Positions 1 through 64,000 of a stretch of DNA of 64,000 nucleotides are shown here, piece after piece. The notes below the pieces were generated by a model. The model was not told the origin of the DNA and did no database searches. It was given only the letters and a program-made list of their open reading frames with translations. Source of the stretch: Candidatus Kaiserbacteria bacterium RIFCSPHIGHO2_01_FULL_53_29 (lineage in GTDB: Bacteria > Patescibacteriota > Minisyncoccia > Phycocordibacterales > UBA2100). Both the position numbers and the translations under genes were made by a program. The stretch's first letter is position 1; each line of letters opens with the position of its first letter. Location: positions 10,712 through 74,711 of the forward strand of contig MFKT01000009.1 in NCBI GenBank assembly GCA_001781125.1, read 5' to 3'.

Positions 1-443
1 AAGTCGACGAATTTGTGGTCCACAATGTCCACCGCTTTGCGGTCAACGGCAGACTGCACCACCAAGTCTGAAATGGCTTTTATAGGGAGTGTTAATCCTT
101 CCACCTGTGCGATACCAACCACCTCGACACCGAGCACTTTATGCTTGGGTGGGCGCTCGAGATAGAAAGAAACGGCCCGTAGATATTCCTGCTCCATAGA
201 ATCGCGCTTTTTCCTTTTGGCGAGCCGCGACTTCGCTTTACCGAAATTGATCTCAAAATCCCCGACAGAGCGCATATGCTCGAGGCCGAGCTCGATCGCT
301 CCATCTTTCGCGATACCGCCGTAAAAGTGCTGCAAGGCGACATGCGCAGCCCTGCCCACGACCGCTGAAGGATTGGTGGGCGTATCGTAGACTTTCTCGA
401 CATATCGCTTGTACCACGCAAGCGGATTGCGCAAAAATGACAT
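1..443 (-). CDS. PD-(D/E)XK nuclease family protein (Cas4/RecB-like fold), C-terminus beyond window edge
   Basis: Manual minus-strand translation from ATG at 443: MSFLRNPLAWYKRYVEKVYDTPTNPSAVVGRAAHVALQHFYGG...IVDHKFVD. N-terminal pattern and the D..DxK region are typical of the PD-(D/E)XK superfamily. No stop before position 1, so the six-frame track omits it. Confidence 0.5.
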   Translation of the reverse strand, partial: MSFLRNPLAWYKRYVEKVYDTPTNPSAVVGRAAHVALQHFYGGIAKDGAIELGLEHMRSVGDFEINFGKAKSRLAKRKKRDSMEQEYLRAVSFYLERPPKHKVLGVEVVGIAQVEGLTLPIKAISDLVVQSAVDRKAVDIVDHKFVD

Positions 444-567
444 GAGCGATGAGTGGCTCCAATACGCAATAGGAACTCGTCTATCTGCCTTTCTCCGGCT
501 TTTGTGACCTTTTTTAGGGGAACCGGAAGACTCGGAATTTACCTTCATACGGGGATTTTATCACCAT

Positions 568-596
568 TTGACACATATGCATAGAGGTGGTATAAT
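568..596 (+). promoter_or_regulatory. sigma70-type promoter: TTGACA (568-573), 17-nt spacer, TATAAT (591-596)
   Basis: Perfect consensus hexamers with 17-nt spacing, about 60 nt upstream of the 657/663 start. GGAGGG Shine-Dalgarno at 650-655. Confidence 0.5.
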
Positions 597-656
597 AAAA
601 GCTGTTCATAGCGGAATCACCTCTTCAACATCAACCTCGAACCTTGCCTGGAGGGC

Positions 657-1208
657 ATGACAATGATGCGACTCGTAACGCTACGCACTCTTTGCTACGT
701 CTTCGCTATCGCAACCCTCGGTGTCTTCTGGTACTGGGTCAACACCCAGCTCGTTAATGACCTGCTCAATGGCGCCGAAAGCTCTGCCAAGGTACTCGCC
801 AAGTTCGTCGCGCGCCAGTTCGGCATCGGCCAGTACAAGACCGAGGCTATCGTGGTCGGGAAGATGCATATCGACCGTACGCTCCTGATCGCATCGCTTA
901 TGCTCGCATGGGCCATGGCGATCGAGTTCATCTTCCGGGAATTCTTCGGCAGGAACACGTGGAGGACGGTATTGGCAATCGTCGTCGTCCACAGCGCCCT
1001 TATCGCCATCTGGTTGCAGTGGACCCCGCAGACCGAAGCGTGGTACGCGGTGCACGCCGATTTGCTGAAGGCAACGTTCAGGTACTTCCGCTGGGACAAA
1101 GCGGAAACTCTGTTCCTGAACCTGCTCAAGATCCAGAGCATCCTCGTACTGGGAGAGGCCTTCTTGGTCTATTTCCTGCTCACCTCGAGGATAGGTCGGC
1201 GGCGGTAG
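657..1208 (+). CDS. hypothetical polytopic membrane protein (183 aa; start may be ATG 663)
   Basis: Several hydrophobic helices. GC-rich third codon positions. Preceded by a consensus promoter and an SD. The overlapping antisense ORF 681..1520 is judged spurious. Confidence 0.5.
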   Translation: MTMMRLVTLRTLCYVFAIATLGVFWYWVNTQLVNDLLNGAESSAKVLAKFVARQFGIGQYKTEAIVVGKMHIDRTLLIASLMLAWAMAIEFIFREFFGRNTWRTVLAIVVVHSALIAIWLQWTPQTEAWYAVHADLLKATFRYFRWDKAETLFLNLLKIQSILVLGEAFLVYFLLTSRIGRRR

Positions 1209-1290
1209 TACCGGCGCCGACAAAAAAGACGAACTCCGCTCGCTCTTTTCTTCAAGACTTCGACCGTGCCCCCGCGCACGGTCGATTTTT

Positions 1291-1319
1291 TTTGGACAAA
1301 CCCGAGGAGAAAATATACG
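1291..1319 (+). promoter_or_regulatory. island promoter-like repeat copy 1 (TTGGAC ... TATACG)
   Basis: tttggacaaacccgaggagaaaatatacg. Shares the TTTGGACAAAC core with 7 other copies in 1.2-4.7 kb. Confidence 0.4.
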
Positions 1320-1553
1320 ATGCTCTCCATGCACATCAAGGTCCGTGTGAAGACTGGCGCCAAGAACGAGAGCGTGCGAAAAGCCTCTGATATTCATTTT
1401 GAGATCTCTGTGCGCGAAAAGCCCGAAAATAACCTCGCCAATCGTCGAGTCATCGCCCTCGTCGCTATGCACCTCGGCGTTCCCGCTGTGAAAGTTCGTA
1501 TCATCAAGGGCCACCATCAACCCTCTAAAATGCTTTCTGTTGGTTTACAGTGA
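1320..1553 (+). CDS. DUF167/YggU family protein (start 1320 or 1329)
   Basis: MLSMHIKVRVKTGAKNESVRKASDIHFEISVREKPENNLANRRVIALVAMHLGVPAVKVRIIKGH matches the YggU/DUF167 pattern (KP.A......G.....L.V.v...P..G.AN..l...la..l....v.i..G). Confidence 0.6.
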   Translation: MLSMHIKVRVKTGAKNESVRKASDIHFEISVREKPENNLANRRVIALVAMHLGVPAVKVRIIKGHHQPSKMLSVGLQ

Positions 1554-1565
1554 TTGGGGAAATCG

Positions 1566-1597
1566 TTATATGCTTATTCGCGCGAATTAGAACATAG
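1566..1597. repeat. 32-bp direct repeat copy A with palindrome ATTCGCGCGAAT, downstream flank of arsR
   Basis: ttatatgcttattcgcgcgaattagaacatag. 30/32 identical to the copy at 1861..1892. Confidence 0.7.
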
Positions 1598-1853
1598 CGC
1601 TTACTGCCTTGAGGATCGCGGGAGAATCTGGCGCAATGCGGTAAAACATATTCAAGCTGCGCTGTTCTTTCTCTACAAATCCGGCTCGCTCGAGCATCGT
1701 CAGGTGTTTTGAGGTAGATGTAAAAGACAGGCGTATTACCTCGGAAATCTCGCTAACGTTTGCTTCTTTCCTTTTCCCCAATACGTTCAAGATCGCAAGT
1801 CGCCGACGATTTGCCAAAGCTTTCAGAAGCCGTTCCCCTTCCGCCTCTTTCAT
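1587..1853 (-). CDS. ArsR/SmtB family transcriptional regulator
   Basis: 88 aa. HTH region LANRRRLAILNVLGKRKEANVSEISEVIRLSFTSTSKHLTMLERAGFV is typical of ArsR. Confidence 0.8.
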   Translation of the reverse strand: MKEAEGERLLKALANRRRLAILNVLGKRKEANVSEISEVIRLSFTSTSKHLTMLERAGFVEKEQRSLNMFYRIAPDSPAILKAVSAMF

Positions 1854-1860
1854 GCATGCA

Positions 1861-1892
1861 TTATATGCTTATTCGCGCGAATAAGAATATAG
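1861..1892. promoter_or_regulatory. 32-bp repeat copy B: perfect 18-bp palindrome CTTATTCGCGCGAATAAG plus TATAAT adjacent to arsR start; probable autoregulatory operator/promoter
   Basis: ttatatgcttattcgcgcgaataagaatatag. On the minus strand this reads ...aagcaTATAATgcATG, leading into the arsR start at 1853. Confidence 0.55.
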
Positions 1893-1904
1893 ATGTGGGG
1901 ATGA

Positions 1905-1934
1905 TTTTGGATAAACGCGATATGGGGGTATAAT
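1905..1934 (+). promoter_or_regulatory. island promoter-like repeat variant (TTGGAT, 16 nt, TATAAT), 6 nt upstream of ATG 1941
   Basis: ttttggataaacgcgatatgggggtataat, then cgaccc ATG. This is leaderless geometry. Confidence 0.4.
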
Positions 1935-1940
1935 CGACCC

Positions 1941-2060
1941 ATGGCAAAAAGAGCAAGTACGGATATTAAAAACAAGAAGTCGCGTTCCAAAAAAACAAAG
2001 AAACGCCTTGAGGCCAAGCGGGTAATGCTCGCCGCCCGCGCCCAAAAAAAGCGCAGATAA
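1941..2060 (+). CDS. tiny very basic protein (39 aa), unknown
   Basis: MAKRASTDIKNKKSRSKKTKKRLEAKRVMLAARAQKKRR. Promoter-like element directly upstream. Too short for the ORF track. Confidence 0.3.
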   Translation: MAKRASTDIKNKKSRSKKTKKRLEAKRVMLAARAQKKRR

Positions 2061-2076
2061 GATAGGTTCGTCTGGC

Positions 2077-2110
2077 TTTGGACAAACCCGAGGCGGGGGT
2101 ATAGGATTCT
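2077..2110 (+). promoter_or_regulatory. island promoter-like repeat copy 2 (TTGGAC 2078-2083, 16 nt, TATAGG 2100-2105)
   Basis: tttggacaaacccgaggcgggggtataggattc. Confidence 0.45.
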
Positions 2111-2157
2111 CGCGGACTGGCATGGGGCGGACCCAAAGCCAGCGAAAGGAGCACATC

Positions 2158-2514
2158 GTGAGAAAACTCAAACCCCTTGATACGAGCACGACCATCGAGC
2201 TTGCCCGTGCTGCGCTTGCCGCGTATTTCGACGATCATTGGCCCGAGGCCAAACCGACGAGGTGCAACCCAGGCGTCGCGATGAATCACCGGGTATTCCT
2301 GGACACACGGGTCATGGAGGTGGCCCGGGCAGCGGACATCCGTCATGCGCTCGAGGTGAAAATCCCCGAGTATCTCAAGCACCAACGCTACGGCGACGCG
2401 CGGGACGCCCTCCAGAGGACGATCGGCGGTATCCGCATTGCCGGATTCATCGCCGAATTCAACATGGACCAGCTTCTGATCAAAGCGGTCGGAGAAGAAA
2501 AGAAGGTGGCCTAG
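2158..2514 (+). CDS. hypothetical protein (119 aa from GTG 2158; ORF opens at 2122)
   Basis: AAGGAG SD lies 6 nt before GTG 2158. GC3-rich. No recognisable domain. Confidence 0.4.
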   Translation: MRKLKPLDTSTTIELARAALAAYFDDHWPEAKPTRCNPGVAMNHRVFLDTRVMEVARAADIRHALEVKIPEYLKHQRYGDARDALQRTIGGIRIAGFIAEFNMDQLLIKAVGEEKKVA

Positions 2515-2569
2515 TCCGATTCACCAAAAAACACTGAAAGAGCCCGAGCCTAGGAGGACTCGGAGCAAA

Positions 2570-2606
2570 CAAGGCGGCCGGCCCTTTCCGGCCGCTCGTC
2601 TTTTTT
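2570..2606 (+). terminator. Rho-independent terminator (GGCGGCCGG / CCGGCCGC stem plus T6)
   Basis: aaggcggccggccctttccggccgctcgtctttttt, directly after the 2514 stop and before promoter repeat copy 3. Confidence 0.6.
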
Positions 2607-2640
2607 GGACAAACCCGAGGCGGGGGTATAGCATTCGAGG
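2603..2640 (+). promoter_or_regulatory. island promoter-like repeat copy 3 (TTGGAC 2605-2610, 16 nt, TATAGC 2627-2632), 8 nt before ATG 2641
   Basis: ttttggacaaacccgaggcgggggtatagcattcgagg ATG. Confidence 0.45.
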
Positions 2641-2943
2641 ATGATAGAGACGCTGCGGGAAAATCCGAAGGAAGTATTTAAGAAGGGTGATCTCGTAAAA
2701 TTCAAGGAAGGCATCGATCTCACGGCGTTCGGGAGCGAGTTTCAAGCAGCAACCGCATATCGAGTCCTGCATTTTGAACATCACGACGACGAAGGTGGGG
2801 ATGCTGTATGGATCGGTCCGAATGACATGTCTCCACAGGATGTGGAGGACTTTCAACCAGAACTCGCAGTAGAACTACGACAAGAGAAATACAAAAGGGT
2901 CTTCCCTGTCGCAACTGCGCATTTAAGAAAGGTATTGAACTGA
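2641..2943 (+). CDS. hypothetical small protein (100 aa) with KKGDLVKFKEG motif
   Basis: Leaderless-type geometry. Shares a GDLVKxK motif with ORF 3918..4208. Confidence 0.4.
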   Translation: MIETLRENPKEVFKKGDLVKFKEGIDLTAFGSEFQAATAYRVLHFEHHDDEGGDAVWIGPNDMSPQDVEDFQPELAVELRQEKYKRVFPVATAHLRKVLN

Positions 2944-2980
2944 TTTGGACAAACCTGCGGCGGGGGTATAGGATTCCGAC
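2943..2980 (+). promoter_or_regulatory. island promoter-like repeat copy 4 (TTGGAC 2945-2950, TATAGG 2967-2972)
   Basis: atttggacaaacctgcggcgggggtataggattc. Confidence 0.45.
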
Positions 2981-3020
2981 GGTCTTGTTCTGACCAAGGA
3001 TCTAAAGCAGGAGGAAAGCC

Positions 3021-3530
3021 ATGCGATTGCTTCGCAGTGCTGTGGCTTTCTGCCGCAGTGTTCTTAACTACATCGAGATCGTCTTCAACTGGAAATTGGC
3101 CTTCCAGTCAGCAATCGTCAACGGCCCGTTCGTTCTCTTGATCAACTTGGGCCACGGATGGGTCGCACTATCTGCAGGAGGCGGCCAAGCAATTCTGTCC
3201 GGTATCTTTACCGGGCTTACATCGCGTGTGGCGCAGCACTTTGCAGAAAGAATAAGAACGCCTGTGCTGGCGTATTTCTGCGGGAGTGGGGTTCCAATGC
3301 TAATGATGTTGGGCTTGAGCGCCGGCATGCATTGGTACATCATCAAGACCCCAGAGCTCCTCGCAAGTTGCGCACTGCCGACCTTCTTCACTGGCTGCTC
3401 GACTCTGTTCCTCACATTCGTGACCCGCAACCTCGCATCGTGGCCAAACTCGCTACGGTGGCAACGGTTCACGAAATGGTTCATCAAATACGCCTTGGTG
3501 AATCGCCGCGACGAGGGGAGAGACAACTAA
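3021..3530 (+). CDS. hypothetical membrane protein (169 aa)
   Basis: AGGAGG SD at 3009-3014. Multiple hydrophobic segments. Confidence 0.5.
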   Translation: MRLLRSAVAFCRSVLNYIEIVFNWKLAFQSAIVNGPFVLLINLGHGWVALSAGGGQAILSGIFTGLTSRVAQHFAERIRTPVLAYFCGSGVPMLMMLGLSAGMHWYIIKTPELLASCALPTFFTGCSTLFLTFVTRNLASWPNSLRWQRFTKWFIKYALVNRRDEGRDN

Positions 3531-3567
3531 TACGACCGGGCCTACCCTTCGCGGAGCCCAGCCGTTC

Positions 3568-3599
3568 GATTTGGACAAATTGGCTTATACGAGTAGCAT
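3568..3599 (+). promoter_or_regulatory. island promoter-like repeat copy 5 (TTGGAC 3571-3576, 17 nt, TAGCAT 3594-3599), with extended upstream homology to copy 6
   Basis: cttcgcggagcccagccgttcgatttggacaaa...tagcat. Compare copy 6: cttcaggagcccggtcgttcgatttggacaaa...tagcat. Confidence 0.4.
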
Positions 3600-3632
3600 G
3601 GCCGGCAGCTTGCATCGTTTTGGAGAAAACGA

Positions 3633-3834
3633 CATGAAAGTGCTGTGGTTCTTACGGGTCGCAGTCGCGGTCGTCTTCATCGTCTTGGCGGTGAACTCGG
3701 CCTACTTCGCGATCAACTTTGTGATCCTCGCGCCCCTGCCGGCACAGAAGGTCGTCGGCGGCATCTTCTTCGGTGTCTTAGCCCTATGTCTCCTCGCCGC
3801 TGTCATTGAAGTGACGCCGAAGGACGATCCATGA
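3633..3834 (+). CDS. small membrane protein (67 aa; alternative start ATG 3598)
   Basis: GGAG 8 nt before ATG 3633. MKVLWFLRVAVAVVFIVLAV...: two transmembrane helices. Confidence 0.4.
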
Positions 3835-3867
3835 ACACGGCCGGACTCTTCAGGAGCCCGGTCGTTC

Positions 3868-3900
3868 GATTTGGACAAAGCGGGGCGGAGAGGTAGCATT
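3868..3900 (+). promoter_or_regulatory. island promoter-like repeat copy 6 (TTGGAC 3871-3876, TAGCAT 3894-3899)
   Basis: cgatttggacaaagcggggcggagaggtagcatt. Confidence 0.4.
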
Positions 3901-3917
3901 GAAGGTATCCTTCTTCT

Positions 3918-4208
3918 ATGACCGAGAAAATGTCACAGGGTTCGATACCGATGGATCGCAGAGGACAATACGTTATGGGCAGCGGTGATCTAGTGAAGGT
4001 TAAGAGCGAAGAAAAAAGGACATACCGTATAGCAATGATACTTCCACAACCGGATAGGAGTATCAAAATGGTGATCGGTCCTCCCACATTAACGCCGCGA
4101 GATATTGACCTCTTTAAATTGGACTACCCTGCGAGTATACAAGATCCCAGATACAAGGATTGTTTTGAGATCGATGCCTCTCATGTAGATAAAATCCTGG
4201 ATTCTTAA
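3918..4208 (+). CDS. hypothetical small protein (96 aa) with SGDLVKVKSEE motif
   Basis: Possible paralog of ORF 2641..2943. Confidence 0.35.
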   Translation: MTEKMSQGSIPMDRRGQYVMGSGDLVKVKSEEKRTYRIAMILPQPDRSIKMVIGPPTLTPRDIDLFKLDYPASIQDPRYKDCFEIDASHVDKILDS

Positions 4209-4210
4209 GC

Positions 4211-4663
4211 GTGCCCTATGGTATGAGGATCCGTTTCATCCACATTCCCCTTCTGCTTCTTTTCATCGCAGCGCTGCACTTTGCCGCGCTTTATTCGGGT
4301 CTCTATGACATGCAGATAGCCGCGGGTTTTGTGTGGTGGGACAACGTTCTCCATGCGCTTGTGGGAGTAGCGTTCGGACTCGGGTGGCTGTGGCTGCTGG
4401 AGAGACTGGGATACGGCACCCGATCGCTAGCTGCAATCATCTCAACGTTCGTATTCGTCCTTTTGATGGCAATAGTGTGGGAAGGAGCCGAATATCTCGC
4501 GCGTCTTTATGTGAGAAGTCTTGCCGAAGGTTTGAAACTCTATTCACCCAATCTCACAGAATCCGGTTCGGACGTCCTCTCCAATATGGTCGGCGTGATT
4601 GCCTTGCTCGCAATCTTCAAGTTCAAAAGGCCCGATTTGGACAAACTCGAGGCGGGGGTATAG
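4211..4663 (+). CDS. hypothetical membrane protein (150 aa; start GTG 4211 or ATG 4223)
   Basis: Four hydrophobic helices. The stop lies inside promoter repeat copy 7. Confidence 0.45.
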   Translation: MPYGMRIRFIHIPLLLLFIAALHFAALYSGLYDMQIAAGFVWWDNVLHALVGVAFGLGWLWLLERLGYGTRSLAAIISTFVFVLLMAIVWEGAEYLARLYVRSLAEGLKLYSPNLTESGSDVLSNMVGVIALLAIFKFKRPDLDKLEAGV

Positions 4664-4670
4664 CATTCGT
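4634..4670 (+). promoter_or_regulatory. island promoter-like repeat copy 7 (TTGGAC 4637-4642, 16 nt, TATAGC 4659-4664)
   Basis: gatttggacaaactcgaggcgggggtatagcattcg. Confidence 0.45.
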
Positions 4671-4698
4671 TTGAATTCTTAGTTAGTTACAAATTTTT

Positions 4699-5244
4699 AT
4701 GCAAAGTGACGAAGAATCAGAACATCAGATTGAAGATTTGGAACAGTTCGACTATTTTAACGCGGCAGAAACGAGAGAGGTTGCAAAGAAGTATGCCCGC
4801 TTTATTGGCATTTTCTTAATAAACTTTTCGGAACTTGAGCACATACTAAATCTGGCCATCGCCGAAATCTTAGGCAATGGAAGAAGTCACGATATCGGAT
4901 ATGTCGTTATTGAACGTCTTTCAACGCAAAACAAAATAGAGCTATTTCATAAAACCTATTCGAGACTGGCTGGTTCATTACAAAAGTCAAAAAATAAAGT
5001 AGATGCTGTTGCGAAAAAATTAAAAGAATTAAATAAATTCAGAAATTCCTTGGTGCATGCAAACTGGCTATCCGTCGACACAAGTGGGTTTGTCAGAACT
5101 AAACTAATAGTCGGTTCTGATGATGGATATGTGAGATTTCGAAAGACCAAAATTACGCCATCAATGATCGCGCGAGAAACCAAAGCGATTCGATCTCTTA
5201 TCCTCGAAATACCCGACTTGTATGAGAAATTCCTTGAGTCTTGA
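4699..5244 (+). CDS. HEPN-like protein (Rx4H motif KFRNSLVHANW), in an AT-rich patch
   Basis: 181 aa. Local composition is clearly lower in GC than the flanks. The motif R-N-x3-H sits in an alpha-helical context, as in HEPN/Abi-type nucleases. Confidence 0.45.
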   Translation: MQSDEESEHQIEDLEQFDYFNAAETREVAKKYARFIGIFLINFSELEHILNLAIAEILGNGRSHDIGYVVIERLSTQNKIELFHKTYSRLAGSLQKSKNKVDAVAKKLKELNKFRNSLVHANWLSVDTSGFVRTKLIVGSDDGYVRFRKTKITPSMIARETKAIRSLILEIPDLYEKFLES

Positions 5245-5261
5245 TCTTGTGGCTTAGTAGC

Positions 5262-6545
5262 TTAGTAGCTTCGCAGCTGCTTCGCGCGTTCGTGGAAGCG
5301 GATGCGCTCGAGGGCTTTGGCTTCGATTTGGCGGATGCGTTCACGGGTAACGCCGAATTCACGCCCCACCTCCTCCAGTGTGAAGCAAATCCCCTCCTCG
5401 GTGAGACCGTTGCGCATTTCCAATATCTTGCGCTCCTTGGGCGAAAGCTCGTCGAGAATTTCCGTCATCTGCTCATTCAGGATTCTGCGTGAAGCATCCA
5501 TATCGGGACTGGCGATTGTGTCGTCGGCGATGAAGCTGCCCAAGGTCGAGCGCTCGTCGTCATCCTCGCCGACCGGTGACTCCAGCGAGACGGTGTCCTG
5601 ATTGATCTTCTGGATGGTGTAGATCTTCTCTATCTCGATGCCCATCTCCGCGGCAATCTCTTCGGGCAAGGGATCACGGCCGAGGTGCTGGTTGAGCTCG
5701 CGCACTTTTTGCTTGTACTTCGCGATCGTTTCCACCATGTGGACAGGAATGCGGATGGTGCGCGACTGGTCGGCCAGAGCGCGGGTGATGGCCTGGCGGA
5801 TCCACCACGTCGCATAGGTAGAGAACTTGTAGCCCTTCGTGTGGTCGAATTTGTCGACGGCTTTGAAAAGGCCGAGGTTGCCTTCCTGAATGAGGTCGAG
5901 AAGTGTGAGATCAGGGCTACGATTGACGTACTTTTTTGCGATAGAGACGACCAAGCGGAGGTTGGAACGCGCAAGGATGCTGCGAGCCTCTTCGTCGCCT
6001 GTGAGAATACGCTTCGCCAGGTCTTTTTCCTGCTGACCGTTCAAGAGCGGATATTGGCCTATCTCGCGCAGATACATCTGCACCGAATCATAGCCCGCGT
6101 CAGCCCGGCGATTCTGGAGTTTCTTGCTCGCCAAAACGGAATCTGCTGAAGTATCTTCGAGCATACCACCGCCTTCCAAGACATCGATGCCTGCCGTCCC
6201 GAAGAGGTCATACATTCTCTCGAGCAGGACGACGTTGTCCTCGATCGTCGGGAACTCGCGCAAGATCTCATCGTAAGTGATATAGCCGCGCTCTTTGCCC
6301 AGAGTGATGAGCGCATCCACTTTTCCCTGCCGCTTGCCGAGCGATGCATTTCCCCTGGAAGCAGAAACGATCTTCCTACTCCTTCGGACCGGTCTCGCAG
6401 ATTTTCTCTTAGCGTGCGGTCGCTTCTTGCCGGCTGATCGACGTTTGGCAGGACGAACAGCACGCTTCATGGGCCTGCGCATTTTCTTCGTCACTTTCTT
6501 CTTCTTATGTTTCTTCTTTTTCATATCCACAAAACTTTCGCGCAC
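5262..6545 (-). CDS. rpoD: RNA polymerase sigma factor RpoD (sigma-70)
   Basis: Regions 2-4 are conserved ([40 protein letters not shown], ...[15 protein letters not shown]). Basic K-rich N-terminus. Confidence 0.92.
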
Positions 6546-6615
6546 AAACCCCTCCTCTTCATGAGGACAGCGGGAATGTGTAGTGTCTTACCGTTTGAGA
6601 GCCTAAACCTTTCTT

Positions 6616-6656
6616 ATCCTCCGAAGGAGGATCCTCCTCTGGAGGACAAAAAACAC
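6616..6656 (-). promoter_or_regulatory. tandem hairpin leader motif (TCCTCC-N3-GGAGGA, twice) between dnaG and rpoD; a related copy sits upstream of rpoB
   Basis: atcctccgaaggaggatcctcctctggaggacaaaaaac. Compare 17211-17255: ctccgccagaggcggatcctcctccggaggaaaaag. Confidence 0.4.
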
Positions 6657-6690
6657 CCCAAAAAGACGGATTGAGACACAAGCGCGTAAC

Positions 6691-6717
6691 TCTATACTCT
6701 TTCGTGTATTTGTCCAA
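6691..6717 (-). promoter_or_regulatory. candidate rpoD promoter inside the dnaG 3' end (TTGGACAAAT, 15-16 nt, TATAGA)
   Basis: Minus strand reads TTGGACAAATACACGAAAGAGTATAGAG. The -35 is the same TTGGACAAA type as the island repeats. Confidence 0.3.
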
Positions 6718-8452
6718 TCCGAGTTGTCAACAGTTTACACACACCCATGAGTCGGATAACTTCCTCCTCATTACCGAGGTTTTCAGCCTTTTTAAGGGCA
6801 TACGTAGCCTCGTCGAGCTCCGCAGCAAGCAGCTCCCTGAGGATAACGTGAAGAAGCACCTTCGCCTCGCGCAAAGGTGCAGCGCTCTTGCCATAGAGGC
6901 GCTCGGCAGAGAAACGCAAGGCTTCGCGCTCGCTCTCGGAGAGTGTCGTGAGTGAAGCGAAAGCCTCTGCACCCACCGCCTCTTCCAATTCGCGCGCGTA
7001 AGCGGCAACATCTATCGAAGGCTTTTGCAAAGACTGCTGCCAGAGAAGAATTGAAAACGCTTGCCGTGCCCTTCCGAAGCCTTGGGCGAAGGAGGGCTTT
7101 GCCTTGTCCTGATCGCGAACACTATCGTCCATTGCGACGCGCGACGCAGTCGGAACCTTTGCGAGTGTTTCTGCAACAGCAGCTTCGGAGACACCGAGGC
7201 GCGCTGCGATCTCATGTAGGTATTGTTCACGCGCGATCGGCGATTGCACGTCGGAGAGGAACGGCAATACCACTTGTTCGACTGAACGGCGGAAACTATC
7301 GGGCGCTTTCATATGCTCCTCGAGCACATCGAGTAAGAAGGCAATGATGTCTTTTGCATTTCGTATCGCCTTTTTCCACGCCTCGGCACCTTCTTTGAGT
7401 ATGAGGTCGGCGGGATCGAGATCGGTGGGCAATTGCGCGACTTTGACGTTGAGCCCGCCTTGGAGCGCTGCGCGTGCCGCGCGGCCCGCCGCCTTGATAC
7501 CCGCTTCGTCGGCATCGAGTGCAATGACGAGATTGTCTGTCATGCGATGGATGAGTGCGGCGTGCTCCGAAGTGAACGCCGTACCGGATACCGCGACGGT
7601 ATTCCCCCATCCAGCCTGATGTGAAGCCAATAAATCCATTTGTCCCTCCACCAAAACGGCGCAATTGTTCTTGCGGATGGACTGTTTTGCGCGGTCGAAA
7701 CCGTACAAAATGCGGGATTTGTGGAAGAGGGGTGTTTCTGGCGAGTTCATGTATTTAGGCGGCTCAAAGCCACCGTCAGTCTTCGCCGCCTGCCCCGTGG
7801 CCGCAGGCTTTACGGGGAAGATACGGCCCGAAAATCCAACCACGCGACCGGCGGAATCCGCGATTGGGAATATGATGCGGTTGCGGAATTTGTCTGTGAG
7901 ATTGCCCCGTTCGTTTTTCTTGGCCAAACCGGCGTCAAGGATCTCTTTGTCGGTAAACTTTTTTGCCTTTAGATATTCCGACGCTTCGCTCCACGAATCC
8001 CCCGCAAGCCCGAGCCGGAATTCCTGCACGGTGGCATCGCTCATGCCGCGCTCCTTGAGGTACTTCTTCGCAGCGTCAGTAAGGCGTGAAGTATAAAAAA
8101 TGGTCGCGACTTCCATGAGCTCGAACAATCGCGCGCGCTCATCGGTCTTTTCTTTTCCACCACGTTCATACACCAATTCCACTCCCGCCTTCTCCGCAAG
8201 TACTTTCAGCGCCCCCTTAAAATCCAACCCCTCGATAGCTTCGACAAAAGAAAAAATATCCCCGCCGACATTGCACCCAAAACAATGGTACGTGCCTCTG
8301 TCCGGCGACACATGAAATGAAGGCGTGCGCTCAGCATGAAAAGGACATCTCGCGCGCAGGCTTGCCCCCGCACGTTCAAGCTTCACGTATTGCGACACCA
8401 CGTCGACGATCGAGAGTCTATCTTTAATTTGTTGAACAGTATCCCCTGCCAT
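6692..8452 (-). CDS. dnaG: DNA primase DnaG
   Basis: Zn-ribbon CPFHAERTPSFHV...CFGC and the TOPRIM region are conserved. Lies upstream of rpoD, as in the classical operon. Confidence 0.92.
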   Translation of the reverse strand: MAGDTVQQIKDRLSIVDVVSQYVKLERAGASLRARCPFHAERTPSFHVSPDRGTYHCFGCNVGGDIFSFVEAIEGLDFKGALKVLAEKAGVELVYERGGKEKTDERARLFELMEVATIFYTSRLTDAAKKYLKERGMSDATVQEFRLGLAGDSWSEASEYLKAKKFTDKEILDAGLAKKNERGNLTDKFRNRIIFPIADSAGRVVGFSGRIFPVKPAATGQAAKTDGGFEPPKYMNSPETPLFHKSRILYGFDRAKQSIRKNNCAVLVEGQMDLLASHQAGWGNTVAVSGTAFTSEHAALIHRMTDNLVIALDADEAGIKAAGRAARAALQGGLNVKVAQLPTDLDPADLILKEGAEAWKKAIRNAKDIIAFLLDVLEEHMKAPDSFRRSVEQVVLPFLSDVQSPIAREQYLHEIAARLGVSEAAVAETLAKVPTASRVAMDDSVRDQDKAKPSFAQGFGRARQAFSILLWQQSLQKPSIDVAAYARELEEAVGAEAFASLTTLSESEREALRFSAERLYGKSAAPLREAKVLLHVILRELLAAELDEATYALKKAENLGNEEEVIRLMGVCKLLTTRIGQIHERV

Positions 8453-8515
8453 GCATCCTATTATGCGCTTTCAGTATAAAAAGTGCGAACGCCGGCTCCT
8501 GCGGGGAGCCGACGT

Positions 8516-8824
8516 TCAATCTCTTTGATGTGCACGCTTCCATTCGCGCACGCCGGCGTTGAAGCCGGAGTCGAAGCAGTGGCCCGTCCATGGGATTTTC
8601 ATAAGGATATCTGGATCATTGGTGCCATTGCGGTTGCGCGTGTGTCGATAGCCGTGCCTCCAGCCTCTGACGGTGTTGCGAAGAACGACCGCGAAAAGTA
8701 GCGCGCATGCGGGGATCAGCTGCCAGAAAGGCGACTGGAAACGGATCAGCAATGCGAGCGCGAGCATGGCCGCAGCACTTGCGACCGTGCTGTTGGCCGT
8801 ACAAATGGACCAGATCTTTCGCAT
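8516..8824 (-). CDS. hypothetical membrane protein (102 aa)
   Basis: Two N-terminal transmembrane helices. GGTGA SD-like sequence before ATG. A hairpin follows before dnaG. Confidence 0.35.
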   Translation of the reverse strand: MRKIWSICTANSTVASAAAMLALALLIRFQSPFWQLIPACALLFAVVLRNTVRGWRHGYRHTRNRNGTNDPDILMKIPWTGHCFDSGFNAGVREWKRAHQRD

Positions 8825-8881
8825 GATTCACCTCCGCGCTATCTTTAACACGTTTCTGCTTATCGTTCAACCGACTCCTTT

Positions 8882-9633
8882 AAAGGGAGGCCTCGCCTCC
8901 CTTTTTCCTGCTATGATAGAGGCATATGAGTTACCGACGAACACCGTTTGCTCCGGATGAGCATTATCACTGTTACACTCGAGGCATCGATGGTCGGGTG
9001 ACGTTCAAGGACAAGGAAGATTACGAACGATTCCAGGAATCTCTGTATTTGTGCAACGATAACGGTGCGTTTGATCGTAGTAATTTCCAGAAACTCAGTC
9101 ATTCCGAAATTTTTACGCGGCCCAGAAAGAGCGAGCTCGTGGCGATCGGTTCCTATAGTCTTATGCCGAATCACTTTCATGTCGGATTTCAGGAAATAGA
9201 AGAGGGAGGATCTTCAAAGTTTCTACAGAAGCTCGGCACGAGTTACAGTATGTACTTCAACGCAAAATATGCCCGAGTAGGTGGACTGTTCATTGGACCG
9301 TGCCGATCCCGCCACATCGCGACGGATCGTTATTTCAAGCAAGTCGCACAATACATCCATCTCAATGCAGCCGAGGTCTTTGAGCCGGGATGGAAACGTG
9401 GAGCTGTGAGAAATATGCGAAGTCTGGAAAGCCGCCTCAAGGAGTACGCGTTTTCAAGTTTGCGGGACTACGCAGGTACTCCACGCCCTGAACGCGCAAT
9501 GCTCAACCCAGAACTAATGCAACTTACAGCGGAAGATATGCCTCCACTTAATACGGTACTCACGGACGCTCGAGAATATTACGAAAACCTTAATCCCCTT
9601 TGAAAAGACGGGATTGGGGAGGCCCCGCCTCCC
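8882..9633 (+). mobile_element. minimal IS200/IS605-like element: a RayT-type Y1 transposase flanked by GGGAGGC-N3-GCCTCCC hairpins
   Basis: Left hairpin aaagggaggc-ctc-gcctcccttt (8882-8904). Right hairpin ggggaggc-ccc-gcctccc (9616-9633). No other gene inside. Confidence 0.55.
8926..9603 (+). CDS. REP-associated tyrosine transposase (RayT) / IS200-like Y1 transposase
   Basis: YHCYTRG motif. HxH motif (MPNHFHVGF). Catalytic Tyr region (SYSMYFNAKYARVGGLFIG). YIHLNAAE. Clearly homologous to ORF 60648..61316. Confidence 0.7.
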   Translation: MSYRRTPFAPDEHYHCYTRGIDGRVTFKDKEDYERFQESLYLCNDNGAFDRSNFQKLSHSEIFTRPRKSELVAIGSYSLMPNHFHVGFQEIEEGGSSKFLQKLGTSYSMYFNAKYARVGGLFIGPCRSRHIATDRYFKQVAQYIHLNAAEVFEPGWKRGAVRNMRSLESRLKEYAFSSLRDYAGTPRPERAMLNPELMQLTAEDMPPLNTVLTDAREYYENLNPL

Positions 9634-9712
9634 TAACATAAAAAGAAGAAGGCGGCATTGGCGTCCGCCTTCTTTCGTCTCATGTACTATGCGGGGCTTA
9701 GAAGCTGACGGT

Positions 9713-10120
9713 TCAGACGGGTCCGAATCCCTGGCGAAAGAGCGCCTCGCCAAATTGTCGCAATCTGATCATTTCCGAGCTCAGCGAGACCTCGCCGCGC
9801 GCGCGAAGTCGAACTTCCTTGTCCGTGTCGACGATGATCATCAAGCCGCACCAGTTTCCTTGTCCACCGCCGGGCCATTTCCAAGCCACCGCGACGTGAT
9901 CATCATTGGTGAAACGCTCAGATTCTTCTTTGTCGAACCCAGCCACTTCGTTGCCAGCCGCGTGCAAGGTGCCGCGGCCGATACCCGCCGTTACGCACAG
10001 GGATATCAAGACCGGTCGCACCGCCGTCGTCACAGGTTTCCATCCGCTCGTCAAGAGATTCTTTGTGGTTACCACCGCTGTCGCGAGATTTCCACTCATG
10101 GATACGTTCCTTACGTTCAA
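9713..10120 (-). CDS. hypothetical protein (135 aa), co-directional downstream of rpoC
   Basis: GC3-biased codons. The alternative plus-strand ORF is Arg-rich and looks like an antisense shadow. No domain recognised. Confidence 0.3.
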   Translation of the reverse strand: MNVRNVSMSGNLATAVVTTKNLLTSGWKPVTTAVRPVLISLCVTAGIGRGTLHAAGNEVAGFDKEESERFTNDDHVAVAWKWPGGGQGNWCGLMIIVDTDKEVRLRARGEVSLSSEMIRLRQFGEALFRQGFGPV

Positions 10121-10169
10121 GAGCAGCAGGCTGATTCCTGCACTCTGCGAGAGTTATAGCACAAACGCA

Positions 10170-13895
<3,726 letters not shown>

Positions 13896-13934
13896 GTTAG
13901 TTTTTCTTAGCGAATAAAATGAGTCTAGAAAATC

Positions 13935-16900
13935 TTACAAATTTTTAGAGTTTTCCTTGAATTCGATATCGATACCAAGCCCTCGCAAATGCCGGACCAG
14001 AACATTGAAGGTCGCGGGGGTATTGCTCTCCTCGATGCGTTTACCGGAAACGATCGCATCGAATGCCGCCGAGCGGCCCAAGATGTCGTCGGATTTAATT
14101 GTGAGAATCTCGCGCAAAGAATAGGCGGCGCCGTACCCTAAGAATGCCCACACCTCCATTTCTCCCACGCGCTGGCCGCCATTTTGCGCCTTGCCGCCCA
14201 AGGGCTGCTGCGTCGTGAGCGAGTACGGGCCGATAGAGCGCATGTGGATTTTGTCCTCGACCATGTGGTGAAGCTTCAATATATACATGACACCGACGGA
14301 AACGGGCTGTGCGAAAGCCTCGCCGGTACGTCCGTCGAAGAGAATGCGCTTGCCGGTTTCGGCTACACCCGCGAGCTTAAGTTCCTCGCGTATCTCTTTT
14401 TCGGAGGCACCCGCAAATGACGGCACGACAGCCTGATAGCCGAGTATGTCCGCCGCAAGGCCCAAATGGAGCTCGAGGATCTGACCCAGGTTCATGCGGC
14501 TTGGCACGCCCAAGGGAGTGAGAATGATATCCACCGGATTGCCTTCGGCATCGAACGGCATGTCTTCTTCGGGAAGAATACGACTAATGACGCCTTTGTT
14601 GCCGTGACGGCCGGCGAGCTTGTCGCCCACCGATATCGTGCGCAGCTGCGCGACCTCAATATGCACGCGCTTGATGACGCCGCTTTCGAGCTGATCGCCG
14701 GTCTCGCGCGAGAACACTTTGACGCCGATAATGCGTCCGCGCTTCCCACCTTCCATACGAAGTGATGTGTCTTTCACGTCTTTGGCTTTTTCGCCAAAGA
14801 TCGCGTGCAAGAGACGCTCCTCCGGCGTGAGCTGTGTCTCGCCTTTCGGGGTCACTTTGCCGACCAGAATATCGCCGGAGCGCACTTCTGCGCCAATGCG
14901 GATAACGCCGTCCTCGTCGAGATTACGGAGTTTGAATTCGCTGACGTTGGGGATATCGTGGGTCGTGACTTCGCTCCCTAGCTTGGTGTCGCGGACCACA
15001 CAAATGAATTCCTCCATGTGGATAGAGGTGAAGCGTGCTTCCTTGGCCAGTCTTTCGGAAATGACGATGGCATCTTCATAGTTGGCGCCGAACCACGGCA
15101 AGAAGGCGACACGGACGTTCTGGCCTATCGCAAGCTGTCCGGCAACCGACGTCGAGGTATCGGCAAGGACGGTTCCCTTCTTCGCGCTATCGCCCACAGA
15201 AACCGCGGGTCTCTGGTGGAACGTGGTAAAGCCGTTGGTGCGGGAAAAATTGACGAGGCTGTACTCCTTGGTCTTTCCATCGCTATTTTTGACCTTGATC
15301 ATTTGCGCGTCAGCGTACGTCACTTCCCCCGCTTCTTCGGCGATAACGAGCCGGCCGGAGTCGCGCGCCGCGGCAGACTCAACGCCGGTTGCTACTACCG
15401 GTGCTTCAGGGACCACAAGCGGCACCGCTTGCTTTTGCATGTTGGAACCCATGAGCGCGCGGTTGGCGTCGTCGTTCTCGACAAAGGGGATGAGCGAAGT
15501 CGCGACCGAGAACGGCTGGTTGGTGGCGACTTCCATGAAATCCACGTTCTCGCGCTTCACGAGGGTCGGATTTCCTTCTTTGCGCACCTCCACCATTTTT
15601 ACCGTAATGTGTCCCGACTCGTCGCGCGGAATTCCTGCGTGCGCAATAGCATACTGTTCTTCTTCGAGTGCATTCAAATATTTGATCTCTTTGGTGACCA
15701 CTCCTTTTTCGACTTTCGCATACGGCGTCTCGATGATGCCGAATTCATTGGGGCGCGCATAGAGCGACATGTGAAGCACGAGCCCGATGTTCTTGCCTTC
15801 CGGTGTGTGAATGGGACACACACGACCGTAGTGCGATGAGTGCACGTCGCGCACTTCGAGGCCTGCGCGCTCACTCGTGAGGCCCCCGCGACCCAGTGTG
15901 GAGAGGGTGCGCAAATGTTCGATCTCATCAAGCGTATTGTATTGCTGCATGAGCTGCGAGAGCTGATCGGTCGTGAAAAATTCGCGGATGGCCGCTTGAA
16001 ACGGTCGCGGATTGACGAACGAAACGGGGCTCGTCGTCTCTGCATCCACCATCGCCATGCGGTCCTGAATGTTGCGCTTCATGCGCGAGAGGCCTACACG
16101 CATGCGGCTCTCCAAGAGCTCGCCCGCGAATCGCACGCGGCGAAATCCGAGGTGGTCGATGTCGTCTGCCTGAGCTGCCGCGTTCGCATTCAATTCGGCA
16201 ATATTGGTGATGATGCGGACCACATCGGAGAGCGTGAGGATCGAATTCGTAAGGTCTTTCTCACTGACCCCGAGCCCGAAACGACGGTTGAAATGGAAAC
16301 GGCCAACACGCGAGAAATCGTAGCGCTCCGCAGAAAGGATAACTTCGACATGGGCGCGCGCAGACTCCGGTGTCGCAATATCTCCGTCACGCAGCCTCCG
16401 GTAGATCTCGACGAACGCCTCCTCGGGCGTTTGTGCGTGGTCGTGCTCGAGCGTCTTTGCGATCGCGTCGCGAGCGAGAACAGATTTTTCAAATTTACCT
16501 AAAATTTCTTTCTCACTCGCAACTCCGAGCACGCGCAAAAGCGAAGTCACGGGAAACCGGCGTTTGCGGTCGATCTTTACATAAATGCCGCCGTCGGCAT
16601 CGGATTCGATCTCTATCCATACGCCGCGCGCAGGAATGATCTTGGCAGCAAAATAATTCTTGCCCTTGTGCGGAATTGATTCGAAGAAAACACCGTACGA
16701 GCGCGCGAGTTGCGGCACGACGATGCGCTCGACTCCGTTGATGATGAAGGTGCCGTGATGTGTCATCCACGGAAAATCCGCGAGAAAGATCTCCTGCTCC
16801 TTCTCCTCGCCGTTCGTCTTGTTTTTCAGTCGCACAACCATCGAAAGCGGCGCCTCGTAGGTGCGCATTGCTCTTTTCGCGTAGTGCTCATCCCAGCGCA

Positions 16901-17114
16901 ATTCGCCGAAGGTGAACTTCACGAGCTTCAACTCGAATTTTTTGTTGGAGTGGTCGGTGATAGGGGAAAACTCCTTAAAGACACGCTCGGCACCCCCCTC
17001 CACGAATTGCCGGAAGGATGCGATCTGTGACTCCACGAGACTCGGGAATTTCACCAGAGGCTCGCGAAATTTGCCGAAGTATTTTTGCGGTCGCACGTGC
17101 TTCGTTTTCGCCAT
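13935..17114 (-). CDS. rpoB: DNA-directed RNA polymerase subunit beta
   Basis: 1059 aa. Conserved beta-subunit blocks (GRHGNKGVISRILP, NMQRQAVPL-like). Compact form. Confidence 0.95.
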   Translation of the reverse strand: MAKTKHVRPQKYFGKFREPLVKFPSLVESQIASFRQFVEGGAERVFKEFSPITDHSNKKFELKLVKFTFGELRWDEHYAKRAMRTYEAPLSMVVRLKNKTNGEEKEQEIFLADFPWMTHHGTFIINGVERIVVPQLARSYGVFFESIPHKGKNYFAAKIIPARGVWIEIESDADGGIYVKIDRKRRFPVTSLLRVLGVASEKEILGKFEKSVLARDAIAKTLEHDHAQTPEEAFVEIYRRLRDGDIATPESARAHVEVILSAERYDFSRVGRFHFNRRFGLGVSEKDLTNSILTLSDVVRIITNIAELNANAAAQADDIDHLGFRRVRFAGELLESRMRVGLSRMKRNIQDRMAMVDAETTSPVSFVNPRPFQAAIREFFTTDQLSQLMQQYNTLDEIEHLRTLSTLGRGGLTSERAGLEVRDVHSSHYGRVCPIHTPEGKNIGLVLHMSLYARPNEFGIIETPYAKVEKGVVTKEIKYLNALEEEQYAIAHAGIPRDESGHITVKMVEVRKEGNPTLVKRENVDFMEVATNQPFSVATSLIPFVENDDANRALMGSNMQKQAVPLVVPEAPVVATGVESAAARDSGRLVIAEEAGEVTYADAQMIKVKNSDGKTKEYSLVNFSRTNGFTTFHQRPAVSVGDSAKKGTVLADTSTSVAGQLAIGQNVRVAFLPWFGANYEDAIVISERLAKEARFTSIHMEEFICVVRDTKLGSEVTTHDIPNVSEFKLRNLDEDGVIRIGAEVRSGDILVGKVTPKGETQLTPEERLLHAIFGEKAKDVKDTSLRMEGGKRGRIIGVKVFSRETGDQLESGVIKRVHIEVAQLRTISVGDKLAGRHGNKGVISRILPEEDMPFDAEGNPVDIILTPLGVPSRMNLGQILELHLGLAADILGYQAVVPSFAGASEKEIREELKLAGVAETGKRILFDGRTGEAFAQPVSVGVMYILKLHHMVEDKIHMRSIGPYSLTTQQPLGGKAQNGGQRVGEMEVWAFLGYGAAYSLREILTIKSDDILGRSAAFDAIVSGKRIEESNTPATFNVLVRHLRGLGIDIEFKENSKNL

Positions 17115-17210
17115 TTTACAACAAGCTACCCGTGGTCCCGCCGAGGCGGGATCATGGTGTGAGTACCGTTATTAAATTTTCGTATCTAAATGCATCTTTC
17201 GATGCCATTT

Positions 17211-17255
17211 TGCTTCTCCGCCAGAGGCGGATCCTCCTCCGGAGGAAAAAGCGCA
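17211..17255 (-). promoter_or_regulatory. tandem hairpin leader motif upstream of rpoB (paired with the rpoD copy)
   Basis: gcttctccgccagaggcggatcctcctccggaggaaaaagcgc, in the rpoB 5' UTR. Confidence 0.4.
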
Positions 17256-17291
17256 GCCGCAACTCAATCAGCTCGTAGCAAATGTCCGAGG

Positions 17292-17320
17292 AGTATATAT
17301 TCTATGGGGTTTCTGGTCAA
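17292..17320 (-). promoter_or_regulatory. candidate rpoB promoter (TTGACC, 17 nt, TATACT)
   Basis: Minus strand reads TTGACCagaaaccccatagaataTATACT. Implies a roughly 170-nt leader. Confidence 0.35.
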
Positions 17321-17459
17321 CCTTGACAATACGAACAGTCAATTGTCTGAAATAATTCCCTCCACCACACTTTTCGAAAGTTGATTTTTCCACTTTGACG
17401 GCGTTCTTGCCGTTTTTTGAAATGATGATCGCCATACCGGCGAATCATCCCACAAATCT

Positions 17460-17741
17460 TCACTTTTTGAAACCACCACCAGAACGCGAGGCGCTCTTCA
17501 CCCACTTTTGTAGTGCTGCAAAGATGGCGTAGAAAATGATGGTATTTGTAAAAATTAAGCCCCAAAACAAAATGGTGTGATCGTACCCATAATTTACTAA
17601 TAGACCTAATGGCAATGTTGCTAACCCGACGCCAACATCACAAAACATGCCATTGCAATTAGCTGCATCGATTACTATAACGCCAACGAAGCTAAGATAT
17701 ATTAGAGCCACCACCGCTCCCCATACAGAGATTTTTTTCAT
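17460..17741 (-). CDS. small membrane protein (93 aa), AT-rich
   Basis: Three hydrophobic segments. Low-GC region. No homology recognised. Confidence 0.3.
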   Translation of the reverse strand: MKKISVWGAVVALIYLSFVGVIVIDAANCNGMFCDVGVGLATLPLGLLVNYGYDHTILFWGLIFTNTIIFYAIFAALQKWVKSASRSGGGFKK

Positions 17742-17750
17742 ACTGAATCA

Positions 17751-20414
17751 CTATAGCGCATTTTCGATTTGGGCAAGGATGTTTATCAACATCTGTGCAT
17801 CAGTATCCGTAATTTTCCCGTTTGTCGCTTTTTTCGATATCATTGTCGTAAGATTGGCAAGAGCTGCAGTAAGAGCCTGTTTGTTCTCCAATCTGTCGAC
17901 ACGCTTGAGGAGATTATTTTTTAGGCTCGCTTTTATATTCAACGAGATGATTTTTGTCTTAAGTTGAACAAGGACGTCTGCATTGAGCGCCACGCTATCT
18001 GACTGTGCCCCAAGAAGCTCCACAAGTGCCACAATTTCATTCGCATCCGCGGTTGTAATTTTCCCTTTCACTTCCTGATTTGATACTTTCTTCTTGAATT
18101 TCGCGAGAACTTTCGCATTCTTTTGTTTTTTTACCTCGATCTTCTTTTCAAGACCCACAACCTTTTTCAAAAGATCCTGCTTCAACTTGTCTTTGATGTC
18201 GAGGGTTAGGATTTTTTCTTTGATAAGTACAAGTAATTCACTGAGCGATGGTTCAGTGCCATCAGGAGAAATTGTTCGGTCGATCTGATTGTCGCCATTT
18301 ACGTCAACCTCTATAGTTGTCTCCTCCGGTGCGGTGCTTACAACCTCAAACGTGGCATTCGTATTCTCCGTCGTCGGAATATCGGAGAAGCTGGCGACTG
18401 GCGTCGTCGCATCTGCTATAAAATCCTCGATGGTGACCGTCGTGGAGCCGCTGCCGACACCCTGGTAGACAAATGTATAGGTACCCGTTTTCGGGAGAAA
18501 GATGTGCTGGGTCTCGCTGGTGTAAATGAAGCTACTCCCGGGAATATTTCCTAGAATCGTGAGAATCTCGGCTGAAAGATCTTGATTGGGATCAATGCCG
18601 GTGAGGTTCCCGAATTCATCGTACGCGCCGAGAATTACGGGAGAGTAGGTGCTGACTATTAACTCGTCGTCGAGATCGACAACCTGTGGTTTTGCGCCTA
18701 AGACGAAGTTAGTCTGTAGTATATTTTCACCACTGATTACTGACTCTATTAAACTTCGAATTGGACTGGTGCTTAACAAATCTCTATGTTGTGCTTGTTT
18801 GTTACCAGGCTCTCGATATAAATCAAGATTGAAAAAATACGTTTCATCCGCCACCGACGAAATTGCGCTCGGATAAACAACTGTGCTATCGCCTTCGCGG
18901 GTAAACAACGTCCCGTAACTCTGCAAAAAATGACTCGTTCGATACTCCACCGCTTTTACTGTTGGTCTCCCCCAGCCAGCGACCTGCACCACGCGAATGT
19001 GCTCGGGAAACGCATACGTGTCGTACATGGCATGGAAATCGGCAGCACCCCCCATGAGATCAGTCCGCACAACTTCTGGAATGTGCAGAAAGTTCTCGGG
19101 CGGACTCGTACGCGTAACACCTTGCCCCGTCATAAATTCGACGAACGGACTGTAGGTATTAATGAGGTTGCCCCAGAAATTTCTCCAGTTCTGCGTAAAA
19201 CCGACATCCGCGAATGTGATAACCGGATCAGTTACCGCACTAAAATATGCGGGCGATGGAAGGAGGCTGTATGCAGACGGCATGTTTTGCGAAATCGTGC
19301 GCGCTGCCGCGGGTTGCACAATAAAGCCGCTAGCAATTCCTTCACCATCGCCGTGGAGGATTGCAGAAATCGCCTGCGGTGTGCCGAGTTGTGGCGAGCC
19401 AACCATGACAAACGCATCGATGAGGTTATCTTTCCCCTCTTGTTGTAAACGTTTGATGATAGCCTTCCCCAAAAGTCCACCCATCGAGTGCGCAACAATT
19501 GTGACTTTGCCAGATCTCGAATTCGTCGCGAGCTGCTCTATTTTCTCAAGCACATCCACCATGCCACTGGACGTTTTGATGCCATCATCAATTACTTTCT
19601 CCGGCGAGTGTCGCCAGTCGTATGCAAGCGGCAGCCACTCTTCTATTAATCCTTCGCTGACAAGAGCGTCCATAAAGTTCGAAAACGGAGAGTAGATAGG
19701 AGAGCCGTAGAACGTGTCCAAAATGCCATTCACCTGTACATCATTCACACTCTCTCCCGCTTCATTGAGCGCAAGCTGCGGTACGTCATTGCTCCACGCG
19801 GTCGGCGGCCAGAGTGTGTCCGACCCGCTCCTCAAGATACTTCCCTTGATTCCTGGCAAGAAGAGCACGCTAGAGAATCCTACAACGGCACTCTCATCGG
19901 TGACGGTGAAGCGAATGGTTTCTACATAGTCTTCTGCTGATTGCGCGTATACAGTGTCGCCCAACACAAACTGCAGAAATCTCTGATAGAGGCCCCGATT
20001 CACTTGCACGGGTGGTGGTACGTTGTAGACGTCGAGCTCGTAGACACCAGGGACTTCCCACGTGAGGGTGTTCTCGCCGAAGAATCCTCCGATTGCTCCA
20101 ATGAGCTCGCGCGGAGATTGCGGATCGGGTATGCGAAAGAGAATGCCGCTCACGTCGAAAGAAGCACTACCTTCTATGCGGGCGACGTACACGTCTTTTG
20201 AGATATTGAGTGCTACGGGATACGTCCCGTCGTCTTCCATGTATATGCGATCGTCTGAAATGATTTCTCCTGTGTTGTCATCTTCTACGACAGTGCCCCA
20301 CACAAGCTGCGACGAAGCGAATGCGAAAGATGGTAGAGCGCACAGAAGGACGCCCGCGGTCAACGCAACCAAAAATACGTAGTAAAAGCGATTCGAAACT
20401 GTTCTGGCGGACAT
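17751..20414 (-). CDS. secreted alpha/beta-hydrolase, lipase/esterase-like (PGAP1/LCAT-like GHSMGG), with C-terminal tandem coiled repeats
   Basis: Signal peptide. VTIVAHSMGGLLGK nucleophile elbow. Two tandem K-rich repeats of about 65 aa at the C-terminus. Confidence 0.65.
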   Translation of the reverse strand: MSARTVSNRFYYVFLVALTAGVLLCALPSFAFASSQLVWGTVVEDDNTGEIISDDRIYMEDDGTYPVALNISKDVYVARIEGSASFDVSGILFRIPDPQSPRELIGAIGGFFGENTLTWEVPGVYELDVYNVPPPVQVNRGLYQRFLQFVLGDTVYAQSAEDYVETIRFTVTDESAVVGFSSVLFLPGIKGSILRSGSDTLWPPTAWSNDVPQLALNEAGESVNDVQVNGILDTFYGSPIYSPFSNFMDALVSEGLIEEWLPLAYDWRHSPEKVIDDGIKTSSGMVDVLEKIEQLATNSRSGKVTIVAHSMGGLLGKAIIKRLQQEGKDNLIDAFVMVGSPQLGTPQAISAILHGDGEGIASGFIVQPAAARTISQNMPSAYSLLPSPAYFSAVTDPVITFADVGFTQNWRNFWGNLINTYSPFVEFMTGQGVTRTSPPENFLHIPEVVRTDLMGGAADFHAMYDTYAFPEHIRVVQVAGWGRPTVKAVEYRTSHFLQSYGTLFTREGDSTVVYPSAISSVADETYFFNLDLYREPGNKQAQHRDLLSTSPIRSLIESVISGENILQTNFVLGAKPQVVDLDDELIVSTYSPVILGAYDEFGNLTGIDPNQDLSAEILTILGNIPGSSFIYTSETQHIFLPKTGTYTFVYQGVGSGSTTVTIEDFIADATTPVASFSDIPTTENTNATFEVVSTAPEETTIEVDVNGDNQIDRTISPDGTEPSLSELLVLIKEKILTLDIKDKLKQDLLKKVVGLEKKIEVKKQKNAKVLAKFKKKVSNQEVKGKITTADANEIVALVELLGAQSDSVALNADVLVQLKTKIISLNIKASLKNNLLKRVDRLENKQALTAALANLTTMISKKATNGKITDTDAQMLINILAQIENAL

Positions 20415-20455
20415 ATTCCGAGGATTGTCCCACGCGACAATCCTACTTCACGAAG

Positions 20456-21121
20456 TTATCCACCTTTTGTCCGTTTGGACTTTTTCCACTTCTCAATCTT
20501 GGCGTGGTGGCCGGAGAGGAGTACTTTGGGGACCTTGTATTTCCTACCCTTCCAAATGAGGGCCTCCGGTCGCGTATAAACTTCGGGACTTGAAACGCGC
20601 GAAGCTTCGAGCGACTCGGCTTTGCCGAGAACTCCAGGCACAAGACGCGTTATGCAATCGATCACTGTCGCCGCCGGAAGCTCCCCACCGGTGAGCACGT
20701 AGGGACCGATGGAGATCTTTTTCGCCTTTAAGATTTTCTGCACACGCGCATCGACTCCCTCGTAGTGCCCGCAGATAAATAGAATGTCTTTTTTAGTAGC
20801 GAGTTTCTTCGCCATCGCCTCATCAAATGCCGTGCCGTCGGTCGAAAAGAATACCGTCGCAATGGAACCACCGAGGCGTCGCCTTGATGGTTTCAACGCT
20901 GCATCTGCTGCGCGTAATATTCCGTCCGGCTCCAAAACCATCCCCGGTCCACCACCATATGGCCGTCGGTCCACACGACCGTATTTATCGTGGGTGAATT
21001 TCTTGGGGTCGTAGTAGGAAATTTTTATTTTCTTCGCCTTGATGGCGCGACCGATGATCGAGCTCTTGAGGTAGGGCTCGATGGATTCGGGAAACAGGGT
21101 GACGATATGAAAATGAATCAT
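20456..21121 (-). CDS. trmD: tRNA (guanine37-N1)-methyltransferase TrmD
   Basis: MIHFHIVTLFPE...GGGPGMVL. SPOUT knot motifs. Confidence 0.9.
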   Translation of the reverse strand: MIHFHIVTLFPESIEPYLKSSIIGRAIKAKKIKISYYDPKKFTHDKYGRVDRRPYGGGPGMVLEPDGILRAADAALKPSRRRLGGSIATVFFSTDGTAFDEAMAKKLATKKDILFICGHYEGVDARVQKILKAKKISIGPYVLTGGELPAATVIDCITRLVPGVLGKAESLEASRVSSPEVYTRPEALIWKGRKYKVPKVLLSGHHAKIEKWKKSKRTKGG

Positions 21122-21483
21122 TCGCCCTTGAGATCTTTGATGACGTCGTCCACCGTCGTGTCACGGACATAGGGCTTAGAGGGGGCTTCGCTTTCGCCAC
21201 CGGTCGAACGACTATCTCCACCCATCCCCCGCTCGCTCCCTTCCGGCTCTTCGATCTTGAGATTCACCCGCGCGTCGTTCTTCATGCCCACGACGCGCAA
21301 TACCGTGCGAATGGCTTTTGCGGTCGCGCCCGAGCGACCGATGACCTTGCCCATGTCGTCTTTGTGTACCGAGAGCGTCAGAAGCACGCCCATCTCGTCG
21401 ACGGTGCGATTGATCTTCACGTCGTCCGGATTGTCCACGAGCGCTTTTACCACGTATTCCAAGAATTGCTGATCTCGTTCCAT
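21118..21483 (-). CDS. khpA: KH-domain RNA-binding protein KhpA (YlqC family)
   Basis: GKVIGRSGATAKAIRTV KH motif. Located between rpsP and trmD. Confidence 0.8.
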   Translation of the reverse strand: MERDQQFLEYVVKALVDNPDDVKINRTVDEMGVLLTLSVHKDDMGKVIGRSGATAKAIRTVLRVVGMKNDARVNLKIEEPEGSERGMGGDSRSTGGESEAPSKPYVRDTTVDDVIKDLKGE

Positions 21484-21545
21484 ACAGGATAGTTCGTAGT
21501 TAGTAGTAAGTAGTTCGTAGTAACGAACGAATGCAGTATATCAAA

Positions 21546-22049
21546 TTACTCAGCTTTAGCCTCCGCAGCCACTGCCTCTTCTGCTTTTGCTTCCTCCTTT
21601 GGCTCGCCGGAGCCTTCGGCGGAGGCGGCTTCTGGTGCCGCTGCCGCTTCGGTCTCCTTTTCAGTTGCTTCCGCCTTTACCTCTTCGTCGTGAGATGCTT
21701 TGGCCTCTGCCTTTACCGCAGCTTCGGCCTCTTTCTCTACCGCCTCCTCCTTGGCTTCCGCCGCTGCTTCTGCAGGCGCTTTGTACTTCGGCAGCACATT
21801 GATCTTCTTGGCATTGATGGCACCGAGGCTCACGAGCATGTTGTGGACGGTCGCGCTCGGCTGCGCACCCACCGACATCCAATATTTGATGCGCTCGGCA
21901 TTCAACACGCGTTCTTTGGATTTTGGATTGTAAGTGCCCACTTTCTCGACGAACTTCCCTGCCTTAGGACTCGCCGTGTGTTCCACCACGACAATGCGAA
22001 AGGAGGGCATATTTATGCGCCCCGTCCGCTGCATTCGTATCTTCAACAT
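21546..22049 (-). CDS. rpsP: 30S ribosomal protein S16 with an Ala/Glu/Lys-rich C-terminal extension
   Basis: MLKIRMQRTGRINMPSFRIVV... matches S16. Confidence 0.9.
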   Translation of the reverse strand: MLKIRMQRTGRINMPSFRIVVVEHTASPKAGKFVEKVGTYNPKSKERVLNAERIKYWMSVGAQPSATVHNMLVSLGAINAKKINVLPKYKAPAEAAAEAKEEAVEKEAEAAVKAEAKASHDEEVKAEATEKETEAAAAPEAASAEGSGEPKEEAKAEEAVAAEAKAE

Positions 22050-22089
22050 ATCCGCGACACTGTACCAGATAAGTATTAAAAATCAACGG

Positions 22090-22125
22090 CCAGCGCAGGA
22101 ATCATCCCGCGCTGGCTTGTCTTTC
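22090..22125 (-). terminator. hairpin (GCCAGCGC / GCGCTGGC) plus T-rich tract after smc
   Basis: gccagcgcaggaatcatcccgcgctggc. The minus-strand read is followed by ttgattttt. Confidence 0.35.
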
Positions 22126-22144
22126 AGGCGACGACGACAATGGA

Positions 22145-24373
22145 TCACTTGGCGACTTTTTCTGCTTCTTCGAGCTTAACGGAAAGAAGTTTGGACACCC
22201 CGTCCTGCCCCATTGTGACACCGTAGAGCTCGCCGGCGGCGGCCATGGTCGCTCTATTATGTGTGATGACGATGAGCTGCGATTTTACGCCAAGCTCTTT
22301 GATCATATCGGCGTAGCGCTTTGAGTTGGCCTCGTCGAGCGCTGCGTCGGTCTCGTCGAGGATAAGGAACGGCGGGGGATTCACCTGGCTCATGGAAAAG
22401 ATGAGGGCGATAGAAGTGAGCGCGCGCTCGCCACCGGAGAGCACGTCGAGCCCGCGAATTTTTTTGCGGGGGAGTGAGACGTCGATAGAAAGCCCGGCGT
22501 AGAGCTCTTCTTCCTCTGGAACATCGTCGTCTTCCAACTCATCGTCATCGGCGGGGCCTGCCCCTGAGGTCGCGCGGAGCGCTTTCCTTCGGGGTTCCTC
22601 CACCTCAAGCTTCGCGTGCCCGCCGCCAAAGAGTTTGCTGAAGAAATTCTTCAGGGCTTCGTTGATATGTTTCAGCCCCTCGGTAAATCGCGCGTCAATC
22701 GTCTTCTCCAGTTCCGCGATGATGTCCTCAAGCTTCGACGCCGAGCTTTCAAGGTCGGCAAGTTCCTTTGCAAGGAATTCTTCGCGCTCTTTGGTCTGAT
22801 TGAATTCTCTCACTACCGTATCCCCGCTTCCCAGCCCCGATTCTTCTATCTTTATCTTCAGGCGCTCGATCTCGCGGCGGCGCTTCTCCTGGGCGTGTCG
22901 GTCCTCCTCGAGAAGCGCACCGGTGGGAACTTCCGCTTTCTCCCATCCGTGGACCTCCGCGCCGATAAGCGCAATCCCCTCCCGTACCTCTTCTTCGAAT
23001 CTCGTGCGCAGCGTCGCAATATTCGCCCGCGCCGCCTGCACTCCAGAAAGCTTCGCTTGGGCCTCGCGGACATTCGACTCCAACTCCACAAGATCGCGCT
23101 CGGCCGTGAATCCGGCCTCACGCGCCTCGGCAATTTTCTTTCGCAGGGCTTCCAATTCCTCCGCGAGGGCATTCTCCTGCGCGCGGACGCGCTCGAGTGA
23201 CTTTGCCAGACTCTGCACTTGCTGGCGTACTTCTTCGTTCGTCTCAGGCGCTGCTCCCGAAAGACCCTCCACAAAAGCCTTGATACGCTCGCGGACCTCA
23301 CCGAGGCGGCGCTTCAATATTGAAATGTCATCTTCCCGTTCTGCCTCTGCGACACTTTCGGAAAGCTCGCGCGCGAACTGGCGCACATGCGGCACCGGCA
23401 CGATCTGCTCGACGGTTACCGTATTTGCCTCCAAGGCACCTTCGGCGCGGCCGAGCTCGCGCGTCAGCTGCTCACTTTCGCGCCGAGCTTCGGAGAGCTT
23501 CCCTTCGCGCTCAGATAGCTTTGTCTGTAGTTCTTGCAACGCGCCGGAGCCGCCTGAAGCCTTCGTCGAACGGATACGCGAGACGGATTCGTTCAATTTT
23601 TTCAATTCGTGCGTTTGCGCTTGTTCTTCATGTCGAAGGCGAGCATCTTCTTGTGTTATCCACGCATTCTCACGCGTGAGGTACTCGTTGAGCTTCACTG
23701 CGAGCTCTTCTTTCATCTCACGGGCCTTTTCTATTTTCTCCACTTGCGTGCGCAGGAAGTTGAGGTGCGGCGCTATTTCCCGCCGAAGCGATTTTGTCTT
23801 CTCGATATTATTCCCTGTCTCTTCGAGCTTGCGCTCGCTCTCCGCCTTTTTGTGCTGATAGAGCTTGAGCCCCAGCGCATCTTCCACCATCTCGCGCCGC
23901 TCACGCGGGCTCGCGTTCAATATCCTATCCGCCTCTCCTTGCGAAATTATCTGGTAGCCCGAGCCGCCGATGTTGGCGCCGGCAAGCAGGCGGATAACAT
24001 CTTTCAGCCGCACTACGGTGCCATTCAATAAATATTCATTCTGCCCGTCCCGGTACACAATGCGCTCCACCGTCACCTCTTTGAAATCCAAGTCGAGAAG
24101 GCGTTTACTGTTATCAAATACGACGCGGACCGCCCCTCGATTGGCTCGCGGTAGTGCAGGCGAGCCGCCCCAAATCAAGTCTTCACCGCGCTTGCTTCGC
24201 ATGGATTTCATCGATTGCTCGCCGAGCACGAATCGGAATCCTTCCGCAACATTTGATTTACCAGACCCATTTGGTCCCACGATAGAAGCGATAGGCGAAG
24301 TGAATGCAAGCTCGGTCTTCTTGCCGAACGACTTGAACCCCGTTAGTTCAATAGATTTCAAACTGAGGAACAT
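22145..24373 (-). CDS. smc: chromosome segregation protein SMC (compact, 742 aa)
   Basis: Walker A GPNGSGKSN. Signature LSGGERALTSIAL. Walker B ILDETDAALD. Long coiled coil. Confidence 0.85.
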   Translation of the reverse strand: MFLSLKSIELTGFKSFGKKTELAFTSPIASIVGPNGSGKSNVAEGFRFVLGEQSMKSMRSKRGEDLIWGGSPALPRANRGAVRVVFDNSKRLLDLDFKEVTVERIVYRDGQNEYLLNGTVVRLKDVIRLLAGANIGGSGYQIISQGEADRILNASPRERREMVEDALGLKLYQHKKAESERKLEETGNNIEKTKSLRREIAPHLNFLRTQVEKIEKAREMKEELAVKLNEYLTRENAWITQEDARLRHEEQAQTHELKKLNESVSRIRSTKASGGSGALQELQTKLSEREGKLSEARRESEQLTRELGRAEGALEANTVTVEQIVPVPHVRQFARELSESVAEAEREDDISILKRRLGEVRERIKAFVEGLSGAAPETNEEVRQQVQSLAKSLERVRAQENALAEELEALRKKIAEAREAGFTAERDLVELESNVREAQAKLSGVQAARANIATLRTRFEEEVREGIALIGAEVHGWEKAEVPTGALLEEDRHAQEKRRREIERLKIKIEESGLGSGDTVVREFNQTKEREEFLAKELADLESSASKLEDIIAELEKTIDARFTEGLKHINEALKNFFSKLFGGGHAKLEVEEPRRKALRATSGAGPADDDELEDDDVPEEEELYAGLSIDVSLPRKKIRGLDVLSGGERALTSIALIFSMSQVNPPPFLILDETDAALDEANSKRYADMIKELGVKSQLIVITHNRATMAAAGELYGVTMGQDGVSKLLSVKLEEAEKVAK

Positions 24374-24454
24374 TGGGATTCATTGTATCAAAACAAACGG
24401 CGAGTTCCCGAGGGAACCCGCCGTTACGCGAACAACGCGTACGCAAACTGGACG

Positions 24455-24655
24455 CTACTGCGAAGCAGCCGACGCCGCTGCCGCCAGCACGAACGTCAGT
24501 ACGACGGCGCAGAGCGCGAAGACGACAGTGCCCGCCATCCTCACTTCCTGCGGGAAGTAGACGTGATAAGCGTCGAACGGTCCTGCGTCGAACCGGTTCA
24601 CCGACTTGTCGCACCCATCGGGATGTTCAGCCCGACGGCCATTCCTGCACGTCAT
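24455..24655 (-). CDS. small Cys-containing tail-anchored membrane protein (66 aa)
   Basis: Strong GC3 bias. C-terminal transmembrane helix. Confidence 0.3.
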   Translation of the reverse strand: MTCRNGRRAEHPDGCDKSVNRFDAGPFDAYHVYFPQEVRMAGTVVFALCAVVLTFVLAAAASAASQ

Positions 24656-24796
24656 GAGCGTTCTCCATTATTTGCATATACAAAAGGTCCTTGTCGGACC
24701 GGGTTGGGACCGACTAGACCGATCAGTCCCGCTATCACAATGCCACTATAGCCCGCCCAGCGCAAGGGGCGATATGTAGATAAAGATTACGTGAAG

Positions 24797-25492
24797 TTAC
24801 CACCCTTTTACTAGAAGCGCCTTCAGGGCGGCGTCCTGTTCGGCCTCCTGTTTCGACTTTCCCTCGCCACTTGCAATGCGCTCGCTCCCCACATGTGCCG
24901 CAACGACGAATTTCTTATCATGGTCGGGCCCCGATTGGCTCACCACTTCGTATGTCGGCGTAACGCCCACCAATTCCTGTGCTATTTCCTGAAGTTTGCT
25001 TTTCGCATCCTGCCAAAGTCTCGATTCGACTATCTTCTCAGTCTTATGGAAAAGTTGCGCGCCTATAAAATCTTTTGCGGTTTCGTATCCCGAATCGAGG
25101 TATAGGGCACCGATAAGCGCCTCAAACGCGTTGGCCAAGATAATTTGCCGTGCACGGCCGGTGTCGCGCGCTTCGCCGCGCGAGAGCAAGAGATATTCAT
25201 TCATACCGAGTTTGGTGCCGGCATCCGAAATGCTCTGCGTATTTACGAGTGCCGCGCGATAGGCAGTCAGATCCCCTTCGGGTTTTTCCGGATATTTGGC
25301 AAAAAGGAATTCGGTAACGGCGAGTTCCAAGACCGCGTCGCCGAGAAATTCCAGCCGCTCGTTGTGCATTGCTCCGGGAGCCCGATTCTCATTGAGATAC
25401 GAGCGATGCGTAAACGCGGTCTCCAGCAGGCGTTTATCTTTGAACGAATATCCGATCTTTGTTTCAAAAGTCGAAAGGTCTGCCATGGTCAT
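24797..25492 (-). CDS. rnc: ribonuclease III
   Basis: ERLEFLGDAVLELAV signature. C-terminal dsRBD. Confidence 0.9.
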   Translation of the reverse strand: MTMADLSTFETKIGYSFKDKRLLETAFTHRSYLNENRAPGAMHNERLEFLGDAVLELAVTEFLFAKYPEKPEGDLTAYRAALVNTQSISDAGTKLGMNEYLLLSRGEARDTGRARQIILANAFEALIGALYLDSGYETAKDFIGAQLFHKTEKIVESRLWQDAKSKLQEIAQELVGVTPTYEVVSQSGPDHDKKFVVAAHVGSERIASGEGKSKQEAEQDAALKALLVKGW

Positions 25493-26403
25493 TTATTCTC
25501 GCCGCGGGCGAGCGCATTGATGGCAGGAACGATTATCTTGAGTGTGTCGTCATAAAAGTTCAGATCGCCCACCGCAGAGAGCGGAAACCATTGCGCGTCA
25601 TCCAAGCCTCCCGATGAGCCGAGCCGAAGCTCGGTGAAAGGGGATTCGGCCAGAAAATAGCTCACCCGCTTGCGCTTCTTACCGCCCTCGATTTTGGAAT
25701 CGTTGGCGACGTACTCATTCACTCCGAGCTCTTGCACGATTTTGATATCAAGCCCCATTTCTTCTTTTATCTCGCGGACGGCGCCCGCCTTCACGTCCTC
25801 TCCCTCTTCTATCTTGCCCTTCGATATGGTCCAGTGCCCGAAAATATCGTGCACAAAAGCCATATACGTCTCCCCCTCCGAGCGCGCATAGACGACCGCG
25901 CCTGCCAGATGTTCGGTCGGCATTTTGACGGGTTTGCCGCTTTCTTGCTTACGTGCCCCACCCTCATTCTTGCCCGGCTCGCCGAGTTCTACATAGACAG
26001 CGCCCAAGACGCCGTTGACGAATCGCCCCGAGGAAGTGCTGCCGAAAGATTTCGCGAGCTCGATAGCTTCGTTGATAGCGACCTTGGCGGGGACCTGCGC
26101 GCGGTCGGCAAAAAGAAGCTCCGTGAGGCCGAGGCGCAAAATATTCCGATCAATTGCAGATATTCTCTCGATCGGCCACTCGGGCGCAGCGCGCACGATG
26201 ACCTCGTCTATTTCTTTTTGTTTGGCAACAGCCGTCTGGAGGAGATCCTTCATGAACGGCATGTCCGAATCGCGTGTACCAAATTCCTTTCCGTAGTCGG
26301 CAAGGCGCGAGAGCGCCTGCTCAGGGGTCAACTTCCCTTCCGCAGCATCGCGCTCAAAAAGGACTTGCAAGACGACCGAACGTGCGAGGTGCCTATTTGC
26401 CAT
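25489..26403 (-). CDS. nusB: NusB antitermination factor fused to a C-terminal NUDIX hydrolase domain
   Basis: The N-terminal 140 aa is NusB (VAINEAIELAKSFGSTSSGRFVNGVLG). The C-terminus carries the Nudix box GKIEEGEDVKAGAVREIKEEMGL (Gx5Ex7REUxEExGU). Confidence 0.85.
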   Translation of the reverse strand: MANRHLARSVVLQVLFERDAAEGKLTPEQALSRLADYGKEFGTRDSDMPFMKDLLQTAVAKQKEIDEVIVRAAPEWPIERISAIDRNILRLGLTELLFADRAQVPAKVAINEAIELAKSFGSTSSGRFVNGVLGAVYVELGEPGKNEGGARKQESGKPVKMPTEHLAGAVVYARSEGETYMAFVHDIFGHWTISKGKIEEGEDVKAGAVREIKEEMGLDIKIVQELGVNEYVANDSKIEGGKKRKRVSYFLAESPFTELRLGSSGGLDDAQWFPLSAVGDLNFYDDTLKIIVPAINALARGENK

Positions 26404-26492
26404 AGAAGAACAACTTCACCACAATGAACATCTATTGAGTATACACGGCAATTCTAAAGAGCAAATGAAGTCGAGTGGGGAATGTGGAGGGA

Positions 26493-26768
26493 TTATTTTG
26501 CTGCTACCTCTTCTTTCTCTTTAGTCTCGGAGCTCTGGCCGCTGGCGCGCAATTCTTTTTGCTTGCGGGTGGCGCGGCGGGCATCTCGCTTCGCACGCGC
26601 AACGACATCGATGACAATCTTGCCGTTGTACTTGCCACACTCCGGGCATGCTCGATGCGGGACGCGCAAGGCACCGCACTCGCATTTGGCAAGGCGAGCC
26701 CCTGCTATTGCATGATGGCTTCTCCGCTTGGCGGTCTGGGAGCGATTCCGGCGCATTCGAACTACCAT
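26493..26768 (-). CDS. rpmF: 50S ribosomal protein L32 (with K/E-rich tail)
   Basis: MVVRMRRNRSQTAKRRSHHA...CPECGKY Zn-ribbon. Confidence 0.8.
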   Translation of the reverse strand: MVVRMRRNRSQTAKRRSHHAIAGARLAKCECGALRVPHRACPECGKYNGKIVIDVVARAKRDARRATRKQKELRASGQSSETKEKEEVAAK

Positions 26769-26771
26769 AAA

Positions 26772-26789
26772 CCGACAGTATACTGCCGG
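26772..26789 (-). promoter_or_regulatory. 18-bp near-palindrome CCGACAGTATACTGCCGG enclosing a TATACT -10, 4-8 nt upstream of the rpmF ATG
   Basis: 17 of 18 positions are palindromic. A tandem TTGGAGCTTGG repeat array lies at 26850-26895 further upstream. Confidence 0.35.
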
Positions 26790-26895
26790 AAGCTCCAAAT
26801 ATCAAATCTCAAATTCCAAACAAATTTTGATGTTTTAAAGCTTAGAAATTGGAAACTTGGAGTTTGTTTGGAGCTTGGGTCTTGGAGCTTGGAAT

Positions 26896-27483
26896 TTATT
26901 GCAGGATGCGGGAACAAAAAGTGGTCCGATGCACTTTGCAGAGACCCGACCCAAGGATAGCGCTGCGATGAAATTCAGTGCCGTACCCTTTGTGGATCTC
27001 AAAGCCGTACGTCGGATAGCGCCGGGCAAGCCTGCGCATCAAATGGTCGCGGGCGACTTTCGCCGCGATGGAAGCAAGCGAAATAATGGGCTCGGATTCA
27101 TCGCCGCGGATAATGGTGCTCTGTTTGATGAACACTTTCGGCGCGCGCAAACTGCCATCGAGCCGTATCTCACATTCCTCGGGAACAGCGTCGAGTTTGG
27201 CGAGGCATCGCGCAAGTGCGGAGTGAATAGCAAAGACGATGCCGCGGCGATCGATGGTAGCGGCTGAAGAAAACGAGACCGCAAAATCCAACGCGGCTTC
27301 GCGCTGCAAGGCGCGAAGCCGCTTATACCACTCTTGCCTCGCAAGCGCCGTCAATTGCTTCGAATCCCGTATCCCCTTCAACATATTGAAATCGAAATCG
27401 GCAGGCACTCTCACCGCCCCAACGCTAACCGGCCCCGCCAAGGGTCCTCTGCCTGCTTCGTCAATGCCGATGAGATAGCGCAT
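26896..27483 (-). CDS. rnhB: ribonuclease HII (start at MRYLIGIDEAGRG; ORF opens at 27561)
   Basis: LIGIDEAGRGPLAGPV active-site motif. Confidence 0.85.
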   Translation of the reverse strand: MRYLIGIDEAGRGPLAGPVSVGAVRVPADFDFNMLKGIRDSKQLTALARQEWYKRLRALQREAALDFAVSFSSAATIDRRGIVFAIHSALARCLAKLDAVPEECEIRLDGSLRAPKVFIKQSTIIRGDESEPIISLASIAAKVARDHLMRRLARRYPTYGFEIHKGYGTEFHRSAILGSGLCKVHRTTFCSRILQ

Positions 27484-27941
27484 CCCCGTAATAATAACAG
27501 AAGGGATCCCGGCAACGCGGAACCCCTTCCTATTTCTGAACGCTCTCGCCGGGAACGTCATTTCCGGCGACGTTTTCTCGTACTGTGGGCGTAGCCTTCC
27601 GGAGATTTCTCCAATTTCTCCGCAGCATCATTGAGCAATTTCCCCGTGATGTTGCCTCGCCGGCCGGGCGGTAACACGCCATCGCGCGGTGTCGGGAGAG
27701 GGCTCGGGAGTGGCTCATTCAGCCCTTCCCTTTTCGTGCCGGATTTTCCAGCACATTCGTCTTCCGTCGAAATCTTACCCATGGCCTCATTTCTCCTTGA
27801 GAGTTTGGGATTTAGTCGGGAATGACGGACCCGACTCAGCCGCCGCACGCAGATACAAAAAGAACTTGCCAACACTCTACGGGCTTGCTCGAATGAAGTC
27901 AAAGCGCGGTGGGGGAAAAGTCGTCGGTGTATACTGCCTTC

Positions 27942-30900
27942 ATGCAACGTGCGGATTTTGTTCATCTCCATACTCACTCACACTACTCCCTTCTTGAAGC
28001 AATTCCGAAAATTTCCGAACTCGTCGCTGCGGCAGTAGTGGATGGGCAGAAAGCGCTTGCGCTGACCGACAACGGCAACCTCTACGGCGCAATAGACTTC
28101 TACAAGGAGTGCAAAGAAAATGACATCAAGCCCATTCTTGGCGTGGACTTTTTTGTAGCGCCCCGCACAAGGCACAACAAGGAGCATCGGATAGATGACC
28201 ACACGTCGCGCCTAGTGTTGCTCGCCAAAGATCTGGAGGGGTATCACAATTTGCTCCAGCTTGTCTCGAAATCCCATCTCGAAGGCTTCTACTACCGGCC
28301 CCGAATCGATCACGAACTGATTGAGGCACATCGTGAAGGTCTTATTGCGATACTGCCATCATCTGACGGAGAACATGCGAAAAAAGCTCGCGATGGTAAC
28401 ACGGCGCAGGCACGCGAGATCGTCGCGTGGTACAAGAAAATATTTGGAGAAAATTGCTTTGTTGAGGTTACCCGGCATCCAGAAATAGAAGGGCATGACG
28501 CACACATGAAAGCAATACTCGAATTGGCTCGCGATAGCCATGTCGAACCCGTCGCTGCGTGCGAAATTTATTACCTCCAACAGGAAGACGCGCTCGCGCG
28601 CGAGCTCGTCAATAAAATTCGGACGGGGAGCGTGCTGAACCGCGATTTCGAACAAGGTGCCCACGATTACTCTTTTGCCCCGCGCGCTCGCGCGCTTGAG
28701 CTTTTCGCCGACATGCCGGAGGCTATAGAGAACACTGTGCGTATTGCTGAGATGTGCAATCTCAAACTCACACTGGGCACCTGGGTCTTCCCCGACTTCC
28801 CTATTCCGGCAGGGTCAACGGCTGACAAAGAACTTCGCACGCTCGCACAAGCCGGCTTCAAAGAGCGCGGTATCCAGCAATCGAAAGAGAATCAAGAGCG
28901 CGTTGACTACGAACTCACTACCATTGGCAACAAAGGCTACTCACCGTATTTTCTCGTCGTTGCCGACCTGCTGCGGCACGCCCGCGAGCAAGGGATATTG
29001 ACCAACACCCGCGGAAGTGCAGCCGGTTCACTCGTCTCCTACCTCTGCGGCATTACGACCGTCGACCCAATCGAGTACAAGCTCCCCTTCGAGCGGTTCC
29101 TGAATCCCGAGCGCCCTTCGCCACCCGATATCGATATGGACTTGGCCGACAACCGGCGCGACGAGCTCATCGAATATGTGCGGCACAAGTACGGGGAGAC
29201 GCATGTGGCACAAATAGGCACTTTCGGCACCATGATGGCGCGCGCGGCAGTGCGCGACGTCGCGCGCGCCATGGGGCACCCGTACGCGCTCGGCGACAAG
29301 CTTGCCAAGCTCATTCCCTTCGGCAAACAAGGGTTCCCCGTAACCATCCAAAAATCGCTCGAGGAGGTGCCAGAGCTCGCGCAGGTGTACAAGAGTGACG
29401 CCGATGGCCGCGAAGTGCTGGATCTCGCTCAAAAAATAGAAGGCAACGCGAGGCACGTCGGCGTACATGCGGCTGGCGTGGTCATCGCGCCCACTCCGGT
29501 CACGGATTACTCGCCGGTGCAGATCGACCCAAAAGGCAACCACATCATCACGCAGTACGACATGTACGCCATCGAGGAAGCGGGGCTCCTCAAGTTCGAC
29601 TTCCTCGGCCTCACCAACCTTTCGGTGTTGGCAGATTCGCGCGCACGAGTAGAGGCACGCCTCGGGACCAAGATCATCCTCGACCATCTCCCGCTCAATG
29701 ACGCGAAAACGTTTGAGATGCTCTCCCGCGGGGAGACGCTCGGCGTCTTCCAGCTCGCGAGCCAGGGAATGACGAGCTACCTCGTCGACCTCAAACCTTC
29801 GACCATCCACGACATCAATGCCATGGTCGCACTCTACCGCCCAGGACCTATCGCGTTCATCCCCGCTTACATAGAGCGCAAGAAAAATCCAAAATTGGTC
29901 AAATATCTCGACCCGCGAATGGAGGATATCCTCAAAAATTCATACGGCGTTATCACCTACCAAGACGATGTCTTGGAGCTCGCGATAAAGATTGCCGGCT
30001 ATTCGTGGCTCGAGGCCGACAAATTCCGCAAAGCCATGGGCAAGAAAATACCCAAAGAAATGGCGGCCCAAAAAGAGAAATTTACTGCCGGGTGCGTGGC
30101 GCATGGGATGAAAAAGGAGGCAGTCCAGAAATTGTGGGAGCAGATAGAAACCTTCGCTGCCTATGGTTTTAATAAAGCGCACGCGGCAAGCTACGGCAAT
30201 CTCGCATACAAGACGGCCTATATGAAAGCGAATTTTCCCGTTGATTATATGGCGGCAGTCTTGACCGCAGACGCAGGTGACGTAGAGAAGATCGCCGATG
30301 TCGTTTCGGAATGCAAACGAATGGGCATCAGTGTGCTGCCGCCGTCGGTGAATGAGAGCCTTGGGAATTTCACGGTCATTGATGAGCATTCGATCCGATT
30401 TGGGCTCTACTCGATAAAGAACTTTGGCACGGGCGTTGCCGACTCGATTATTGCCGCGCGGGAAAAGGACGGGCCGTTCAAAGATATCGGGGATTTTCTG
30501 TCGCGCGTTTCGGACCCCGTTAGAGGCGACGCCTCTAACGGGGCGGGTAAGAATCTCAACAAAAAATCGCTGGAGTCGTTGATCCAATCCGGCGCATTGG
30601 ACGACCTCGGTGAACGCGGACAACTCGTCGTGAATATTGACCTTCTGCTCGGCTATCACCGTGAGCATACAAAAACACCGACCGACCAAGGCTCGCTCTT
30701 TGGCGCAGCCGGTACCAGCAAAGCGGTGCTTCGCCTGCCGAGTGCTCCGGAGGCTTCATTGGACCAACGCCTCGGTTGGGAAAAGGAGCTGCTTGGTCTT
30801 TACATCTCCGGGCATCCGCTGGACAAACACAAGGAGAAATTCAGCGACGCGGGAAAGAGCATTAAGCACGCCAAGGAACATCTTCGCGGCGTCGAGATCG

Positions 30901-31133
30901 TCATCGCCGGATTCATCGAGAGCGCGCGCATCAATCTCACGAAGAACGGCGAAAAAATGGGATTTCTCAAGCTCGCTGATTTCTCCGACTCCATAGAGGT
31001 TGTCGTCTTTCCGCGAACCTTCAAAGAATGCGAGATGCTCATGAGTGCCGGCTCGTGCATCGCGATCAAAGGAAAAATATCCGAGCGCAATGGCGAGACT
31101 AGCTTCGTCGTCGAGCGCGCAAAAGCGCTGTGA
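27942..31133 (+). CDS. dnaE: DNA polymerase III alpha subunit (compact, about 1064 aa)
   Basis: PHP domain HLHTHSHYSLL. Polymerase core. OB fold at the C-terminus. ORF opens at 27909. Confidence 0.9.
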   Translation: MQRADFVHLHTHSHYSLLEAIPKISELVAAAVVDGQKALALTDNGNLYGAIDFYKECKENDIKPILGVDFFVAPRTRHNKEHRIDDHTSRLVLLAKDLEGYHNLLQLVSKSHLEGFYYRPRIDHELIEAHREGLIAILPSSDGEHAKKARDGNTAQAREIVAWYKKIFGENCFVEVTRHPEIEGHDAHMKAILELARDSHVEPVAACEIYYLQQEDALARELVNKIRTGSVLNRDFEQGAHDYSFAPRARALELFADMPEAIENTVRIAEMCNLKLTLGTWVFPDFPIPAGSTADKELRTLAQAGFKERGIQQSKENQERVDYELTTIGNKGYSPYFLVVADLLRHAREQGILTNTRGSAAGSLVSYLCGITTVDPIEYKLPFERFLNPERPSPPDIDMDLADNRRDELIEYVRHKYGETHVAQIGTFGTMMARAAVRDVARAMGHPYALGDKLAKLIPFGKQGFPVTIQKSLEEVPELAQVYKSDADGREVLDLAQKIEGNARHVGVHAAGVVIAPTPVTDYSPVQIDPKGNHIITQYDMYAIEEAGLLKFDFLGLTNLSVLADSRARVEARLGTKIILDHLPLNDAKTFEMLSRGETLGVFQLASQGMTSYLVDLKPSTIHDINAMVALYRPGPIAFIPAYIERKKNPKLVKYLDPRMEDILKNSYGVITYQDDVLELAIKIAGYSWLEADKFRKAMGKKIPKEMAAQKEKFTAGCVAHGMKKEAVQKLWEQIETFAAYGFNKAHAASYGNLAYKTAYMKANFPVDYMAAVLTADAGDVEKIADVVSECKRMGISVLPPSVNESLGNFTVIDEHSIRFGLYSIKNFGTGVADSIIAAREKDGPFKDIGDFLSRVSDPVRGDASNGAGKNLNKKSLESLIQSGALDDLGERGQLVVNIDLLLGYHREHTKTPTDQGSLFGAAGTSKAVLRLPSAPEASLDQRLGWEKELLGLYISGHPLDKHKEKFSDAGKSIKHAKEHLRGVEIVIAGFIESARINLTKNGEKMGFLKLADFSDSIEVVVFPRTFKECEMLMSAGSCIAIKGKISERNGETSFVVERAKAL

Positions 31134-31199
31134 AAAAATTGACAAACTGCTTCAAATAGGTTAGAGAAAGGGTTGCGTGGTCTTAAAGGGAGACTGGGA

Positions 31200-31571
31200 A
31201 TGTCACGAAGGATAGCGAGGATCTTCAATTCGTGCGGAAAAGCCGTTCGTATCACACTCGCGAACGGCAAAAGCACGTCTGGACAAATAGCGCGCATCAA
31301 GTTGGGTCGGCGTATCCTGCTCCGATTCATCAGCGACCTCGCGAGCGACGAGAGAAAGCATCGCGATCCCGTCGAACGGGCGATGCACGATCTGCATCCT
31401 CGTACCGAGTACTGCACTGCGATGATCATTCGAGATCTCGCAGACATCTGTGTGACGCTCAGCAGGCTCGAACAGGGACGGCGTCGCTCGGACCGGCAAA
31501 AGCTTCTCGATGCGGCCCTGTACTGTGAGTTTCTGACCGACGAGTTCGAACCGGTCGCGAACTCTGACTGA
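31200..31571 (+). CDS. hypothetical protein (123 aa)
   Basis: GGGAG SD before ATG 31200. Followed by a strong terminator. The antisense ORF is judged spurious. Confidence 0.4.
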   Translation: MSRRIARIFNSCGKAVRITLANGKSTSGQIARIKLGRRILLRFISDLASDERKHRDPVERAMHDLHPRTEYCTAMIIRDLADICVTLSRLEQGRRRSDRQKLLDAALYCEFLTDEFEPVANSD

Positions 31572-31582
31572 GATGCCTTGCA

Positions 31583-31620
31583 TCGCGGCGGCCGAAGCTT
31601 CGGCCGCCGTTTCGTTTTTA
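31583..31620 (+). terminator. Rho-independent terminator (GCGGCCGAAG / CTTCGGCCGC plus T-tract)
   Basis: gcggcggccgaagcttcggccgccgtttcgttttt. Confidence 0.55.
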
Positions 31621-31651
31621 ATTTGGCGAATTATTGCTATTATAGGGCGCT

Positions 31652-32905
31652 ATGGCAGAGAAAGAGAATACACCGGAAGACCTCAAAGACCGCGACCACA
31701 AAAAACTGGGCCGCGAGCTCGACCTATTCACCTTCTCCGATTCAGTCGGCAAGGGACTCCCGCTTTGGACCGCAAGAGGCAACGCGATCCGCCGCGAGCT
31801 CGAGCGCTTCATCGTTGACGAGGAGATCAAGCGCGGCTACCAGCACGTACACACCCCGGACATCGCGAAACTCGACCTGTATCGCAAGTCAGGACACTAC
31901 CCGCACTACAAGGATTCGATGTACGCACCGATCGTCATCGATGACGAAGAATACATGCTGCGCCCGATGACCTGTCCGCACCATTTTGAACTCTACCTAG
32001 ACAAGCCGCACAGCTATCGGGAGTTGCCGATACGAATAGCGGAGCTCGCGAATCTGTACCGCTACGAACAATCGGGCGAACTCATGGGTCTCTTGCGTGC
32101 CCGCACATTCTGCCTCGCCGACGCGCATATCATCTGTGCCTCCGAAGAGCAGGCGGCGGAGGAGGTATCGAAAGCGCTGGACCTCATTGTCTACGTCGCA
32201 CGAGTCTTCGGGCTCGAACAGGGCGTAGATTATCACTTTCGCCTGTCGCTCGGAGAGCGAAGCAATACCGAAAAGTACTATAAGAACGATGCCGCGTGGG
32301 AGAAGAGCGAGATGCTTCTGCGTGATCTCCTCAAAAAGCGCGGGGAAAAATTCGAGGAGGCGGAAGACGAGGCGGCGTTCTACGGACCGAAGATCGACAT
32401 CCAGATGAAAAATGTTAATGGCAAGGAAGACACCGCCTTCACGGTGCAGTACGACTTTTGCATGCCGGATCGCTTTGATCTCACCTATACTGGCGAGGAC
32501 GGCATGCAGCACCGCGCATTCGTCATTCATCGCTCGTCGCTCGGTGCCATCGAGCGCACGGTCGCATTTTTGATTGAACGGTACGCGGGTAGCTTCCCCC
32601 TCTGGCTCTCGCCGGTGCAGGTAAAGATCCTCCCCGTATCTGAAAAACACGCTGCATACGCACACGGGGTGCTCGAGCAATTGCGTGCAGCGGATATTCG
32701 CGCGGAGGTTTCCGGTGATGATCCGCTTGGCAAACGCATTCGGACCGCGAAGATGGAAAAAGTCCCCTATCTGCTTGTCGTTGGTGACGAAGAAATGAAT
32801 GCGCAGACGGCAACACTCGAGAGTCGTTCGGGAAAGATCGGCGCACTTCCTGTAACCGATATCATCGCGAAATTGAAAGAAGAGATACGGACGCGGGCTG
32901 CTTAA
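31652..32905 (+). CDS. thrS: threonine--tRNA ligase, short form lacking the N-terminal TGS/editing domains
   Basis: 417 aa, beginning at the class II catalytic core (motifs 1-3) plus the anticodon-binding domain. Canonical bacterial ThrRS is about 640 aa. Confidence 0.85.
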   Translation: MAEKENTPEDLKDRDHKKLGRELDLFTFSDSVGKGLPLWTARGNAIRRELERFIVDEEIKRGYQHVHTPDIAKLDLYRKSGHYPHYKDSMYAPIVIDDEEYMLRPMTCPHHFELYLDKPHSYRELPIRIAELANLYRYEQSGELMGLLRARTFCLADAHIICASEEQAAEEVSKALDLIVYVARVFGLEQGVDYHFRLSLGERSNTEKYYKNDAAWEKSEMLLRDLLKKRGEKFEEAEDEAAFYGPKIDIQMKNVNGKEDTAFTVQYDFCMPDRFDLTYTGEDGMQHRAFVIHRSSLGAIERTVAFLIERYAGSFPLWLSPVQVKILPVSEKHAAYAHGVLEQLRAADIRAEVSGDDPLGKRIRTAKMEKVPYLLVVGDEEMNAQTATLESRSGKIGALPVTDIIAKLKEEIRTRAA

Positions 32906-32916
32906 GCAGCCCGCGT

Positions 32917-32945
32917 CAAACAAAAACTCCCCATTGGGGGAGTTT
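32917..32945. terminator. bidirectional terminator hairpin AAAACTCCCC-attg-GGGGAGTTTT
   Basis: Lies between convergent genes thrS and the repeat surface protein. A/T runs on both sides. Confidence 0.6.
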
Positions 32946-32983
32946 TTGTTTTCACTTCGGAGCGTTACGAGCGGCGGCGAAGT

Positions 32984-34894
<1,911 letters not shown>

Positions 34895-35036
34895 AACTTT
34901 TTTAATATTGTTATTCCTTTCACTACTAAACCTCTAATAATCGGCATTATACTTAGATTTTTGATGTTGTCAAGCGATTTAATATTGGGCGGGCGAGGAG
35001 GCATTTTTGAAGCCTCCTCCCCGCAACTTCGCCCAA

Positions 35037-35393
35037 TCAGTCGCAAACCAAGTGCCTGCACGTGCGGCCGGCGATTGCGCCACGGTTGCAAAAGCGCGGA
35101 TTGCGCGTTTCCTCCAAGCGCAGTTCCCTGCACTTGAATTCGCGCGCACGTCGAAGCGGAAAATTACCGCAGACGTTCGCGTGGGGCGGATAGCCGCGGA
35201 TAACGTGCCCGGTCGCGAGCCGCACAACACCGTCGGCATCCGCAACCGCGACCGGCGGGTACTGCTTCCCGCGCACATCGACACAAGGAAGCGCGATACG
35301 CAGCGACTCGCCGGGTTGCAGCGCGACCTGTTGTGCACTTGCTGCGCCAGCGACTGCGCAAAAGGCGATGATTGTAAAGATCACTTTTCTCAT
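35037..35393 (-). CDS. small secreted Cys-rich protein (119 aa)
   Basis: GGAGGA SD. Signal peptide MRKVIFTIIAFCAVAGAASAQQ. Five Cys in the mature part. Confidence 0.45.
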   Translation of the reverse strand: MRKVIFTIIAFCAVAGAASAQQVALQPGESLRIALPCVDVRGKQYPPVAVADADGVVRLATGHVIRGYPPHANVCGNFPLRRAREFKCRELRLEETRNPRFCNRGAIAGRTCRHLVCD

Positions 35394-35570
35394 GGCTTCC
35401 TCCATCTGGTTACTCACGCGGGTGCGTGAATTTCATGAAAGCCTGAACGGATACCCTACATTGTGATATCCATTCAGGCAATGACGAAAAAAGAAACAAG
35501 GGGGCTGAGAATCATCTCAAACCCCCCTGCCAGTGCAACGCCGCGTACGGCGCTGTAGAGTTGTTTCCGC

Positions 35571-36008
35571 CTACTTGACCCAGCGGTTCGGGCACCTCTC
35601 GTTGCCGTTAGGCAACTTGAAGCAACCCGGGTCCCCGGGCCGGCCCTTGACGAGCCGGTAGCCCTGGGTCCCCGCGACCCGTTGGGTGTCGGCGTTCGGC
35701 TGGTGGCCGCCGATTTCGTAGACGGGACCGCCACCCGTCGCCTGCTGACCGCCACCTGTGACGGTCTGCTGGCCACCACTAGGCGGGGGCGGAGGTAGCA
35801 GGTTCCTTGCCGCCAGCTGCGCTTCGAGGGCGGCGATCCGCGCCGCACCCGCCGTGTCGGCGGGGGACTTGCCGAAAGCCCATTGCCAGGTTGCGACACC
35901 CAGCCAGACAATCAGCACCACCGCCACGACAGCGATCGCGAGCCGGCCGAGCCCGCGGAAGAAATCTCCCCACGTCGAGGTGGGGGCAGTCCAGTGTGCG
36001 TCTGTCAT
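35571..36008 (-). CDS. membrane-anchored secreted protein with C-terminal CFKLPNGNERCPNRW motif
   Basis: N-terminal transmembrane helix. PPPPP linker. Gly/Gln-rich region. The C-terminal motif is shared with ORF 37449..37826. Confidence 0.45.
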   Translation of the reverse strand: MTDAHWTAPTSTWGDFFRGLGRLAIAVVAVVLIVWLGVATWQWAFGKSPADTAGAARIAALEAQLAARNLLPPPPPSGGQQTVTGGGQQATGGGPVYEIGGHQPNADTQRVAGTQGYRLVKGRPGDPGCFKLPNGNERCPNRWVK

Positions 36009-36168
36009 TTCTGAAGGCCCTCCTTGGGCCGGGTTGACGAAGAACGAGAACCAGCAGAATGCCAGTTCATAGCGGCATTATATCACCAATATTGATACTG
36101 TCAATAGTAAAAAGGAAGCGGCGCCGTGACGCCGCTTTGAGTCGAAAATGTGCAGTGTTTTGGCGCTG

Positions 36169-36969
36169 TTACGCCACGGCCCGTTCCTTCGGCACGTTGT
36201 CCAGCCGGAAATCGGAATGACCGGTCCGTTTGAACAACACGTCATATCCGTCGGGAACGATGTGCGTGAACGAGCCGCCGGGAAGCACGCTCACGTACTG
36301 CCCCGGTGACGTGCCCGCGACCGCGAGCGGCGGCCGTCCGGCGACGAGCCTCGCCTTGGGCTCATCTCGTGCTGTTGTCACCTCTTCGTGTCGCGTGTGC
36401 GGCGGGGCGGCACTCCGTTCGCCGAACCAGAAGAACGCGCTGGTGGCGACGACGACGATGCCGGAAAAAGCAAACGTCACGTAGATCCAAAGGAGGCTCG
36501 GGTCGCTGAACGCGAACTCCCTCCAGAAGTGCACAAAGCCGGTGAACAGGAGCCATCCGAGCAGCAGCACGGATGGCACCACGTCGTACCACCACAGGCC
36601 ACCGTGGCCAGGATTGGCGTAGGCCGAGATGCGTTCGGCACTCAGCCAAGCCCCGAGGAAGACAAGGGAGTACACCGCCGGCTGCAGCGGTACCGCCTTA
36701 CCCTTCCATGTGATGCTGATACCGAGGTCGGCCATGTTACCAACCCAGATCAGCTGGTAGATGTACCACGCGACGATTGCGCAGAGCGCAGCCGACAACG
36801 TGATGGCGATAAATCGACTGAAGTTACCCATTTCGCTCGCTCCTTCTTTTGCGATCTGTTTGGGTTTGATAAGAACCTTTGCTCCGCCGGGCCATACATA
36901 GTCATAGTCCGGCGGAAGGCGTGTCTTTTCGGTCACGGCTCCCTCCTTACTTGCGGTCGGAGCCGTCAC
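36169..36969 (-). CDS. hypothetical membrane protein (266 aa, 4-5 transmembrane helices)
   Basis: GC3 bias. Overlaps the upstream ORF by 23 nt. Confidence 0.45.
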   Translation of the reverse strand: MTAPTASKEGAVTEKTRLPPDYDYVWPGGAKVLIKPKQIAKEGASEMGNFSRFIAITLSAALCAIVAWYIYQLIWVGNMADLGISITWKGKAVPLQPAVYSLVFLGAWLSAERISAYANPGHGGLWWYDVVPSVLLLGWLLFTGFVHFWREFAFSDPSLLWIYVTFAFSGIVVVATSAFFWFGERSAAPPHTRHEEVTTARDEPKARLVAGRPPLAVAGTSPGQYVSVLPGGSFTHIVPDGYDVLFKRTGHSDFRLDNVPKERAVA

Positions 36970-37234
36970 CGGCCGGCCCGATTACCCTTGGCAGAGCGTT
37001 CGGTTGCGGGTCCTTGGGCGGCGGAATCGCCGTAGCGTTACCGGCCATGACCGCACGAAGAAAACGGTCCTTCATGCGTGGGGTCGGTTCGATCTGGACG
37101 ATGGGGCCGCCGTAGCGCCGAAGATCGAGGAAGAACTTCGGCTCGAGAACTATTCCGTAAGCTGATGCAGCCTCAGATTCCTGCGTCGTTGAATCAAGCG
37201 GCACGGGTTTGCCGTGCTTCAGGTCGTCAGGCAT
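36947..37234 (-). CDS. hypothetical protein (95 aa), translationally coupled to 36169..36969
   Basis: The overlap arrangement suggests an operon. Confidence 0.3.
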   Translation of the reverse strand: MPDDLKHGKPVPLDSTTQESEAASAYGIVLEPKFFLDLRRYGGPIVQIEPTPRMKDRFLRAVMAGNATAIPPPKDPQPNALPRVIGPAGDGSDRK

Positions 37235-37448
37235 TGTAGCCTCACTTGTTGTGCTCCTTTCGGGAGCGGTTGCACTATGCTCGTCCCGCGTTTCAGGCGC
37301 GGGAACCGCCGATATTCATACAGGGAAAGTAGCACCGTGTCAAATCAGGATCAAAAAATTTTGCTGCTATCCGGAAATTTTTATAAAAAGGAAACGACGT
37401 GCACCACCACTGTGATGCACGCCGCTGAAGAGTTGCCGCCTCGAAATC

Positions 37449-37826
37449 TTACTGGTTCGGGCAACGCCGAATTCCGGTCGGCAGGGTGAAGCAGCTCGGG
37501 TGGTTGGGTCCGACCGACCTTCCCGTGCCGACCCTGTTCACTGCCCGCCACTCGGTGCGACGGGTCGTGGTCTGAGTCGTACGACTGCCACCCCGCATCA
37601 CCTGGCCGCCGTATCCCCTTCGGTGGGCATTTTGTTGTTGGCCGCCTTGGTGTGTAGTGCTCCGGTGCTTTTGCGGACACTGGATCCGCATCCCCCACCG
37701 GTTAGTGCAACTGGCATACCGGTGTTGCTGCGCCACCGCCTCGGTCGTGAACGAAACCGGAGCCGGAGCGAGCAAAAACGTACCTGCGATCGCGAGAGCG
37801 ACAAACGAAACTTGAAACTTGCGCAT
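37449..37826 (-). CDS. small secreted protein with C-terminal CFTLPTGIRRCPNQ motif (start MRKFQVSF)
   Basis: GGAGAA SD. Signal peptide. The mature part is Gln/Thr/Arg-rich. The ORF opens at 38144 but the earlier part lacks a signal peptide. Confidence 0.45.
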   Translation of the reverse strand: MRKFQVSFVALAIAGTFLLAPAPVSFTTEAVAQQHRYASCTNRWGMRIQCPQKHRSTTHQGGQQQNAHRRGYGGQVMRGGSRTTQTTTRRTEWRAVNRVGTGRSVGPNHPSCFTLPTGIRRCPNQ

Positions 37827-37904
37827 GATTTTCTCCCTTGCGCTGCCGCAAACTCCCCATCGGAGTTTCAACGGACTTACAAGAATGATACATCTAAAAT
37901 GACC

Positions 37905-38885
37905 GGACGTCAAGGGGTCGTAATGGTTCAATAGCTTGGAACCACCCGTGGCTCCAATATGACGTACATGGCATACAGCAAGAATCCAGAGCTCCCGAAG
38001 GTGCGGCGGGAAGCGGTCCGGTTGGTCAAACAGGAAGGATGGTCGACAAGGAAAGTGGCACGGCACTTTGGGTACACGCACAGCGCGATCGTGAAGTGGT
38101 GCGCAAAGGATCCGACAGGAGGGTTCAGACGAATCGAGACGCAATCATCGAAACCGAAGAGAAGTCCTCGGGCACTCTCGCGCGACGTGGTCTCGGCCAT
38201 CATCAAAGAACGAGTTGGCAGACGGCGGTGCGCCGAGCATGTGTACCACGCGCTCGTGAAGCATGGAGTCGGAGTATCGCTCTCGTCCGTGAAGCGCACG
38301 CTCGACCGATGTCATTTGCGCAAGAAACGCAGTCCGTGGAAGCGTCCGCACGACTTCACACCGCGACCGGAGGCGGCCTTCTGTGGAGCCCTGCTTGAGC
38401 TCGATACCATCCATATCATCGCACCGGACGGCTCAAGGATATACATATACACCATCATCGATCTGTATTCGCGGTGGGCGTACGCAGAGGTGGTGGAAAG
38501 AATCGGCGCGCACCGAAGCGCCGGGTTTGCGCGCAGAGCACAGGAGGCTGCACCATTCCGCTTCGTCATGGTCCAAACAGACCACGGGAGCGAGTTCTCA
38601 ACCCGCTTCACGCATCGTCTCCTGCAAAAAGATATTCACCATCGACACAGCCGTGTCCGACAGAAAGACGACCAAGCCCACATCGACCGATTCAACCGCA
38701 CGATCCAGGAAGAGTGTCTGGATCGGGTCACGCACACCGTCGCATCATTCAAACGTGCCCTGCCTCCCTATTTGCGTTGGTACAACACCGAGCGTACGCA
38801 CATGGGGATCAATTATCAAACGCCCCTTGATCTGGTTCCAAGGTCTTGACCTTATTTAGGGTCTGGTAAAAACCCCGCTTGAAAG
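37905..38885 (+). mobile_element. IS481-family insertion sequence (approximate ends; only weak terminal inverted repeats TCAAG-GGGT seen)
   Basis: A transposase gene with short flanks. Ends could not be defined confidently. Confidence 0.45.
37959..38849 (+). CDS. IS481-family (IS3 superfamily) DDE transposase
   Basis: N-terminal HTH. rve integrase core. C-terminal LPPYLRWYNTERTHMGINYQTPLDLV is typical of IS481. Confidence 0.8.
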   Translation: MTYMAYSKNPELPKVRREAVRLVKQEGWSTRKVARHFGYTHSAIVKWCAKDPTGGFRRIETQSSKPKRSPRALSRDVVSAIIKERVGRRRCAEHVYHALVKHGVGVSLSSVKRTLDRCHLRKKRSPWKRPHDFTPRPEAAFCGALLELDTIHIIAPDGSRIYIYTIIDLYSRWAYAEVVERIGAHRSAGFARRAQEAAPFRFVMVQTDHGSEFSTRFTHRLLQKDIHHRHSRVRQKDDQAHIDRFNRTIQEECLDRVTHTVASFKRALPPYLRWYNTERTHMGINYQTPLDLVPRS

Positions 38886-38906
38886 CTAATTCCCTATTTC
38901 GCCGAT

Positions 38907-38924
38907 GTCATGTCCTTCCCTACC
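38907..38924. repeat. direct repeat GTCATGTCCTTCCCTACC, downstream flank of the ParDE cassette
   Basis: 17/18 identical to 39487..39504. Confidence 0.6.
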
Positions 38925-38928
38925 GCCA

Positions 38929-39210
38929 TCAACGGTCTTGGGCGCCGTGGAAAATGCCAAGAATAATTACCTCACCTTTTCCTCTCCTCAACTCATACAC
39001 GATCACAAACGGTAAACCTTTGACCAAAAGTTCATACGTACGTGGCGCAGAGCCGATCCGACCCATGCGCGGGAAAAGACCGAGGGAGCGAACGGTGAGA
39101 TGGATACGAACAACAACGCCGACCGCTGCCGAGGGATTTTGATCTTTTATGTATGAATATATTTCCGCAATGTGTCTGCGTGCTTCAAGGGTGTACTGGG
39201 GGTCCTTCAT
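38929..39210 (-). CDS. parE: ParE/RelE-family type II toxin
   Basis: 93 aa. C-terminus VIILGIFHGAQD is typical of ParE. 4-nt overlap with the upstream antitoxin. Confidence 0.75.
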   Translation of the reverse strand: MKDPQYTLEARRHIAEIYSYIKDQNPSAAVGVVVRIHLTVRSLGLFPRMGRIGSAPRTYELLVKGLPFVIVYELRRGKGEVIILGIFHGAQDR

Positions 39211-39440
39211 AGACCGCAGCCCTTCCAGAGCGCGGCCATTTCTCGCTTTGTCGCCAAACGTGTTTTGCCGCTGCGCAGGTTGCGCTGAATACGTTTTACT
39301 TCTCGGACCTGTTCGTCTGTAAGATGATACTCGGCATTGCCGCTTACCATATGGACAAACAATGCCTGCGCTGCTGCGTTTTGGTCTTCGGCAGGCAACT
39401 CGCGGAGTTGTTCGATCGCTTTTTCAAGCAGTTTTGTCAT
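39207..39440 (-). CDS. type II antitoxin (ParD/addiction-module component)
   Basis: 77 aa. Precedes and overlaps the toxin. LRELPAEDQ motif. Confidence 0.6.
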   Translation of the reverse strand: MTKLLEKAIEQLRELPAEDQNAAAQALFVHMVSGNAEYHLTDEQVREVKRIQRNLRSGKTRLATKREMAALWKGCGL

Positions 39441-39486
39441 GCCGCTACTATACCATAGTGCCCGGAAATAAAATTATTGCACCAAC

Positions 39487-39504
39487 GTCATTTCCTTCCC
39501 TACC
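39487..39504. repeat. direct repeat GTCATTTCCTTCCCTACC, upstream flank of the ParDE cassette
   Basis: Pairs with 38907..38924. Overlaps the stop of ORF 39500..40375. Confidence 0.6.
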
Positions 39505-40375
39505 TGTTCATTTTCATCTCCCTCCCCATCACTATTGAACGGCCGACATCGAGTGTCTGGCCGACATCGGCAACGTGTCCGACGGCGGCGGTGTGACCGA
39601 CATTGGTGTCATGCCCGACGGCGACATTGCGACCGACATCGACGTCCTTCCCGACATCGAGTGTATATCCCCCATCGACTGCACGACCGAGGGCAAGCGT
39701 CTTGCCAACATTCACGGTATGACCAACGGTAACGTCGCGTCCTAGGTCAACAGCCCGCCCGACAATGATAATTCTTCCGCTTGCAACAGTGTGCCCGACT
39801 TCGATGGGGCGGCTAACGATGACCGTGCGCCCTACATTGGCATCGTACCCCATATCCACGGGGCGTCCGACGATGGCGTCATACCCGACATCGGCGAGAC
39901 GTCCGACATCGGCTTCAAAGCCCACGATAGCGAGACGTCCGACATCGGCGATATACCCGACGGGGAGTGAGCGGCCGACAGGGGCAAGGTACCCGACAGC
40001 AGCAAAATATCCGACATTGGCAATATGACCGACGGGGAGTAAGAAGCCGACAGGGGTGTAACGGCCGACGTTTGCAAAACGCCCGACATTGGCCCTATAC
40101 CCAACACCTACAGAATGTCCTACGTACGCCGACTGGCCGACCAAAGCGCGATCGCCGACCGCAGCTCGGTATCCGATAGCTGCGAATTCTCCTACCGGAG
40201 CGCGGTAGCCGATCGGAACAATTTGCCCAATTTGACTTACACTCGGCGAGGCAAGGACGCAGTCGCACGTTGCCGCGAAGGCGATTTGTGCCGAACCAAC
40301 GAGCGACGCGCAGAGGACTCCCCCAACAAGGGCGGACAGATATATTTTTCTGCTTTTGAGAATGTTGTTAAACAT
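39500..40375 (-). CDS. secreted hexapeptide-repeat protein (about 40 consecutive xVGxxx repeats; predicted left-handed beta-helix)
   Basis: Signal peptide. Near-perfect 6-residue periodicity ([AVLI]-x-V-G-[RYH]-x) from residue about 50 to the C-terminus. Confidence 0.65.
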   Translation of the reverse strand: MFNNILKSRKIYLSALVGGVLCASLVGSAQIAFAATCDCVLASPSVSQIGQIVPIGYRAPVGEFAAIGYRAAVGDRALVGQSAYVGHSVGVGYRANVGRFANVGRYTPVGFLLPVGHIANVGYFAAVGYLAPVGRSLPVGYIADVGRLAIVGFEADVGRLADVGYDAIVGRPVDMGYDANVGRTVIVSRPIEVGHTVASGRIIIVGRAVDLGRDVTVGHTVNVGKTLALGRAVDGGYTLDVGKDVDVGRNVAVGHDTNVGHTAAVGHVADVGQTLDVGRSIVMGREMKMNR

Positions 40376-40378
40376 ATT

Positions 40379-41068
40379 TTATAGTTCGCCGACGAAATCA
40401 GCTTCAAGAATGTAGCGGGCGCTTTTGCCGGTGAGCGTGTCGCAGGTGACGAGTGTGAGCTTGGCGGCTGTCGCGGAGAGATCAATGGTGACATCGTCGT
40501 TGACATCCGCCTTACGTATTGATGTGACGTTGTAGAGGTACGCTTTGCCCCCGCCCTCTATCGTGATGGTGTCTCCGGCTTTCAACTCCGGGATGCGATT
40601 GAACGCACGGAACATTTGGTTGCGGACGATCGGCAGGTGCGAGGAGTGCGCGAAGATTATCATGTTGCCGCTTGCCCCTAGCTTTGCGGAATCCACATAG
40701 CGCGCGGGACCCTTCTGCAAAAGTGTGTCGAGGGCGTTGAGATCTTTCGTCGCCGGGTTTTGGACCGGAAGATCGAGACCGATCGCGGAGATTTTGATAC
40801 GCTCCGGAAGAACTGCGACTACGGCGGGAGTCGCCTGCCCCGTACCTCCATCTGGATTCATTTGGACATTCAATTCGCCCAGCTGCGGGAGATCTGCGAG
40901 AGAGACGACATCTGCGCGTGAAGGTGCTGGGGAACCGTCGATGTAGTTGGGTACGAAACCAACCGAGTCGGCCGCGCTGACCGTACAGAAAAACACCACG
41001 ACGACCGCAGCAAAAAAGACCCGTTTGGGGGGTTTTTGGCGATTTGTGTATTCTGCGGTAGCACTCAT
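40379..41068 (-). CDS. sortase family transpeptidase (membrane-anchored)
   Basis: N-terminal transmembrane helix. Active-site TLVTC and conserved His (IFAHSSH). 4 nt upstream of the hexapeptide protein. Confidence 0.75.
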   Translation of the reverse strand: MSATAEYTNRQKPPKRVFFAAVVVVFFCTVSAADSVGFVPNYIDGSPAPSRADVVSLADLPQLGELNVQMNPDGGTGQATPAVVAVLPERIKISAIGLDLPVQNPATKDLNALDTLLQKGPARYVDSAKLGASGNMIIFAHSSHLPIVRNQMFRAFNRIPELKAGDTITIEGGGKAYLYNVTSIRKADVNDDVTIDLSATAAKLTLVTCDTLTGKSARYILEADFVGEL

Positions 41069-41156
41069 ATAACGTCGGGATAGTACACTATAAATCTCTA
41101 CTTGTCAATCCTTGAGGCTTGACAAATCAGTCCCAATATGTGAGGATACCGACGAT

Positions 41157-42215
41157 ATGGCAGAACAGATCGAGGTCACAAAGACCACCGACACCACCCA
41201 CACGAGTGCGCATGCGCGAACACAACCGCAGCCTCGCCCCGCCGACGGCGGGCCGAGCATGCTTTCGAGCGTCCTCGCCATCGTCGGGTTCATCATTATC
41301 ATCATTATCATCATTTGGGGTCTTTTCCACATCGCAACTCTTTCACAACCGTGGCTCTCTTCCCTCTTCAACAAAACGACCAACACCTCGATCCAGGTCA
41401 GCGCCCCCACGACCGCGACATCGAGCATCCCATTCACGGTGAGCTGGAAATATTATACGACGGAAAAAGGCGCCTACGCATTTTTGTATCAATGTAAAAG
41501 CGGATTCCATTTTGAAGTGGCATCTGCCGGTGGTACGGCAAAAAGCCTGCCCTGCGGCGCGGCGATAACGGTACCGACAGACAATGCGATGTCGATCACC
41601 CCCGTCCTCTCCGGCTCGGGGCCGCTCGCTGTACCCCTTTCGATCATCTTCATGCCGAGCCCCGCCGTAGGCGGGGCGAGCGCAACAAGTTCGAAGCAGG
41701 CACAAGGCACTGCTACGGTCGTCATCAACGCAGGAACATTTGTAGAACTTGCGCAGCCTGTCACGACGAAACCCGCTACAGTGGAGACCTCTTCAAAACC
41801 TGTAACCCCCGTAAAACCGCACGTGAGCGGTCCGGCCGACCTTTCAGTGCGCATCGTTGCAGTAAATGTTGATGCATCCGGCAACGGTATCGCCACTTTC
41901 GATATAGCGAACGTCGGCGGCAGCTCGAGTGGCATCTACTACTTCAACGCACAACTTCCAATGCAGACCGGATATACCTACAACTCACCGCCGCAATCAC
42001 CGCTTGGCCCCGGCGACCACATCGTCAACACCTTGCGCTTCTCGCAGGCAGTGAATGGCGTCTTCAGTATCGCGCTCAACGTATCCGATGCGAATCAAAA
42101 CAATAACTACGCATCACAATCCATCTCGATGCCCTCCTCCTACGCTCCAGGCTACGGCGGGACGCAGTACAACAACTACAACTACGCGCCGCAACCGTAC
42201 CAGTACGCATACTAA
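41157..42215 (+). CDS. single-pass membrane-anchored surface protein with poly-Ile transmembrane helix and Tyr/Asn-rich C-terminus (ORF opens at 41112)
   Basis: Transmembrane helix VLAIVGFIIIIIIIIWGLF is encoded by an (ATCATT)n repeat. Large extracellular Thr/Ser-rich domain. Confidence 0.5.
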   Translation: MAEQIEVTKTTDTTHTSAHARTQPQPRPADGGPSMLSSVLAIVGFIIIIIIIIWGLFHIATLSQPWLSSLFNKTTNTSIQVSAPTTATSSIPFTVSWKYYTTEKGAYAFLYQCKSGFHFEVASAGGTAKSLPCGAAITVPTDNAMSITPVLSGSGPLAVPLSIIFMPSPAVGGASATSSKQAQGTATVVINAGTFVELAQPVTTKPATVETSSKPVTPVKPHVSGPADLSVRIVAVNVDASGNGIATFDIANVGGSSSGIYYFNAQLPMQTGYTYNSPPQSPLGPGDHIVNTLRFSQAVNGVFSIALNVSDANQNNNYASQSISMPSSYAPGYGGTQYNNYNYAPQPYQYAY

Positions 42216-42231
42216 AAAGAAATCCGCATAG

Positions 42232-42262
42232 CATAAAGGGCGCTCCGCGGAGCGCCCTTTTT
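42232..42262. terminator. bidirectional terminator hairpin GGGCGCTCC / GGAGCGCCC plus T5
   Basis: aaagggcgctccgcggagcgccctttttc. Confidence 0.55.
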
Positions 42263-42275
42263 CAGCTATACTAAA

Positions 42276-42302
42276 TCTACGCTATAGCGTAGAGATAGCA
42301 TG
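42276..42302. repeat. 27-bp direct repeat copy A with palindrome CTACGCTATAGCGTAG, downstream flank of the PaaX-like gene
   Basis: tctacgctatagcgtagagatagcatg. 24/27 identical to 42889..42915. Confidence 0.6.
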
Positions 42303-42309
42303 TCAGGAA

Positions 42310-42882
42310 CTAACGTTTTCGCAGGCCAAATTCCTTTCGCAAGTGAGAATCCCCTTCAAGTTCGTCTACAATCATATATAGAACATCCCTTCCGATCTTG
42401 AAATCGGCTTTCAGAAGGACAATCAGGTCCTCGCAATCATACGGATATACCCACACGCTGTCCTGCAGACGCACGAAGCCGATTCCCATGACTGTGCGGC
42501 GGATCTTATCGCGCAATGATTTGCGATACTCCGGAACATCAAAGATAAGCACACGCCATCGTCCGTCCCACCGCTTCGGCTTTGTAATTGAATAGCGGGA
42601 CTCTAACAATGCGGTCGCGCCGACACCTTTCGGTGTGAGTCGAAGAAAACCCTTGTTCCACGTAAGTAGTCCTTGATCGGTCAGCCTTTTACGAGTACGT
42701 CCTATGACACTCGGATCGCTTGATCCTTTTGGGAGGAGCCCCATTTTATAGAGCGCCATCGGCAAGTTGGGCGCCATTACGACAACGCCAGCGAGTGCCG
42801 AGAGTTTGATGACTGTAAGAATCGCACGTTTGAGATCGCGCCTTCGCTTCCGTTTTCTTCCCGACTCTTCGATCGTCCCCAT
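42310..42882 (-). CDS. PaaX-like transcriptional regulator
   Basis: KRWDGRWRVLIFDVPEYRKSLRDKIRRTVMGIGFVRLQDSVWVYP matches the PaaX C-terminal signature (WDG.W, GFG). Confidence 0.55.
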   Translation of the reverse strand: MGTIEESGRKRKRRRDLKRAILTVIKLSALAGVVVMAPNLPMALYKMGLLPKGSSDPSVIGRTRKRLTDQGLLTWNKGFLRLTPKGVGATALLESRYSITKPKRWDGRWRVLIFDVPEYRKSLRDKIRRTVMGIGFVRLQDSVWVYPYDCEDLIVLLKADFKIGRDVLYMIVDELEGDSHLRKEFGLRKR

Positions 42883-42888
42883 GCTATT

Positions 42889-42915
42889 TCTACGCTATAG
42901 CGTGATTATAGCATG
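42889..42915. promoter_or_regulatory. 27-bp repeat copy B: palindrome CTACGCTATAGCGTG plus TATAAT on the minus strand, upstream of the PaaX-like gene
   Basis: Minus strand reads catgcTATAATcacgctatagcgtagaaatagcATG. Confidence 0.5.
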
Positions 42916-43038
42916 CCACCGAGAGGAACTTCGTATGTTCAAAACTGCGCAATAATCACGGCACCGCTCAAACATGGAGAATAATCACGATCTTTGTCCC
43001 TCCAATGGGACCGCACTGGGGTCACCTCGTGAGGGTCT

Positions 43039-45180
43039 TTAAATATCAAGTGTCGCTTCTTTGGCGTGCGATTGGATGAACGACTTGCGTGCCGGCACAT
43101 CGGTACCCATGAGCATGTCGAACACCTGGTCGGCATCTTGGGCATCCTCGATGGTTACTTGCTTCAAAATCCTGCGGGCAGGGTCCATCGTCGTCTCCCA
43201 CAATTCGTCGGAATTCATCTCGCCCAAACCCTTGTATCTTTGGACGGAAATGCGAGAGCCTGTAGCTTGTAGCCTGTGGCCTGTAGCTTCTTCGCTGTCT
43301 TCTTCTGGCTCCAAGCTACCGGCTACCGGCTCCGGGCTATTCTTGCCGACGAGTTTAACGCGCTCTTCGTCGGTATACGCATAGAATATTTCCTTTCCTT
43401 TCTTCACCTTAAAGAGCGGCGGCTGGGCGATGTAGAGGAAGCCCCCGTCGATGACGGGCCGGAAGTGCCGATACATGAGCGTAAGCAGGAGCGTGCGGAT
43501 GTGCGCGCCGTCGACATCCGCGTCGGTCGCGATAATTATCTTGTGATAGCGCAGTTTCGTAATGTCGAAGATATCCCCGATCGCGGTCCCGAGGGCGATC
43601 ACGAGATTCTTGATCTGCTCGCTCCCGAGCATTTTGTCGAGCCGCGCGCGCTCGATATTGAGGATCTTTCCGCGCAGCGGCAGAATAGCCTGAATGCGCC
43701 TGTCGCGTCCCATCTTGGCAGTGCCACCGGCCGAATCTCCCTCCACAATGAAGAGTTCTGATTCCTCGGCGCTTTTGCTCTGGCAGTCGGCAAGCTTGCC
43801 CGGGAGCGTCATGCCGTCCAAGGCACCTTTCCTCATGATGCTATCCTTGGCGGCTTTTGCGGCTTTGCGCGCTTTCATCGCAAGCGCCACTTTGCCCACG
43901 ATCGCACGAGCGTCATCCGGATGCTCTTCGAGAAATGCATTGAAAGCCTCGCCAAAAACGCTCTCCGTGGCGCCACGCGCTTCGACAGAGCCGAGCTTGG
44001 ATTTCGTCTGACCTTCGAATTGCACTTCGCGCATTTTGACGGAAATGACCGCGGTCATGCCCTCCAAGACGTCGTCGCCGGTGAATGTGTCGCTTTCTTT
44101 GCTGCCGTTGCCATTCTTCATTTGCGCGTTCAAGGTACGCGTGAGCGCGGTCTTGAAACCGGTCACGTGCATGCCGCCTTCAACATTGTAGACGTTGTTG
44201 GCGAATGCGGAGAGACGCGTGGTAATATCCTCGACGTATTGCAGGGAAATTTCCACTTGCACGCCGTCCTGCTCTTTCTCGACGTAGAAGATATTTTTGT
44301 GTATCGGCGATTGGAAGCGGTTCTGGAACGCCACGAGCGAGCGGAGCCCGCCTTCAAAATAAAAGCTGGTCGACGGCGCATCGATACCAAGCTCACGCAG
44401 ATAATAGACATCACTTGCCTTGAGCAATGTCGAAGGGTCAACTTGCCTTAAATCTAATATTGAAATACGCAGCCCTTTTACGAGATAGGCTTGCTGACGC
44501 ATGTGCGACACGATCGTTTCCCAATTGAATCCCCGTTCGGGGAAGATCGAACCGTCGGGCTCAAAGGTGATGATGGTGCCGTGCAGTTTTGAAGAATCGA
44601 GTTTTTTTGTCTTGCCCACCGGCTTCCCGCCGCCTTTGTATTCCTGCACATACTTCCCGCCATCGCGATGCACTTCCGCACGCACATTGCTCGAGAGCGC
44701 ATTGACGACCGAGACGCCCACACCATGCAGACCTCCCGAGACTTTGTATCCTTGCCCGCCGAATTTGCCTCCGGCGTGAAGCATCGTCATGACCGTCTCG
44801 AGCGTGGAAAGTTTTGTCTTGGGATGGATCTCGACGGGAATGCCGCGACCGTTGTCGGCGACGCGTACACGATTGGCTGGCAGGAGTGCCACCTCGATGT
44901 CATTGGCGAATCCGCCCATTGCCTCGTCGCGCGAGTTGTCGAACACTTCCCATACAAGGTGATGGAGCCCCGCCGTATCGGTGGTGCCGATGTACATCCC
45001 TGGCCTACGCCGCACCGCCTCCAAACCCTCGAGGACAGTAATATCAGCCGCGCCATACGAACTTCCCTGCCTGCCGGAAGGCAGGCGCCCTGCAGATGAC
45101 GAAACCGCCTTCTTTAAGGCGGGTTCTTTACCTTTTTTTGCTTTCTTTTCAGCCATGTTTAAGTCGCTCAAGTATACCAA
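43039..45180 (-). CDS. gyrB: DNA gyrase subunit B
   Basis: GHKL ATPase motifs, TOPRIM (EGDSAGG), and C-terminal tail all conserved. Confidence 0.95.
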   Translation of the reverse strand: MVYLSDLNMAEKKAKKGKEPALKKAVSSSAGRLPSGRQGSSYGAADITVLEGLEAVRRRPGMYIGTTDTAGLHHLVWEVFDNSRDEAMGGFANDIEVALLPANRVRVADNGRGIPVEIHPKTKLSTLETVMTMLHAGGKFGGQGYKVSGGLHGVGVSVVNALSSNVRAEVHRDGGKYVQEYKGGGKPVGKTKKLDSSKLHGTIITFEPDGSIFPERGFNWETIVSHMRQQAYLVKGLRISILDLRQVDPSTLLKASDVYYLRELGIDAPSTSFYFEGGLRSLVAFQNRFQSPIHKNIFYVEKEQDGVQVEISLQYVEDITTRLSAFANNVYNVEGGMHVTGFKTALTRTLNAQMKNGNGSKESDTFTGDDVLEGMTAVISVKMREVQFEGQTKSKLGSVEARGATESVFGEAFNAFLEEHPDDARAIVGKVALAMKARKAAKAAKDSIMRKGALDGMTLPGKLADCQSKSAEESELFIVEGDSAGGTAKMGRDRRIQAILPLRGKILNIERARLDKMLGSEQIKNLVIALGTAIGDIFDITKLRYHKIIIATDADVDGAHIRTLLLTLMYRHFRPVIDGGFLYIAQPPLFKVKKGKEIFYAYTDEERVKLVGKNSPEPVAGSLEPEEDSEEATGHRLQATGSRISVQRYKGLGEMNSDELWETTMDPARRILKQVTIEDAQDADQVFDMLMGTDVPARKSFIQSHAKEATLDI

Positions 45181-45245
45181 AAACCACCCCCTTTGGCTAG
45201 CCGAAATCCACTGGTATAGTGCACGATAACGTATCGGTAAAAGTT

Positions 45246-46421
45246 ATGGCTGAATTCATCATTGATCGGGGCGAGGAAAAGAAAATCCGTGAGGATCTCG
45301 AATCAAGGCAAGACGCGGAGGCGGTCCGCATCAAGCGCTATCTCGCGATGCCTGACCTCTCGCGGACCGAGGGAAGTCCCATCAAAGAGTTGGTGGAGAG
45401 AATAACTTCCATCATCGATTTCAAGAATTTTAACGTCGTAAATCCCCCCGAGATCGTGCCTATTTCGATTGCATTCGATCTATTCGATTTTACAGAAGAT
45501 CATCCCGCACGAAGCAAGTCGGACACGTACTACACCGATGAAACTCACATACTGCGACCGCATACGACGGTTATGTGGTACTACTACCTTCAGCTTGATG
45601 AGGTAAAGCAAAGACTGGCGAAAGGAGAGGATATCGGGGTCTTTTCTTTCGGCAAGGTCTATCGCAAGGACGAGATAGACAAAACGCACATGAACGTCTT
45701 TCATCAGATAGATGCTTTGTATCTTTGCCCAAAAGAGAACAAGACCCTCCAACTCCAAGACCTTCAAGATATCGAAGCAAAAGTGGTGAAATCGGTTTTC
45801 GGAGAGAATATCGAATATCGCTTCCACGAAGAAACGTTTCCCTATACGCATCCGAGTACCGAGATAGAGATGAAAAAACCCGCCCGACCGAATGACGGTC
45901 ATTCGGGCGGGGGCAATGATTGGGTCGAGATCCTCGGCAGCGGCGTCGTGAAAGAATCGGTCCTCCAGAAACTCGGTGTTGATGCAGATCTCTACAACGG
46001 CTGGGCTTTTGGTTTCGGCCTTGAACGCTTCGCCATCATGAACATGGAACTCCCGGACATTCGACTCCTGTGGTCCACCGATCCGCGTGTCGTGGGTCAA
46101 CTGCGCTTGGGGCAAAAGTTCCAAGAGGTCAGCAAGTATCCTCCCGTAGTGCGCGATATATCGTTCGTGGTCTCGAACGACTTTATTCCCAATAACTACT
46201 TCGATCTCATCCGCGAAACGATCGGCGACGAGCTTATCGAGGAAGTGAAGCAGAGGGACAAGTACGAGGACGCGAAAAAATTCGGCGCGCAGAGATCGAG
46301 CTACACGTATCGCATTGTGTATCGCTCGCTCCAAAAGACGCTCACGAACGCCGAGGTGGATGCACTTCACAAGAAACTCGAAAAACAAACTGCCAAACAA
46401 TACGACGCAACGATCAGGTGA
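45246..46421 (+). CDS. pheS: phenylalanine--tRNA ligase, monomeric mitochondrial-type (PheS catalytic core plus C-terminal FDX-ACB anticodon-binding domain); alternative start 45219
   Basis: Class II motifs (FHQIDALYLC, GWAFGFGLERFAIM). C-terminal ...DISFVVSNDF...YFDLIRETIGDELIEEVK...YTYRIVYRSLQKTLTNAEVDALHKKLE closely resembles the FARS2 C-terminal domain. No pheT adjacent. Confidence 0.85.
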   Translation: MAEFIIDRGEEKKIREDLESRQDAEAVRIKRYLAMPDLSRTEGSPIKELVERITSIIDFKNFNVVNPPEIVPISIAFDLFDFTEDHPARSKSDTYYTDETHILRPHTTVMWYYYLQLDEVKQRLAKGEDIGVFSFGKVYRKDEIDKTHMNVFHQIDALYLCPKENKTLQLQDLQDIEAKVVKSVFGENIEYRFHEETFPYTHPSTEIEMKKPARPNDGHSGGGNDWVEILGSGVVKESVLQKLGVDADLYNGWAFGFGLERFAIMNMELPDIRLLWSTDPRVVGQLRLGQKFQEVSKYPPVVRDISFVVSNDFIPNNYFDLIRETIGDELIEEVKQRDKYEDAKKFGAQRSSYTYRIVYRSLQKTLTNAEVDALHKKLEKQTAKQYDATIR

Positions 46422-46512
46422 CATTGCAGAGATCTCTTCAGAGACCTCATCCGCCAGAGATGCAGAACGAGCTCTCGCTTCTCTCACCTCGTTAGGCTAT
46501 AATCCCCCGACT

Positions 46513-47745
46513 ATGATAGGCACGGCTATCACCTATACCTTCCTCTTCACCTCACTCTTTTTCGAGGTGTTTCTGCTCGTGTCGTTCCTTGAAAATCGAA
46601 AGAAACATCGAACTGGAGCTCTCGTAAATCTCAACGACGGTGATCTTCCCACCGTCGCGATCGTTGTCCCTTGTTTCAACGAGGAAAAGAACGTCGTGGC
46701 AACGCTTCGATCACTCTGCCAGCTCACGTACCCGAAGGAAAAATTAGAGATTATTATGGTGGACGACGGCTCGACCGATCGGACTTTTGAGATCGCACGG
46801 CAATTCGCACACGACGCCCGCATACGGATATTCCAGAAACAGAATGGCGGTAAGCACACGGCAATGAATCTCGCGTTGGAACGAACGAACGCGGAGCTGA
46901 TCGGATGCCTCGATGCGGATTCGATCGTCGAGCAGGGTGCCCTCATGCGTATTGCGCCCGTATTTTCGAATTCCAGGATCGCAGCCGTGACGCCGGGGAT
47001 CCATGTGCGTGAGCCGCACACGATACTGCAACACATCCAAAAGGTGGAATATCGTCTCAGTATCTTCAACCGTTTCATATTCGCGGCACTCGGCTCCGTC
47101 TTCATCGCCCCGGGACCATTTTCCATTTTCCGCAGCACGGTCGTCCGCGAGTTAGGCGGCTGGCGCGAAGGACATTCGACCGAGGACATGGAAATGGCGC
47201 TGCGCATGCAGGCAGGAGGATTCTTGATAGCAAACGCGCCCGGTGCGATCGTCCATACCTCGACCCCTCCGACACTGCGCGGACTTTTCCGCCAGCGCGT
47301 GCGATGGACCTACGGGTGGCTGCGCAACGCAGTGGATTATCGCTTCATGATCGGCAATCACACCTATGGCAACTTGAGTCTTATCATTCTCCCCTTTGCG
47401 CTCATCTCAATTGCAGCAGGCATATTTTTCTTCGGGCGTATTGTGTGGTATGGCGCACAGACACTCATGCAAGAGATCGTACGCATAGAGACGGTCGGCA
47501 GCATTTCGCGTCATCCATCGTTCGATCCCTTCTATCTCAATACGAGCGCTTTCTTGTTCCTTGTAGTGGTGAGTGTCGCCCTGATCTTTGTCCTCATTTG
47601 CGTAGGATCATTTATCGGTACAGGAAAACGTATGCCGCCCGTTTCGACTCCGCTTTTCCTTCTTTTCTACAGTTTTATCGCACCCCTGTGGTTGTGTACT
47701 GCCCTCGTCCGGGCCGTATTCAAGACGGGCGTGCGCTGGCGCTAA
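46513..47745 (+). CDS. family 2 processive beta-glycosyltransferase (NodC/cellulose-synthase-like, QRVRW motif)
   Basis: N-terminal transmembrane helix. DxD (MVDDGS, LDADS). QRVRWTYGW. C-terminal transmembrane helices. Confidence 0.8.
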   Translation: MIGTAITYTFLFTSLFFEVFLLVSFLENRKKHRTGALVNLNDGDLPTVAIVVPCFNEEKNVVATLRSLCQLTYPKEKLEIIMVDDGSTDRTFEIARQFAHDARIRIFQKQNGGKHTAMNLALERTNAELIGCLDADSIVEQGALMRIAPVFSNSRIAAVTPGIHVREPHTILQHIQKVEYRLSIFNRFIFAALGSVFIAPGPFSIFRSTVVRELGGWREGHSTEDMEMALRMQAGGFLIANAPGAIVHTSTPPTLRGLFRQRVRWTYGWLRNAVDYRFMIGNHTYGNLSLIILPFALISIAAGIFFFGRIVWYGAQTLMQEIVRIETVGSISRHPSFDPFYLNTSAFLFLVVVSVALIFVLICVGSFIGTGKRMPPVSTPLFLLFYSFIAPLWLCTALVRAVFKTGVRWR

Positions 47746-47749
47746 AACA

Positions 47750-48460
47750 ATGGATCCTATTGTCAACACACACAGCGCACGCTGGGGAAATTACGGGATT
47801 GCATTCCTGATTACCGCACTCATCTTCGCGACCGCGCTCTACGCATCGAATTATTTCAACGATCAGCGCATCGCGGACATCCGGGTTGTACAAGACACCA
47901 TCTCGACCGATATTCTCTCGCTCGAAACACAATTCGATCTTTTGCAAGAGCACTCGTGCGCGGATATCGCAGAGAACACGACGCTTCCCTCGGAGCTCAC
48001 GTCGCTCGGAAACCAGCTTTCATATATGGAATCGCAAGGCTCGGGCGATCAGGACGAGGTCGTACGCCTGAAGCGTCTCTATTCTCTGCTCGAGATCAAA
48101 GACTATCTTCTGATGAAGCAGATCGCTGCAAAATGCGGCTTGAAGCCCGTCTTCATTCTCTACTTCTATTCCAACAAAGGCGACTGCGCCGATTGCGAGA
48201 AACAGGGGTATGTCCTCACGTCTCTCGCGCAAACATATCCGCAGCTGCGCATTTACTCATTTGATTACAACCTTGACGTCTCTGCGCTCAAGACCTTGAT
48301 CTCGATCGACGACGTGGAAAATAATATGCCCGCACTGGTCATCAACGGCAAAGCGCAGTATGGTTTCCAGTCGATCGACAACATCCAAAAGATCCTCCCC
48401 CAATTAGCGACGCTTCAGAAAAGCGCGACGAGCTCTGGTGCGACATCGACGAAGAAATAG
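47750..48460 (+). CDS. membrane-anchored protein with CxxC (CADC) in a thioredoxin-like context
   Basis: N-terminal transmembrane helix. FILYFYSNKGDCADCEKQG. 4 nt after the glycosyltransferase. Confidence 0.4.
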   Translation: MDPIVNTHSARWGNYGIAFLITALIFATALYASNYFNDQRIADIRVVQDTISTDILSLETQFDLLQEHSCADIAENTTLPSELTSLGNQLSYMESQGSGDQDEVVRLKRLYSLLEIKDYLLMKQIAAKCGLKPVFILYFYSNKGDCADCEKQGYVLTSLAQTYPQLRIYSFDYNLDVSALKTLISIDDVENNMPALVINGKAQYGFQSIDNIQKILPQLATLQKSATSSGATSTKK

Positions 48461-48472
48461 AATCTCGATTTG

Positions 48473-48545
48473 AGCCGGGGGTGGGATTCGAACCCACGGC
48501 CCCCTGTTTACAAAACAGGAGCTCTAACCACTGAGCTACCCCGGC
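48473..48545 (-). tRNA. tRNA-Thr (anticodon TGT)
   Basis: Minus strand reads gccggggtagctcagtggttagagctcctgttttgtaaacagggggccgtgggttcgaatcccacccccggct. Cloverleaf with 7-bp acceptor stem, T-arm GTGGG-TTCGAAT-CCCAC, anticodon loop tTTGTAa. Confidence 0.85.
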
Positions 48546-48666
48546 AACATTGCGCATTGTGCCTTCTTTCTCCTTCTCCTTCAAGAGCGAGGCGGGAGAG
48601 GCTTCAGAGAACATCGCGCAGCAAACGATATCTCACCTGATCGATATAGTAGTGGTGAGGGGCAAA

Positions 48667-49092
48667 CTACCTGGCACTTTCATCAAGTTCGGTTGAAGTC
48701 TCTTCCGTCTCGCTCTCCATCCCTCCACTCTTGTGCTCCGCAACTTTCTTCAGGAATTCCGAACGTGTTTCTCGCCGCTCGAAGCGATGTTTGTGCGATA
48801 CGAGATCGGCGAGACGATGTGCCTGGCCTTCTGCGAAGCGAGCGAGTGCAGCAAATCCGAGAGCAGCTTCGTGAATAGCGAGTCGCGAGAGGCGCACTGC
48901 GATGGGGGGCAGCTTCGCGAGATCGACACGCGCCGCGGCCATCAGCTCTTTCAACTGAACCGCACGCCTATCAAGCTCACTTCGCATTGACGGCGCAAGA
49001 ATGCGTTCGCGGCGCATTTCCCAATACTTGAGGCCGAAAAGAAGACCGATACCAACAAGGGAAATAAAAAAGATGGCAGTCACAAAGACCAT
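48667..49092 (-). CDS. hypothetical membrane-anchored protein (141 aa)
   Basis: N-terminal transmembrane helix followed by a charged helical region. Confidence 0.4.
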   Translation of the reverse strand: MVFVTAIFFISLVGIGLLFGLKYWEMRRERILAPSMRSELDRRAVQLKELMAAARVDLAKLPPIAVRLSRLAIHEAALGFAALARFAEGQAHRLADLVSHKHRFERRETRSEFLKKVAEHKSGGMESETEETSTELDESAR

Positions 49093-49095
49093 ATA

Positions 49096-49677
49096 CTATT
49101 TCACCGAGAGACGCTCAAAGCGCACGAGTGCGATCTTCTCCCCGAATTTTTGTGTTGCAGTGTTGATGAGCTCCTGGATCGTGACGCCCGGATCCTTTAC
49201 ATACGCCTGCTCGAGCAATACACGCTCGGCGAGATAGCTGTTAACCTTCCCTTCGATAGCTTTTGCGCGGGCTGCTTCGGGCACTTTCGCGGCCTCTTCG
49301 GCAAATACCTCGCGCGCAGCTTTGAGATCATCCTCCTTCACGTCATCGCGCGACGTGAAGAGCGGATTCATGGCGGCTACGTGCATCGCGATATCGTAGG
49401 CCAATTTTGCGAATTCTTCATTTTTTGAGACAAAATCTGTCTCACAGGCAAGCACGACAGCGCCCACAACGCCGCCGCCTGCGTGCGTGTACGCCGCCGC
49501 CACACCGGCGCCGAGCGAGCGGTCCGACTTCTTTGACGCGATGGTGGAGCTCTGCTTGCGCAAGATGATCTTGGCTTTCTCGATGTCGCCACCCGCTTCC
49601 TCAAGCGCCTTCTTGCACTGCATTATAGAGACGCCGGTATCATCTCGCAGCTGTTTGAGTGTATCGCTTACTCCCAT
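49096..49677 (-). CDS. tsf: elongation factor Ts (short form)
   Basis: N-terminal UBA-like LRDDTGVSIMQCKKALEEAGGDIEKA. Confidence 0.85.
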   Translation of the reverse strand: MGVSDTLKQLRDDTGVSIMQCKKALEEAGGDIEKAKIILRKQSSTIASKKSDRSLGAGVAAAYTHAGGGVVGAVVLACETDFVSKNEEFAKLAYDIAMHVAAMNPLFTSRDDVKEDDLKAAREVFAEEAAKVPEAARAKAIEGKVNSYLAERVLLEQAYVKDPGVTIQELINTATQKFGEKIALVRFERLSVK

Positions 49678-49759
49678 ACGTATCGTTGCCTATATCTTAC
49701 CAAATTCCAAGCACGAAGCACGAAATTCGAAACGAACTCGAAATCGCACACCTACTATT

Positions 49760-50494
49760 CTATGCCTGACCTGTTTCGGATTTCGGATTTCGGATCTCGG
49801 ATTTTTCCTGCGGTGCGCGTTTCCCTTCTGCGTACGCATTCGCAATGGTGTTGCAAACAAGCCCGATCGAGCGCACCGACGTATCGTTGCCCGGAATTGG
49901 ATACTGCACGAGAGAAAAATCGCAATCAGAGCTCGAGAGTCCGATGACCGGTATGCCAAGCTGGTTTGCTTCCGCGACCGCTGTATGTTCATGGCGCGTA
50001 TCAACGATAAAGAGTGCTTGGGGAAGGTCCGTCATCCTCGCCAAACCCCCGAACCGGAGGCTAAGCTCGTCGATCTCGCGATCGATCATCAAACGTTCGC
50101 GCTTGGTGTACTTCTCGAGTTCCCCGTTCTCTCGTTCGCTCATCAATTTCTCCATGCGGTCAATGCGCTTGCGAATATTCTTAAAATTCGTAAGCGTACC
50201 CCCGATCCAACGGCCTGCCACATACGGAGCGCCGACCCCTGTAGCGGCGTCTTTCACGATGCCCGTGGCCTCGTGTTTGCCGCCTACAAAGAGAACGTGT
50301 TTGCCGCTCGCGGAGAGCGACGTGACAAAAGCATTCGCCGCGTCGAGCCGCTTTGTCGTTTCCTCAAGGTTGAAGATGTCGGTGCGATCTTTGGTGCCAA
50401 AGAGATACGTCGCTGCGGTCGGGTGCCGGCGCGCACGGACATACCCGAAATGCGCACCTGCCTCAAAGAGGGTCTGAATATCGGTTGTTGCCAT
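49760..50494 (-). CDS. rpsB: 30S ribosomal protein S2
   Basis: LFEAGAHFGY... S2 signature. Lies upstream of tsf. Confidence 0.9.
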   Translation of the reverse strand: MATTDIQTLFEAGAHFGYVRARRHPTAATYLFGTKDRTDIFNLEETTKRLDAANAFVTSLSASGKHVLFVGGKHEATGIVKDAATGVGAPYVAGRWIGGTLTNFKNIRKRIDRMEKLMSERENGELEKYTKRERLMIDREIDELSLRFGGLARMTDLPQALFIVDTRHEHTAVAEANQLGIPVIGLSSSDCDFSLVQYPIPGNDTSVRSIGLVCNTIANAYAEGKRAPQEKSEIRNPKSETGQA

Positions 50495-50515
50495 GTGGGG
50501 AGGATAGTAGCAAAA

Positions 50516-59558: not shown

Positions 59559-60563
59559 TTAAAGTCTCTTGGCGACTTCGGCCACATGTTCGATGAGCGT
59601 GTGCACATACCCCATCTCGTTGTCGTACCATGCGAGCACTTTCACGAGCGTGCCGTCGACGACACGTGTCATGCCGAGATCCGCGATCGCGCCATAGGGT
59701 AATCCCAGAATGTCGGAAGAGACAAGCGGCTCTTCGGTAACCGCAAAGACACGCTTCCACTTGTCGGTCACTGCCGCTTTTTTGAGAGCCTCGTTTACCT
59801 CTTCGACGGTGGTCGCACGCTTAGGTACAAATGTGATGTCAACAAGGGAACCGGAAGGTACGGGCACGCGTACGGAGATACCATCGAATTTTCCTTTGAG
59901 CTGCGGGTATGCGAGAGCAGTCGCTTTTGCTGCGCCGGTAGATGTGGGCACCATGTTTTGTGCGGCAGCACGGCTCTCGCGCATATCTTTTGCTTTGCCT
60001 CCGTCCACGAGGCTCTGGCTTGCGGTATAGGCATGCGTGGTATTAAGGATTGCGCGCTCGATACCGATCGCCTCATCGAGTATGCCGATTATCGGGTTCG
60101 CGGCATTGGTTGTACAAGAAGCGTTCGAGGTGATGTCACAGGTCCCGAATTTTTCTTCGTTGGCACCAATGAGTATCGTCTCGACGCCATCTCCTTTGCC
60201 CGGTGCCGTAATGACGACGCGTTTAGCGCCTGCAGTGATGTGGCCTCTCGCTTTCTCAGCGTCGGTGAAAAGCCCAGTTGATTCGATGACGATATCAATC
60301 TGCATCTCGCGCCATGGCGAGGCTGAAGGATCTTTAGTGGCGACAACAGGGATCTCTTTGCCGTCTATCACGAGCACACTCCCTTTTGCCTCCAAAGAGA
60401 ATTTCGCGCGGCCGTACACAGTGTCGTATTTCAAAAGGTATGCGAGATTCTCGGCGGGAGCCAGATCATTGATCGCGACGATCTCAAAGTCCGCTCTCCC
60501 ATGCGCCGCGCGGAAGAATCCCCTGCCTATCCTTCCGAAACCATTAACTGCTACTCGTACCAT
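59559..60563 (-). CDS. gap: glyceraldehyde-3-phosphate dehydrogenase
   Basis: NGFGRIGR Rossmann fold. ASCTTN active site. Confidence 0.9.
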   Translation of the reverse strand: MVRVAVNGFGRIGRGFFRAAHGRADFEIVAINDLAPAENLAYLLKYDTVYGRAKFSLEAKGSVLVIDGKEIPVVATKDPSASPWREMQIDIVIESTGLFTDAEKARGHITAGAKRVVITAPGKGDGVETILIGANEEKFGTCDITSNASCTTNAANPIIGILDEAIGIERAILNTTHAYTASQSLVDGGKAKDMRESRAAAQNMVPTSTGAAKATALAYPQLKGKFDGISVRVPVPSGSLVDITFVPKRATTVEEVNEALKKAAVTDKWKRVFAVTEEPLVSSDILGLPYGAIADLGMTRVVDGTLVKVLAWYDNEMGYVHTLIEHVAEVAKRL

Positions 60564-60611
60564 TGCGCGATTCTATCACTCCCTCCGATGAATACCTGCT
60601 GTGTACAACTC

Positions 60612-60638
60612 ATATCTGGATTTCGTAAATCCAGATAT
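60612..60638 (+). repeat. perfect 12-bp-stem hairpin ATATCTGGATTT-cgt-AAATCCAGATAT upstream of RayT-2
   Basis: An inverted copy (TCTGGATTT-acg-AAATCCAGA) occurs inside the CDS at 60800-60820. Confidence 0.7.
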
Positions 60639-60647
60639 ACTGCTGTC

Positions 60648-61316
60648 ATGGAACTCTATCACGCGCTCAATAGAGGTGTTGAGAAACGCAACCTATTTCA
60701 AAACGACTCGGATCGGATCAGATTCGTGCACGACATGTATGAATTCAACGATACAAAACCGGCAGGAAGTGTATATCATTCGTTCCGGCGAGGCGATATT
60801 CTGGATTTACGAAATCCAGATATTCGAGTTCGAGAACGAATTGTCGATATCCATGGATGGTGCATCATGGGCAACCACTATCACTTACTTCTCTCGGAGA
60901 TACAGGAAGGGGGCTTACGTCTATTCCTCCGCAAACTTAATGTGGGGTATGCGAATTATTTCAATGAAAAATACAAGAGAGTCGGGACGCTTTTTCAGGG
61001 ACGAACGAAGAGGATTCGAATAGATTCCGATGCTTATTTCCTGCACATACTCCACTATATTCATCTCAATCCTCTCGACTTCTTGAAAAGCGCGGAACAT
61101 TGGCGCACGCTTGAAGTCAAGAACGCAAAACAGGCATTGGGGCACCTTGAGAAATACCGCTGGAGCAGCTATTTGGATTATTGCGGAAAGAAAAATTTCC
61201 CGTCGGTTATTACAAAAGAGTTGTTCGGAGACGTATTTAAGAATTACGAGCGAACTATTCGCTCATACATGGAGGATATTGAGCTTGCGACCGTAAAGCC
61301 GTTGTTGCTAGAGTAA
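60648..61316 (+). CDS. second RayT/IS200-like Y1 tyrosine transposase paralog
   Basis: YHALNRG, MGNHYHLLL (HxH), GYANYFNEKYKRVGTLFQG (catalytic Tyr), YIHLNPL, RWSSY. AT-rich. ORF opens at 60501. Confidence 0.7.
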   Translation: MELYHALNRGVEKRNLFQNDSDRIRFVHDMYEFNDTKPAGSVYHSFRRGDILDLRNPDIRVRERIVDIHGWCIMGNHYHLLLSEIQEGGLRLFLRKLNVGYANYFNEKYKRVGTLFQGRTKRIRIDSDAYFLHILHYIHLNPLDFLKSAEHWRTLEVKNAKQALGHLEKYRWSSYLDYCGKKNFPSVITKELFGDVFKNYERTIRSYMEDIELATVKPLLLE

Positions 61317-61330
61317 CCGACCACCGGATC

Positions 61331-61357
61331 CATGGTCGACCTACGAGGTCGACCATG
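61331..61357. repeat. strong hairpin CCATGGTCGACC-tacg-AGGTCGACCATG between convergent genes (REP-like/terminator)
   Basis: 12-bp perfect stem immediately downstream of RayT-2. Confidence 0.6.
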
Positions 61358-61389
61358 AAAGTTATCCCGACATCTGCTTTCTCTCCTTT

Positions 61390-61686
61390 CTAATATGATC
61401 TTGCCTTGATGCCGAGGCGCTTTTCGATAATGGCGATGCGCTCCAGTGCATGATCAATCTCCTTGCTGTGACCCGCGTGATCCGCGACGATCTCTTCGAG
61501 ATCTTTCAGTCGTCGTTTTATATCAGCGAGTTCGGTCATGATACCCGCAATGTCGTTCTTCGTTGCCATTTCCTTTCTGATTGCCGCGATATCATCCTTC
61601 GCGGCCATGTGCTTGCGAATATCATCGCTCTCGCTCTTTATGAGACGCCCGAGCTTGTCGAATCCTGATTCTCTCTTCTTGGCCAT
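61390..61686 (-). CDS. hypothetical coiled-coil protein (98 aa)
   Basis: Helical heptad-like repeats (DIAAIRKEMATKNDIAGIMTELADIKRRLKDLEE). Confidence 0.4.
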   Translation of the reverse strand: MAKKRESGFDKLGRLIKSESDDIRKHMAAKDDIAAIRKEMATKNDIAGIMTELADIKRRLKDLEEIVADHAGHSKEIDHALERIAIIEKRLGIKARSY

Positions 61687-61698
61687 AATAAGACTATA

Positions 61699-64000
61699 TC
61701 ACGGCGTTGGAGTTTCGGCAGGGGGAGGCTCGGGTGTCGGCTCCGGAGCGGGCGGAGGCGTCGGTTCAGGTTCTGGCTGTGGCTCGCCGGAGCCTTCGGC
61801 GGACTGTGTCTCGCCAGAGGCGGACTCCGTCCCGCCGACGGCGGAGGCGGCTGATGGTTCAGGTTCAGGAGCGGGTTCATCTGCAGGTGCTTCTTCCGCG
61901 GGCGGACTCTCCGCAGGAGGTTCTTCTGCGAGGGAGTCCTCGGGAGTGTCCGCTGGCGGATTCTCGGCGGGTGGGGATTCTTCTGGCGCATCTTCCGCCG
62001 GAGGCGTCTCCTCCGAAGGAGGTGACGCCTCAGGAGTTGGCGACGGAGTTGGTTCTGGAGCTGGTGCCGGAGATGCAGAGCCCCCACCGCCGGAGCTTCC
62101 GGAGGAAGCTCCGGCGGCTCCCGCAACTTGCCCTTGCAAAAGCGATTTGAGCTGCTCTTCGTCGACGCATGTCTCCCCGATGCAGAGCTTGTCGGTAGTG
62201 ACCTCGCGCGCGAAGACCTTGTCGAAGATGCCGGTTACCGCGTAGATGGCTGTCTTGTACACTTCGACCACCATGTCGCCGATCGATTGCATGGCACTCT
62301 TCAGTCCATTCGAGGCATCGGCGAATGCCGCGTACCATGGCGTCTTACCCGCAAACTCTTCGCGTGGCGTCGAGGTTGCTGACATTATCTCCATCGCGCT
62401 CGTCGTCGCCACAAGGTCCTCAAACTTCGCGTCGAGCTCTTGCACCGCTCCGGCAAGCACGGCCGTCATGTTCTCATACTGGACGCTGCGTGGTGTCACG
62501 CCGTCGCTCTCGAAGCTGACAAGCCGCGGGTCGAGCTGACTAACCTCTTCAGCAATGAACCCGAGGTGCGTCGTCTGGTCATCCGTGAAGTCGGCATTGT
62601 ACACAAACGACACCGGGCGCAGTTGTTTGACCAACGCGAGGTTCTCGGCCGATGAAAGCGAGGTGATGCTGTTTTTGTAGCGTTGCGAGGAGACGGTGCA
62701 CGCTCCGGAAACGTAGGTGATGTTTCCGGTAGACGTCGTGTGGCACACGGTCGTGTTGCCTCCGCTGTTGCCTAATACCGCGAAGAGGTCGGCCGGGCTC
62801 GCGTCAAGGTCCGACCAGTTGATGTAGGTGTTGCCTCCGTCGCCCGCGTTGATGACGATGTTGCCGCTACTATCCGAGCGTATACTGCCTTTTATCGCGT
62901 TGCTATGCGAGAACGCAATATTCGTCTGGCCGCCGGTGTTATCCAGAGTCAGATGCGCGTTGCTTACCGTCGCGACGGCAGTAGCGTTTGATTTTGACAG
63001 CGTCAGAAGTCCCGTCGGCGTCGTCGTCCCGATGCCGACGTTGCCGTCTTTATTGATCCGCATCGTCTCTGCGTGCGAGGTTCCCTGATGATGAGTCTCA
63101 AAGGCGATTTCCTGAGACGTACCCCCAGCATCTGAAATAGCGTCAAAAAGGATGGCGGCTCCCCCCGTGACACCAAGGTTGTAGGTAGTACCTGCTGTGA
63201 GGAACGAGATGCGCCGGTCGGTGGTATCTGTGCTGTCAAGTCTGATACCGCCCGTTATAGTCAGCTTTTCACCCATGCTCGTCGCCCCAATGCCGACGTT
63301 GCCGGAGGATGTTATGACAATGCCGGTGGCGTTTGCCCCGATCGCAGCATCGCTGTTGGTGTTGGTGATATAGAAGTTGCTGTCAGCCGAATTAATACCT
63401 ACCTTATACTCGACCGTATTCGGGTCGTGGAAGCGGATGCCCACGTCAGCATTGTCTTTGTAGAGTTCAAGCAGTTCACTCGGACTCGTCGCCCCGATGC
63501 CGACGTTGCCGTTGCCTGCCACCGTAAAGAGGTCAACGCTACCGACATCCACATTCAAAATTTTATTCGTTGAAGCGCCCCCTTCACCGCGGATTAGCAG
63601 GCCGTGCGCGGTCGCCGCCGTTGAACGATTATGAATTACTTGAGTGTAGCCCGTTGCATTTGTCTCCCATACAAGGCCGTTCGTCCCTGCGGGGGTGCCA
63701 GCCTGATCACCGGGATTATTTGGGGTATTGGCAAGGAGATTGATCGGACTCGTCGTCCCGATGCCGACGTTGCCGTTACCCGTTACCGTGAGAGTCGGGG
63801 TTGAGTTAAGCGTACCGGCGTCCATGGTGTAGAAACGCAAGTCTGTGTCCGAACTGCCGGGTAGATAAGACTGGATACGGGCCAGGCCTTCCCCGTTCCC
63901 GTGTGCAAAGTCGATAGCGTTGGTGTCGGCAACCGAAAACGAGGTATTGGTAAGGATAATTTTCTGCTCACCGGAACCGGAAATGCTTAGCTTACTTTGC
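61699..64000 (-). CDS. tail-fibre-like repeat protein with Peptidase_S74 intramolecular-chaperone domain and Pro/Glu-rich C-terminal tail; N-terminus beyond window
   Basis: GNGNVGIG(T/A)TSP repeats. S74-like block LRPVSFVYNADFTDDQTTHLGFIAEEVSQLDPRLV. The ORF stays open upstream of the annotated TTG, through position 64000. Confidence 0.65.
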   Translation of the reverse strand, partial: QSKLSISGSGEQKIILTNTSFSVADTNAIDFAHGNGEGLARIQSYLPGSSDTDLRFYTMDAGTLNSTPTLTVTGNGNVGIGTTSPINLLANTPNNPGDQAGTPAGTNGLVWETNATGYTQVIHNRSTAATAHGLLIRGEGGASTNKILNVDVGSVDLFTVAGNGNVGIGATSPSELLELYKDNADVGIRFHDPNTVEYKVGINSADSNFYITNTNSDAAIGANATGIVITSSGNVGIGATSMGEKLTITGGIRLDSTDTTDRRISFLTAGTTYNLGVTGGAAILFDAISDAGGTSQEIAFETHHQGTSHAETMRINKDGNVGIGTTTPTGLLTLSKSNATAVATVSNAHLTLDNTGGQTNIAFSHSNAIKGSIRSDSSGNIVINAGDGGNTYINWSDLDASPADLFAVLGNSGGNTTVCHTTSTGNITYVSGACTVSSQRYKNSITSLSSAENLALVKQLRPVSFVYNADFTDDQTTHLGFIAEEVSQLDPRLVSFESDGVTPRSVQYENMTAVLAGAVQELDAKFEDLVATTSAMEIMSATSTPREEFAGKTPWYAAFADASNGLKSAMQSIGDMVVEVYKTAIYAVTGIFDKVFAREVTTDKLCIGETCVDEEQLKSLLQGQVAGAAGASSGSSGGGGSASPAPAPEPTPSPTPEASPPSEETPPAEDAPEESPPAENPPADTPEDSLAEEPPAESPPAEEAPADEPAPEPEPSAASAVGGTESASGETQSAEGSGEPQPEPEPTPPPAPEPTPEPPPAETPTP

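What the first reader, a model, noticed from the sequence alone, without database searches (positions are those of the whole stretch)
1260..5250. Island of about ten single-gene modules, each headed by a near-identical promoter-like repeat
Eight copies of a 30-35-bp element occur at 1291, 1905, 2077, 2603, 2943, 3568, 3868 and 4634. The consensus is gaTTTGGACAAAcccgaggcGGGGGTATAG(G/C)ATTC, with -35-like TTGGAC, a 16-17 nt spacer and a -10-like TATAGS/TAGCAT. Each copy directly precedes a different small ORF: DUF167, a 39-aa basic peptide, three small soluble proteins, three small membrane proteins, and a HEPN-like protein. Four copies share an identical GC-rich spacer (AAACCCGAGGCGGGGG) containing a mini-palindrome CCCG-agg-CGGG. 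That is far more conservation than independent promoters need, so the modules probably share ancestry or a common regulator. A terminator followed by a promoter separates at least one pair (2570-2640). The rpoD promoter has the same TTGGACAAA -35 type. The layout resembles a phage early or host-takeover region, or a cassette array; it is not an integron (no attC cores). The function of nearly all encoded proteins is unknown.
Basis: seen in the sequence. Interest (0 to 1): 0.7.

Follow-up and report, generated by a model that had tools for sequence, protein, structure and literature searches.

The report
Promoter-headed gene-cassette island beside rpoD
In this Kaiserbacteria (candidate phyla radiation) chromosome, eight small unrelated genes are each headed by a copy of one ~33-bp promoter, and that promoter marks a gene-swapping hot spot at the same place, between rpoD and a nuclease gene, in related genomes.

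Summary
The repeat is real. TTTGGACAAA occurs exactly seven times, plus one 1-mismatch copy, all on the + strand between 1291 and 4645. It occurs nowhere else in the 64 kb.

It behaves as a sigma-70-type promoter: -35 T(T)GGACA, a 17-18 nt purine-rich spacer, -10 TAGSAT. Across 47 distinct copies from relatives, an ATG sits exactly 7 nt after the -10 in nine of them. That fits leaderless mRNAs, here for F, the 39-aa peptide and DUF167.

It is not the organism's standard promoter. Canonical TTGACA-N16/17-TATAAT promoters occur elsewhere in the window. In eight loci collected without reference to the motif, TTGGAYAA occurs 15 times in 26 kb of island DNA against once in 118 kb of flanks.

The island sits between rpoD and a PD-(D/E)XK nuclease gene throughout a Kaiserbacteria clade, and one relative has no island there. 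Its cargo differs from genome to genome. Shared cassettes have homology that starts at the first T of the element. No recombinase, attC-like site or phage gene was found.

The claimed rpoD promoter match is dnaG coding sequence and is not conserved. Four spacers are near-identical, not identical.

Verdict: a promoter-delimited cassette island, a new variant of known kinds (putative mobile promoters, integron- or rAID-like arrays). Function rests on computation only.

The parts
1..548 (-). 5' part of the PD-(D/E)XK nuclease gene; conserved left flank of the island
   Evidence: PF12705 on the full-length gene in the same genome (L032 4975-5850) and on the L006 orthologue. 70-76% nucleotide identity to relatives.
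568..596 (+). Canonical TTGACA-17-(TG)TATAAT promoter of gene A; not a member of the repeat family
   Evidence: 12 of 12 consensus match.
657..1208 (+). Gene A, 183-aa membrane protein of no known family; absent from this position in relatives
1260..1285 (+). Terminator-like hairpin whose T-run continues into element copy 1
   Evidence: -19.6 kcal/mol.
1291..1323 (+). Element copy 1 (TTTGGACAAACCCGAGGAGAAAATATACGAT); -10 TACGAT at 1316-1321
   Evidence: weight-matrix score 23.6 bits.
1329..1553 (+). DUF167 gene, probably leaderless (ATG 8 nt after the -10)
   Evidence: PF02594, E 1e-14. The collection's called gene starts at 1329.
1566..1597 (.). 30-32-nt palindrome TTATATGCTTATTCGCGCGAATTAGAACATAG at the 3' end of the ArsR-type gene
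1587..1853 (-). ArsR/MarR-type winged-helix regulator; a recurrent but not universal island gene
   Evidence: PF01022, E 1e-8. 67-93% identical copies in L014, L015, L018, L020, L022, L024, L025.
1861..1892 (.). Second copy of the palindrome. It overlaps the -10 (TATAAT, 1865-1860 on the - strand) of the leaderless ArsR-type gene; probable operator.
1906..1938 (+). Element copy 2, marginal (TTTGGATAAA...GGGGGTATAAT); -10 TATAAT at 1929-1934
   Evidence: 9.7 bits.
1941..2060 (+). Gene D, 39-aa very basic peptide, leaderless (ATG 7 nt after the -10). It is the most widely conserved island gene.
   Evidence: Only 11 clusters among 1.84 billion representatives.
2077..2109 (+). Element copy 3, consensus form; predicted transcription start near 2114
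   Evidence: 55.6 bits.
2158..2514 (+). Gene E (118 aa from the GTG after an AGGAG site; the ORF from 2122 gives 130 aa); soluble, no family
   Evidence: 41% homologue behind an element in L014.
2573..2596 (+). Terminator-like hairpin running into copy 4
   Evidence: -18.9 kcal/mol.
2604..2636 (+). Element copy 4, consensus form; -10 TAGCAT at 2629-2634
   Evidence: 55.3 bits.
2641..2943 (+). Gene F (100 aa), leaderless (ATG 7 nt after the -10); paralogue of I
2944..2976 (+). Element copy 5; starts on the base after F's stop codon
   Evidence: 51.9 bits.
3021..3530 (+). Gene G, 169 aa; hydrophobic and probably a membrane protein (the simple scan flags one segment)
   Evidence: 44-47% homologues in L012 and L030.
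3570..3601 (+). Element copy 6, short-spacer form (TTGGAC-17-TAGCAT)
3634..3834 (+). Gene H, 66-aa protein with two predicted membrane segments
3837..3865 (+). Hairpin upstream of copy 7
   Evidence: -17.9 kcal/mol.
3870..3901 (+). Element copy 7, short-spacer form. It shares 27 nt of upstream sequence with copy 6.
   Evidence: repeat family D8.
3918..4208 (+). Gene I (96 aa), paralogue of F
   Evidence: BLASTP E 1e-9.
4223..4663 (+). Gene J, DUF2238 membrane protein with no element of its own. Its last 8 codons (LDKLEAGV) and its stop codon are encoded by copy 8.
4636..4668 (+). Element copy 8, consensus form
   Evidence: 53.8 bits.
4699..5244 (+). Gene K, HEPN-like, GC 0.38; probably foreign DNA placed behind a resident promoter
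   Evidence: The 47% homologue in a 38% GC organism has no element.
5262..6545 (-). rpoD; conserved right flank, convergent with the island, with no terminator in the 17-nt gap

Best explanation
The repeats are one family of sigma-70-type promoters that occurs only in this island. The -35 is T(T)GGACA inside an invariant TTTGGACAAA. The spacer is 17-18 nt, G/A-rich, with consensus CCYGAGGCGGGGGTA. The -10 is TAGSAT.

Each copy drives its own one- or two-gene transcript. Several transcripts are leaderless, and three units in the window end in a hairpin that abuts the next promoter.

The island (window 549-5261) is an accessory-gene hot spot inserted between rpoD and a PD-(D/E)XK nuclease gene in a clade of Kaiserbacteria.

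Genes are gained and lost as [promoter + gene (+ terminator)] units, with breakpoints at the promoter element. The simplest mechanism is homologous recombination between the repeated elements, within a genome or with imported DNA.

The promoter belongs to the island and not to the incoming gene, so foreign or orphan ORFs are expressed on arrival.

Shown by sequence comparison: the repeat, its restriction to the island, the fixed ATG position, the synteny, the variable cargo and the breakpoints. Inferred: that the copies fire, which sigma factor or regulator reads them, and the recombination mechanism.
For: Promoter function.
- The hexamers and their spacing match the consensus scan at 7 of the 8 copies.
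- Among 47 distinct copies from 24 loci, ATG lies at offset +36 from TTGGAC (7 nt after TAGCAT) in 9 copies. Other positions have about one each. Binomial P = 4e-8. At least 7 unrelated gene families are involved.
- In copies not forced by my search pattern, TAGSAT recurs 17-18 nt after TTGGAC.

Not the standard promoter.
- Canonical TTGACA-16/17-TATAAT promoters occur at 568 and near 34.9, 36.1 and 54.2 kb.
- A weight matrix trained on other genomes hits only island copies in the 64 kb.
- The strict pattern searched in 185,579 species genomes matched CPR genomes only at this locus.
- All 18 metagenome hits are CPR, and all but two (L017, L029) carry at least one island marker gene.
- In 8 loci anchored on the PD-(D/E)XK protein, TTGGAYAA occurs 15 times in 26.4 kb of island against once in 117.7 kb of flank, P = 1e-22.

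Hot spot.
- The flanks are conserved: tsaD, valS, PrsW, HSP20 and PD-(D/E)XK on one side, rpoD, dnaG and rpoC on the other.
- L039 has rpoD and the nuclease gene 23 nt apart, so it has no island.
- Cargo is mostly singleton families.
- Pfam-annotated cargo includes methyltransferase, HIT and GNAT, adh_short, AIPR and an 8-kb complex-I/hydrogenase-like operon.

Cassette boundaries.
- A cassette shared by L006, L013 and L014 has homology starting at the T before TTGGAC and sits next to different neighbours in each.
- L013 and L014 differ by exactly one [cargo + element] unit.
- Elements with no cargo lie next to rpoD in L012 and L019.

Promoter supplied by the island.
- Cargo GC3 ranges from 0.37 to 0.80.
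- K's relative in another organism lacks the element.
Against: - There are no transcription-start or expression data.
- Conservation extends beyond what sigma-70 needs: the AAA after the -35 and the G-run. A bound factor, or a second role for the element, is therefore likely and is not identified.
- Some copies keep the spacer and -10 but have GCTATGCAAA in place of TTTGGACAAA.
- About 33 bp of homology is close to the lower limit for RecA-dependent recombination (general knowledge).
- No structural variant of the island was seen among 19 contigs of this same population.
- Most related loci were retrieved with a pattern that forces the consensus, which inflates the apparent spacer conservation.
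- Some islands anchored on the nuclease gene have no elements (L038, L040).
Confidence: 0.7

Rival explanations
1. The element is above all the binding site of a dedicated regulator or an alternative sigma factor. The island would then be one co-regulated regulon, and the conservation outside the hexamers would reflect that factor. This could hold together with the best explanation.
For: - TTTGGACAAA is invariant over 10 nt and nearly palindromic (TTTG-GA-CAAA).
- The T before TTGGAC and the AT after TATAGS are conserved although my searches did not force them.
- Copies within a genome are no more alike than copies between genomes, permutation p = 0.41. This argues for constraint and against local duplication.
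- A regulator gene (ArsR type) and a conserved 39-aa basic peptide are encoded in the island.
Against: - The ArsR-type gene is absent from several islands that have elements (L006, L013, L019, L021).
- That regulator has a different, far more typical operator: the 30-nt palindrome.
- The CCCG/CGGG dyad in the spacer is not conserved; only the purine richness is.
- No second sigma gene lies in the window.
Confidence: 0.3
2. The element, or its TTTGGACAA core, is a site-specific recombination site for an unidentified recombinase. This would be an analogue of integron attC/attI, and the promoter likeness would be secondary.
For: - Cassette homology begins exactly at TTTGGACAAA.
- TTTGGACAA(C) also precedes palindrome units at cassette junctions.
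- Tandem partial elements occur in L013.
- ORFs run into the element and stop at its TAG: J here and the 282-aa protein in L006.
- A Y1 (HUH) transposase-like gene lies 3.7 kb away at 8926-9603.
Against: - No tyrosine or serine recombinase Pfam family lies within 10 kb on either side in any of about ten loci.
- The Y1-like gene is not conserved next to the island: it is absent in L036 and L037, and it has a paralogue 52 kb away.
- The element has no hairpin or inverted-repeat structure, and no reverse-strand copies exist in the islands.
- The fixed ATG position is explained only by transcription initiation.
Confidence: 0.12
3. It is simply the organism's standard strong promoter, which happens to be clustered here.
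For: The hexamers and spacing are compatible with sigma-70.
Against: - Other promoters in the same window are TTGACA/TATAAT.
- There are no weight-matrix hits outside the island in 64 kb.
- The island-to-flank density ratio is 67-fold in the unbiased loci.
- Whole-genome pattern hits in related MAGs fall only at this locus.
Confidence: 0.04
4. It is a remnant of a phage early or host-takeover region, or some other integrated mobile element.
For: It has many small orphan ORFs, each with a strong promoter and some with terminators. K is HEPN-like, and one relative's island carries AIPR.
Against: - No PHROG or PADLOC hits for the cargo.
- In IMG/VR the element gives one chance hit, in a 33% GC contig, and the palindrome gives none.
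- There is no integrase, no att-like flanking repeats and no structural or replication genes.
- The chromosomal position is the same in many genomes with different cargo.
Confidence: 0.03

Closest known systems
Putative mobile promoters (PMPs; Matus-Garcia, Nijveen and van Passel, Nucleic Acids Res 2012, PMC3488235)
   Same: One highly similar promoter-bearing upstream sequence sits in front of non-homologous genes within a genome, and is shared between related genomes. PMPs were proposed as a way to switch on silent or newly arrived genes.
   Different: PMPs were defined as 50-100 nt at 80% identity or more, and are generally dispersed. Here the conserved unit is only 32-35 nt. All copies sit in one syntenic island, and the element coincides with cassette gain and loss breakpoints.
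[quoted passage not shown]
   Same: [quoted passage not shown]
   Different: rAID is defined by a tyrosine recombinase, low-GC cargo and orphan immunity genes. Here there is no recombinase, cargo GC is mixed, no immunity domain was recognised, and the phylum and chromosomal context are different.
Chromosomal integron cassette arrays
   Same: A co-oriented array of small, mostly orphan genes that differs between close relatives while sitting at a fixed chromosomal position.
   Different: Integron cassettes are promoterless, end in a structured attC site and need IntI. Here each unit starts with its own promoter, there is no attC-like structure and there is no integrase.
Minimal mobile elements of Neisseria (named from my own knowledge, not checked in the paper library)
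   Same: Different whole-gene cassettes are found between the same two conserved flanking genes in different strains, with exchange attributed to transformation and homologous recombination.
   Different: Those sites usually hold a single cassette and have no repeated promoter element inside.

Membership tests
Sigma-70-type promoter | -35-like and -10-like hexamers 16-18 nt apart, with A at position 2 and T at position 6 of the -10 | tested here: met
   TGGACA-16/17-TA(G/C)(G/C)AT at 7 of 8 copies. Copy 2 is TTGGAT-16-TATAAT. TAGSAT lies 17-18 nt after TTGGAC in unforced copies.
Sigma-70-type promoter | Upstream of, and co-oriented with, a gene, at a distance compatible with a transcription start | tested here: met
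   All 8 window copies meet this. ATG lies exactly 7 nt after the -10 in 9 of 47 copies, P = 4e-8.
Sigma-70-type promoter | Mapped transcription start or promoter activity | not testable with these tools
   No transcriptome data are available.
Integron | IntI-type tyrosine recombinase next to the array | tested here: not met
   No recombinase Pfam family within 10 kb on either side in W/L032, L036-L043.
Integron | attC sites: imperfect inverted repeats at the 3' end of each cassette | tested here: not met
   The repeat is direct, is not a hairpin, and lies at the 5' end of the units. Upstream hairpins are unrelated in sequence and are not general.
Integron | Promoterless cassettes read from a common Pc promoter | tested here: not met
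   Each unit carries its own promoter-like element.
rAID (Bacteroidales) | Predicted tyrosine recombinase at the head of the array | tested here: not met
   Same evidence as for the integron.
rAID (Bacteroidales) | [quoted passage not shown] | tested here: met
rAID (Bacteroidales) | Cargo consists of orphan immunity genes; GC below 41% | tested here: not met
   No immunity or toxin family in Pfam, NCBIfam or PADLOC. Cargo GC is 0.38-0.59.
Putative mobile promoter (PMP) | At least 80% identity over 50-100 nt upstream of non-homologous genes | tested here: not met
   Similarity is confined to 32-35 nt. The concept applies, but the length criterion fails.
MITE or REP-type repeat | Terminal inverted repeats or a palindromic hairpin, dispersed through the genome | tested here: not met
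   No reverse-strand copies, no inverted-repeat partner, and restricted to the island.
Prophage or phage early region | Phage hallmark genes or similarity to viral sequences | tested here: not met
HEPN domain (gene K) | Conserved Rx4-6H motif | tested here: met
   R115 and H120 are invariant in 8 homologues.
HEPN domain (gene K) | HEPN helical-bundle fold, or a family model above threshold | tested here: inconclusive

The most novel reading that the evidence does not exclude
The element is a dual-purpose module. The same 33 bp would serve as the expression signal and as the recombination handle of an integrase-free gene-capture platform in CPR bacteria. That would make it a functional analogue of an integron, in which newly captured ORFs are wired at once to a resident promoter, often as leaderless mRNAs. 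The platform would be controlled by island-encoded factors (the ArsR-type repressor with its palindrome, and possibly the conserved 39-aa basic peptide). Because it is placed convergent to rpoD with no terminator, island transcription could also feed back on sigma-factor expression.
Probability: 0.25. Interest if true: 0.8.

Novelty: new variant of a known kind. Interest (0 to 1): 0.55.

Why it matters
CPR (Patescibacteria) bacteria have tiny genomes and almost no characterised gene regulation. How they acquire and express accessory genes is largely unknown.

This locus gives three things:
- A defined candidate promoter for Kaiserbacteria, with predicted start sites and a leaderless architecture. 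It can be tested and could be useful for genetic tools.
- A fixed chromosomal hot spot whose content can be compared across genomes to read out recent gene flow.
- A candidate example of cassette turnover that needs no integrase.

I found no description of it in the paper library.

Tried and rejected
- Rfam, at gathering thresholds and at E <= 1: nothing for the element or the 5' UTRs.
- Sigma-54 reading (GG-N10-GC): the spacing is off by one, there is no TTGC, and the fixed ATG fits a -10/+1 geometry. Rejected by inspection.
- SigB/SigF-type reading, prompted by the GGGTAT: no matching -35 and no second sigma gene in the window. Not pursued.
- Within-genome homogenisation of the spacer: not seen, p = 0.41.
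- Terminator hairpin as a general part of the unit: present at only 3 of 8 window copies, and the whole set is not different from controls, p = 0.15.
- Strain-level gain or loss inside this population: all 19 contigs carrying the identical ArsR-type protein are colinear with the window. Apparent differences were gene-calling artefacts at contig ends.
- Phage link: PHROGs and two IMG/VR scans were negative.
- Defence link: PADLOC was negative except for a faint HEPN hit for K.
- Peptide D as a ribosomal protein: no PDB, Pfam or NCBIfam hit, and only 11 clusters worldwide.
- Y1-transposase-like gene as the mobilising enzyme: not conserved next to the island.
- Foldseek against the PDB for K: nothing significant.

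Full report
**1. The observation**

The exact decamer TTTGGACAAA starts at 1291, 2077, 2604, 2944, 3570, 3870 and 4636. TTTGGATAAA starts at 1906. All eight are on the + strand, and there is no exact copy in the remaining 60 kb. Base composition predicts about 0.08 exact copies in 64 kb.

Four copies (2077, 2604, 2944, 4636) read TTTGGACAAAC(C/T)(C/T)G(A/C)GGCGGGGGTATAG(G/C)ATTC. Two of these four have identical spacers, and the other two differ at 1 and 2 positions. Copies 3570 and 3870 are one base shorter and share the -35 and TAGCAT. Copies 1291 and 1906 are more diverged.

Every copy lies 20-80 nt upstream of a different ORF on the same strand. Terminator-like hairpins run directly into the T-run of the element at 1260-1285 and 2573-2596 and at 3837-3865.

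**2. The genes**

The island (about 549-5261) holds eleven genes.

| Gene | Coordinates | Description |
|---|---|---|
| A | 657-1208 | membrane protein with its own canonical TTGACA-17-TATAAT promoter at 568-596 |
| B | 1329-1553 | DUF167 |
| ArsR-type | 1587-1853, - strand | ArsR/MarR-type winged-helix regulator |
| D | 1941-2060 | 39-aa very basic peptide |
| E | 2158-2514 | soluble, no family |
| F | 2641-2943 | soluble, paralogue of I |
| G | 3021-3530 | hydrophobic, probably membrane |
| H | 3634-3834 | small membrane protein |
| I | 3918-4208 | soluble, paralogue of F |
| J | 4223-4663 | DUF2238 membrane protein, no promoter of its own |
| K | 4699-5244 | HEPN-like |

Only DUF167, the regulator and DUF2238 match protein families. 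PADLOC and PHROGs give nothing for the cargo. F and I are paralogues.

F is identical to a hypothetical protein of Candidatus Kaiserbacteria bacterium RIFCSPHIGHO2_01_FULL_53_2x. The same contig recurs in JGI and ENA groundwater assemblies.

**3. Is it a promoter?**

The consensus scan reads the copies as TGGACA-16/17-TAG(G/C)AT.

The strongest argument comes from relatives. I collected 47 distinct copies from 24 loci. In nine of them an ATG lies exactly 36 nt after the T of TTGGAC, which is 7 nt after TAGCAT. Every other offset holds about one ATG. The binomial P is 4e-8. At least seven unrelated gene families are involved.

This is the geometry of leaderless mRNAs that begin at the transcription start. 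In the window it applies to F (ATG 2641), D (ATG 1941, 7 nt after TATAAT) and DUF167 (ATG 1329, which is also the gene start called in the collection). The leadered genes E, G and H have AGGAG-type ribosome-binding sites.

In copies my search patterns did not force, TAGSAT again lies 17-18 nt after TTGGAC. No Rfam family matches.

**4. Is it just the standard promoter?**

No. Elsewhere in the window, promoters are canonical TTGACA-16/17-(TG)TATAAT. A weight matrix trained only on other genomes scores the island copies at 52-56, 24 and 10 bits, and nothing else in the 64 kb reaches 8 bits.

An exact-pattern scan of 185,579 species genomes gave 12 hits. Seven look like chance (AT-rich spacers, unrelated phyla). 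The five in CPR genomes all lie next to dnaG-rpoD. A stricter pattern in the metagenome collection gave 18 loci. All are CPR, and all but two (L017, L029) carry at least one island marker gene.

Those loci were selected by the motif, so I also took eight loci through homologues of the flanking PD-(D/E)XK protein. There, TTGGA(C/T)AA occurs 15 times in 26.4 kb of island DNA, always on the island-gene strand. It occurs once in 117.7 kb of flanks, and that single site lies in dnaG coding sequence. P is about 1e-22.

**5. The locus in relatives**

The flanks are constant. On one side lie an ABC transporter gene, tsaD, valS, PrsW, HSP20 and the PD-(D/E)XK gene. On the other lie rpoD, dnaG and then rpoC-rpoB.

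In one Parcubacteria relative, rpoD and the nuclease gene are 23 nt apart, so there is no island (L039). In the others the gap holds 0.7-8 kb of genes on the opposite strand.

Content differs widely, and most cargo families are singletons. Cargo with a Pfam family includes methyltransferase, HIT and GNAT, a short-chain dehydrogenase, rhodanese, an endonuclease/exonuclease/phosphatase-family protein and AIPR, and in L040 an 8-kb complex-I/hydrogenase-like operon with no elements.

Recurrent island genes are the 39-aa peptide D and, in about half of the islands, the ArsR-type regulator. No recombinase family lies within 10 kb on either side in any locus.

**6. Cassette behaviour**

A small membrane-protein cassette shared by L006, L013 and L014 has nucleotide homology that begins at the T before TTGGAC. 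It ends after the gene's hairpin, at the next TTTGGACAA. Its neighbours differ in all three genomes.

L013 and L014 differ by exactly one [cargo + element] unit. Elements without cargo lie next to rpoD in L012 and L019, and L013 has tandem partial elements.

In the window, J's last eight codons and its stop are encoded by K's promoter (LDKLEAGV-stop). A 282-aa protein in L006 ends the same way.

Cargo GC3 ranges from 0.37 (K) to 0.80 (A), yet the promoters are alike. K's 47% homologue in a 38% GC organism has no element. The promoter therefore belongs to the island, not to the incoming gene.

**7. What keeps the sequence conserved?**

The consensus spacer recurs between genomes whose DnaG proteins are only 68-79% identical. 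Copies within a genome are no more alike than copies between genomes, p = 0.41.

That argues against simple recent local duplication and for constraint on the sequence, or for repeated exchange. The caveat is that most loci were selected with a pattern containing part of the spacer.

In unforced copies the spacer is looser but still G/A-rich, roughly SCYGRRGCGRRGGTA. A few copies keep the spacer and -10 but carry GCTATGCAAA where TTTGGACAAA should be. I cannot say which factor reads these extra positions.

**8.

The 'rpoD promoter' TTGGACAAA at 6709-6718 (-) is the dnaG C-terminus (…RIGQIHERV-stop). In relatives the same codons read TTGGACAAT, TTGCACAAT or TTGCGCAAC. It is therefore not evidence for a shared promoter type.

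The phage reading finds no support. 'Not an integron' is correct.

**9. Comparison with known systems**

In concept this is a family of putative mobile promoters (PMC3488235). In layout it resembles rAID clusters, which combine a recombinase, an array of short co-oriented genes and conserved intergenic motifs (PMC12247911), and it resembles integron arrays.

It fails defining features of each:
- the conserved stretch is too short for the PMP definition;
- there is no recombinase;
- there is no attC;
- the cassettes carry their own promoters;
- no immunity domains were recognised.

I found nothing on such an island in CPR bacteria in the paper library.

**10. Verdict**

This is a real, non-random, lineage-wide feature. 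The best reading is an island-specific promoter family that delimits independently transcribed, exchangeable gene cassettes at a hot spot between rpoD and a nuclease gene.

My confidence is about 0.8 for promoter function, about 0.75 for cassette-wise turnover at the elements, and about 0.4 for homologous recombination between elements as the mechanism. All of this rests on sequence comparison, and no expression data were available.

Noticed in passing
window 1566-1597 and 1861-1892: A 30-32-nt near-perfect palindrome (TATATGCTTATTCGCGCGAATAAGAATATA) brackets the ArsR-type gene. Its core, TTCGCGCGAA, occurs nowhere else in the 64 kb. The right-hand copy overlaps the -10 (TATAAT, 6 nt before the ATG) of the apparently leaderless regulator gene, so it is probably its operator. 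Relatives have 2-5 copies per island, often about 15 nt upstream of a promoter element and flanking cassettes of either orientation. They also occur in islands with no ArsR-type gene (L019). The unit palindrome-gene-palindrome is itself present or absent between genomes.
   Followed up: partly
window 8926-9603 and 60642-61187: Two paralogous (36% identical) Y1/HUH transposase-like genes with an NHFHV motif and YIHLN. They give only weak hits to REP-associated tyrosine transposase (E 7.5e-4) and to Pfam Y1_Tnp (E 2e-3). L012 has one next to dnaG, but L036 and L037 do not. No associated REP-like repeats were looked for.
   Followed up: partly
window 42276-42293 and 42889-42903: A 15-nt sequence, TCTACGCTATAGCGT (palindromic at the first site), followed by ATAGCATG, occurs on both sides of the gene at 42310-42882. 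This mirrors the way the island palindrome brackets the ArsR-type gene. Chance expectation is 0.
   Followed up: no
window 5244-5262: K and rpoD converge with a 17-nt gap and no terminator-like structure (fold z-score +0.98). Island transcription should therefore run antisense into the 3' end of rpoD, and rpoD transcription into K. In L012 and L019 a cargo-less element points straight into rpoD.
   Followed up: partly
window 1941-2060: The 39-aa lysine/arginine-rich peptide D is the best-conserved island gene (76-90% identity in relatives). It is always divergent from the nuclease gene and always leaderless. It has no hit in PDB, Pfam or NCBIfam, and only 11 clusters among 1.84 billion representative proteins.
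   Followed up: partly
window 4636-4663; L006 4693-4719 (- strand): In one reading frame the promoter element encodes LDK(L/A)EAGV followed by a stop codon. Two unrelated upstream ORFs (J here and a 282-aa protein in L006) end with exactly this peptide. Cassette junctions have therefore fused coding sequence to the element.
   Followed up: partly
L039 1-6732: In the Parcubacteria relative that lacks the island, one called gene product of more than 2283 aa carries both RpoB and RpoC domains. This may be an rpoB-rpoC fusion, or it may be a gene-calling or assembly artefact.
   Followed up: no
L040 2466-9662: In one Kaiserbacteria genome the rpoD/nuclease gap holds an 8-kb operon with complex-I/hydrogenase-like subunits (Complex1_30kDa/49kDa, Proton_antipo_M, NADHdh, Oxidored_q6) plus DUF167 and a 39-aa gene. 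It has no TTGGACAA elements.
   Followed up: no
L048-L053 (contig ends at window positions ~1222-1236, ~2469-2510 and 2705): Several short contigs of this same population, from different samples, start or end at nearly the same island positions, close to cassette junctions. This may reflect assembly-graph branching from strain variation, but every contig that spans these points is colinear with the window.
   Followed up: partly

Follow-up and report, generated by a model that had tools for sequence, protein, structure and literature searches.

The locus described here raises a simple question: what is a Nudix domain doing at the C-terminal end of NusB? To our knowledge, NusB is otherwise a single-domain core transcription factor, and we know of no characterised NusB that carries a linker and a Nudix domain. 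In the window, by which we mean the whole 64,000-nucleotide stretch of DNA analysed, one minus-strand gene encodes both. The organism belongs to the Parcubacteria branch of the Candidate Phyla Radiation (CPR), whose members are largely uncultured. The original prediction had recognised the fusion and had proposed for its Nudix half an RppH-like activity, either RNA pyrophosphohydrolase or decapping.

A single uninterrupted gene for NusB and a Nudix domain

The gene and its parts lie as follows.

25489..26403, minus strand: nusB::nudix fusion gene, 304 amino acids plus stop, ATG start, one uninterrupted open reading frame (ORF)
25984..26403, minus strand: NusB domain, amino acids 1-140, assigned by Pfam and TIGR01951, Foldseek and alignment to E. 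coli and Aquifex NusB
25918..25983, minus strand: interdomain linker GEPGKNEGGARKQESGKPVKMP, amino acids 141-162 (about 22 residues), from the translation, predicted to be disordered
25492..25917, minus strand: Nudix domain, amino acids 163-304, of the Ap4A/ApnA-hydrolase type (NUDT2, aq_158, Ndx1), assigned by profile search, Foldseek and hhalign
25750..25818, minus strand: canonical Nudix box GKIEEGEDVKAGAVREIKEEMGL, amino acids 196-218, by pattern match

The product is identical to NCBI OGG53637.1 (UniRef100_A0A1F6CX14), which the databases annotate as NusB only. Pfam nevertheless recognises both halves, NusB (PF01029) at amino acids 7-136 (E 2.1e-30; 106 bits, cutoff 23) and NUDIX (PF00293) at amino acids 187-279 (E 4.5e-16; 59.5 bits, cutoff 21). 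The original assignment of the first 140 residues to NusB is borne out by the equivalog model TIGR01951, whose 117.7 bits exceed the cutoff of 88.35, and by the stretch KVAINEAIELAKSFG, which aligns with an identical stretch in E. coli NusB (1EY1). The Nudix box was likewise read correctly as canonical: residues G196-x5-E202-x7-R210-E211-I-x-E214-E215-x-G217-L218 make up the complete pattern GX5EX7REUXEEXGU.

The AF2 model of the protein contains two confident domains. The Nudix half has pLDDT values mostly of 80-95 (amino acids 163-301), falling to 65 at amino acids 231-240, and linker residues 143-158 have values of about 40, which amounts to predicted disorder. With this linker and a pTM of 0.50, the AF2 model predicts no fixed contact between the NusB and Nudix domains. 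Separate expression of the Nudix half from an internal start at M161 was considered and rejected, as this methionine is absent from the family consensus.

The fusion is widespread in the lineage

Related loci were taken from the best 80 species genomes, found with an alignment of the 11 closest sequences. These genomes are labelled as Patescibacteria/Parcubacteria-type MAGs, except for one labelled Nanoarchaeota. The check on phylogenetic distribution that the original prediction had called for gave a clear result, the fusion ORF being present without stop or frameshift in the window and in 78 of the best 80 species genomes. One related genome, L002, has its NusB and Nudix halves in different frames, as might be expected if a sequencing or assembly frameshift elsewhere had joined two separate genes. 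Such an artefact is scarcely credible as an explanation of the family and is effectively refuted by the intact frame in 78 of 80 independent species genomes; moreover, both Pfam domains occur in all 240 listed 90%-identity clusters, which are drawn from many projects, and the identical fusion protein is found on 15 contigs. The linker varies in length between 10 and 44 amino acids (median 25), and its start, GEPGK, is kept in 73-78 of 78 GTDB loci.

The nusB::nudix fusion is thus confirmed as real and widespread in the lineage. It is also previously undescribed: a search of the literature for a NusB-Nudix fusion, including in Patescibacteria/Parcubacteria, found none. All named database entries examined for the family read "NusB" or "N utilization substance protein B" only, with one exception annotated "hypothetical protein", and because of these names the extra Nudix domain is invisible in annotation.

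A genuine NusB in a conserved gene neighbourhood

The NusB half is all-helical, with seven helices in the AF2 model, and Foldseek superposes it on the NusB-NusE-BoxA structures 3r2c and 3r2d with a TM of 0.87 and an rmsd of 2.0-2.1. In the alignment to E. coli and Aquifex NusB, F128 matches EcF122, and all 58 family representatives carry this phenylalanine. EcF122, an aromatic residue of helix alpha-7, is the phenylalanine that stacks on U8 of BoxA (PMC3177189). The half therefore shares with E. coli and Aquifex aeolicus NusB (3R2C, 1EY1) the fold, the identical stretch noted above, the U8-stacking phenylalanine and a passing TIGR01951 score; the fusion differs from them in adding a C-terminal linker and a 140-amino-acid Nudix domain, and in adjoining rnc. 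To judge from sequence, the N-terminal half is a genuine NusB, the organism's BoxA-RNA-binding antitermination subunit.

The customary neighbours of nusB are ribH or folD. Here the fusion gene lies in a different same-strand cluster.

26896..27561, minus strand: rnhB (RNase HII), first gene of the cluster, Pfam RNase_HII E 2.7e-33
26493..26798, minus strand: rpmF (ribosomal protein L32), upstream of nusB::nudix, Pfam Ribosomal_L32p, position kept in related loci
24797..25492, minus strand: rnc (RNase III), 231 amino acids, directly downstream of nusB::nudix, TIGR02191 253 against a cutoff of 166, Pfam Ribonuclease_3 and dsrm
25489..25492, minus strand: ATGA overlap of 4 nt, joining the nusB::nudix stop (TGA, 25489-25491) to the first rnc ATG (25490-25492)
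22145..24373, minus strand: smc, 742 amino acids, downstream of rnc, Pfam SMC_N, position kept in related loci

The order rnhB-rpmF-nusB::nudix-rnc is found in all of the best 80 related loci. The true start of rpmF is probably downstream of the first start codon of its ORF, since Pfam matches its product only from ORF residue 19 onwards. The 4-nt overlap with rnc, on which the original prediction had based translational coupling, exists in the window, and a second in-frame ATG 6 nt further on means that the exact start of rnc is not proven. The overlap is a local feature: in related genomes the estimated spacing between fusion and rnc ranges from -23 to +421 nt, and what is conserved is only the adjacency of rnc, seen in 80/80 loci. 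The 423-nt spacer between rnc and smc was dropped as part of the feature, since it has no Rfam match and neither its small ORFs nor its DNA are conserved in any of the 80 loci.

BoxA-like elements upstream of the fusion gene

Two candidate BoxA-like elements lie just upstream of the gene.

26455..26462, minus strand: BoxA-like element GCTCTTTA in the rpmF-nusB spacer, with a 7-nt core at 26456-26462, 52-59 nt upstream of the nusB::nudix ATG
26405..26411, minus strand: second, imperfect BoxA-like element, GTTCTTC, directly 5' of the nusB::nudix start codon

Many related loci have GTTCTTT 7-30 nt upstream of the nusB::nudix start. Under a strict pattern, GYTCTTT falls within -70 to +6 of the start of nusB::nudix in 29 of 78 loci (about 40%), against none of 66 for rnhB, none of 76 for rpmF, none of 80 for rnc and 2 of 59 for smc. 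The rpmF-nusB spacers of the related loci hold 36 matches to the motif, compared with 5.7 +/- 2.5 in shuffled sequences. When up to 3 mismatches to the complete E. coli BoxA 13-mer are allowed, the window shows no enrichment (12 matches, 11.9 expected). Significance is limited to the 7-nt core, and to the region upstream of nusB::nudix. A further GTTCTTT upstream of rnhB (27859-27865) was set aside as a chance occurrence, related loci having 4 sense and 5 antisense matches.

In gamma-proteobacteria the Nus-factor loci suhB, nusE and ribH-nusB are subject to BoxA-mediated autoregulation, with the consensus GYTCTTTAANA (Baniulyte et al. 2017, PMC5725501). The GYTCTTT core is likewise found here in the 5' region of a Nus-factor gene; the differences are that the lineage is CPR, that just the 7-nt core is kept and that it often lies 7-30 nt from the start. 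The enrichment of the motif upstream of nusB::nudix suggests a comparable Nus autoregulation.

The Nudix half is of the Ap4A-hydrolase type

In a profile search of PDB sequences, the Nudix half matched Aquifex aq_158 best (3i7u, E 2.3e-22), followed by CT771 (4ilq, 3.4e-16), Ndx1 (1vc8, 5.6e-15), the C. elegans Ap4A hydrolase (1kt9, 1.8e-13) and human NUDT2 (3u53, 6.6e-13); Dcp2 came after these Ap4A/Ap6A hydrolases, at 5e-10. Foldseek also ranked 3i7u first (TM 0.86-0.88), and the TM values of 0.83-0.88 against Nudix enzymes identify an alpha/beta/alpha Nudix fold. The closest relatives of the Nudix half are Ap4A/Ap6A hydrolases: Aquifex aq_158, Ndx1 and NUDT2.

The likeness would extend to the ligand pocket. 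When aligned with NUDT2 by hhalign (probability 98.3), H190 corresponds to NUDT2 H37, K195 to K42, Y231 to Y82, K245 to K89 and Y284 to F128, as placed by profile alignment only. In NUDT2, positions H37, K42, K89, Y82 and F128 are the P1-phosphate and adenine-stacking residues of the Ap4A hydrolase (PMC4734340). More generally, by sequence profile and by structure alike the best matches are NUDT2-type hydrolases (Aquifex 3I7U, Thermus Ndx1 1VC8, Chlamydia CT771, C. elegans 1KTG, human 3U53 and, in mycobacteria, the Nudix domain of MutT1/Rv2985). They share with the fusion Nudix a W-x-x-[PS]-K-G motif before the box, the aligned P1-phosphate lysine and two adenine-stacking aromatics and, as regards the window protein, the canonical box. 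They differ from the fusion family in that its Nudix domain is always tethered to NusB, never free-standing, and in that the catalytic glutamate and arginine residues are degenerate in most of its divergent members.

Other Nudix types fit poorly. The original prediction would fall if the domain bore the signature of ADP-ribose or 8-oxo-dGTP hydrolases. It bears neither, and the corresponding models score far below their cutoffs: 20.6 against 169 for NudE (NF008736), representing the ADP-ribose/ADP-compound pyrophosphatases of NudE/NudF type, and, for MutT/MutT1-type 8-oxo-(d)GTPases, 16.6 against 97.9 (TIGR00586), 25.5 against 148 (NF008044) and 38.5 against 475 (NF052459, MutT1). ADP-ribose enzymes are not among the best matches either; 3o8s appears weakly in the profile search, at 4e-4, and the Nudix domain of NrtR weakly in the Foldseek comparison (TM 0.70-0.71, 17% identity). 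The RppH label itself fared less well. Membership of known RppH families is rejected by scores of 25.9 (cutoff 118) and 18.8 (cutoff 116) for NF001936/NF001938, and of 15.7 (cutoff 154.4) for YtkD (TIGR02705). E. coli RppH is absent among the 60 PDB profile matches listed, of 68 that passed the E-value threshold, and Bdellovibrio BdRppH gives a Foldseek TM of just 0.70 with 18% identity to the fusion Nudix model. What survives of the RppH proposal concerns activity. E. coli NudH, B. subtilis YtkD and BdRppH are likewise Nudix proteins in an RNA-processing setting, and the action on triphosphorylated RNA proposed for the fusion Nudix would run alike. RppH handles and removes Ap4A-like Np4N caps (PMC9283932), and NUDT2 converts 5'-triphosphate RNA to 5'-monophosphate RNA (PMC8616924, PMC9283932). 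By analogy, it is reasonable to hypothesise an RppH-like action on RNA 5' ends for members whose catalytic residues are intact, the window protein among them.

Catalytic residues are often lost while putative pocket residues are kept

The catalytic apparatus is unevenly preserved in the family. Among close relatives, the Nudix box is kept in 116 of the 120 clusters that form the window's own clade; of 53 divergent representatives of 50%-identity clusters, only 9 retain it. In the family at large, 52 of 132 proteins have all five catalytic positions (E202, R210, E211, E214, E215) unchanged, and 47 of the 132 show the full canonical seven-position pattern. At least 20 changes of catalytic state are required on a neighbour-joining tree. 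Divergent proteins hold on to the residues that align with the ligand pocket: among 54 such sequences, 94% have K195, 80% Y231 (with F in another 11%), 94% Y284 and 93% W191, as against 26% for E211, 52% for E214 and 59% for R210. Conservation of W191, Y249 and W272 may reflect the core of the fold.

Since the pocket residues are kept while the catalytic glutamates are often lost, nucleotide binding rather than hydrolysis looks to be the conserved property of the family. Pyrophosphohydrolysis, the activity originally proposed, cannot be the function of the family as a whole, because the catalytic glutamates are gone from most divergent members.

The best functional analogy for the degenerate-box members is CFIm25/NUDT21 of mammalian cleavage factor Im. 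Both are Nudix folds within an RNA-processing factor, and CFIm25 is described as binding Ap4A and ATP without hydrolysing them (PMC2425470). It differs from the fusion in being eukaryotic and a separate subunit, and in lacking specific sequence kinship; the box of the window protein, moreover, is intact.

These patterns bear on several explanations of the Nudix half. One could regard the fusion as a matter of convenience, in which a housekeeping hydrolase of Ap4A or nucleotide polyphosphates was joined to NusB for co-expression only, in a streamlined CPR genome. CPR genomes are small, the flexible linker allows two independent activities, the window's clade keeps a canonical box and the nearest homologues are ordinary housekeeping enzymes. 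We nonetheless think this unlikely. An inactivated pure enzyme is expected to decay or vanish, yet the Nudix half has been retained, at a mean pairwise identity of about 44% (52% for the NusB half), with its pocket residues still present in 46 proteins that have at least two catalytic substitutions, and architecture and gene order hold in 78-80 of the best 80 species.

The repeated loss of catalytic residues from a retained fold also invites the view that the Nudix half serves the antitermination complex as a protein-protein module and no longer as an enzyme, the surviving boxes being a relic. A precedent would be SuhB, an enzyme-fold protein described as integral to the E. coli rRNA antitermination complex (PMC6614797); similarly, protein interactions of CFIm25 are attributed to its Nudix domain (PMC2425470). 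A purely structural role of this kind seems improbable to us, given that the best-conserved exposed residues align with nucleotide-contacting ones and form no obvious new surface, and that the window's clade shows plain constraint on the box.

A third explanation takes the kinship with hydrolases of free Ap4A/Ap6A at face value. The Nudix half would bind free Ap4A or ApnN (or some other purine polyphosphate, ATP or (p)ppGpp for example), hydrolysing it if the box is intact, and would couple signals of translation stress to NusB antitermination and, through the operon, to RNase III. The pocket residues that outlast catalysis agree with such a sensor, as does the non-hydrolytic binding of Ap4A by CFIm25 (PMC2425470), and Ap4A is described as a stress signal produced by aminoacyl-tRNA synthetases (PMC4734340). 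Against this, the AF2 model shows no defined domain interface, so that no allosteric path to NusB is visible, and a sensor has no need of linkage to rnc. We regard an alarmone sensor as possible, if somewhat doubtful.

A proposed NusB-tethered reader of RNA 5' ends

The reading that we favour, tentatively and at somewhat less than an even chance, is that the Nudix domain, tethered to NusB, reads or hydrolyses the 5' polyphosphate end of RNAs that carry BoxA. In the Parcubacteria lineage, NusB has acquired a permanent connection, a flexible linker of about 25 amino acids, to a Nudix domain of the Ap4A/ApnA-hydrolase type. The NusB half would dock on BoxA in nascent leader RNA, both in rRNA leaders and in its own 5' UTR, allowing the tethered Nudix to capture a nearby purine-nucleoside 5'-polyphosphate end of the same RNA, whether an Np4N cap or a 5'-ppp or 5'-pp end. 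Where the box is intact, as it is in the organism of the window, the Nudix domain would probably hydrolyse this end in the manner of RppH or NUDT2, and the leader fragment that RNase III sets free would thereby be made ready for decay. In the many lineages whose box has degenerated, the domain would probably be just a reader of 5' ends or nucleotides that adds binding strength or regulation.

Several observations weigh on the other side. The failure of the known RppH sequence models counts against an RNA 5'-end reading of the Nudix half, and so does the nature of its closest solved relatives, for all of which the described substrates are free dinucleoside polyphosphates or nucleotides. The loss of catalytic residues in most divergent members argues, in addition, against hydrolysis as the core function. 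It is tempting, if decidedly speculative, to go on to imagine an antitermination factor that senses RNA 5' ends, its Nudix domain reading the 5'-triphosphate or Np4N-cap status of nascent BoxA transcripts and hydrolysing these ends in some lineages. The degenerate-box forms would then be pure readers, a bacterial counterpart of CFIm25.

The natural variants with intact and degenerate boxes offer a ready-made test of hydrolysis versus binding alone. If the Nudix half acts on RNA 5' ends, 5'-end-dependent RNA metabolism, with its RppH/NUDT2-type chemistry and Np4N caps, would be physically joined to Nus function and to RNase III. On the more speculative reading, of a factor that senses RNA 5' ends, CPR bacteria would have a link from RNA 5'-end chemistry or the Ap4A alarmone to the antitermination of rRNA, to processing by RNase III and to the clearance of leaders. 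The lineage-wide fusion of NusB to a Nudix domain suggests that rRNA antitermination or processing is partly different in the Parcubacteria branch of this radiation.

Results

A NusB-Nudix fusion conserved across relatives

The nusB::nudix gene is a single ORF of 304 codons with an ATG start, in which a domain search recovers both predicted domains (PF01029 NusB at residues 7-136, E 2.1e-30; PF00293 NUDIX at residues 187-279, E 4.5e-16). It passes the NCBIfam NusB equivalog model TIGR01951 with 117.7 bits (cutoff 88.35), its stretch KVAINEAIELAKSFG is identical in E. coli NusB, and a complete Nudix box, GX5EX7REUXEEXGU, occupies residues 196-218 (GKIEEGEDVKAGAVREIKEEMGL). Thus all the elements of the original prediction, namely the two domains in one ORF, the box, the E. 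coli-identical stretch and the overlap with rnc, are present in the sequence. An identical protein is on record as OGG53637.1 (UniRef100_A0A1F6CX14), encoded by a Candidatus Kaiserbacteria MAG (Patescibacteria, Parcubacteria group), whose annotation reads "transcription antitermination factor NusB" and nothing more. Apart from one "hypothetical protein", the named database entries inspected go by NusB alone or by "N utilization substance protein B", and we found no description of a NusB-Nudix protein in the literature searched.

Of the 90%-identity clusters, the 120 top matches (80-100% identity) all have both Pfam domains, as do a further 120 clusters at 51-62% identity; clusters with the fusion stem from many independent projects. 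Among 50%-identity cluster representatives, more than 50 matches were full-length fusion proteins, with identity down to about 30%. When one genome per GTDB species was scanned with the Nudix-domain alignment, at least 600 stretches matched and at least 591 of them encoded a relative; locus counts refer to the best 80 of these relatives. By their labels, 79 of the 80 are Patescibacteria/Parcubacteria-type MAGs or generic or questionable entries, and one is Nanoarchaeota. The order rnhB-rpmF-NusB domain-Nudix domain-rnc is found wherever the contig reaches far enough. Against a frameshift or stop separating the domains, the ORF is uninterrupted in 78 of these 80 loci; of the exceptions, L049 ends at a contig edge, and in L002 the two halves do not share a reading frame, suggesting a frameshift or pseudogene. 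With a phylogenetic distribution spanning 240 clusters and 78 of the 80 best species loci, the fusion is real, and an artefact is hardly credible.

Two relatives deserve separate mention. Locus L077 bears the label "Nanoarchaeota archaeon" yet has typical Parcubacteria gene order, so that the bin is probably mislabelled. Protein P0269 (577 aa, ENA metagenome) carries about 300 aa of additional sequence N-terminal to a degenerate NusB-like region and a Nudix domain; one stretch of this addition looks, by eye, like a cold-shock/S1-type domain.

Gene neighborhood

Features of the same-strand cluster and its surroundings
17751-20414 (-): 887-aa protein with an LCAT-like alpha/beta-hydrolase domain, an unusual neighbor adjoining rpoB/rpoC
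21531-22079 (+): longer ORF antisense to rpsP, rejected as spurious
21546-22049 (-): rpsP, followed in the cluster by a gene for a KhpA-like KH protein and then trmD
22145-24373 (-): smc, 742 aa
24374-24796: 423-nt spacer between rnc and smc
24396-24425 (-): GC-rich 13-bp hairpin in this spacer, directly 5' of the smc start
24797-25492 (-): rnc
25489-26403 (-): nusB::nudix
26493-26798 (-): rpmF/L32, ORF of 101 aa, Pfam match at residues 19-64
26896-27561 (-): rnhB
37959-38849 (+): IS481-type transposase/integrase (rve and HTH), amid several ORFs without a Pfam match

The dnaE gene lies upstream of the cluster in divergent orientation, and rpoB/rpoC are found farther along in the window. The nusB::nudix stop codon TGA (25489-25491) overlaps the first ATG of rnc (25490-25492), giving a 4-nt overlap. 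The rnc product is RNase III (TIGR02191, 253 bits against a cutoff of 166; Pfam Ribonuclease_3 and dsrm). Because another in-frame ATG lies 6 nt downstream, the exact rnc start is not proven; the two genes are tightly packed whichever is used. The overlap that had been predicted is thus true of the window, but what relatives keep is adjacency, with an estimated spacing of -23 to +421 nt across the 80 loci: adjacency to rnc is conserved, the 4-nt overlap a local feature.

Several neighbors have peculiarities of their own. The true start of rpmF is probably 3' of the first start codon of the ORF, and L32 carries a Lys/Glu-rich C-terminal extension of about 35 aa. The product of 21546-22049, judged from its N-terminal sequence, is ribosomal protein S16; its C-terminal tail of about 90 aa is rich in Ala, Glu and Lys. 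In the SMC homologue, Pfam gives only SMC_N across the two ends, without a hinge-domain match; in related loci, tblastn matches to this SMC cover much the same length (about 2.2 kb), pointing to a short form of SMC in the lineage. The rnc-smc spacer has no Rfam match, and the 80 related loci show no conservation of its DNA or of its small ORFs.

A NusB half joined by a flexible tether

AlphaFold2, run on a 150-sequence alignment, models residues 5-140 as seven helices and residues 163-301 as a Nudix alpha/beta/alpha fold (mean pLDDT 85.6). Since pLDDT falls to about 40 at residues 143-158 and pTM is 0.50, the model is one of two confident domains joined by a flexible tether, with no fixed interface predicted. 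The linker measures 10-44 residues in the fusion proteins (median 25). On average, pairs of sequences share 52% identity in the NusB half, 44% in the Nudix half and 30% in the linker. The start of the linker, GEPGK (aa 141-145, window 25969-25983), is kept in 73-78 of 78 related species genomes and in every closer relative despite the disorder predicted there, and could serve as a short binding motif.

The NusB half matches the Aquifex NusB-NusE-BoxA complex 3r2c (Foldseek, TM 0.87, rmsd 2.0). Its F128 aligns with F122 of the E. coli and Aquifex proteins, which stacks on BoxA U8 and is needed for NusB function (PMC3177189). As F128 is invariant in the 58 fusion sequences examined (58/58) and R4, R8, E95, G131 and other NusB positions are almost so, we conclude from residue conservation that the N-terminal half is probably a working NusB.

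A BoxA-like element upstream of the fusion gene

In the window, the spacer between rpmF and nusB contains TGCTCTTTAG, with the core GCTCTTTA at 26455-26462 (- strand); an imperfect second copy, GTTCTTC, lies at 26405-26411 (- strand), immediately 5' of the nusB::nudix ATG. The most frequent 7-mers in such spacers are GTTCTTT (20/77) and GCTCTTT (17/77, the window's own spacer included in both counts). On the sense strand G[CT]TCTTT occurs 36 times, in 33 of 76 spacers, against 5.7 +/- 2.5 (maximum 14) expected from dinucleotide-preserving shuffles and 3 on the antisense strand. Its density is 5.1 per kb in the spacer versus 0.26 per kb elsewhere in the loci; between dnaE and rnhB it is 0.27 per kb. 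Positions -70 to +6 of the start codon contain the motif for nusB::nudix in 29/78 loci, and for rnhB, rpmF, rnc and smc in 0/66, 0/76, 0/80 and 2/59, respectively.

This motif coincides with the core of GYTCTTTAANA, a published BoxA consensus; according to the same paper, autoregulation by way of a 5'-region BoxA is common among Nus-factor genes (PMC5725501). As motif evidence, the enrichment and the match to the consensus support a functional NusB recognizing a GYUCUUU BoxA, and suggest autoregulation of the nusB::nudix-rnc unit by NusB/S10. The spacer also contains a -10-like TATACT (26438-26443, -), a candidate internal promoter flanked by the two BoxA-like copies; at about this position the related loci L001-L003 show GGTATACT.

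An Ap4A-hydrolase-type Nudix half

The best structural match of the Nudix half is the Aquifex Ap4A hydrolase 3i7u (Foldseek, TM 0.86-0.88, rmsd 2.2), followed by the Nudix domains of MutT1/Rv2985, Thermus Ndx1 (an Ap6A hydrolase), CT771, and the C. elegans and human Ap4A hydrolases; BdRppH gives TM 0.70 at 18% identity. A profile search ranks similar proteins at the top.

Matches of a profile from 43 diverse fusion-family members to all PDB sequences
3i7u, Aquifex Ap4A hydrolase: E 2.3e-22
4ilq, Chlamydia CT771: E 3.4e-16
1vc8, Thermus Ndx1: E 5.6e-15
1kt9, C. elegans Ap4A hydrolase: E 1.8e-13
3u53, human NUDT2: E 6.6e-13
4k6e and others, Dcp2: E about 5e-10
9cxx, M. tuberculosis MutT1: E 1.3e-9
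3ees, BdRppH: E 2.4e-5

The window protein scores far under every cutoff of the RppH, MutT, MutT1, NudE and other family models. Together, these matches and scores place the domain in the Ap4A/ApnA-hydrolase type, outside the RppH, MutT and ADP-ribose families; a signature of ADP-ribose or 8-oxo-dGTP hydrolases is absent. As for the RppH-like activity originally proposed, its RNA-processing context is genuine but membership in the RppH family is unsupported, and the term describes a hypothetical mode of action, not a family assignment.

State of the catalytic positions E202, R210, E211, E214 and E215
Close relatives, 80-100% identity (n=120): all five intact 116; E211K 4
Clusters, 51-62% identity (n=120): all five intact about 100
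GTDB loci (n=78): all five intact 42; one change 23 (E211K commonest); two or more 13
Divergent 50%-identity cluster representatives (n=53): all five intact 9; one change 11; two or more 33

Pyrophosphohydrolysis is not, then, the conserved feature of the family, all five positions being intact in 9 of 53 divergent representatives. Some Nudix enzymes tolerate non-canonical boxes. By parsimony on a neighbor-joining tree of 132 fusion proteins, the box changed between canonical and non-canonical at least 20 times (mean with shuffled labels, 41), and degenerate-box loci keep the gene order (e.g., L017, L018, L041, L062, L066, L069-L071 and L076). In a diverse set of 54 (the 53 divergent representatives plus the window protein), retention is 26% for E211, 52% for E214, 59% for R210 and 65% for E202. 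The corresponding values are 93% for W191, 89% for T192, 94% for K195, 93% for Y249, 94% for W272, 94% for Y284, 80% for Y231 (plus 11% Phe) and 76% for K245 (plus 13% Arg), and these eight are equally kept in 46 proteins with at least two catalytic substitutions.

In a profile-profile alignment (probability 98.3; NUDT2 sequence checked against 3U53), H190, K195, Y231, K245 and Y284 correspond to NUDT2 H37, K42, Y82, K89 and F128, and residue roles are transferred on this basis. In Ap4A hydrolases a His, two Lys and a Tyr hold the P1 phosphate, and the adenine ring is sandwiched by Tyr and Tyr/Phe (PMC4734340). W191, Y249 and W272 may be fold-core residues. Our reading of these patterns is that selection keeps purine-nucleoside polyphosphate binding family-wide, rather than hydrolysis; the clade of the window protein has probably kept hydrolysis as well. 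That the domain is kept after catalytic loss weakens the idea of a fusion of convenience with a housekeeping hydrolase, which we regard as improbable. We likewise see little likelihood that the domain is a structural subunit only, analogous to SuhB.

Discussion

Ap4A hydrolases and Dcp2 both recognize a nucleoside attached via a 5' polyphosphate. Among the precedents, NUDT2 converts ppp-RNA to p-RNA (PMC8616924), RppH takes Np4N caps off bacterial RNA (PMC9283932), and CFIm25, inside an RNA-processing factor, binds Ap4A without hydrolysis (PMC2425470). A Nudix domain on a tether of about 25 residues from BoxA-bound NusB would be favorably positioned to encounter a leader RNA at its 5' end. Taken together, the shared recognition mode, the NUDT2 and RppH precedents and this position lead us to favor, tentatively, a tethered RNA 5'-end reader/hydrolase. 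With an intact box, as in the window protein, it would convert the 5' end to a form in which the leader fragment, once cut by RNase III, can be degraded; with a degenerate box the domain would only bind, like CFIm25. The domain might instead sense free Ap4A or another alarmone and modulate NusB, an alternative that we consider rather unlikely.

Judged from the upstream motif, NusB-Nudix probably controls its own operon, rnc included. The protein is a core transcription factor with an extra domain across the lineage.

Follow-up and report, generated by a model that had tools for sequence, protein, structure and literature searches.

Two small exported proteins in the 64-kb stretch of DNA analysed here (the window) end in almost the same cysteine-bracketed sequence, CFxLPxGxxRCPN. 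Such a tail could direct the sorting of its carrier, form part of a secreted peptide, or be a functional domain in its own right, and the locus raises the question of which of these it is.

Two proteins with a common tail

A six-frame regular-expression scan of the window found exactly two occurrences of CF.LP.G..RCPN, both on the minus strand, as are all genes, promoter-like sites and hairpins given with coordinates below. They are CFKLPNGNERCPN (35586-35624; Cys129 to Cys139), followed four codons later by the stop of ORF2 (35571-36008), and CFTLPTGIRRCPN (37455-37493; Cys112 to Cys122), followed one codon later by the stop of ORF4 (37449-37826). No other reading frame of the window ends in this way. 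Their coordinates and tails, given in a preliminary description of the locus, were right on rechecking, as was its placement of all cluster genes on one strand. That description also spoke of a 14-residue tail on otherwise dissimilar proteins; the sharing is confirmed, but the strict motif has 13 residues and the dissimilarity is valid for the N-terminal two thirds only, because profile-level similarity continues for ~35-45 aa upstream of the motif. Aligned with each other by BLASTP, the two proteins match in their tails only (11 of 19 residues identical; pairwise E = 1e-6). Since the tails are 69% identical in DNA and differ synonymously in their codons for the conserved L, P, G and R, the sequences indicate old paralogy under selection rather than recent gene conversion.

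ORF2 is a bitopic protein of 145 aa. Its short N-terminus in the cytoplasm is followed by a transmembrane (TM) helix (residues ~14-46) and a second, short helix, after which a spacer rich in Pro, Gly and Gln leads to the Cys-loop domain at the C-terminus. The gene lies downstream of a 12/12 consensus sigma-70-type promoter (TTGACA-16-TATAAT with an extended -10 TG; 36077..36104), and the gene before it, ORF3, is followed by a terminator-like hairpin (36116..36137); ORF2 is therefore its own transcription unit. ORF4, a secreted protein of 125 aa, has a ribosome-binding site and signal peptide at the start at 37826, then a very basic (net +14) region rich in Arg, His, Gln and Thr, and finally the Cys-loop tail. 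The upper bound of 38144 previously set for the cluster came from a TTG-extended reading frame running into an IS element and does not stand. A promoter-like site matching the consensus at 10/12 positions lies 5' of ORF4, just outside the IS inverted repeat (37885..37913), and a terminator-like hairpin lies 3' of it (37393..37426). ORF4 is 100% identical to P0006, called independently in two ENA contigs and in locus L003, and has relatives in P0018 and P0021; in L007 the gene at this position lacks the Cys-loop domain.

A rare and conserved mini-domain

By the preliminary description, its view would be refuted by a motif that was confined to these two proteins and did not lie at the C-terminus in orthologs. 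Other genomes, however, encode orthologs and paralogs with the tail, among them the ORF2 orthologs P0008, P0013, P0010 and P0016, and in these the distance to the C-terminus is always 1-19 residues. When 1.84 billion cluster representatives were searched with a profile built from three tails, about 12 true members and little else were recovered, and two further members came from tandem genes. The family comprises 15 distinct proteins, and those with genomic context all reside in Saccharibacteria-like CPR loci, with only one or two tail genes per locus. In a collection of 185,579 species, which includes the Saccharibacteria MAG bearing L005, the strict DNA pattern matched a single true locus. 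We found no relatives of the module in Pfam, NCBIfam, the PDB or phages.

The conserved C-terminal module is ~35-55 aa long, with CFxLPxGxxRCPN as its core. Across the 15 members a Gly, both cysteines, the Arg that precedes the second Cys and the Asn that follows CP are invariant, and the Pro is nearly so. The loop between the cysteines holds nine residues (6 or 13 in two variants); it has a conserved Pro and a Gly turn, and positions 2-3 after the first Cys are variable. LPxG itself is not invariant, with LSNG, SPSG, SPTG, PLTAG and LIGNDG all occurring and LPxTG never. Comparisons of tail with tail gave dS values of ~1.0-1.2, near saturation of synonymous sites, and dN/dS of 0.10-0.34: the protein sequence of the tail is kept under purifying selection. 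The C-terminal domain of ORF2 (residues 94-145; 35574..35729; GPVYEIGGHQP...GYRLVKGRPGDPGCFKLPNGNERCPNRWVK) is 67% identical to that of P0008 over 52 aa, with dN/dS of 0.23, whereas the remainder of the protein cannot be aligned. The earlier claim of a conserved, selected C-terminal element on proteins with unrelated remaining sequence is thus borne out, and the module is a rare, folded and previously undescribed mini-domain.

Architecture and predicted fold

Each of the 15 members begins with a single hydrophobic segment near its N-terminus, whether TM helix, lipobox or signal peptide, followed by a low-complexity or coiled-coil spacer and the tail. Most are permanently tethered through a TM helix or lipobox; ORF4, P0004 and P0012 have Sec signal peptides. 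After CPN come 1-19 residues, and in none of the 15 is there a hydrophobic segment or a charged stop-transfer tail past the motif. Ectodomain net charge is positive throughout, up to +14, and some ectodomains are rich in His and Arg. The smallest members, of 85 aa (with a lipobox) and 97 aa, consist of anchor and tail only. The members carry no cargo domain, and a Pfam and NCBIfam scan of ORF2, ORF4 and P0013 detected no domain.

An AlphaFold2 model of ORF2 has mean pLDDT values of 87-90 for the blocks spanning residues 111-145, 78 for residues 101-110 and 44-49 for the spacer, into which the first ~7 residues of the 94-145 domain fall. It predicts a helix at 106-114 and short strands, a pair of which flank the loop. 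The alignment behind this model contains only 13 sequences, and we infer the disulfide from the invariance and spacing of the cysteines. Neither homology nor structure tied the tail to a binding domain: Foldseek searches of the PDB and BFVD returned no match with E <= 0.001 (best E = 2), and a tail profile matched nothing in the PDB.

A conserved neighbourhood with a strain-level replacement

Conserved downstream of the tail gene is its neighbour ORF1 (35037..35393), a secreted protein of 118 aa with a signal peptide and six cysteines in its mature part, which substantiates the third Cys-rich secretory protein proposed earlier. Orthologs of this type A protein occur in L007 and L009 (37% identity, E = 6e-17) and in L016; in L003, L005, L018, L019 and L004 this position is held by a Cys-rich protein of type B, which is unrelated to type A. 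The conserved upstream neighbour of ORF2-type genes is ORF3 (36169..36936), a multi-pass membrane protein of 255 aa with 3-4 TM segments by hydropathy and a C-terminal soluble region. BLASTP placed homologs of it immediately before the tail gene in L007 (41% identity) and L005; the neighbour in L016 was matched to ORF3 by alignment only (27% identity), with no BLASTP match. The membrane protein pair of the preliminary description is thus only half correct, for the supposed partner of ORF3, ORF95 (36947..37234), a soluble ORF of 95 aa called as a gene in L001-L003 and the first gene of the ORF95-ORF3 transcription unit, has no hydrophobic segment, no Cys and no match in family searches.

The locus ends in a conserved gene (32984..34894, with a 12/12 promoter at 34946-34973) that encodes a 636-aa surface protein with AGYTDYSNLD decapeptide repeats, polyQ, an Ig-like region and an IPYTG sequence followed by a TM helix and a tail of ~80 aa. 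The order tail gene, Cys-rich secreted protein, AGYTDY surface protein, aminoacyl-tRNA synthetase and dnaE is shared by the window, L005, L007 and L016, and its first two or three genes are present on the short contigs L019, L018 and L004. The L016 locus alone includes a response regulator and histidine kinase pair. A sortase with a TLVTC active-site motif (40379..41068; Pfam PF04203, E = 1.4e-18; TIGR01076 above cutoff) sits 2.5-4.4 kb upstream of the tail genes. The suggested co-occurrence with a sortase holds only partly: the gene is syntenic only in L003, L007 and L009, and in two of four lineages, L005 and L016, the flanks retrieved do not contain it.

Between 46008 and 35840 the window and L003 share 99.85% identity; past 35840 the two are unrelated. 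What is replaced is the ORF2 ectodomain, from just past the TM helix, together with ORF1 and the first part of the surface protein; contigs L001 and L002 likewise end at 35676 and 35739. The replacement ectodomain is not recognised by the family HMM, and the Cys-loop domain is therefore dispensable or replaceable. A swap of ectodomain-coding sequence between strains this close is expected of surface-exposed interaction determinants.

Alternative explanations

Retention of an N-terminus with exchange of the C-terminal part and the next gene is also the classic polymorphic toxin-immunity pattern. The tail proteins could accordingly be antagonistic or host-directed effectors, cationic disulfide-hairpin peptides of bacteriocin or antimicrobial type that are secreted or presented on contact from a polymorphic cassette in which either ORF3 or the Cys-rich gene downstream would supply the cognate immunity protein or partner. 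The cationic ectodomains, the three Sec signal peptides and the strong promoter of ORF2 would fit. We nonetheless consider this unlikely: the anchors hold most members permanently, the loop CFKLPNGNERC is not amphipathic, and there is no cognate pairing, since one tail family occurs with both type A and type B proteins downstream and type B also accompanies a non-family ectodomain. The downstream proteins, having cleavable signal peptides, are soluble and secreted, which is atypical of immunity proteins, and Pfam, NCBIfam, PADLOC and PHROG gave no match for ORF3 or the other cluster proteins and revealed no transporter, toxin or immunity family.

As a signal for sorting or processing, of the LPXTG, PEP-CTERM, GlyGly-CTERM or folded T9SS-CTD-like kind, the tail would be cut or transferred by a dedicated enzyme such as the sortase found nearby in the window, L003 and L007. 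Its C-terminal or near-C-terminal position in 15/15 members with unrelated N-terminal regions and the LPxG-like tetrapeptide speak for it, and the variable extension past the invariant Asn could mark a cleavage site. This proposal, whose first three kinds come from the preliminary description, now looks quite unlikely. A classical sorting signal is unsupported because cargo and a post-motif hydrophobic segment are absent and LPxG varies and is never LPxTG; moreover, the motif is predicted to lie within the Cys-closed hairpin of a confidently modelled domain, the members consist of anchor, spacer and tail only, and a locus holds just one or two copies, with one true locus for the strict DNA pattern in the whole species collection. 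Two lineages lack the sortase in the flanks retrieved, and the 636-aa protein, with IPYTG and a TM helix, is the better candidate substrate at the locus.

We regard it as very unlikely that the loop acts as a canonical protease inhibitor of the Bowman-Birk or SFTI type, or as a receptor ligand or tethered signal, regulating an envelope protease, sortase or sensor. The constrained loop of 6-13 residues with its Pro and Gly turn and variable positions 2-3 would suit such a role, as would the two-component pair in L016, and one member reads CTKSPSG..., resembling the CTKS with which Bowman-Birk trypsin loops begin. However, the tail shows no sequence or profile likeness to any inhibitor family, the loop differs in length from the canonical loops known, the locus has no conserved protease gene, and the two-component pair belongs to one lineage only. 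The bacteriocin leader or core module proposed earlier is not supported, given the permanent tethering of most members and a cluster in which Pfam, NCBIfam and PADLOC recognised no transporter or immunity gene.

A tethered extracytoplasmic binding module

We tentatively favor, at a little short of an even chance, a model in which the shared tail is the core of an extracytoplasmic mini-domain that is no cargo tag but a tethered binding module, whose conserved ligand would be located in the envelope or on a cell surface. In these membrane-tethered proteins it is probably the mini-domain that does the work. In its favor are the family and its invariant residues, the selection on the tail, the modelled fold, the cargo-free architecture, the synteny, the perfect promoter of ORF2 and the strain-level swap; against it stand the want of a match to any binding domain, the replacement of the domain in L003 and its absence from the gene at the ORF4 position in L007. 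We envision a fold in which a conserved G-x-P-G-D stretch runs into a beta-hairpin that the invariant Cys-Cys pair closes, with R-C-P-N-x-[W/F] following. This domain would be exposed outside the cytoplasmic membrane, on its surface, in one of three forms: carried by one N-terminal TM helix through a spacer that is Pro-rich or a coiled coil (as in ORF2), attached to a lipid anchor, or as a free, strongly basic secreted protein (as in ORF4). The very short tethers of P0009 and P0011 argue against reach beyond the wall, and the ligand may therefore be found on the surface of the membrane instead of a host cell. The locus as a whole could build a rapidly diversifying surface structure from the tail, Cys-rich secreted and AGYTDY-repeat proteins, with a sortase upstream in some lineages.

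Comparison with known systems

The sorting signals of Gram-positive LPXTG proteins resemble the tail in their C-terminal position, the L-P-x-G string and a sortase gene nearby. The tail, however, has no Thr, which leaves the tetrapeptide one residue short, no hydrophobic or charged tail follows, and the motif is variable; it would also lie within a disulfide-closed hairpin of a folded domain, on proteins held by an N-terminal anchor. T9SS C-terminal domains are likewise folded rather than linear and sit at the ends of otherwise unrelated exported proteins. They are ~80-aa beta-sandwiches on large cargo in Bacteroidota, whereas the tail domain has ~35-55 aa, no cargo and no T9SS context.

Disulfide loops form the binding tip of the type IV pilin D-region, the Rana box and thanatin-type beta-hairpin peptides. 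These share with the tail a Cys-Cys loop of ~6-13 residues, a central Asn/Asp-Gly-type turn, a place at the extreme C-terminus, export and often a cationic character. ORF2 and ORF4 differ in that a class III pilin signal sequence is absent, neither sequence nor fold gives a match, and the loop is not amphipathic. The CdiA-CT/CdiI, LXG and Rhs systems also keep an N-terminal part while the C-terminal part and downstream gene are swapped between near-identical strains; here the ectodomain is tiny and no toxin domain can be recognised in it, the products of the downstream genes are Cys-rich and secreted, and tail and downstream families are not paired one-to-one.

TonB and TolA differ in that ORF2 and ORF3 lack Pfam or NCBIfam matches to TonB_C, TolA or MotA_ExbB and, because ORF95 is soluble, there is no ExbD/TolR-like single-pass partner; CPR bacteria, moreover, are in general regarded as having no outer membrane. 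The architecture is nevertheless alike: a single N-terminal TM helix, a variable Pro-rich or Ala/Glu/Arg-rich helical spacer and a small C-terminal domain, with a multi-pass membrane protein encoded immediately upstream.

The Cys-loop tail defines a rare domain family

As the preliminary description had claimed, ORF2 (35571-36008) and ORF4 (37449-37826), both on the minus strand, share the C-terminal tail CFxLPxGxxRCPN. In a six-frame scan of the 64-kb window the pattern CF.LP.G..RCPN occurs only in these two proteins, each time adjoining the stop codon, and BLASTP aligns the two over their tails only (E = 1e-6). The tails differ at 12 of 39 nucleotides, with some synonymous differences in conserved codons; judging from the sequences, they are old paralogous segments and no recent duplication. 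A tail profile built from three sequences retrieved both proteins independently from a library of 1.84 billion cluster representatives, and in all it gave 18 proteins at E <= 1e-3, about 12 of them convincing. Two further members were found as tandem neighbours of tail genes on other contigs (L018 957-1508, L022 331-918); tandem tail paralogs are present in the window, L018 and L022.

A 15-member alignment shows no substitution of the Gly, of either Cys, of the Arg that precedes the second Cys or of the Asn that follows Cys-Pro; the Pro is nearly invariant. Between the cysteines, 13 members have a loop of 9 residues, and loops of 6 and of 13 residues occur in one member each. ORF2-type members have about 50 residues in common (GP-h-[YFW]-E-h-GG-x-[QKR]-P ... 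G-[YWF]-x-h-x-KG-x-PGD-x-x-C ... RCPN-x-[WF]), and ORF4-type members (ORF4 and its homologs P0018 and P0021) about 35-40 (W..V.KVG.GRS..P....C[FW].LP.G.RRC[PA]N). We define the Cys-loop CPN tail family by a C-terminal G-x-[PS]-G-x(2,3)-C-x(6,13)-R-C-[PA]-N at most 20 residues from the C-terminus, with one N-terminal export or anchor segment ahead of it. Both window proteins have these features, and they score 95.8 (ORF2) and 62.6 bits (ORF4) with a family HMM whose profile includes them.

Of 22 tail residues, ORF2 and P0004 share 20, and nine of their codons differ synonymously. ORF2 and its ortholog P0008 can be aligned in their last 52 residues only. With dS between tails at about 1.0-1.2, dN/dS is 0.10 for ORF2/P0004, 0.23 for ORF2/P0008 and 0.34 for ORF2/ORF4 (Nei-Gojobori), and by this codon-level measure selection on the tail is clear. 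AlphaFold2, given a 13-sequence alignment, predicts a helix at residues 106-114 and short strands pairing across the Cys loop, with mean pLDDT per block of 87-90 at residues 111-145, 78 at 101-110 and 44-49 in the spacer.

The domain has no match in Pfam, NCBIfam, PADLOC or PHROG, none in a PDB profile search at E <= 10 and none by Foldseek against PDB and BFVD at E <= 0.001. Viral contigs and phage or plasmid records yielded nothing credible, and a literature search found nothing on this motif or locus. Across 185,579 species genomes, the strict DNA pattern, which is narrower than the variants used by most members, gave one real locus (L005); its second match, in a 29-codon alphaproteobacterial frame, is a chance one. 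A scan of metagenome contigs led back to the Hainich groundwater contigs only, and a third homolog search with the 13-sequence alignment returned only 3 known proteins among low-complexity candidates. The Cys-loop tail domain family is real, rare, lineage-restricted and undescribed, and the CPR envelope locus in which it lies is unannotated.

P0001 was set aside: it matches ORF2 at 91% identity, but its tail is garbled, which may reflect a low-quality sequence end. A 118-aa gene at the ORF4 position in L007 lacks the tail and is a positional equivalent only (BLASTP E = 0.41). Outside the window the same hairpin motif occurs in eukaryote-like secreted repeat proteins: P0015 and P0022 have KR-flanked repeats (...DGGCWQLPDGQVRC...), P0015 ending in a chitin-binding domain, and P0014 has five repeats of about 85 aa with GCFxRMPxGCPNxF. 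These probably represent convergence on a C-aromatic-x-L-P-[ND]-G-x-x-R-C hairpin.

Genes and transcription units around the tail genes

Five minus-strand genes lie within 35037-37826. ORF4 encodes 125 aa, with a signal peptide, a very basic Arg/His/Gln/Thr-rich stretch and the end ...HPSCFTLPTGIRRCPNQ. It is followed by ORF95 (36947-37234), a soluble 95-aa protein with no TM segment; ORF3 (36169-36936), 255 aa with 3-4 TM segments; ORF2, 145 aa, in which a single TM helix and a short helix lead into a Pro/Gly/Gln spacer and the end ...GDPGCFKLPNGNERCPNRWVK; and ORF1 (35037-35393), 118 aa, which has a signal peptide and whose mature part contains six Cys. None of the five matches Pfam, NCBIfam, PADLOC or PHROG, and a single-sequence structure model of ORF1 was unusable (pLDDT 41). 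Judged by its transcription signals, the region comprises separate units: a promoter-like site and a terminator serve ORF4 alone, ORF95 and ORF3 together make up a unit closed by a terminator, and ORF2 is preceded by a 12/12 TTGACA-16-TATAAT promoter with an extended -10 element. Residues 38-50 of ORF4 (37677-37715) form a second loop with the same C-x9-C-P spacing, CTNRWGMRIQCPQ (Cys40-Cys50), which is absent from P0018 and P0021.

The upper bound of 38144 proposed earlier for the cluster does not hold, being that of a TTG-extended frame that runs into an IS481-like element (inverted repeats 37928-37944 and 38833-38849; transposase 37959-38849). This compact insertion sequence (37928-38849), whose inverted repeats are 17 nt long and whose DDE transposase has 296 aa, is identical in L001-L003 and missing from the syntenic L007 locus. 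It lies between ORF4 and a gene pair (38929-39440) for a 93-aa toxin of the ParE family (PF05016) and a 77-aa partner encoded upstream in an overlapping frame, likely a type II toxin-antitoxin pair inserted in the envelope locus. The neighbouring genes with family matches encode the transposase, ParE and a sortase, and none is a transporter.

A conserved locus with a replaceable cassette

The window is chromosomal, with compact versions of rpoB, rpoC, dnaE, gyrB, dnaG, SMC and a class II aaRS, and the gene order around the cluster is common to the window, L005 (in CAYGMC01, a MAG titled 'uncultured Candidatus Saccharibacteria bacterium'), L007-L012 (Hainich groundwater contigs and one NCBI assembly) and L016 (an ENA contig). 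The MAG holding L007 is GCA_964362175.1. DnaE of the L007-L012 loci is 79.5% identical to that of the window, and the L016 aaRS 75%. We accordingly regard the source of the window as Saccharibacteria-like, within the CPR/Patescibacteria. In every locus with enough sequence an ORF2-type gene is followed by one for a secreted Cys-rich protein and then by one for an AGYTDY-repeat surface protein. The Cys-rich protein is ORF1-like (type A) in the window, L007 and L016, and an unrelated type B in L003, L005, L018, L019 and L004. By BLASTP, the tail genes of the window, L007 and L005 are preceded by a gene for an ORF3-like membrane protein; in L016 the membrane protein encoded upstream gives only a weak alignment.

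Several other genes of these loci deserve mention. The 636-aa surface protein of the window (32984-34894), whose gene has a perfect consensus promoter (34946-34973), contains about 15 AGYTDYSNLD decapeptide repeats, long polyQ runs and an Ig-like region. In L005 (485-2485) and L016 (4925-6772), a 615-666-aa protein with no family match and then an acidic protein of about 95 aa are encoded upstream of the ORF3-like and tail genes. The larger gene is absent from the window, and in L013 (723-1181) an ORF4-type gene (P0021) lies just upstream of a related gene. Elsewhere in the window, a 139-aa ORF (58055-58474) with a canonical type IV pilin N-terminus (GFTLIELLVVIAIIG) adjoins an 81-aa ORF with a C-terminal hydrophobic segment.

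Comparison with a strain contig, L003, reveals a sharp replacement within this order. The two are 99.85% identical over 10.2 kb down to 35840, just past the TM-coding part of ORF2; beyond that point (L003 10167 onward) there is no detectable DNA similarity, through ORF1 and into the surface-protein gene. What L003 encodes there is another ectodomain (P0002), a Cys-rich protein of type B and a surface protein whose repeats differ. By eye the end of P0002 (...WDCNPNRFARR) resembles a long-loop relative of the tail; the family HMM does not recognise it at E <= 10 with filters off, and it is excluded from the member count. Two more contigs of the same population end at most about 170 nt downstream of 35840, within the strain-variable part of ORF2. 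On scaffold L021 the alternative cassette is present at 99.9% identity, whereas the surrounding backbone reaches only 71-77%; L020 and L021 are apparently chimeric or gapped and lend weak support to cassette exchange only. The replacement pattern is the signature of a surface-exposed, diversifying cassette.

What the tail proteins might do

A Kyte-Doolittle scan of 15 members found a single hydrophobic segment in each, always N-terminal, and after CPN only 1-19 mostly polar residues. Eight members are TM-anchored (ORF2, P0008, P0010, P0011, P0013, P0016, L018b, L022a), two have a lipobox (P0009, P0020), and five have a signal peptide and a cationic mature part (ORF4, P0004, P0012, P0018, P0021). 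The sequence separating anchor and tail is exclusively low-complexity, Pro-rich, His/Arg-rich or coiled-coil, and the shortest members have 85 aa (with a lipobox) and 97 aa (with a TM helix). We tentatively favor a model, to which we give somewhat less than even odds, in which the tail, as a disulfide-stapled beta-hairpin mini-domain, would be the functional module of these proteins. A TM helix or lipid anchor, or perhaps charge in the basic secreted forms, would keep it at the outer face of the membrane. There it would bind a ligand of the envelope or surface that is conserved, within a locus building a variable surface structure.

An unlikely alternative is that the tail proteins are cationic effectors or a polymorphic cassette. 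The preliminary description had raised bacteriocins. Class II bacteriocins are small diffusible cationic cores freed from a leader; signal peptides and cationic mature parts occur in five members, TM anchors or lipoboxes in the other ten. The adjacent immunity and ABC transporter genes of such loci were not recognised here with Pfam, NCBIfam, PADLOC or PHROG, nor was a match to any known family. Polymorphic toxin-immunity systems combine a conserved N-terminus, a variable C-terminus and a co-varying downstream gene, which the swap between the window and L003 fits. Yet the cassette is probably not a strict toxin-immunity pair, because across loci the tail family is paired with either of two downstream families that are unrelated, and a non-family ectodomain is paired with type B as well; no family or structure match revealed a toxin domain.

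That the tail is a sorting or processing signal, as first suggested, is more doubtful still. A sortase (40379-41068) lies about 2.5-4.4 kb from the tail genes in the window and is similarly close and syntenic in L003, L007 and L009; the flanking sequence retrieved for L005 (8 kb) and for L016 (16.6 kb) contains no sortase. LPXTG, PEP-CTERM and GlyGly-CTERM signals consist of a short motif, a membrane-spanning segment and a basic cluster. The tails lack both the TM segment and the basic end that follow an LPXTG motif, as well as the terminal TM helix and Arg/Lys cluster of exosortase and rhombosortase tags, and NCBIfam sorting-signal models do not match them. Nor is the LPxG string conserved: the tails have LPNGN, LPTGI, LPSGV, LSNGI, SPSGG, SPTGG, PLTAG and LIGNDG, never L-P-x-T-G, and at the tip of a hairpin closed by invariant Cys it would be poorly accessible to sortase. 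There are only two tail carriers in 64 kb. With nothing beyond anchor, spacer and tail, the tail proteins have no cargo to sort, and this absence of cargo also counts against a folded sorting domain of the T9SS-CTD type. The 636-aa AGYTDY-repeat protein, in which a TM helix follows 'SQIPYTGFDFGP', is a better candidate substrate and probably the real one, though atypical in that some 80 more conserved residues (...PRIVISRN) follow its 'IPYTG' and TM helix. Directly downstream of the sortase, a 291-aa secreted protein (39500-40375) has hexapeptide-like VGxxxxVG repeats, a match to PHROG 5353 (unknown function; 2e-26) and weak left-handed beta-helix matches; a 183-aa ortholog adjoins the sortase in L007.

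It is very improbable that the tail is an inhibitor- or ligand-type reactive loop, and the remaining probability belongs to none of these readings. FtsB/DivIC-like, anti-sigma and pilin identities for ORF2 were dropped (no family matches, wrong locus, no class III signal).

CPR/Patescibacteria genomes encode many unannotated small exported proteins, and to our knowledge the molecules that mediate the life of these bacteria on host cells are largely unknown. A further-reaching and rather improbable reading makes the Cys-loop tail the receptor-binding tip of an exchangeable recognition module, which would consist of the ectodomain of the tail protein together with the Cys-rich secreted protein and the repeats of the sortase-linked surface protein. 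With it, episymbiotic Saccharibacteria would recognise their bacterial hosts or attach to them, or evade phage, and a strain that exchanged its cassette but was otherwise unchanged would acquire a new host or phage specificity. Our findings define a compact and selectable domain of about 50 aa, amenable to experiment and presumably with one disulfide, and a conserved yet strain-variable envelope locus in a Saccharibacteria subclade. If the tail is the binding module of a diversifying surface system, it offers a handle for ligand pull-downs or labelling and a strain-typing marker; if it is merely a lineage-specific structural domain, it is a new DUF-type family and a caution that a C-terminal LPxG beside a sortase is no sorting signal.

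In topology the ORF2-type architecture would work like a TonB/TolA-type tether, with an anchor, a Pro-rich or helical spacer, a small C-terminal domain and a multi-pass neighbour. The likeness ends there: ORF2, ORF3 and ORF95 have no Pfam or NCBIfam match to TonB_C, the TolA C-terminal domain or MotA_ExbB partners, ORF95 has no TM segment where an ExbD/TolR partner would be expected, and by every test ORF2-type proteins fall outside the TonB/TolA family. The general kind is nonetheless familiar, that of small, disulfide-stabilised extracytoplasmic C-terminal domains on tethered proteins encoded in hypervariable surface loci.

Follow-up and report, generated by a model that had tools for sequence, protein, structure and literature searches.

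A secreted hexapeptide-repeat protein encoded directly behind a sortase gene, and its fast-evolving family in a lineage of CPR bacteria

Organization of the sortase locus

In the window, i.e. the whole 64-kb stretch of DNA analyzed in this work, which belongs to an uncultured, ultra-small CPR bacterium of Kaiserbacteria-like type, a sortase gene is directly followed on the minus strand by the gene of a secreted repeat protein, which we call hex. The features of this locus are as follows:

41157..42215, plus strand: divergent gene of a membrane-anchored protein of 352 aa, the most constant neighbor of the sortase
41080..41108, minus strand: promoter-like site TTGACA-17-TACTAT 5' of the sortase start (10/12, a consensus match only)
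40379..41068 (stop codon included), minus strand: sortase gene, 229 aa, with an N-terminal membrane anchor (Pfam PF04203)
40442..40456, minus strand: TLVTC active-site motif, sortase residues 205-209, the sole such motif in the window
39500..40375 (stop codon included), minus strand: ORF of hex, the secreted hexapeptide-repeat protein, 291 aa
40274..40375, minus strand: predicted signal peptide of hex, residues 1-34, MFNNILKSRKIYLSALVGGVLCASLVGSAQIAFA, followed by A, assigned by inspection of the sequence
40259..40267, minus strand: Cys37-Asp-Cys39 pair, directly past the predicted cleavage site
39512..40231, minus strand: array of 40 hexapeptides V-G-[RYH]-x-[AVLI]-x, residues 49-288

A 291-aa repeat protein with a signal peptide, encoded downstream of a TLVTC sortase, had been described in a sequence-only reading of this DNA, and both ORFs are indeed found on the minus strand at the positions listed. 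The sortase matches the Pfam model PF04203 (67.2 bits, cut-off 26.6) and TIGR01076 (43.1, cut-off 39.35), and its catalytic residues H141, C209 and R218 are invariant across 13 orthologues. The NCBIfam models of classes C, D, E, F and GN all remain far under their cut-offs; the best of them is class E (43 bits vs. a cut-off of 160), with C, D, F and GN scoring lower. The closest solved structure is a class C (polymerizing) sortase, albeit with a weak E-value of 2.4e-6. The genomic block around this gene is very stable: gyrB lies 5' of the sortase in 48 loci, and tblastn detects the divergent membrane protein in 67 related loci. The latter protein has no match in Pfam or NCBIfam, and one of its relatives carries a weak CARDB mark.

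Between the sortase stop codon (TAA, 40381-40379) and the hex start codon (ATG, 40375-40373) lie 3 nt, so the adjacency reported in the sequence-only reading stands, but not its gap of 4 nt. Because the gap is so short, because neither a promoter-like site comparable to that of the sortase nor a terminator-like hairpin is found between the two genes, and because a promoter-like site is present 5' of the sortase, co-transcription is likely, as had been proposed, and the sequence of the locus suggests a two-gene operon. The two genes are in the same frame in the window, but a read-through fusion was rejected, as the intergenic lengths in the relatives are not multiples of three.

Architecture of the repeat protein

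The hex protein comprises, in this order, a signal peptide, a Cys-x-Cys motif and 40 hexapeptides. On inspection its N-terminus has the appearance of a Sec signal peptide, with K7, R9 and K10, a hydrophobic core, and A-F-A at residues 32-34 ahead of A35. We rejected the idea that hex is a lipoprotein, since its N-terminal Cys residues lie at +3 and +5 after the A-x-A site and not at the lipobox position +1. From residue 49 on, the 40 hexapeptides follow in a row with zero register shifts. Position 1 of the unit is V in 31/40 cases (in the others I3, L2 and M2 occur), position 2 is G in 39/40, position 3 is R (15), Y (9) or H (7) in 31/40, position 5 is mostly A (18), V (11), L (5) or I (3), and position 6 is D, A, P or N. 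Thr occupies the exposed position 4 in 7/40 units, and hydrophobic residues (F, L, I, Y) are frequent there in the N-terminal half of the protein. Of the "about 40 perfect repeats" claimed earlier, the number and the unbroken spacing thus hold, but the sequence is not perfect; likewise, R/Y/H had been assigned to position 5, but these residues come right after Gly, i.e. at position 4 in the xVGxxx numbering then used.

The identity of residues at lag 6 amounts to 0.42, as compared to 0.097±0.019 (maximum 0.158) when the same residues are shuffled 2000 times. A search of the array for a super-period of three units (18 residues) found none; unit-lag 6 (36 residues) alone stands out (z 3.5), a signal that more likely reflects the history of duplications. 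In the DNA, TRF reports periods of 18 and 36 nt with 60-79% matches. No other period-6 ORF of this kind occurs in the 64-kb window, and exactly this protein is carried by 23 metagenome contigs. The canonical rule [LIV]-[GAED]-x2-[STAV]-x is satisfied by 30/40 units, and a 29-residue pattern, which we take to be the PROSITE-style hexapeptide signature, matches hex at residues 61, 85 and 145, as well as 40/49 relatives.

Conservation of the pair and divergence of the hex family

A period-6 ORF with a signal peptide follows the orthologous sortase in 49/82 informative related loci (45/73 non-redundant ones), its start lying mostly between -4 and +12 nt from the sortase stop, and the hex-bearing loci are scattered across the whole sortase tree, including its deepest clade. 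A search from the repeat side led to the same picture: 5/5 members have the same sortase immediately 5', annotated as such in P0063, P0152 and P0153, and recognizable in P0065 and P0151 from cut upstream genes ending in TLVTCDTLT. Altogether, each of the 54 family members seen (49 in sortase-adjacent loci and 5 from protein searches) directly follows this sortase. The one apparent exception, L106, in which the gene 5' of hex lacks a sortase call, proved to be an assembly gap within the same sortase. Separation of the two genes in all related genomes, which the sequence-only reading had named as fatal to its own proposal, is therefore not what is observed. We conclude that the pairing is ancient and has been maintained within this CPR lineage, although the adjacency could in part reflect general synteny. 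The converse does not hold, as 28/73 non-redundant loci possess the sortase without a hex gene, which makes hex dispensable for the sortase.

We found 47 distinct relatives with the same reading frame, signal peptide and array, in genomes assembled from many different metagenomes. An equivalent N-terminus is present in all of them, a C-x(1-6)-C pair follows the cleavage site in 25/47 distinct family members, and Cys occurs in the repeat array of none of the 47. The repeat proteins share 25-41% identity where the corresponding sortases share 52-66%, and near-identical loci (L004 vs. L027, L074 vs. L075) differ by 6 or 12 residues; hence the hex protein diverges much faster than the sortase, and its repeat number changes in six-residue steps, a behavior in line with that of surface proteins. 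The C-terminus of the relatives is a repeat unit or one of the endings ..FAK, ..LAK and ..WGR. The endings ..FAK and ..LAK are common, and a subgroup shares a conserved Lys-containing loop, DLYGPGKLFALV; both the loop and the FAK end are missing from the window protein. Four relatives (L005, L010, L015 and L090) have a high content of Thr and Ser.

Family assignment and predicted fold

Neither Pfam nor NCBIfam has a curated family that covers hex above threshold. The sole Pfam match is LbH_EIF2B (26.9 bits vs. a cut-off of 54), and the NCBIfam models LpxD, LpxA and NeuD reach 22-36 bits vs. cut-offs of 160-240 (over 200 in the case of LpxD and LpxA), matching the repeat part only. Subthreshold matches to LpxD, LpxA or LbH models (NCBIfam, Pfam) are shared by hex and 13/17 relatives, and 1/17 relatives matches Pfam Hexapep (E 0.008). 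Within the 8000 candidates considered, among which low-complexity proteins prevail, a word-indexed protein search gave no match for the window protein, P0007 for the family profile A1, and four proteins for the family profile A3. With at least 47 distinct members and no curated model, hex is an uncharacterized family, and our literature search revealed no paper describing it or its pairing with a sortase.

When compared with the PDB sequences, the family profile yields 44 matches with E≤1, almost all of them to left-handed beta-helix (LβH) proteins: LpxD (1.2e-5), QdtC, LpxA, GlmU, gamma-carbonic anhydrase and acetyltransferases. The best library matches of hex, P0001, P0006 and P0010, are themselves above-threshold Pfam Hexapep proteins. 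From the single sequence, AF2 reaches a pLDDT of 33; with an alignment it predicts a strand every six residues in the region ~45-200 (pLDDT 70-91), the strands falling on unit positions 6 and 1. The hexapeptide (LβH) pattern recognized in the sequence-only reading is thereby borne out by both the profile matches and the spacing of the predicted strands. Residues 205-291 stay at pLDDT <50 even with the alignment. Foldseek found no LpxA-like match for the model, so that the fold search does not confirm an LβH with its left-handedness and 18 residues per turn. The best Foldseek matches are non-significant and nearly all to parallel beta-helix proteins. The model itself leans to the fold of generic hexapeptide proteins, of which the alignment mostly consists. 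With these qualifications, the best reading is that hex adopts a hexapeptide-type (LβH-like) beta-solenoid.

Two trivial interpretations can be considered here: hex could be one of the ordinary acyltransferases with hexapeptide repeats, or its ORF could be spurious and due to the repetitive DNA. The subthreshold LpxD, LpxA and NeuD matches would agree with the former and the overlapping ORFs present in other frames of the repeat DNA with the latter. Yet these matches are restricted to the repeats and fall far short of the cut-offs, the protein bears a signal peptide, and we found no non-repeat region that could be catalytic; the array fills the protein, in agreement with the earlier description of an exported protein of repeats only, without a catalytic domain. 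As for a spurious ORF, the 47 distinct relatives retain reading frame, signal peptide and array alike, the length steps are multiples of six residues, and the GC content by codon position is similar to that of the sortase gene. Both interpretations are extremely improbable and already contradicted by the data.

Another alternative is that hex forms a self-assembling fiber, either a triple beta-helix of three intertwined chains, similar to phage fibers and needles and stapled by an N-terminal cystine knot (which would measure ~19 nm for 40 units), or end-to-end monomers, in the manner of functional amyloids; hex could then be one of the thin filaments on CPR cells. The strongest sequence matches include phage arrays (P0001, E 6e-40; phrog_5353, E 2.2e-26), and a comparison of the model with the viral fold library gave weak matches that include a YadA-like left-handed roll and phage fiber proteins. 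The mature N-terminal Cys pair in 25/47 members, with no Cys elsewhere, and the interface-like hydrophobic residues at the exposed position 4 in the N-terminal half would also fit. However, the viral matches have TM-score ≤0.3 and RMSD >7 Å, the AF2 model already pairs the strands within a monomer, and the Cys pair is missing in about half of the family. The filaments so far identified on a cultivated CPR bacterium are composed of Ig-fold pilins rather than beta-helices, and these "Pam" pili are unrelated to hex (bioRxiv 10.64898/2026.03.03.709456). We regard a self-assembling fiber as unlikely.

Sorting signals and the relationship with the sortase

At its C-terminal end, ..VGRSIVMGREMKMNR, the window protein has neither a hydrophobic segment nor a basic tail, and it is free of LPXTG-like motifs; that hex has no classical LPXTG had been noted in the sequence-only reading. 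LPXTG with a membrane-spanning tail is likewise absent from every relative, and the homologs with sorting signals that the same reading proposed to look for are not found among the family members. The same scan did recover positive controls beside this sortase, L012 (LPYTG) and L018 (IPYTG). Some relatives contain P-T-G or P-x-T-V-G strings, but an LPXTG-like interpretation of these strings was rejected because of their wrong spacing, one residue too short or too long. Nor does hex have the pilin-motif Lys (YPKN) or the Ig-like domains of sortase-assembled pilins. Judging from its sequence, hex is not a classical sortase substrate.

It is nonetheless possible, if improbable, that hex serves the neighboring sortase as a non-canonical client, recognized by an unfamiliar motif or, more plausibly, acting via its N-terminus or a Lys as the amine acceptor for [L/I]PYTG proteins, in which case a covalent scaffold would be built on the CPR surface. 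The asymmetry of the two genes, hex being always behind the sortase and the sortase occurring also without hex, fits such a one-way dependence; the sortase lies outside the curated class models, with a polymerizing class C enzyme as its nearest structure; and the subgroup with the Lys-containing loop, as well as the many ..FAK and ..LAK ends, would offer acceptors. Against this stand the lack of the LPXTG motif and C-terminal membrane segment, the misfit of the P-T-G-like strings, and the fact that no Lys or N-terminal residue is conserved family-wide in the hex relatives, the window protein being devoid of both the loop and the FAK end. In addition, the constant adjacency may also be explained by the origin of hex in one syntenic slot and its persistence there. 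With no sorting signal in hex, [L/I]PYTG substrates at two loci and the sortase in 28 loci devoid of hex, the sortase-dependent assembly envisaged in the sequence-only reading is not supported.

Comparison with known systems

With the LβH enzymes (LpxA, LpxD, GlmU, gamma-carbonic anhydrases, sugar and xenobiotic acetyltransferases; PF00132/PF14602) hex has in common the six-residue rule, and its AF2 strands occupy the same unit positions as the flat strands of the LβH hexapeptide. However, these enzymes are cytoplasmic, form 4-10 turns and possess catalytic loops or extra domains, whereas hex is exported and consists of repeats alone; it further differs in the R/Y/H residues at the exposed position 3, in scoring under every curated cut-off and in the lack of a fold-search match.

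The best sequence matches of hex (E 6e-40 to 1e-18 in a library of 1.8 billion proteins; 2.2e-26 for phrog_5353) are phage arrays, which comprise phrog_5353, small proteins of the P0006/P0010 type and tail-fiber-like proteins of the P0001/P0018 type. Like hex, they form long uninterrupted arrays without an enzyme domain; unlike hex, they lack a signal peptide and a sortase context, use the unit I-G-[DN]-x-A-x, and contain extra C- or N-terminal domains. This similarity may be convergent, arising from the repeat alone. The order of signal peptide and array is found again in P0007, P0003 and P0020, where a VGR[PS]V array serves as an interdomain linker and does not make up the whole protein as in hex: in P0007 it joins the signal peptide to a barnase-type RNase, in P0003 to a weak, subthreshold alpha/beta-hydrolase match, and P0020 likewise carries other domains. 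P0007 has no sortase beside it on its contig of only 2 kb.

Exported, enzyme-free rods built as short-period solenoids are also known among insect antifreeze proteins, in the Marinomonas ice-binding adhesin and in the YadA head; these differ from hex in their repeat lengths, Thr/Asn ladders and Ca2+ sites, and we found no significant sequence or fold match of hex to them. Several antifreeze proteins are short-period beta-solenoids and some hex relatives are rich in Thr and Ser, which would agree with the ice-binding role mentioned in the sequence-only reading. Such a role is nevertheless very improbable: hex lacks regular T-x-T or T-x-N ladders, Thr being confined at position 4 to 7/40 units and position 3 being R/Y/H, and the family is fixed in a sortase operon in genomes from many different metagenomes.

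Sortase genes can adjoin the genes of the surface proteins they serve, as in SrtB-IsdC and in class C pilus clusters. The hex locus resembles these in that a sortase gene lies beside the gene of a secreted surface protein; however, the partners in those clusters carry an LPXTG-type signal, which hex does not, and this sortase is placed in a housekeeping block by gyrB rather than in an accessory island. In the Streptomyces chaplins, short unanchored subunits without a sorting signal co-assemble with long sortase-anchored ones, which provides a precedent for a signal-less partner.

A possible function of hex and its implications

The explanation we favor, with roughly even confidence, is that hex is a non-enzymatic, fast-evolving rod or adhesin of the cell surface, built as a beta-solenoid and transcribed together with a sortase of the housekeeping type. 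Following Sec export and cleavage of the signal peptide, hex would form a rigid rod, ~6 nm long if it is a monomeric LβH that advances by 4.8 Å with each turn of 18 residues. Val at position 1 and Ala or Val at position 5 would face the inside of the rod, and its exterior would display ladders of planar Arg, Tyr and His side chains (position 3), while the N-terminal Cys pair could form a disulfide or cross-link chains. At the cell surface such a rod might act as a structural spacer, as the linker arrays of P0007 and P0003 do, or as an adhesin that binds glycans or anionic polymers of its own wall or of a host cell. The sortase would meanwhile act on ordinary [L/I]PYTG proteins encoded elsewhere, and we propose that hex is made together with it because both serve the assembly of the surface.

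It is tempting to speculate further, although we consider this rather doubtful, that the sortase inserts hex into the CPR surface with no LPXTG on hex itself, e.g. as an acceptor of [L/I]PYTG proteins or as a trimeric, disulfide-stapled beta-helical fiber whose base is fixed by sortase-anchored partners. If this were true, an LPXTG-free, sortase-built hex would represent a sortase-linked surface filament of a new kind, peculiar to ultra-small bacteria.

A large part of bacterial diversity falls within the CPR (Patescibacteria), whose members live attached to other cells. Little is understood of their surface, and the roles of their sortases are largely unstudied, although a sortase is present in more than half of CPR genomes (PMC6744442). 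The hex family has been locked behind one sortase lineage throughout its diversification, and yet it evolves fast and with a variable number of repeats. The hexapeptide fold, known mainly from cytoplasmic enzymes, is here predicted to be used as an extracellular building block, and should the link between the sortase and hex prove functional, the notion of a sortase partner would have to be broadened.

Anatomy of the repeat protein

The exported hexapeptide-repeat protein and the sortase are encoded on the same strand:

39500-40375 (-), repeat protein gene, 291 aa
40379-41068 (-), sortase gene, 229 aa

The sortase stop codon (TAA, 40381-40379) and the ATG of the repeat protein (40375-40373) are separated by 3 nt, rather than by the 4 nt given in the sequence-only reading. 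Read by eye, the N-terminus of the repeat protein has the features of a typical Sec signal peptide: K7/R9/K10, then a hydrophobic core, then A-F-A/A after residue 34. T-C-D-C follows. Residues 49-288 form 40 hexapeptides with zero register shifts, in which V occupies position 1 in 31/40 units, G position 2 in 39/40, R/Y/H position 3 in 31/40 and A/V position 5 in 29/40; the canonical rule [LIV]-[GAED]-x2-[STAV]-x is obeyed by 30 of the 40. The earlier description of a hexapeptide array beside a sortase is mostly right and needs correction only in small details: the repeats are "perfect" in their spacing but not in their residues, and R/Y/H directly follow the Gly instead of standing where that reading had placed them. 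Residue identity at lag 6 is 0.42, compared to 0.097±0.019 in 2000 shuffles (maximum 0.158), and no comparable period-6 ORF was found elsewhere among the ORFs of the window. The two halves of the protein differ in composition: hydrophobic and aromatic residues are more prominent in the N-terminal half (GRAVY 0.56, 14 Tyr+Phe), acidic residues and His in the C-terminal half (GRAVY 0.12, 13 Asp+Glu).

The repeat-protein family and its divergence

All 47 distinct family members possess a signal peptide, and they usually contain a less regular, aromatic-rich G-Y-P stretch. Their arrays follow the frame [V/I/T]-[G/A/S]-[Y/R/H]-[P/S/A]-[V/I]-x and come in several flavours (VG[RYH]PV, IAHAVD, PIGYAA and T[GS]YS[VI]P). 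A subgroup shares a conserved break, DLYGPGKLFALV, which is absent from the window protein, and many members end in V[TS]FA[KR] or GYTLAK, neither of which terminates the window protein. A C-x(1-6)-C pair directly after the signal peptide is present in 25 of the 47 members, while none of the 47 has a Cys within the array. A self-assembling or trimeric fibre stapled by disulfides, for which such a pair could serve and which would be compatible with a surface rod, is in our opinion quite unlikely.

Divergence is much faster among the repeat proteins than among the sortases (25-41% vs 52-66% identity to the respective window proteins). Moreover, the repeat number varies between close strains, as seen in loci with near-identical sortases whose repeat proteins differ by exact units: one unit between L004 (167 aa) and L027 (173 aa), and two between L074 (174 aa) and L075 (186 aa). 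Fast divergence combined with whole-unit changes of length is typical of exposed surface proteins.

Relationship to left-handed beta-helices

None of the curated family models in Pfam and NCBIfam covers the repeat family. The only Pfam match is a subthreshold one to LbH_EIF2B (in the window protein and 13 of 17 relatives), and NCBIfam yields only subthreshold matches to LpxD/LpxA/NeuD. Nonetheless, when a profile of 17 family members was compared with all PDB sequences, nearly all of the 44 matches at E≤1 were left-handed beta-helix (LβH) proteins: LpxD (1.2e-5), QdtC, LpxA, GlmU, gamma-carbonic anhydrases and maltose, serine and streptogramin acetyltransferases. An exhaustive search of 1.8 billion proteins returned 305 at E≤1e-3; the top-ranking ones are genuine Pfam Hexapep proteins, with many phage-like sequences among them. 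A match of the window protein to phrog_5353 (E 2.2e-26) was found as well. Thus, at the sequence level, assignment to the LβH class is supported.

AlphaFold2 run without an alignment gave an unusable model (pLDDT 33). An alignment of five family members, three proteins with the same array (P0007, P0003 and P0020) and 69 generic hexapeptide proteins, a composition that tilts the model towards the fold of the latter, placed two-residue strands at positions 6 and 1 of each hexapeptide, with pLDDT 70-91 for residues ~45-200 and below 50 for residues 205-291. Foldseek found no significant match in the PDB, and the best weak ones are nearly all parallel beta-helices, right-handed and none LpxA-like; a fold search of a viral library returned nothing informative. 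Taken together, these results make a beta-solenoid likely for the repeat protein. It would work like the hexapeptide beta-helices it resembles in sequence; however, since the curated thresholds were not reached and the fold comparison gave no LpxA-like match, we prefer to call it "LβH-like" rather than a member of that class.

Conservation of the gene pair

The sortase turned up in 228 metagenome stretches; 80 of these were taken for locus analysis. Its orthologues (52-66% identical) occur in 16 species-representative genomes, all metagenome-assembled members of the Patescibacteria radiation (CPR) labelled Candidatus Kaiserbacteria, Paceibacterota, Parcubacteria, Patescibacteria or "uncultured Saccharibacteria". 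In every locus, the sequence beyond the sortase stop codon was scanned. Separation of the two genes in all relatives, which the sequence-only reading had named as the case against it, is not what we observed: at least 300 nt of downstream sequence were available in 82 loci, and in 49 of these the sortase is followed by an ORF that encodes a signal peptide and shows strong identity at period 6, its start lying mostly between -4 and +12 nt relative to the sortase stop. After removal of identical sortases, 45 cases have the repeat gene, 28 lack it and 13 are uninformative. Loci with the repeat gene are scattered over the whole neighbour-joining tree of sortases, including the deepest clade, and the gene is missing from one large clade and from a few isolated loci elsewhere, a pattern consistent with an ancestral pair and several losses. 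Where it is missing, the next gene usually encodes one of the small secreted Cys-containing proteins that otherwise come after it. Approached from the repeat side, all five family members that protein searches returned (P0063, P0065 and P0151-P0153) have the same sortase directly upstream.

The exact 291-aa protein occurs on 23 contigs from several metagenome assemblies in a constant arrangement; one seeming exception, locus L106, was rejected as an assembly gap. In the 665 kb of locus DNA analysed, only one other protein-like period-6 ORF was found, with a different array: a secreted protein of Y-S-T-P-I-D repeats in L092 (7522-8637, +), which has a C-D-W-C pair after the signal peptide, runs off the locus end and lies 2.3 kb downstream of the sortase-adjacent repeat gene of that locus.

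The upstream side of the sortase forms a very stable block: gyrB lies there in 48 loci, transcribed in the same direction, and a divergent membrane-anchored protein in 67. Because synteny on this side is strong in these genomes, the fact that a neighbour persists is by itself no proof of a functional link.

The sortase and its probable substrates

The sortase motif occurs once in the window, in this enzyme, which carries a membrane anchor at its N-terminus and scores above the sortase thresholds of Pfam and TIGR. Each of the 13 aligned orthologues retains His141, Cys209 (TLVTC) and Arg218. The enzyme stays below the thresholds of all curated class models (the best, class E, scores 43 bits vs 160), and solved sortases are only remotely similar, the best being a class C enzyme (E 2.4e-6). 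True sorting-signal proteins adjoin the sortase in two loci. L012 (7087-8061, +) encodes a 324-aa secreted, Tyr-rich GGDLYY-repeat protein ending in LPYTG, a hydrophobic segment and RLRLVG, and L018 (1-294, +) a PPPTYV-repeat ORF, located 62 nt before the sortase start, that ends in IPYTG, a hydrophobic segment and a basic tail. These neighbours suggest the motif read by this sortase, and ordinary [L/I]PYTG proteins are thus most likely the substrates of the lineage.

The homologs with sorting signals that the sequence-only reading had proposed to seek were not found: no family member has an LPXTG motif or a C-terminal membrane segment. With sortase substrates, the repeat protein shares only the signal peptide, every other defining feature being missing. 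It could be a non-canonical client, most plausibly an amine acceptor, as its place directly behind the sortase would allow, yet we consider this rather unlikely.

A possible role of the repeat protein

Established are the export signal (by sequence), the enzyme-free array, the operon with the sortase, the lack of a sorting signal and the fast evolution. An enzyme, such as the acetyltransferases among the profile matches, or an artefact is an extremely improbable explanation of this protein. Our favoured reading, to which we give roughly even credence, is that the protein is a surface rod or adhesin, expressed together with a housekeeping-type sortase but not cleaved by it. After removal of the signal peptide, the array would fold into a rigid rod with Val (position 1) and Ala/Val (position 5) filling the core, and Arg/Tyr/His (position 3) would stack their planar side chains into ladders on the exterior. 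Since the two halves differ in character, the rod ends may meet different partners. The ice-binding role also raised in the sequence-only reading is very improbable.

The same VGR[PS]V array occurs as a linker in unrelated secreted proteins from other bacteria. In P0007 (L099, 479-1924), it joins the signal peptide to a barnase-type RNase (PF00545); in P0003, it precedes a weak, subthreshold match to alpha/beta-hydrolases; P0020 is a further secreted protein with this array. By analogy, its use in P0007 and P0003 is consistent with a spacer or stalk role.

Genomic neighbourhood

The window covers a housekeeping part of the chromosome (rpoB/rpoC, dnaE, dnaG, rpoD, smc, gyrB). No neighbour of the sortase, the repeat gene included, is as constant as the divergent 352-aa protein (41157-42215, +), which has an N-terminal membrane anchor, a Tyr/Asn/Gln/Pro-rich C-terminal tail and no sorting signal; one relative bears a weak CARDB mark. 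Between it and gyrB lies a PaaX-like gene (42310-42882, -; PaaX_M, E 7e-20), found at that position in only ~7 related loci.

Directly after the repeat gene come a ParD-like/ParE toxin-antitoxin pair (38929-39440, -) and an IS481-type transposase (37959-38849, +; rve, LZ_Tnp_IS481). The related loci all lack the transposase, and only two of them (L070 and L073) have ParDE. Both are present on every listed contig carrying the exact repeat protein; they are a recent mobile-element insertion in the variable zone behind the operon. Two small proteins further on (37449-37829, -, and 35571-36008, -), each with an N-terminal hydrophobic segment, share a C-terminal Cys loop, C-F-x-L-P-x-G-x-x-R-C-P-N (..SCFTLPTGIRRCPNQ and ..GCFKLPNGNERCPNRWVK); small secreted Cys proteins follow the sortase or the repeat gene in many related loci.

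Elsewhere in the window, a 713-aa protein (61699-63840, -) contains Peptidase_S74, the domain that acts as intramolecular chaperone in trimeric fibres of the endosialidase type, and it matches PHROGs of phage tail fibres (E 6e-17); amid housekeeping genes, it may be the remains of a prophage or else a fibre that the cell has domesticated. An 887-aa protein (17751-20414, -) carries an LCAT-type (lecithin:cholesterol acyltransferase/lipase) domain (E 1e-18), unusual for a small CPR genome.

Significance

In the literature searched (full text, with most subscription journals outside it), we found no description of a sortase/hexapeptide-repeat pair in CPR. Both the repeat-protein family and its conservation are new and solidly supported, and they add to these bacteria an exported, purely repetitive hexapeptide protein that is fixed behind a CPR-specific sortase.

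Follow-up and report, generated by a model that had tools for sequence, protein, structure and literature searches.

In reviews and aaRS classifications, the bacterial phenylalanyl-tRNA synthetase (PheRS) is an (αβ)2 heterotetramer whose β subunit binds the anticodon and carries out Tyr/m-Tyr editing, and the single-chain enzyme is the mitochondrial form (PheRS-M, that is, FARS2; PMC3275996). A gene in a 64-kb stretch of DNA (the window, meaning the whole stretch that was analysed) raises the question of whether a bacterium may rely on a single-chain PheRS of its own. An earlier note on this DNA had read the gene as a mitochondrial-type monomeric PheRS, with a class II α-subunit core fused to a C-terminal FDX-ACB domain and no pheT. 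The window is a segment of a bacterial chromosome, carrying rpoB, rpoC, dnaE, dnaG, SMC, gyrB, a short EF-Ts gene (tsf) and rpsB, and its GC content is even (49-58%). We consider it likely that the gene encodes the housekeeping, single-chain PheRS of this Kaiserbacteria-like CPR/Patescibacteria bacterium.

The gene, its domains and its active site

The longest ORF (45219..46421, forward strand) starts at a GTG and encodes 400 aa; residue numbers below refer to it. The true start is probably the ATG at 45246, which gives 391 aa, because the homologues are 377-391 aa long and align from query residues 10-19, and because a promoter-like −10 box, a weak consensus match, overlaps the GTG. This box ends at 45220 in the consensus scan. 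The scan for promoters and terminators gave matches at the level of the consensus and none above chance, with two promoter-like sites against 1.2 expected.

Table 1. Coordinates of the PheRS gene, its parts and its neighbours (window numbering)
Feature	Position	Strand	Details
gyrB, divergent neighbour of the PheRS gene	43039..45180	-	translation
Divergent intergenic stretch, gyrB / PheRS gene	45171..45220		promoter-like site on each strand, consensus scan
Single-chain PheRS gene (putative)	45246..46421	+	likely ATG start 45246, 391 aa; stop codon 46419-46421
Class II PheS-type catalytic core	45363..46100	+	PF01409 (tRNA-synt_2d), E 4.9e-54; residues 49-294 of 400-aa ORF
11-residue insertion PARPNDGHSGG	45879..45911	+	catalytic-core surface loop; residues 221-231 of 400-aa ORF
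C-terminal FDX-ACB (ferredoxin-fold anticodon-binding) domain	46131..46418	+	PF03147; residues 305-400
Family-2 (GT2) glycosyltransferase, downstream	46315..47745	+	Pfam PF13641, PF00535, PF13632

Both domains named in the earlier note were recovered with Pfam. The class II core matched PF01409 (Table 1), and the FDX-ACB domain, for which a search with PF03147 had been proposed, scored 73.8 bits (gathering score 31.1; E 1.5e-20); the strings quoted in support of the reading, DISFVV, YFDLIRETIGDELIEEVK and YTYRIVYRSLQKTLT, are all found in the translation. The N-terminal coiled coil of PheS (PF02912), carried by the canonical PheS proteins that we looked up for comparison, gave no Pfam match in the window protein at E ≤ 0.1. 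Among solved structures, the best sequence matches were the human mitochondrial PheRS (mtPheRS) entries 3cmq and 5mgu (E ~1e-49, covering both domains), with bacterial PheS α chains ranking next, most at E 1e-28 to 1e-32; PheT β chains in the PDB matched solely through the last ~100 residues. An AlphaFold2 model computed from a 31-sequence alignment had a mean pLDDT of 90.8. Its top Foldseek matches in the PDB were again human mtPheRS (3cmq/5mgh, E 3e-34, over the full length), and its best superposition was with the tRNA-bound open state (3tup_A; TM 0.69, rmsd 4.8 Å); Foldseek also paired the catalytic core with bacterial PheS α chains. Pfam, the PDB sequence matches and the predicted structure thus all uphold a fusion of a PheS core and an FDX-ACB domain without the coiled coil.

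The surface-loop insertion PARPNDGHSGG is lineage-specific, being missing in 114 other family members in the alignment. It is also present in a 99% identical protein (P0001) from an independent contig, and it is therefore not an assembly error. The model has low pLDDT near model residues 211-230, the region of the insertion, and model residues 217-219 fall below 50.

The active site is intact, which supports the reading of the gene as a real PheRS. The catalytic core contains HPAR (residues 95-98), RPHTT (113-117), motif 2 GKVYRKDEIDKTHMNVFHQID (145-165), FPYT (207-210) and motif 3 GWAFGFGLER (261-270). HPAR, the motif 2 block GKVYRKDE.D..H..FHQ with the motif 2 Arg, FP.T.PS.E and GWAFG.GLER are kept family-wide. 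In the alignment, A263 and T210 are the counterparts of E. coli A294 and T251, both known determinants of the Phe pocket. Set against canonical and mitochondrial enzymes, the family as a whole carries three conservative substitutions: RT.TS has become R.HTT (T117 for E. coli S171), FHQ.E has become FHQID (D165 for E. coli E210) and FPF has become FPY (Y209 for E. coli F250). In the canonical enzyme all three residues touch the amino-acid substrate, so that these changes may alter the amino-acid specificity of the family. In an enzyme lacking an editing domain, they might tune the discrimination between Phe and Tyr.

The search for pheT and the setting of the gene

The gene next to that for PheRS encodes a glycosyltransferase and not PheT, as the earlier note had stated: the product has family-2 domains, and its gene occupies the slot that pheT would fill in a canonical operon. 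The longest GT2 ORF overlaps the 3′ end of the PheRS gene by 107 nt, and the GT2 start codon is uncertain. The canonical pheS genes of E. coli, two Firmicutes and one Mollicute each have pheT immediately downstream; among canonical PheS proteins, the nearest to the window protein are encoded by Mollicute, Firmicute and Thermotogota genes. A tblastn search with four PheT queries (from E. coli, two Firmicutes and one Mollicute) detected no similarity to the PheT core in the 64-kb window, and the sole match was the FDX-ACB domain of the PheRS gene itself.

We extended the comparison to 70 related loci, found by scanning a single representative genome for each GTDB species and reaching 10 kb to either side of the gene, which come from Kaiser-, Nomura-, Yanofsky-, Zambryski-, Vogel- and Doudnabacteria and other Paceibacterota/Minisyncoccia. 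Each locus has one PheS-like gene, none of the 70 has pheT beside it, and tblastn found no PheT core (B3_4, B5, B6/7) in the 1.04 Mb around these orthologues. The claim that pheT is missing therefore stands for the window and, beyond it, for the flanks of its orthologues in the 70 related genomes. The genome from which the window derives probably has no PheT at all. Many PheRS β subunits without the B2 domain have been reported from CPR bacteria (Mukai 2017, PMC5370408), and at least some CPR lineages therefore retain PheT; the same work reports that B2 is dispensable.

A stand-alone tRNA_bind (PF01588) ORF of 138-151 aa was observed directly upstream of the PheRS gene, on the same strand, in six Doudnabacteria-type loci. 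It is 34-38% identical to residues 39-148 of E. coli PheT and thus B2-like; its family has 770 members, and the 120 of these that were listed are all single-domain proteins. Neither the window nor any of the other 64 loci contains a stand-alone B2-like ORF.

More than 6,400 proteins match the window protein at E < 1e-10, and the best 120 of them all have both domains and are 351-414 aa long, except for one of 627 aa. NCBI names these homologues mostly 'hypothetical protein', whereas the JGI name is 'phenylalanyl-tRNA synthetase alpha chain'. The closest relatives are from Patescibacteria MAGs, including Kaiserbacteria at 76% identity, which places the organism as Kaiserbacteria-like within the Paceibacteria (Parcubacteria). 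In an exhaustive HMMER search over 1.84 billion cluster representatives, the Paceibacteria family mostly collapsed onto one full-length representative, and more distant fused PheS/FDX-ACB proteins were also recovered. A lineage of fused proteins that uses genetic code 25 has 13 in-frame TGA codons, seven of them aligned with conserved Gly. Fused relatives also occur in bacteria outside the CPR, for instance in an Oligoflexia MAG.

The setting of the gene is conserved as well: gyrB lies within a few kilobases in 48 of the 70 loci, and about 20 have a GT2 gene as immediate neighbour. Over the same 44 genomes, PheRS is on average 58.9% identical to the window protein, versus 65.4% for GyrB, and in the Doudnabacteria-type loci PheRS is the better conserved of the two. 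An essential gene of translation would be expected to show constraint and synteny of this kind. At one locus (L054), the orthologue is followed, 260 bp downstream, by a normal tRNA-Phe(GAA) gene with discriminator A73, which is circumstantial evidence for the substrate.

We propose the following mechanism. The PheS-type class II core would activate Phe with ATP and then transfer it to tRNA-Phe, and the fused FDX-ACB domain would read the GAA anticodon, as does PheT B8 or the C-terminal domain of mtPheRS. In canonical bacteria, the anticodon is read by domain B8 of the β subunit; with the FDX-ACB domain taking over this job, the enzyme probably works without PheT, like mtPheRS. It would thus act with no β subunit and no B3/B4 editing site. 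We infer Phe specificity for the window protein and, from its architecture, a monomeric state; a lack of cis-editing would follow if pheT is absent genome-wide. The protein is, then, a probable sole, editing-less housekeeping PheRS, and its family appears to serve as the routine PheRS in a large group of CPR/Patescibacteria with tiny genomes.

Phylogenetic position and alternative readings

The earlier note had called the gene mitochondrial-type and had proposed a phylogeny against FARS2 and bacterial PheS. We built a neighbour-joining (NJ) tree (101 sequences, 344 columns, 100 bootstraps), a rough method applied to tips most of which lack a taxon label. All proteins with a PheS core and an FDX-ACB domain grouped apart from canonical PheS (bootstrap 94), and the Paceibacteria family, with the window protein in it, was monophyletic (bootstrap 99). 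With bootstrap 84, this family joined the code-25 lineage, an Oligoflexia-like pair and SrmL, an uncharacterised family that NCBI calls 'PheS-related mystery ligase'. The yeast (S. osmophilus) Msf1 and amphioxus (Branchiostoma) FARS2 proteins were placed in a large separate clade (bootstrap 54), together with short proteins of 337-380 aa, one of them on a 340-kb phage-like contig. The window gene thus belongs to a CPR family that lies outside the mitochondrial clade in this tree, and no placement within that clade was obtained. Profile scores agree, since the window protein reaches 214.6 bits on pheS_mito (TIGR00469), below the cut-off of 258.35. The term 'mitochondrial-type' therefore holds for architecture, in domains and fold, and not for ancestry, and by this placement the window gene is no recent eukaryotic acquisition.

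The window protein also scores below the cut-off on pheS (TIGR00468; 161.6 versus 237.45 bits), and its top NCBIfam match is SrmL (NF051887), at 231.6 bits versus a cut-off of 300. The 31 family members that were scored all behave like the window protein, with best E values of 5e-75 for pheS_mito and 1.2e-75 for SrmL, the latter still under the cut-off; P0241, a 50%-identity cluster representative of the family, just passes pheS_mito at 264.3 bits. A true SrmL (P0335), 33% identical, scores 402 bits on NF051887. SrmL has diverged at the signatures, with nisR for HPAR, pHq for FHQ, HPYT for FPFT and LEcG for LGsG, and at the one SrmL locus inspected the neighbours are a reverse transcriptase and a PLD-like gene. 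Since score, signatures and context (beside gyrB) all differ, the window gene is not SrmL. A role in a defence system was considered and rejected, as neither the window protein nor SrmL had a PADLOC match. Viral origin was likewise rejected: IMG/VR gave no relatives of the CPR family and none of the phage-like P0395.

The SrmL match nevertheless bears on a broader alternative, in which the gene would, like SrmL, encode a PheS-like accessory paralogue whose ligase function lies outside translation or is unknown, and a canonical pheS-pheT pair would lie elsewhere in the genome. That SrmL is the highest-scoring NCBIfam model, that the CPR family groups with it and not with the mitochondrial clade, and that the fused proteins extend to non-CPR bacteria such as the Oligoflexia MAG, which probably also have pheST, all speak for such a paralogue. 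We nonetheless regard it as improbable: the window score falls short of a cut-off that true SrmL clears with 402 bits, the CPR family retains the PheRS residues at which SrmL has diverged, and the CPR gene is found near gyrB and is conserved at the level of GyrB. Genomes of <1 Mb would, moreover, hardly be expected to retain a redundant second PheRS without exception. The B2-like gene upstream in the six Doudnabacteria-type loci raises a different alternative, namely that the protein is a true PheRS that needs one or more separate PheT-derived partners, such as a stand-alone B2 domain or a trans-editing factor, and would then differ in function from the mitochondrial monomer. The position of these ORFs, on the same strand and directly upstream, and the 770-member family with its single-domain listed members fit this idea, but the window and 64 of the 70 loci lack such an ORF, human mtPheRS is active alone (PMC3275996), and B2 is reported to be dispensable and is missing in many CPR PheT proteins (PMC5370408). 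A dependence on such partners is thus an unlikely explanation for the gene. The best PDB match, to human mtPheRS, and the short proteins of 345-367 aa on the 340-kb phage-like contig that pass pheS_mito might be taken to indicate a recent acquisition from a eukaryote (FARS2-like) or a phage, or contamination with non-bacterial DNA. This is extremely improbable, given that the gene sits in a bacterial housekeeping chromosome with uniform GC content across the window, that synteny is kept across 70 CPR species, that the family is monophyletic and outside the clade of yeast and animal enzymes, and that the protein is only about 30% identical to human FARS2.

The preferred reading, a sole single-chain housekeeping PheRS, can be taken further. 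Whole CPR classes without PheT (Paceibacteria, Doudnabacteria and code-25 Gracilibacteria- or Absconditabacteria-like lineages) could use an editing-less single-chain PheRS from an old bacterial PheS-FDX-ACB lineage that is ancestral to the mitochondrial enzyme, a proposal that we put forward tentatively and hold to be rather less probable than not. If it were true, the 'mitochondrial' monomeric PheRS would be a bacterial and not a eukaryotic invention, the enzyme on the phage-like contig would share descent from the old bacterial fusion lineage, and the B2 domain of the lost β subunit would persist as a free protein in some lineages.

A full-text literature search yielded no description of a single-chain PheRS in CPR bacteria, and PheRS α and β were merged into one family in Meheust 2019. 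The PheS + FDX-ACB architecture is already known, and both domains are picked up by public pipelines; what is new is its bacterial (CPR) holder, of which the searchable literature gave no description. If this is the sole PheRS of a major bacterial radiation, a minimal PheRS would be a recurrent solution in reduced genomes and not an organelle oddity. There would then be no cis-editing of mischarged tRNA-Phe, with a bearing on the fidelity of CPR translation and on the way in which the conserved pocket substitutions (S→T, E→D and F→Y) might make up for the missing editing, and the origin of the mitochondrial enzyme would be open to a phylogenetic test. Many proteins of the family are now annotated as 'hypothetical protein', and marker sets that include pheS and pheT may under-score such genomes.

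Comparison with known PheRS forms

SrmL shares with the window protein a two-domain layout and a similar length; it is also the highest-scoring NCBIfam model and the nearest NJ clade (bootstrap 84). It differs in its altered catalytic signatures and non-housekeeping neighbours, whereas the window family keeps the PheRS residues and its gene lies near gyrB. Canonical PheS (TIGR00468) has a homologous core, 29-37% identical over residues 108-327 of E. coli PheS, with the same catalytic motifs; unlike it, the window protein lacks PF02912, has an added FDX-ACB domain and is not followed by pheT. The likeness to PheT is confined to domain B8: the C-terminal 100 residues align to positions 698-798 of TIGR00472 (pheT_bact) and are 26-31% identical to residues 696-794 of E. 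coli PheT, the E. coli and Firmicute matches spanning ~696-797. In the window protein, however, the FDX-ACB domain is fused to an α-type core, and B1-B7, including the B3/B4 editing site, are missing.

The closest counterpart is mtPheRS (FARS2/Msf1, PheRS-M; PDB 3CMQ, 3TUP), a single polypeptide that likewise joins a PheS core to a C-terminal FDX-ACB domain and lacks the coiled coil. Both proteins are about 390-415 aa long and have no editing domain, and motifs 1-3 and the FP.T / GWAFG signature of the Phe pocket are common to both. The two nevertheless differ in several respects. Human FARS2 is about 30% identical to the window protein, and the eukaryotic matches are split in two by an insertion that the window protein does not have. 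The window gene is chromosomal and belongs to a free bacterial lineage, and its family carries the three conservative substitutions described above.

A free B2-like protein beside single-chain PheRS

In six Doudnabacteria-type loci (L039, L060, L022, L026, L061 and L062), the single-chain PheRS gene is directly preceded by a co-oriented ORF encoding a tRNA-binding OB-fold protein. The protein comprises 138-151 aa, carries PF01588 as its only domain, and matches residues 39-148 of E. coli PheT, its B2 domain, at 34-38% identity. The stand-alone PF01588 family has 770 members, many of which are labelled 'PheRS beta chain' by JGI. The stand-alone protein looks like a free beta-subunit remnant that survived.

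The window PheRS and its surroundings

An 11-residue insertion (PARPNDGHSGG) in a catalytic-core loop is confined to the window lineage among 115 PheRS family members; its presence in an independent contig confirmed the window sequence, and the loop is a low-confidence region of the predicted structure. In the window and in approximately 30 of 56 scanned related loci, tRNA-Thr(UGU) is encoded 1-4 kb from PheRS and belongs to a conserved neighbourhood of gyrB, PheRS, GT2 and tRNA-Thr. Read as its longest ORF from a putative TTG start, the GT2 glycosyltransferase gene 3' of PheRS overlaps the 3' end of PheRS; the related loci L002, L018 and L019 show similar apparent overlaps (45-103 nt), and the window overlap could be a shadow of the frame encoding PheRS. 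Elsewhere in the window, three large ORFs with no evident role stand in an otherwise housekeeping stretch.

Coordinates of features in the window and in loci carrying PheRS relatives
Feature	Locus	Position	Strand	Remarks
Stand-alone tRNA-binding ORF	L039	9571-9987	same as PheRS	PF01588
Stand-alone tRNA-binding ORF	L060	9368-9823	same as PheRS	PF01588
PARPNDGHSGG insertion	window	45879-45911		
GT2/PheRS apparent overlap	window	46315-46421		107 nt
tRNA-Thr(UGU) gene	window	48472-48545	-	
887-aa protein	window	17751-20414	-	LCAT-like lipase domain
636-aa ORF	window	32984-34894	-	no Pfam match
713-aa protein	window	61699-63840	-	Peptidase_S74 domain (endosialidase chaperone, phage tail-fibre-like)
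P0247, fused PheRS homologue	L076	9463-10833		
Fused PheS-FDX-ACB protein	L075	10001-11245		Oligoflexia MAG JAIBBV010000034.1
Single-chain PheRS, phage-like contig	L073	8001-9047		ENA scaffold, 340,874 bp; L074 listed with L073
SrmL locus	L072	605-9741		JGI metagenome contig Ga0302357_1480195

Homologues in other bacteria and on unusual contigs

The fused homologue P0247 (456 aa), encoded close to an F-type ATP synthase operon, contains 13 in-frame TGA codons. The alignment of seven of these with conserved Gly positions of the family indicates that the source uses genetic code 25 and is a Gracilibacteria- or Absconditabacteria-type CPR bacterium. Outside the CPR, an Oligoflexia protein of 414 aa, named 'hypothetical protein' by NCBI, shares 41% identity with the window PheRS, and its gene is surrounded by metabolic genes; it may be a paralogue additional to pheST.

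The 348-aa single-chain PheRS of L073 scores above the pheS_mito cut-off; no relative was found in IMG/VR. The content of its 340-kb contig, which is crowded with small unannotated ORFs and also carries genes for PhageMetallopep, PcfJ and SNF2 helicase, is suggestive of a huge phage or some other mobile element.

P0335 is a true SrmL, the 'PheS-related mystery ligase' of NCBI (402 bits). Its gene is followed by those for two ~740-aa proteins with no Pfam match, an RVT_1 reverse transcriptase, a 564-aa protein and a PLDc_2 protein; the arrangement is reminiscent of a defence island, although the ligase itself has no PADLOC match.
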